A model generated the notes under the pieces. That model was given only the letters and a program-made list of their open reading frames with translations, did not search any database and was not told the DNA's origin. A stretch of DNA of 3,648 nucleotides, taken from IMG/VR virus record IMGVR_UViG_2693429524_000022. One strand, 5' to 3'. A program made the translations under genes and the position numbers. This DNA comes from a virus (taxonomy: Duplodnaviria; Heunggongvirae; Uroviricota; Caudoviricetes). Shown one piece after another: positions 1 to 3,648 of the stretch. Within the stretch, counting starts at the first letter, position 1; each line of letters starts with the position of its first letter.

Positions 1-1235
1 CTATGATAACCGCGCATTCAACATAGCTACCTGTTCGTCGTTCATGTCATCAATCCACATACCGTAAATTTCATACACCATCTGCGCAGTTTCATGCCCC
101 ATCTGGCTGGCTATAAATGCCGGGTTCGCTCCTGCCGTCAACAACCAGCAGGCAAAAGTATGCCGCGTATGGTACGGATTACGGCGGCGAATACCAGCAC
201 GTTTTACTGCTGCATTCCATCTCGCCCCCAGACTGCTTACCGAGTAATAAGGTTTCTGTTTTCCGTTACACACCCTGGGCATGAAAACAAAATGCAGTTT
301 TTGCTTTTCGGTTCTGCCGTACTCCCGATGATAAAAAGTGATTTCGCTTTTGCGATGATGCCCGGTTAGTTTGTATTGCTCCTTCAGTGCTTCAATAGCA
401 GGCCGCAGTAGTGTTACCGTCCGAATCCCCGCATTTGTTTTTGGGGGACCGAACATATCAAGTATCGTCAGGTTTCTTCTGACATTCACAATTCCCTTCT
501 CGAAATCCACATCCTCCCACGCCAGAGCAGCCAGTTCCCCGTGACGAAGCCCGGAGTAAACGGCAAATTTCCACAAGTTCTGGCTCTGTCCTTTTTCACT
601 TTCCATTAATGCATTGAATTCTGTTTTAGATAACGGATCAGGCTTTATTCTGTTTCGCTGTAATTTTTTTACTCCTTCAAATGGTTTGGTTGATATAAAT
701 CCCGACTGATACGCAAAACGTAACAACGAACAGAGCAGGGCGATATAGTTATCAACTGTGCGCACGGTTCTTCCTTTTTGTTGGATCTTGGATTATCCAG
801 GTAAAGCGTTTCTCCATGCAGCAGTTCATTCCGGTAGTTTAAGATATCGCTATAACGAATATGTGATATTGGGGTACTCTCACAAATTATTATCCTGAGT
901 GTTTTTAATTGTGATTTCGTTTTCTTCATTGTGTTTGTTGTTAACTCTGTCTCTTTAATTTTTGTCCAGATATCACAAAGCTCCCCGAACGTTTTTATGA
1001 CCCTCGTTGTCACCATTTTTGCCCCAGTGCTGGACTGGGGGAAACGTCTTAAATACTCAAATTCACCGGAATTGATTTCATGAACTATCAACGCTCTTAA
1101 ATTCCCGGCTTTTTTAATGTTACTGTTAGTAACCTCCCAGCCTTTCAATGTTTCCCGACATCGTTTTCCTCGAAACATGAACCAGATGCGAATGTATTTA
1201 CCTCGAATCTCGACACCTGTTGGTAATTTAGACAT
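1..1235 (-). pseudogene. intR: Tyrosine recombinase (phage integrase), frame-disrupted. The N-terminal segment (ATG 1233-1235, in-frame stop 669-671) and the C-terminal catalytic segment (open from 792 down to stop 1-3) are in different frames. The switch lies in 766-782, across an A5/T5 homopolymer at 775-779.
   Basis: N-terminal ORF (188 aa, MSKLPTGVEIRGKYIRIWF...) resembles an integrase arm-binding/core N-terminus. C-terminal ORF (254 aa) carries tyrosine-recombinase catalytic signatures: GLRHGELAALAWEDVD (box I Arg), NPYHTRHTFACWLLTAGANP (box II His/Arg) and a terminal Tyr region (MVYEIYGMW). 1235 nt from start to stop is one nt short of a multiple of 3. Restoring one base in the homopolymer would give a continuous ~411-aa protein, the length I recall for K-12 IntR. 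Symbol is from recollection of Rac organisation, not a search. Confidence 0.8.
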
Positions 1236-1236
1236 A

Positions 1237-1452
1237 TCATGAGTCTTTGATAAACTGATTTATCTTTGGATAGTTGTACCAGATAATCCCTCGCTTACTG
1301 TCTGGCTTCCCTAAAGGAGATACTCGTTTGAAGTGGAAGCCTTCCACCCAACAGTTCTGGCGGTATGCTTCAATTTGTCTGGCCCCCAGACCAGTGCGAA
1401 GCATCAGGCCGTATTCAACCATCCACTCTTCATTAAAGATTACTTGTGCCAT
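1237..1452 (-). CDS. xisR: Excisionase-like small DNA-binding protein (71 aa from ATG at 1450-1452). The ORF track's longer form starts at a TTG at 1474-1476.
   Basis: Small basic protein ([44 protein letters not shown]...) immediately upstream of the integrase on the same strand. Its TGA stop (1237-1239) is one nt from the integrase ATG. The ATG at 1450-1452 is preceded on the coding strand by GAGGTGA with 5-nt spacing. 71 aa matches my recollection of K-12 YdaQ/XisR. Confidence 0.7.
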
Positions 1453-1503
1453 CGCATCACCTCTGGCAGGCGCCAATGTTAGACTGAAATTGACGCCCGA
1501 TGT

Positions 1504-1519
1504 TGATTATTAATAATCA
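1504..1519. repeat. Perfect 16-bp palindrome TGATTATTAATAATCA in the ydaC-xis intergenic region; candidate operator or protein-binding site.
   Basis: Sequence 1504-1519 is its own reverse complement; flanks at 1503/1520 break the symmetry. It sits in a 99-nt AT-rich non-coding gap (1453-1551). Existence is certain; function is inferred. Confidence 0.5.
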
Positions 1520-1551
1520 GCTATGAAGTTTTAATTTGAATACAATGCAAT

Positions 1552-1740
1552 TCACGAGGACTGAAGTTGCTCGCAATTAAAATTTATCAGTTTTACTTTC
1601 TGCTCTCTGGAAACGCCTGCTTCTTTTTTACCTGAGAGCATTTTTTCGCATTCTGATTTGGTTAATTTTGTTTTTGAGTACCTTGTCCAGTTAGTAGGAG
1701 TGCCACCTTCCTTTTCAATAGTGGCGGTAATTTTATACAT
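1552..1740 (-). CDS. ydaC: YdaC-like small prophage protein of unknown function (62 aa from ATG 1738-1740; alternative upstream starts at 1750-1752 and 1810-1812).
   Basis: ORF MYKITATIEKEGGTPTNWTRYSKTKLTKSECEKMLSGKKEAGVSREQKVKLINFNCEQLQSS. The ATG at 1738-1740 has a GGAGGTG Shine-Dalgarno (1744-1750) 5 nt upstream, lying inside the last codons of the upstream gene. Position between the RalR-like gene and the excisionase matches Rac. Symbol from recollection; no recognisable catalytic motif. Confidence 0.55.
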   Translation of the reverse strand: MYKITATIEKEGGTPTNWTRYSKTKLTKSECEKMLSGKKEAGVSREQKVKLINFNCEQLQSS

Positions 1741-1927
1741 GAACACCTCCATTATTATTTCCAGTGGTTCGTTTATTCCATCGTTCGAGTGCTTCTTTTT
1801 CACTTCCACCATAGCCGGTTCGGGATTCGCATCCGTTACACTTCGCGCGGTAATATCCTGAAATGGCTTTCACCGTTACTGATGGACAACCACAAAAAGG
1901 GCATGGTTTGACTTTTTCATACCGCAT
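1733..1927 (-). CDS. ralR: Lar-family restriction-alleviation protein / RalR-like DNase toxin (64 aa from ATG 1925-1927; alternative ATG at 1940-1942 gives 69 aa).
   Basis: Translation MRYEKVKPCPFCGCPSVTVKAISGYYRAKCNGCESRTGYGGSEKEALERWNKRTTGNNNGGVHV has the paired CxxC zinc-binding motifs (CPFCGC ... CNGC) typical of Lar/RalR proteins. Its size and its position directly downstream of the annealase match Rac ralR. 64 aa is the length I recall for K-12 RalR. Confidence 0.75.
   Translation of the reverse strand: MRYEKVKPCPFCGCPSVTVKAISGYYRAKCNGCESRTGYGGSEKEALERWNKRTTGNNNGGVHV
1744..1750 (-). promoter_or_regulatory. Shine-Dalgarno GGAGGTG for ydaC, embedded in the 3' end of the ralR-like coding sequence.
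   Basis: Coding-strand sequence AAT AAT AAT GGA GGT GTT CAT GTA TAA in the ralR frame. The ydaC ATG (1738-1740) lies 5 nt after GGAGG and overlaps the last two ralR codons; ralR stop is at 1733-1735. Confidence 0.55.
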
Positions 1928-1959
1928 TGTCTTTTCTCTCATAAAATAAAATTTTGTGA

Positions 1960-1981
1960 TGGCGGTGAGGCTACACCGCCA
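1960..1981 (-). other. GC-rich stem-loop (8-bp stem TGGCGGTG / CACCGCCA, 6-nt loop) in the annealase-ralR intergenic region.
   Basis: Inverted repeat read directly: 1960-1967 tggcggtg, loop 1968-1973 aggcta, 1974-1981 caccgcca. Lies 17 nt upstream of the first possible ralR ATG on the coding strand. No adjacent U-tract, so not called a terminator. Confidence 0.4.
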
Positions 1982-1990
1982 AAGTCAATA

Positions 1991-3043
1991 TCAGGAGCCG
2001 ATATATTCTGGTTTCATATCTGTCAGTGTCGTTTTATACGCCTCATATAATTCACCCAGATGTGGCCGGGCAGCATTCAGCGTATTTTCCAGAGCAGTAA
2101 ATTTTTGTTCTGCTTCTGGATCACCTGAAGAAGGTAGGTCATTTATCATCTTCTCGATACGGGCAATAGCATTGAGACGGTGATGACGCTGAACCACTTT
2201 TCCTTTAAGTTCCGTATAGAGAGCGCCAAGTGTATTTTTATGATCTTCCACTTCCTGGCGAAGTGCTGTTGTTTCCCCGGTGCTTTGTGCCTGCTCAATA
2301 CGTTCACGGAAAGCATCGATCCAGTTTTCCCCGGCATCCTGCTCAATAATTGTTGTTTCACGTTCCGCGCGGCAAGCGGAAGTGTTTTTATGTTCCTGAA
2401 CCGGATTAATGATTTTTTCCTGTGGCTCGTCCAGTTCGTCCCTGGTGTACACTCCAAGAATCACTTCGGGGCAATAAAGGCGCGCCCAGCGTTTCAGCGC
2501 TAGATAGGCAAGCTGCTGGCGAGGATCGTCGGCCCATAGCGTTGAGTTACGTGTTCTGGCCTGCGCCAGAAGTAATTCCAGTACGCGTGGTTTACTTTCG
2601 CCGCGTAGTGTTGCCTGGACACGAACACCGATCCCGTTTTCATCGGCCAGCTTCCAGCCAGGTACACGATATTCTTTCCCTTTGTCGCTCTTCCTGATTT
2701 CAAATTTCCCGATAATTTTTTCCCACGGCCCGAACCAGTCATATTCAATACGCCCGGTTAGCGGCCCACGAGTACTGATTACGGCATTAACCAGTTGCGC
2801 TTCATATCCGAGCACACCATTCACAACGAAAGTTTTCTGAGCTACTGCGTAAGGGTTCATTTGCCACTGCATCGCCTGCATGGTGATGGCCATGCAGTCT
2901 GATGGATTTCCTCGGAGGTGTTCCGGTACAGTAGCCATGCCGGAAGCCATTACCTGGGAAAATGTCTGAATTGCAGCCATGGACTGAGGGCTGAAAACCG
3001 CAACATTAGAGTTAATATTTTCTTGTTGAGTTAATTCGTTCAT
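1991..3043 (-). CDS. RecT/Redbeta-family single-strand annealing protein (350 aa) with an extended charged C-terminal tail.
   Basis: Complete ORF ATG 3041-3043 to TGA 1991-1993. Internal segments resemble conserved Redbeta/RecT regions as I recall them: FVVNGVLGYEAQLVNAVISTRG (compare Redbeta VPVVGVDGWSRIIN, RecT IIGYRGMIDLARRSG) and TLWADDPRQQLAYLALKRWARLYCPEVILGVYTRDELDE (compare Redbeta GPWQSHPKRMLRHKAMIQCARLAFGFAGIYDKDEAE). It is not the 269-aa K-12 RecT sequence, so no symbol is given. Sits directly downstream of an exonuclease gene with a strong RBS. Confidence 0.8.
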   Translation of the reverse strand: MNELTQQENINSNVAVFSPQSMAAIQTFSQVMASGMATVPEHLRGNPSDCMAITMQAMQWQMNPYAVAQKTFVVNGVLGYEAQLVNAVISTRGPLTGRIEYDWFGPWEKIIGKFEIRKSDKGKEYRVPGWKLADENGIGVRVQATLRGESKPRVLELLLAQARTRNSTLWADDPRQQLAYLALKRWARLYCPEVILGVYTRDELDEPQEKIINPVQEHKNTSACRAERETTIIEQDAGENWIDAFRERIEQAQSTGETTALRQEVEDHKNTLGALYTELKGKVVQRHHRLNAIARIEKMINDLPSSGDPEAEQKFTALENTLNAARPHLGELYEAYKTTLTDMKPEYIGS

Positions 3044-3047
3044 TGTG

Positions 3048-3054
3048 TCCTTCC
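3048..3054 (-). promoter_or_regulatory. Shine-Dalgarno GGAAGGA for the annealase, abutting the exonuclease stop codon (translational coupling).
   Basis: Coding-strand sequence ATC TGA GGAAGGA CACA ATG: exonuclease stop at 3055-3057, SD at 3048-3054, annealase ATG at 3041-3043. Confidence 0.6.
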
Positions 3055-3648
3055 TCAGATGCTCAGTGCTTCAAGACGACGAAGATCAAAGTCGTTTAAT
3101 TCGTCGGTATAACTTTCGGTAATCGGTGCTGGCCAGTTGTTTGTCTCCAGGGCTTCGTTTATCTGGCGTAGCGTCCGGCGATATTCCTGTCGACCAAGTT
3201 CCAGGAGTTCCTGCGAGGCTTCCACGACTGCCACCCAGTGATAGCCAGCATCTTTGTTGACGAAGATCCAGAAAAATTTGTCCAGGTTTGCCACATCGCA
3301 ATACATTGCGGCGCTGAGGTGATAATCACGCTCAATAATTTCACGGTGCAGGCGATCTTTAAGTCGTTCCTGTCGCACATAACCGAGGCTGACTGACTTC
3401 ACGTCAGCGCAAATGCTTTCGTATGGCAGCCGGATTTCGATATCAGGACGGACCCTGATTTCCAGCCCGGTTTCTTCATCAAACCCGAAATAGCTGATTT
3501 CAGATTTGCGATCCGGGTGGTTGAGTTGAACCGCCCCGGGTTTCCTGGAGAGTGTTTTATCTGTGAACTCAGGCTGCCAGATCATCGTTTCCGATGGAAG
3601 CATAATAAGCTTTTTCTGCTTCTGCCGGAGGAGTATGGCCCAGCCTTC
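3055..3648 (-). CDS. PD-(D/E)xK exonuclease of the RecE / lambda-Exo type, C-terminal 197 codons only; the 5' end lies beyond the window edge.
   Basis: Frame is open from the window edge (3648) to TGA at 3055-3057. It contains RVRPDIEIRLPYESICADVKSV (PD ... DxK arrangement) followed by YHLSAAMYCDVANLDKFFWIFVNKDAGYHWVAVVEA, which parallels the lambda Exo C-terminal region as I recall it ([37 protein letters not shown]). Too little sequence lies upstream of the PD motif for a complete nuclease domain, so the ATG at 3601-3603 is probably internal. Confidence 0.7.
   Translation of the reverse strand, partial: EGWAILLRQKQKKLIMLPSETMIWQPEFTDKTLSRKPGAVQLNHPDRKSEISYFGFDEETGLEIRVRPDIEIRLPYESICADVKSVSLGYVRQERLKDRLHREIIERDYHLSAAMYCDVANLDKFFWIFVNKDAGYHWVAVVEASQELLELGRQEYRRTLRQINEALETNNWPAPITESYTDELNDFDLRRLEALSI

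What the first reader, a model, noticed from the sequence alone, without database searches (positions are those of the whole stretch)
766..795. Integrase frame broken by a single-nucleotide change at an A5/T5 homopolymer
The integrase start-to-stop span (1235..1) is 1235 nt, one short of a multiple of three. The N-terminal frame reads ...LDNPRSNKKEEPCAQ... to a stop at 669-671, and the catalytic C-terminal frame is open only from 792 downward (...SKIQQKGRTVRTVDNY...). The two frames can be joined only across coding-strand AACAAAAAGGAAGAACC (766-782). Adding one A (or G) there would give ...NKKGRTVRTVDNY... and an intact ~411-aa integrase. If real, the prophage has lost integrase function and is locked in the chromosome, while excisionase and recombination genes remain intact. 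If not, it is a homopolymer sequencing error.
Basis: seen in the sequence. Interest (0 to 1): 0.45.

Follow-up and report, generated by a model that had tools for sequence, protein, structure and literature searches.

The report
One-base deletion breaks Rac prophage integrase
The integrase gene of an E. coli Rac-type prophage lacks one A in a run of six, which cuts off its catalytic half; this is an ordinary pseudogene or a homopolymer sequencing error, and only the raw reads can tell which.

Summary
Window 1-1235 (minus strand) is intR, the integrase of an E. coli Rac-type prophage. It matches an intact 411-aa allele (WP_000040838.1) at every base except one missing A, so A6 has become A5 (plus-strand T5 at 775-779). 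The first reading frame ends after 154 native and 34 foreign residues. All six catalytic residues sit in the -1 frame.

The allele is a singleton. It was absent from 1,846 complete E. coli genomes holding this segment, five Rac-type phage records, IMG/VR, JGI metagenomes, the representative genomes of 185,579 bacterial and archaeal species, and a 5.8-billion-cluster protein collection.

Broken intR genes are common, though. At least four other indel alleles lie at or beside homopolymers, and one (A5 to A4 at gene position 240-244) is inherited by 29 complete genomes.

I favour a real, recent replication-slippage mutation (about 0.57) over a sequencing error (about 0.37). Without reads this cannot be settled.

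- recE is not intact. An IS1203 element interrupts it at 3526/3527.
- The frame needs a -1 slip to be restored, and the lesion created C_AAA_AAG, so trace amounts of wild-type integrase are possible. Nothing suggests programmed recoding.

This is ordinary and of low interest.

The parts
775..779 (-). The lesion. T5 on the plus strand, A5 on the coding strand, where every comparable intR has A6 (gene positions 457-462, codons K153-K154).
   Evidence: Alignment to intact intR. It is the only difference from the closest genome over 3526 nt. 0 of 1846 complete genomes carry A5.
669..1235 (-). intR 5' fragment. ORF of 188 aa: 154 native residues (arm-binding domain 5-69 and most of the SAM-like core-binding domain), then 34 out-of-frame residues (EEPCAQ...HLKE) and a stop at 669-671.
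   Evidence: ORF list and translation. Pfam PF12167 E=7.7e-27 and PF14659.
1..792 (-). intR 3' part in the -1 frame. It corresponds to residues 155-411 of intact IntR and includes the catalytic domain. The mechanical ORF runs from a GTG at 765 (254 aa) to a stop at 1-3.
   Evidence: Pfam PF00589 E=2.3e-23. The alignment to Tn1549 Int 6emy places R231, K266, H356, R359, H381 and Y391 here.
672..792 (-). 121-nt stretch where both frames are open. A -1 ribosomal slip anywhere here would give a full-length protein. A slip at the lesion itself (AAC AAA AAG, window 782-774) would give the exact wild-type sequence.
   Evidence: Frame arithmetic. No downstream structure, z = +0.76.
1237..1452 (-). xisR (ydaQ) excisionase, 71 aa, intact.
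   Evidence: DNA identical to L130, where it is annotated as WP_000079604.1.
1552..1740 (-). DUF1187 gene (ydaC-like), intact.
1733..1927 (-). ralR, type I toxin (endodeoxyribonuclease), intact.
1556..1734 (+). RalA antitoxin sRNA, full length.
   Evidence: Rfam RF02694, 215 bits against a gathering score of 170, E=2.4e-52.
1991..3043 (-). recT, 350 aa, intact.
   Evidence: Identical to L130, WP_001004423.1.
3055..3526 (-). recE 3' remnant, only the last ~157 codons. Homology to every recE ends at 3526.
3527..3648 (-). Right end of IS1203/IS629 (IS3 family): terminal inverted repeat TGAACCGCCCCGGG plus the OrfB C-terminus ...GNDDLAA*. It is inserted in recE in the same orientation as recE.
   Evidence: 100% identity over 122 nt to the IS1203 copy in L130. 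IS1203 annotation under the hits. The junction was not found elsewhere.

Best explanation
The window is the left arm of an E. coli Rac-type prophage: intR, xisR, a DUF1187 gene, ralR/RalA, recT and the 3' end of recE. Its integrase gene carries a strain-specific one-base deletion, most likely from replication slippage in an A6 run (A6 to A5).

Shown: translation from the intR start now leaves the native frame after Lys154 and stops 34 codons later. The product has the arm-binding domain and most of the core-binding domain, but none of the catalytic residues.

Inferred: a tyrosine recombinase needs its DNA-binding and catalytic domains in one chain, and integrase is needed for excision. XisR alone therefore cannot excise the element, and the prophage is 'grounded' apart from trace frameshift suppression. 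No second change has built up in intR, so the event is very recent. A unique IS1203 insertion in recE shows that this prophage copy is decaying.
For: - Identity and site: 99.9% identity to annotated intR/xisR next to ttcA. The single gap lies in the A6 run. It is the only difference from Z1323CEC0019 over 3526 nt, and 27 other runs of 5-7 bases are unchanged.
- Domain split: Pfam places the arm-binding and SAM-like domains in the 188-aa fragment and Phage_integrase in the downstream frame. The catalytic residues map to 231-391.
- Real homopolymer frameshifts do inactivate this gene in nature. A5 to A4 at gene 240-244 is shared by 29 complete genomes. The two draft/SRA contigs I could inspect (one NCBI, one Logan), out of 176 collection blocks that hold the 254-aa fragment, carry the same deletion. 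PGAP annotates it as 'frameshifted'.
- The same prophage copy has a second unique lesion, IS1203 in recE.
- The window ends 122 nt inside the IS. That looks like a short-read contig break, and an A6 miscall is unlikely on the commonest short-read chemistry. This last point is inference.
- Literature: Rac excision is promoted by XisR, the integrase gene intR lies next to the left attachment site in ttcA, and excision was induced by overproducing excisionase and integrase together (PMC4632033). Recombinase mutations 'ground' prophages (PMC6379469).
Against: - The allele is a singleton. It is absent from 1846 complete genomes, five phage records, IMG/VR, JGI metagenomes and species representatives. 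Neither its 188-aa product nor its out-of-frame tail is on record. No inheritance can therefore be shown.
- A one-base undercall in a homopolymer is the classic 454, Ion Torrent or Nanopore consensus error.
- The sequencing platform and reads are unknown.
- Loss of excision is inferred, not measured. The att sites and the rest of the prophage lie outside the window.
Confidence: 0.57

Rival explanations
1. Sequencing or assembly artefact. The genome really has A6 and an intact 411-aa intR, and one A was dropped when the consensus was called at the homopolymer.
For: - The allele has never been seen in any other assembly.
- It is a one-base length change in a six-base run.
- The gene is otherwise identical to an intact allele, with no secondary decay.
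- Two of 37 sampled complete genomes carry other intR indels, each seen here in a single sampled genome, at a C-run. These may also be errors.
Against: - The 27 other homopolymer runs of 5-7 bases in the same 3.5 kb, including a T7 and five 6-mers, all agree with the reference.
- The contig appears to break inside an IS. That suggests short reads, and most short-read data are Illumina, where such errors are rare (inference).
- Real inherited homopolymer frameshifts in this same gene exist.
Confidence: 0.37
2. Functional recoding. The A5 allele is expressed as full-length IntR through -1 ribosomal frameshifting at C_AAA_AAG, or through transcriptional slippage on the A-run, so that integrase is made at a reduced, tuned level.
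For: - The shift needed is -1.
- The lesion puts AAG in the A site with AAA in the -1 frame, and a slip there gives the exact wild-type sequence.
- A_AA.G is the most shift-prone tetramer in E. coli (PMC4066793).
- Non-programmed suppression of one-base deletions reached 1-10% in aggregate in two test proteins (PMC10861913).
Against: - There is no conservation: 0 of 1846 homologues use this arrangement.
- C_AAA_AAG is not a canonical X_XXZ_ZZN heptamer.
- Downstream RNA folds no better than shuffles, z = +0.76.
- Without a stimulator, tetramers sit at about background, 0.147% against 0.112% (PMC4066793).
- From my own knowledge, a five-base A-run is too short for efficient RNA polymerase slippage.
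- At most this is leakiness, not a designed mechanism.
Confidence: 0.04
3. Split integrase. The 188-aa N-terminal fragment and a 254-aa C-terminal fragment, started at the GTG at 765 behind an AGGAAG Shine-Dalgarno-like sequence, are both made and work together.
For: A GTG lies 6 nt downstream of the coding-strand sequence AAGGAAG, and the catalytic domain is complete in that ORF.
Against: - The break falls inside the core-binding domain (Pfam SAM-like match 83-187), so neither fragment has a whole one.
- The same GTG and Shine-Dalgarno-like context exist in intact alleles, so they were not selected for this purpose.
- I know of no tyrosine integrase that works split in this way.
Confidence: 0.02

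Closest known systems
IntR, integrase of the E. coli Rac prophage and Rac-like prophages at ttcA (WP_000040838.1, 411 aa; K-12 intR is about 96.6% identical in DNA)
   Same: The gene is the same. It shares 1235 of 1236 positions with the MEI003 and Z1323CEC0019 allele, has the same neighbour xisR, and has the same left-arm gene order.
   Different: One A is missing from the A6 run at gene 457-462, so the ORF is split into 188-aa and 254-aa pieces.
intR pseudogene allele A5 to A4 at gene 240-244, in strains 2013C-3277, CFSAN027350, UTME-2, 2013C_3964 and others (29 complete genomes)
   Same: It is also a one-base deletion in an A-run of the same gene in the same prophage type. PGAP annotates it as 'frameshifted'. 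It yields the same 254-aa C-terminal gene call.
   Different: It lies at a different run, 217 nt further upstream. It is inherited by a clade and was confirmed in the two independent assemblies I could inspect (one NCBI draft, one SRA/Logan assembly). The window's allele has been seen only once.
'Grounded' or cryptic prophages: loss of excision through recombinase or att-site mutation (PMC6379469)
   Same: The predicted consequence is the same. The prophage is retained because its recombinase is inactivated while cargo genes (ralR/RalA, recT) persist.
   Different: Loss of excision is only inferred here. The att sites and most of the prophage are outside the window.
Programmed -1 frameshift sites of dnaX and IS3-family transposases (A_AAA_AAG plus stimulators)
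   Same: A Lys AAG codon is preceded by A's, so the A-site tRNA-Lys can re-pair with AAA in the -1 frame. The direction of shift needed is also -1.
   Different: The first base is C rather than A. There is no pseudoknot, hairpin or upstream Shine-Dalgarno stimulator, and no conservation. It works like a weak slip site at best and is not a member of that class.

Membership tests
Tyrosine recombinase / phage integrase (Pfam PF00589 with N-terminal arm-binding and core-binding domains) | Catalytic domain recognised by the family profile | tested here: met
   PF00589 E=2.3e-23 on the 254-aa downstream ORF, and 6.7e-23 on the repaired protein.
Tyrosine recombinase / phage integrase (Pfam PF00589 with N-terminal arm-binding and core-binding domains) | Catalytic R-K-H-R-H-Y residues present | tested here: met
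   The alignment to Tn1549 Int (6emy, E=4.9e-8) places R231, K266, H356, R359, H381 and Y391. I read the residue assignment off the alignment.
Tyrosine recombinase / phage integrase (Pfam PF00589 with N-terminal arm-binding and core-binding domains) | DNA-binding and catalytic domains encoded in one uninterrupted reading frame | tested here: not met
   The frame breaks after codon 154. The arm-binding and SAM-like domains are in frame 0 and the catalytic domain is in frame -1. As written, this is a pseudogene of the family, not a functional member.
Rac prophage intR orthologue | Near-identity to annotated intR, with xisR immediately upstream | tested here: met
   99.9% identity over 1300 nt to more than 25 genomes annotated as intR | xisR. 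xisR lies at 1237-1452.
Rac prophage intR orthologue | Located next to the ttcA attachment site (attL) | not testable with these tools
   The window begins at the intR stop codon. In all relatives examined, ttcA follows 51-52 nt later, but the window's own flank is not available.
Programmed -1 ribosomal frameshift site | Canonical slippery motif (X_XXZ_ZZN heptamer or Z_ZZN tetramer) in the zero frame | tested here: inconclusive
   The zero-frame sequence is C_AAA_AAG. The A_AAG tetramer is present and the heptamer rule is not met. Tetramers alone sit at about background (PMC4066793).
Programmed -1 ribosomal frameshift site | Stimulatory downstream structure or upstream Shine-Dalgarno-like element | tested here: not met
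   The 83 nt downstream fold at -14.1 kcal/mol against a shuffle mean of -16.3, z = +0.76. The only Shine-Dalgarno-like sequence lies downstream of the site.
Programmed -1 ribosomal frameshift site | The two-frame arrangement is conserved among homologues | tested here: not met
   0 of 1846 complete genomes, 0 of 5 phage records and 0 in IMG/VR carry it. 113 of 114 IMG/VR copies have a single ORF.
Phase-variable (contingency) homopolymer switch | Both run lengths recur across strains, usually in a long tract | tested here: not met
   Only A6 is seen in every other assembly, and the tract is just 5-6 bases long.

The most novel reading that the evidence does not exclude
The A5 allele is real and is not a dead gene. 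It would be a leaky one, in which -1 slippage of tRNA-Lys at the newly created C_AAA_AAG rebuilds exact wild-type IntR in a small fraction of translations. That would turn Rac excision down rather than off, a one-step evolutionary route to a 'dimmed' integrase.
Probability: 0.04. Interest if true: 0.3.

Novelty: already known. Interest (0 to 1): 0.07.

Why it matters
If the deletion is real, this strain's Rac-type prophage has probably lost the ability to excise. The ralR/RalA toxin-antitoxin pair and recT would then stay fixed at the ttcA locus. That is one more example of the well-described decay ('grounding') of cryptic prophages through homopolymer slippage.

If it is an error, the only consequence is a false pseudogene call. 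Neither outcome changes current understanding.

The practical lesson is that intR in E. coli assemblies is repeatedly hit by indels at or beside homopolymer runs. Some are demonstrably inherited and some may be artefacts, so single-assembly frameshifts here should be checked against reads before they are interpreted.

Tried and rejected
- **Looking for a second copy of the A5 allele.** All of these were negative:
  - a 34-mer in IMG/VR, GTDB species representatives and JGI metagenomes
  - a 20-mer in IMG/VR
  - a 20-mer in the GTDB representatives, which gave five hits in archaeal and Bacteroidota MAGs that are unrelated chance matches
  - 101-nt and 61-nt megablast against 5,426 complete E. 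coli genomes and against phage records
  - an exact look-up of the 188-aa product
  - a search for the out-of-frame tail in 5.8 billion protein clusters, whose only hit, P0001, covers just the native half

  The positive control with A6 found at least 120 IMG/VR contigs.
- **Using the recE-IS1203 junction as a lineage marker** to find close kin. There were no matches.
- **Looking up the 254-aa C-terminal product.** It is on record in many assemblies, but the two I could inspect carry the other frameshift, A4 at 240-244, not this one.
- **Programmed frameshift.** Rejected because there is no conservation and no stimulatory structure.
I assumed the same at first. Frame arithmetic shows the shift is -1.
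- **Coverage gap.** Shigella genomes are not covered separately by the genome collections I could search. A Shigella source is not excluded, although the best matches are E. coli.

Full report
**What is in the window**

The window is the left arm of an E. coli Rac-type prophage, with all genes on the minus strand:

| Feature | Coordinates |
|---|---|
| intR | 1-1235 |
| xisR | 1237-1452 |
| DUF1187 gene | 1552-1740 |
| ralR | 1733-1927 |
| recT | 1991-3043 |
| 3' end of recE | from 3055 |

The first 1300 nt match more than 25 complete E. coli chromosomes at 99.8-99.9%, and those chromosomes annotate the region as intR and xisR. In the relatives examined, ttcA follows intR by 51-52 nt, which is the known Rac attachment locus (PMC4632033). 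Rfam also finds the full-length RalA antitoxin sRNA at 1556-1734 on the plus strand.

**Checking the observation**

- The start-to-stop span is 1235 nt.
- Frame 0 runs from the ATG at 1235 to a stop at 669-671 and reads ...LDNPRSNKKEEPCAQ....
- The catalytic part is in frame 2 (that is, -1). It is open from 792 down to the stop at 1-3.

Aligned with the intact 1236-nt intR of strain MEI003 (411 aa, WP_000040838.1), the window's gene differs at one position only. One A is missing from the A6 run at gene positions 457-462, which leaves plus-strand T5 at 775-779. The alternative repair, adding a G, is not what relatives show.

Over window 1-3526 this is the only difference from the closest complete genome, Z1323CEC0019. 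The 27 other homopolymer runs of 5-7 bases in that stretch are unchanged.

**What the break does to the protein**

Pfam places the domains of the repaired protein as follows:

| Domain | Residues |
|---|---|
| Arm-DNA-bind_2 | 5-69 |
| SAM-like core-binding | about 82-187 |
| Phage_integrase catalytic | 205-391 |

The alignment to the Tn1549 integrase structure 6emy places the catalytic residues at R231, K266, H356, R359, H381 and Y391.

The frame is lost after K154. The primary product is therefore 154 native residues plus 34 foreign ones, with no catalytic residue.

Integrase is required for excision together with the excisionase. XisR has been shown to be the Rac excisionase, and excision was induced by overproducing excisionase and integrase together (PMC4632033). 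The predicted consequence is a prophage that cannot excise, a 'grounded' prophage in the sense of PMC6379469. This step is inferred: the att sites and most of the prophage are outside the window.

**How common is this allele, and how common are broken intR genes?**

The A5 allele was not found anywhere else.

| Search | Result |
|---|---|
| 61-nt query against complete E. coli genomes | 1,846 genomes matched, all at 98.4% (one gap), none identical |
| Phage records, including Rac-SA53 | all five have A6 |
| Exact 34-mer in IMG/VR | none |
| Exact 20-mer in IMG/VR | none |
| Exact 34-mer in JGI metagenomes | none |
| Exact 34-mer in GTDB species representatives | none |
| Exact 20-mer in GTDB species representatives | only chance hits in unrelated MAGs |
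| Exact 188-aa product | not on record |
| Out-of-frame tail in the 5.8-billion-cluster protein collection | no match |
| Control: A6 pattern in IMG/VR | at least 120 contigs |

Of the IMG/VR contigs found by the control, 113 of 114 full-length intR copies are intact.

Broken intR genes are nevertheless not rare. In an evenly spaced sample of hits, 3 of 37 full-length copies in complete genomes have a length other than 1236 nt, and PGAP annotates all three as 'frameshifted'. Every indel allele I located lies at or beside a homopolymer:

| Allele | Where found |
|---|---|
| A5 to A4 at gene 240-244 | 29 complete genomes |
| +1 at the C-run 195-199 | L131 |
| -1 at the C-run 195-199 | L132 |
| 2-nt deletion beside the A7 at 567-573 | L086 |

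The A4 allele is certainly real. It is shared by 29 complete genomes. It is also the deletion in the two draft/SRA contigs I could inspect (one NCBI, one Logan), out of 176 collection blocks that hold the resulting 254-aa C-terminal product.

Inactivation of this very gene by homopolymer slippage is therefore an established natural event. It is also exactly what sequencing errors look like.

**Real mutation or artefact?**

The data here cannot decide this.

For an artefact:
- The allele is a singleton.
- It is a one-base undercall in a 6-mer.
- The gene shows no secondary decay.

For a real mutation:
- All 27 other runs in 3.5 kb are correct.
- The same prophage copy has another unique lesion, an IS insertion.
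- The window stops 122 nt into a 1.3-kb IS. That is typical of a short-read contig break, and homopolymer miscalls of this length are unusual on the most common short-read platform. This point is inference.

I put a real, recent slippage mutation at about 0.57 and an artefact at about 0.37.

**A correction on recoding**

A one-base deletion is compensated by a -1 shift, not a +1 shift, because the frame goes from 0 to 2.

The deletion produced the zero-frame codons AAC AAA AAG. If tRNA-Lys slips from AAG back onto AAA, the next codons are GGA AGA ACC GTG, which is the exact wild-type protein. More generally, a -1 slip anywhere in the 121-nt two-frame overlap (672-792) would give a full-length protein.

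A_AA.G is the most shift-prone tetramer in E. coli. Without a stimulator, however, tetramers average 0.147% against a background of 0.112%, and A_AA.G reaches 5.6% only with the IS3 pseudoknot (PMC4066793). Here the downstream RNA folds no better than shuffled sequence (z = +0.76), and no homologue shares the arrangement.

Non-programmed suppression of single-base deletions can total 1-10% in some genes (PMC10861913), so some leak is plausible. Programmed recoding is not supported.

A split two-piece integrase is also unlikely. The break lies inside the core-binding domain, and the GTG/AGGAAG context is equally present in intact alleles.

**Other lesion in the window**

All matches to recE stop at 3526. 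Positions 3527-3648 are 100% identical to the right end of IS1203/IS629, comprising the terminal repeat TGAACCGCCCCGGG and the OrfB C-terminus. The element has the same orientation as recE, and only the last ~157 codons of recE remain next to recT.

This junction is absent from all complete genomes, IMG/VR and JGI metagenomes. The closest genome has its own IS1203 in recE about 520 nt further in.

**Verdict**

This is an ordinary, already well-known kind of event, either a prophage integrase pseudogene or a homopolymer miscall. Interest is low.

Noticed in passing
window 3527-3648 (junction at 3526/3527): The right end of an IS1203/IS629 element interrupts recE and leaves only its last ~157 codons. 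The junction is absent from 5,426 complete E. coli genomes, IMG/VR and JGI metagenomes, so it is a second strain-specific lesion in this prophage.
   Followed up: yes
window 3055-3648, minus strand: One reading frame stays open from the window's end, through the IS1203 terminal repeat, into the recE remnant (EGWAILLRQKQKKLIMLPSETMIWQPEFTDKTLSRKPGAVQLNHPD...). It is not the OrfB frame, which stops at ...GNDDLAA*. Read-through transcription from the IS into the recE remnant and recT is conceivable but untested.
   Followed up: partly
L002-L004, L133, L134, L135 (intR gene positions 240-244): A different intR frameshift (A5 to A4) is inherited by a clade. It is in 29 complete genomes, many from human and bovine sources, and in the two draft/SRA contigs inspected out of 176 collection blocks that hold the resulting 254-aa product. 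This is a genuine, fixed integrase pseudogene of the same prophage type.
   Followed up: partly
L131 and L132 (intR gene positions 195-199); L086 (gene 565-567): There are further intR indel alleles: +1 and -1 at a C-run in two complete genomes, and a 2-nt deletion beside an A7 run in an IMG/VR contig. All indels seen in this gene sit at or next to homopolymers. Whether each is real or an assembly error is unknown.
   Followed up: partly
L130 7056-9309 (strain Z1323CEC0019), and O145 strains: The closest complete genome has its own IS1203 in recE at a different position. Several O145 genomes annotate only a partial 'PD-(D/E)XK nuclease-like' recE remnant. recE of this prophage lineage seems to be lost repeatedly.
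   Followed up: partly
window 1556-1734 (+): There is a full-length RalA antitoxin sRNA (Rfam RF02694, 215 bits) antisense to the DUF1187 gene and reaching the 3' end of ralR (overlap 1733-1734). The RalR/RalA type I toxin-antitoxin pair appears intact.
   Followed up: partly
window position 1; IMG/VR loci: Many IMG/VR provirus contigs hold the A6 pattern at 758-792, which means they begin at exactly the intR stop codon, as this window does. The window's left edge therefore looks like a provirus-caller boundary set at a gene end, not a biological boundary, and attL is just outside it.
   Followed up: no

Follow-up and report, generated by a model that had tools for sequence, protein, structure and literature searches.

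The stretch of DNA analyzed here (hereafter the window; 3,648 nt, from an IMG/VR record of a Caudoviricetes virus) combines genes of a Rac-type prophage with an annealase gene whose product is unlike the RecT protein of E. coli K-12. This raises the questions of whether the recombination genes were exchanged within the prophage, whether they still form a working exonuclease/annealase pair, and what the long C-terminal tail of the annealase contributes. We consider it quite probable that the window represents the left arm, at the integrase end, of an E. coli prophage of the Rac type, and that its recET cassette is an alternative allele that was exchanged as a unit and is defective in this copy.

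The prophage arm and the interrupted recE gene

The arm formed by intR, xisR, rcbA and ralR/RalA is present in the window and resembles that of the Rac prophage of K-12; between intR and ralR the DNA identity with K-12 Rac is 96.7% (as found when the O145 and K-12 loci were compared by blastn). The int-xis-ydaC-ralR order that the first-pass annotation had likened to Rac is thus indeed that of K-12, with a DUF1187 gene (rcbA/ydaC) in third place. The integrase gene (1..1235, minus strand) encodes a Rac-type tyrosine integrase with the Pfam domains Arm-DNA-bind_2 and Phage_integrase. It is followed by the excisionase gene xisR (DUF1233; 1237..1452, minus strand; PF06806, E 8.9e-21), by the DUF1187 gene (1552..1740, minus strand; PF06688, E 1.3e-37), which occupies the position of K-12 rcbA, and by ralR (1733..1927, minus strand; PF14354, E 4.3e-14), which encodes a Lar-family restriction alleviation protein acting as a type I toxin. 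The RalA antitoxin sRNA lies on the plus strand (1556..1734) and matches Rfam RF02694 over its full length (215.2 bits, gathering score 170).

Positions 1-3526 of the window are near-identical to two other loci, L003 and L001, in which the corresponding genes are annotated xisR and ralR; the only differences are a 1-nt indel and, in L001, one additional mismatch. In both loci ttcA, which itself lies outside the window, is located directly beside intR, and these intact relatives thus appear to be Rac-type prophages at ttcA. Alignment with their intact 1236-nt intR shows that the window copy lacks a single T at about position 774, within a T-run, and this deletion splits intR into two ORFs (669-1235 and 1-765). 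The frameshift, which may be a sequencing error, had been overlooked at first pass.

At the other end of the window, recE is interrupted at 3526/3527 by an insertion sequence. What remains of the gene (3055..3526, minus strand) are the last 156 codons and the stop codon of a 1041-aa long-form RecE (residues 886-1041), as judged from the comparison with L003 and L001, neither of which differs from the window in this region, from a partial match to Pfam DUF3799 (31.4 bits) and from motif mapping. The remnant retains the RPD...DVK motifs. Since only residues 886-1041 are kept, the nuclease domain has lost its N-terminal two thirds, and with them His676 and a 157-aa insertion discussed below. The window therefore does not hold the complete PD-(D/E)xK domain, with its His, PD and DxK residues, that would qualify the product as a RecE/exodeoxyribonuclease VIII. 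The intact ortholog in L001, on the other hand, passes the RecE model NF007259 (1562.7 bits; cutoff 1269) and has H676, RPD at 911-913 and DVK at 926-928.

The interrupting DNA is the right end (122 nt; 3527..3648, minus strand) of an IS1203/IS629 element of the IS3 family, to which both its terminal inverted repeat and the 3' end of transposase orfB assign it. The inverted repeat, TGAACCGCCCCGGG, begins at 3527, and all 123 nt at positions 3526-3648 agree with the IS1203 copy in L003 (100% identity). This end still contains the stop codon and the last 25 codons of the transposase (3569-3646, minus strand), whose translation is identical to that of IS1203 and which have the same orientation as recE and recT. 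Matches to the IS part that are annotated as IS1203 number in the thousands; the exact recE-IS junction occurred neither in any of the loci compared nor among the GTDB representative genomes or 5426 complete E. coli genomes. An ORF of 182 aa (3055-3603) that spans the junction is a chimera, with its start inside the IS. The insertion sequence had not been noticed before, and the exonuclease ORF was taken to run on past the window; instead, recE homology stops at 3526. The intact and clonable exonuclease/annealase pair that the first-pass annotation implied is likewise not present, because IS1203/IS629 truncates recE and removes the conserved His.

Thus, the module is defective in the window: recE is cut to its last 156 codons, intR is frameshifted, and the annealase gene alone is intact. 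If it is transcribed, its product could support, at most, single-strand annealing that is independent of an exonuclease. A scan of positions 1900-3648 for promoters and terminators gave no signal above shuffled expectation.

The annealase family and the boundaries of the exchanged cassette

The annealase gene (1991-3043, minus strand) encodes a protein of 350 aa that is identical to RefSeq WP_001004423.1 and to the protein of the O145 strain, and some 3% of complete E. coli genomes carry the gene. The recE stop codon TGA (3057-3055), read on the minus strand, is followed by an 11-nt spacer, GGAAGGACACA (3044..3054), which contains the Shine-Dalgarno-like GGAAGGA, and then by the annealase ATG at 3043. 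The tight coupling of the two genes described in the first-pass annotation is therefore correct.

The core of the protein (aa 1-195; 2459..3043, minus strand) is of the RecT/Redbeta type, as indicated by Pfam and PHROG, with a weak Foldseek match in addition. Pfam RecT (PF03837) matches aa 30-209 with E 4.6e-43 and 147.5 bits (cutoff 24), covering profile positions 2-190 of 198 and hence the annealing core; the same profile gives 188.9 bits with K-12 RecT and 115.6 bits with lambda Bet. Two of the initial proposals, that the protein is a RecT/Redbeta-type annealase and that it is unlike K-12 RecT, are both borne out: the match to an annealase family is strong, and no similarity to K-12 RecT could be detected by BLASTP (E 0.36) or by hhalign with the family profile (probability 0.3%). 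The classical RecT models TIGR00616 (rect) and NF007351, which give 464.5 and 415.7 bits with K-12 RecT, did not match the annealase, nor did the lambda Bet model TIGR01913 or any other NCBIfam model at E <=0.01. A comparison of the family with lambda Bet by hhalign recovered a 37-column motif only (E 0.0093, probability 4.4%), and a sequence search of the PDB with the family profile returned nothing at E up to 1. At the structural level, the core may have a Rad52-like annealase fold: its best PDB match in Foldseek is the N-terminal domain of Redbeta (7ujl), and this match is weak (E 0.053, probability 0.89, TM 0.21/0.39; core pLDDT 60-90). The match to PHROG 561, a family of RecT-like ssDNA annealing proteins, extends over the full length of the protein, including its C-terminal domain (aa 4-349, E 1.3e-145), and the tail by itself also matches this family (E 1.7e-31).

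In NCBI and phage records, many homologs go by the name 'enterohemolysin' or 'enterohemolysin 1', which would suggest a hemolysin instead of a recombination protein. This can hardly be correct, considering the strong RecT-family and PHROG annealase matches, the Redbeta N-terminal domain as best structural match, and the fact that the gene always adjoins, and is translationally coupled to, a RecE-type nuclease gene. Moreover, no signal peptide or membrane segment was seen in the ORF. An EHAP1-like subgroup of RecT/Redbeta, with enterohemolysin-associated protein 1 as prototype, was reportedly defined by Iyer et al. in 2002, and EHAP1-like proteins, from E. coli and Salmonella, are treated as such a subgroup in a later paper (PMC8093625). 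The annealase thus appears to belong to the PHROG 561 or 'enterohemolysin' (EHAP1-like) branch of RecT/Redbeta, with the EHAP1 part of this assignment based on legacy names and a secondary citation.

How did a gene of this branch come to lie in a Rac backbone? Homology to K-12 ends at position 1982, some 10 nt downstream of the annealase stop codon (9 nt before it in window numbering) and just beyond a conserved hairpin that K-12 also has (GGCGGTG...CACCGCC, 1961-1980; boundary 1961..1982, from blastn of the O145 against the K-12 locus and base-level alignment). In the intact relatives it resumes inside recE, at about codon 590 in K-12 numbering, where the breakpoint immediately follows the codons that encode ...SDETGE. 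Over its N-terminal ~600 aa, their RecE is largely K-12-like, with 73% identity over 704 aligned residues and near-identity from about aa 110. Since homology to K-12 stops past the annealase stop codon and returns within recE, the swapped unit consists of exactly the RecE nuclease domain and the annealase. Replacement of the module by mosaicism, as suggested at first pass, is therefore supported by the intact relatives, with breakpoints that are sharper than had been guessed.

It could be argued that recET simply diverged vertically inside Rac, given that the nuclease domains are distantly homologous (27-29% identity) and that both annealases belong to Pfam RecT. Yet the flanks share 96.7% and 93.1% DNA identity with K-12 while the 2.4-kb interior gives no blastn match, the annealases have no detectable pairwise similarity, and base-level alignment shows that the transitions are abrupt, occurring within a few bases. 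We consequently give ordinary divergence next to no weight. The cassette was most probably exchanged as one unit, by recombination through the conserved flanks, these being the hairpin 3' of recT and the recE segment just upstream of the nuclease domain. The boundaries coincide with those of the smallest unit that functions in recombineering, the RecE nuclease domain together with the annealase, and provide a clean natural example of prophage mosaicism that respects function.

The C-terminal domain of the annealase and the long nuclease

The tail was initially described as an acidic, coiled-coil-like extension of about 140 aa. Rather than a simple coiled coil, it comprises two parts: a linker (aa 196-237; 2333..2458, minus strand), which is acidic (pI 4.5) and disordered (pLDDT below 50) and varies in length and sequence, and a remainder (aa 238-350; 1994..2332, minus strand), which is only mildly acidic (pI 5.4) and which a tail-only AlphaFold model predicts to be a compact helical domain, folded over aa 238-348 (pLDDT 91.3, pTM 0.79) as a spectrin-repeat-like bundle. 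This C-terminal domain (CTD) is conserved across the family and, with a dN/dS of about 0.05-0.25, is under purifying selection. It is found in only 85 representatives among 1.84 billion proteins and is always C-terminal. No Pfam model describes it, the tail alone yielding only sub-threshold helical-protein noise (HrpB7, Spectrin), and no fold match to the Redbeta CTD or lambda Orf was found that would identify it as a Redbeta-type exonuclease/SSB-binding domain. A PADLOC match of the tail to JetC/MukB-like proteins (17 bits, E 2.4e-4) was judged to reflect coiled-coil composition, and a link to defence was discarded. Because the identities of core and CTD are decoupled in loci L040-L055, the linker also serves as an intragenic recombination boundary between the two.

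The distribution of the tail may give an indication of its role. Apart from 157 aa inserted at K-12 residues 673-690 (residues 697-853 of the 1041-aa RecE), the long RecE nuclease domain (aa 604-1041) corresponds to the short domain of the K-12 type. This insertion falls inside the disordered loop at the channel rim of RecE (residues 665-698) described previously (PMC11611040). Tail and long nuclease are found together in nine annealase lineages with two core types (seven 70%-identity clusters and the single loci L169 and L171), and the tail-less annealases of the phiV10 and K-12 types have short nucleases. In sandwich mosaics, the similarity between nucleases follows that of the distal CTD (Spearman 0.70-0.85) no less closely than that of the adjacent core (0.47-0.75), for loci that are phylogenetically non-independent, and where the core has been swapped (pAEv1818, L008), tail and long nuclease have stayed together. 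There are three exceptions: a tail with a short nuclease in one clear lineage (L172), a half-tail with a YqaJ nuclease (L007), and an orphan tailed annealase that has no neighbouring nuclease (L170). Five other candidate exceptions were rejected, either as contig truncations (L041, L058) or as deletion remnants (L057, L067, L081). Thus, the tail usually seems to co-occur with the long RecE nuclease domain, a correlation among related loci that should be seen as a lead and not as a finding. The idea that the tail sets partner specificity, which was raised at first pass, would be consistent with the co-occurrence and the mosaics, and is contradicted by L172, L007 and L170.

By analogy with the family, a RecE-type nuclease would resect the 5' strands at double-strand ends, and the annealase would coat the 3' single strand and anneal it to a complementary strand. 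The CTD would most likely tether the annealase to a partner, as the Redbeta CTD does, this partner being the cognate nuclease, SSB, or both. On the one hand, the CTD and the rim-loop insertion might form a dedicated docking pair, and cassettes with both would be exchanged as self-contained, mutually specific units; we put this forward very tentatively and regard it as rather unlikely. If true, the annealase would be positioned at the mouth of the nuclease ring, from where it would be loaded onto the 3' strand as this emerges. Exonuclease-annealase coupling would then have a second solution, structurally unrelated to that of lambda Red, from which orthogonal recombineering pairs could be drawn.

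On the other hand, the CTD may bind not the exonuclease but a host factor, most plausibly the C-terminal tail of SSB, and so set host compatibility, the association with the long nuclease being due to shared ancestry. The tail accompanies nucleases of three types (long RecE, short DUF3799 and YqaJ) and cores of three types, is found once without a neighbouring nuclease, and belongs to a family that is confined to the narrow set of 85 representatives. In addition, the C-terminus of Redbeta binds SSB-C7, and for extended C-terminal bundles of RecT a role as a surface for SSB or host factors has been proposed (PMC13490951). However, the CTD is dispensed with by K-12 RecT and by the tail-less annealases of the phiV10 type, which work in the same hosts, and the tail stays with the long nuclease both in the core swap and in the sandwich mosaics. 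A host-factor role is therefore possible, although we consider it unlikely. Improbable, in our opinion, is a role of the CTD in oligomerisation or autoregulation of the annealase itself (filament capping, control of DNA binding), devoid of partner specificity: a spectrin-repeat-like bundle is a common scaffold or dimerisation shape and the long flexible linker permits intramolecular contacts, but no data point specifically to such a module, and the co-occurrence with the nuclease insertion would be left unexplained.

As a locus, this is nothing unusual: a RecT-family/RecE pair of a catalogued kind, in a Rac-like prophage that is decaying. Nor is the module new, as the family is already known as PHROG 561, under legacy "enterohemolysin"/EHAP1-like names, and from the recET orthologs of Gifsy-1 and Gifsy-2. 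Whether RecT-type annealases bind their exonuclease through a C-terminal domain was stated to be unknown in a 2023 review (PMC11611040), and the tailed family lends itself readily to a test, having a CTD that folds well, an insertion specific to the nuclease and natural recombinants with swapped domains. From intact copies, such as that of E. coli O145 RM9872 (L001, 7992-12181), it could be possible to obtain a recombineering pair orthogonal to RecET and Red.

Comparison with known systems

RecE/RecT of K-12 Rac shares with the window-type pair the backbone, the flanking genes, the gene order and the N-terminal ~600 aa of RecE, and both pairs combine a PD-(D/E)xK RecE nuclease domain with a Pfam RecT annealase. 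However, K-12 RecT belongs to PHROG 148, not to PHROG 561, matches TIGR00616 and NF007351, and lacks the additional C-terminal domain of ~110 aa. The window-type nuclease domain is only ~27-29% identical to that of K-12 RecE, apart from carrying the rim-loop insertion, and the two genes, 11 nt apart in the window, overlap in K-12.

Lambda Red (Exo/Beta) is likewise a two-component exonuclease/annealase recombinase, and Redbeta, too, has its annealing core at the N-terminus, joined by a linker to a small helical C-terminal domain that binds lambda Exo and SSB. The cores share a weak core-helix motif. The nucleases, in contrast, are of different types (RecE/DUF3799 versus Exo/YqaJ), and the window-type CTD is larger than that of Redbeta, to which it shows no fold match; the annealase does not match TIGR01913.

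The RecE-RecT systems of the phiV10/epsilon15 type (Uetakevirus) have an annealase core that belongs to this branch, with 60.6% identity over aa 16-223, and a DUF3799-type nuclease. This nuclease, however, is the short form, lacking both the insertion and the large N-terminal region of RecE, and the annealase does not have the window-type CTD. In phiV10 itself, nuclease and annealase are annotated as one fused ORF.

The recET genes of Gifsy-1 and Gifsy-2 of Salmonella Typhimurium (STM1009/STM1008 in Gifsy-2) differ from the window in prophage backbone and integration site, the window copy being located in a Rac backbone and disrupted by an IS, and the N-terminal region of their RecE is only ~28% identical to that of the window type. 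They nevertheless have the same layout, a large RecE with the long nuclease directly followed by a tailed annealase, in the same gene order beside xis and int. In Gifsy-2, the nuclease domain is 51.5% identical to that of the window-type cassette over 431 aa, and the annealase 48% identical over 97% of its length. When derepressed, these Gifsy orthologs suppress the recombination defects of recB mutants (PMC3121763).

A variant recET cassette in a Rac-type prophage

All long ORFs of the window lie on the minus strand. Pfam searches identified a tyrosine integrase, whose arm-binding and catalytic parts occupy 669-1235 and 1-765, respectively, followed by a DUF1233 excisionase (1237-1476), a DUF1187 protein (1552-1812), a Lar/RalR restriction-alleviation protein (1733-1942), a RecT-family protein (1991-3043) and a partial DUF3799 PD-(D/E)xK domain (3055-3648). 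On the plus strand, Rfam detected the RalA antitoxin sRNA (1556-1734; 215 bits). When 5426 complete E. coli genomes were searched by megablast, 142 matched the window at a coverage of at least 80%, and every top match ended at position 3526. The intact relative from E. coli O145 strain RM9872 (L001) has the order ttcA / intR xisR DUF1187 ralR / annealase / recE (1041 aa) / racC-like, ydaE, kil, and is Rac at its K-12 site. Its 350-aa annealase (WP_001004423.1, labelled RecT-family recombinase) is identical to the window protein. Compared with L001 and a second locus (L003), which are otherwise near-identical, the intR gene of the window lacks 1 nt from a T-run at about 774 (minus strand). The resulting frameshift splits it into two overlapping ORFs; the cause is either decay of the prophage or a sequencing error in the homopolymer.

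The first-pass annotation had proposed that the annealase is not K-12 RecT, and this was borne out: BLASTP with the 350-aa protein did not find the 269-aa K-12 RecT (E 0.36), and K-12 RecT aligned to a profile of 36 annealase family sequences with an hhalign probability of 0.3%. The alignment with lambda Bet was limited to a 37-column motif (hhalign, E 0.009). The suggested Pfam RecT search did match the annealase (E 4.6e-43, aa 30-209), and K-12 RecT and lambda Bet pass this profile too, but the NCBIfam RecT and Bet models match K-12 RecT and not the 350-aa annealase. In PHROGs, the whole length of the latter falls in phrog_561 (E 1.3e-145), whereas K-12 RecT is phrog_148. The cassette belongs to a catalogued family, its annealase being identical to a RefSeq entry; homologs are commonly named 'enterohemolysin' or 'RecT family recombinase'. 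Within RecT/Redbeta, PMC8093625, citing Iyer et al. 2002, recognises an EHAP1-like subgroup from E. coli and Salmonella. Phage vB_Apl-pPE4 (H33, PP818812.1 796-1845), which its record attributes to Actinobacillus pleuropneumoniae, encodes a RecT with 99.7% identity to the E. coli annealase, which points to an origin in an E. coli prophage or to a misassigned host.

The variant recET cassette proposed for this Rac backbone is real, and both it and its explanation as module replacement by mosaicism were correctly spotted. The O145 and K-12 loci, compared by blastn, are 96.7% identical between ttcA and window position 1982, 9 nt short of the annealase stop codon. Beyond this boundary 2375 nt had no match, and identity (93.1%) returned inside recE from L001 position 10358, at about codon 608 of the variant and 590 of K-12. 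Base-level alignment placed the left junction after a conserved hairpin (1961-1980) and the right junction after the codons for ...HRDCSDETGE. The hairpin (GGCGGTG-loop-CACCGCC), whose stem is kept in K-12 while its loop differs, coincides exactly with the left mosaic boundary, where it may act as a recombination anchor, perhaps as a terminator-like element. Variant RecE is near-identical to K-12 RecE over about aa 110-603, and beyond about aa 603 the nuclease core falls to about 27-29% identity. It has been reported that the K-12 RecE nuclease domain comprises residues 564-866 and can replace the full protein (PMC11611040), so the unit exchanged is the annealase together with the functional nuclease domain. 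Of the 5426 complete E. coli genomes, 163 carry the variant annealase gene at a coverage of at least 80%, and 1625 carry K-12-type recT. No description of the present cassette variant in Rac was found in the literature; Sp10/CP-933R is 99% identical to K-12 Rac across the left 8 kb (Liu et al. 2015). A second mosaic patch was seen at the other end of recE, where the first ~110 aa differ between O145-type and K-12 RecE (L001 11844-12173 versus L002, the K-12 Rac locus, 8083-8379). Across loci, the RecE N-terminal region ranges from 20 to 100% identity and varies independently of the nuclease domain.

An IS1203 end and the recE remnant

The annealase start is tightly coupled to recE, through the stop-GGAAGGACACA-ATG arrangement described earlier. 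What had been overlooked is that window positions 3527-3648 belong to an IS3-family element, IS1203/IS629, and form its right end. The IS inverted repeat TGAACCGCCCCGGG begins at 3527, positions 3526-3648 match the end of the L003 copy of IS1203 at 100% identity, and 3569-3646 (minus strand) holds the last 25 transposase codons plus the stop, again identical to that copy. IS1203-annotated DNA matching the junction piece occurs in 4125 genomes, but the recE-IS junction itself was found in none of the 5426 complete E. coli genomes, nor in the species-representative genomes. Because 3527-3648 is an IS end, the 182-aa ORF at 3055-3603 (minus strand) is a chimera, whose ATG lies within the IS1203 end and which reads on into the recE remnant. 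RecE is reduced to residues 886-1041; the remnant retains RPD and DVK, and has lost the conserved His (H652 in K-12, H676 in the variant) and everything N-terminal to it. The IS has disabled the cassette of the source strain on its nuclease side. The transposase gene points in the same direction as recE and recT, so that transcription reading through from the IS into the annealase gene is conceivable.

The C-terminal domain of the annealase

An AlphaFold model built on 36 homologs divides the annealase into a mixed alpha/beta core (aa 15-195), a disordered linker (aa 196-237, pLDDT <50) and a helical C-terminal domain (CTD; aa 238-348, pLDDT 84-90), which modelled alone reached a pLDDT of 91.3 and a pTM of 0.79. 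The best PDB match of the whole model was the Redbeta N-terminal domain (7ujl), a weak match with a probability of 0.89. The calculated pI is 4.5 for the linker and 5.4 for the CTD. In the family alignment the linker is variable and the CTD conserved, with R246, G273, E278, L279, F315, L329 and E346 invariant. Among close relatives, the core has a dN/dS of about 0.04 and the CTD one of about 0.05-0.25, so the CTD is functional and not junk.

An exhaustive search of 1.84 billion representatives with the tail profile found only 85 proteins (E <=0.001), all with the match at the C-terminus. Full-length tail-bearers have at least three core types: that of the window, a pAEv1818-like type (P0134, P0202), and a K-12-RecT-like type whose tail comprises the distal half alone (P0197). 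In locus L007 (465-2384), such a K-12-RecT-like core with the half-tail (profile positions 70-128) lies beside a YqaJ-type exonuclease, which suggests that the three distal helices may form a sub-module that can be separated from the rest. Three classes of RecT C-termini have been described, one being an extended helical bundle, parts of which may serve contacts with SSB or host factors (PMC13490951). Several prophage remnants have in-frame deletions that either run RecE segments straight into the C-terminal region of the annealase or leave the CTD as an ORF of its own (L057 4834-6261; L081 5986-6339; P0123, P0125, P0127, P0138); prophage decay seems often to involve deletions in the recE-recT interval.

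The tail and the partner nuclease

Alignment shows that the long nuclease domain is a K-12/phiV10-type domain into which 157 aa are inserted (variant residues 697-853; L001 9620-10090); this stretch is absent from the window. The insertion replaces K-12 RecE residues 673-690, and its site falls within the disordered rim loops 665-698 that are thought to capture DNA (PMC11611040). It contains three YNA[ST]LP-like repeats, '...(I/L)xx(Y/H)NA(S/T)LP...', a motif that resembles SAP/HeH-type DNA-binding helices.

We classified 168 loci with local HMMs. A tail accompanied a long nuclease in 78 loci with the window-type core and in two with the pAEv1818-type core; the 81 phiV10-type loci combine the window-type core with a short nuclease and no tail, and K-12 likewise has no tail and a short nuclease. 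When annealases were clustered at 70% identity, these became seven tail-plus-long and two tail-less-plus-short clusters. Five candidate exceptions were ruled out, L041 and L058 being contig truncations and L057, L067 and L081 deletion remnants. Divergent tail-bearers added two tail-plus-long lineages (L169, L171), an orphan (L170), the half-tail beside a YqaJ nuclease (L007), and one clear counterexample, L172, in which a tail (E 2.6e-26) lies beside a 275-aa short nuclease. In phiV10 itself (L005 3116-4876), recE-recT is annotated as a single fused ORF; since nuclease and annealase ORFs are separate in 79 of 81 close relatives (L089-L168 compared), this fusion and its copy in L139 may be a frameshift or a record-specific sequencing artefact.

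Region-by-region identities to the window type revealed sandwich mosaics. In L040-L052 identity is about 95-100% for the nuclease, 57% for the core and 83% for the CTD; in L053 and L055 it is about 94-95% for the nuclease C-part and core, 64-82% for the nuclease N-part/insertion and 72% for the CTD. Insertion identity correlated better with that of the CTD (Spearman 0.70) than with that of the core (0.48), and so did nuclease C-part identity (0.85 and 0.75, respectively); these loci are non-independent, so that the p-values are inflated. The direction of these correlations fits a functional coupling between CTD and nuclease, without proving it, and a link between the two is a reasonable lead to which exceptions are known.

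The same arrangement, a large RecE directly upstream of a tailed annealase, is found in Gifsy-2, in Aeromonas phage pAEv1818 and in L008, a locus with a pAEv1818-type core. The nuclease domains of Gifsy-2 and pAEv1818 are 51.5% and 49.5% identical to that of the variant, respectively, and it has been reported that the recET orthologs of Gifsy-1/2 suppress recombination defects when derepressed (PMC3121763).
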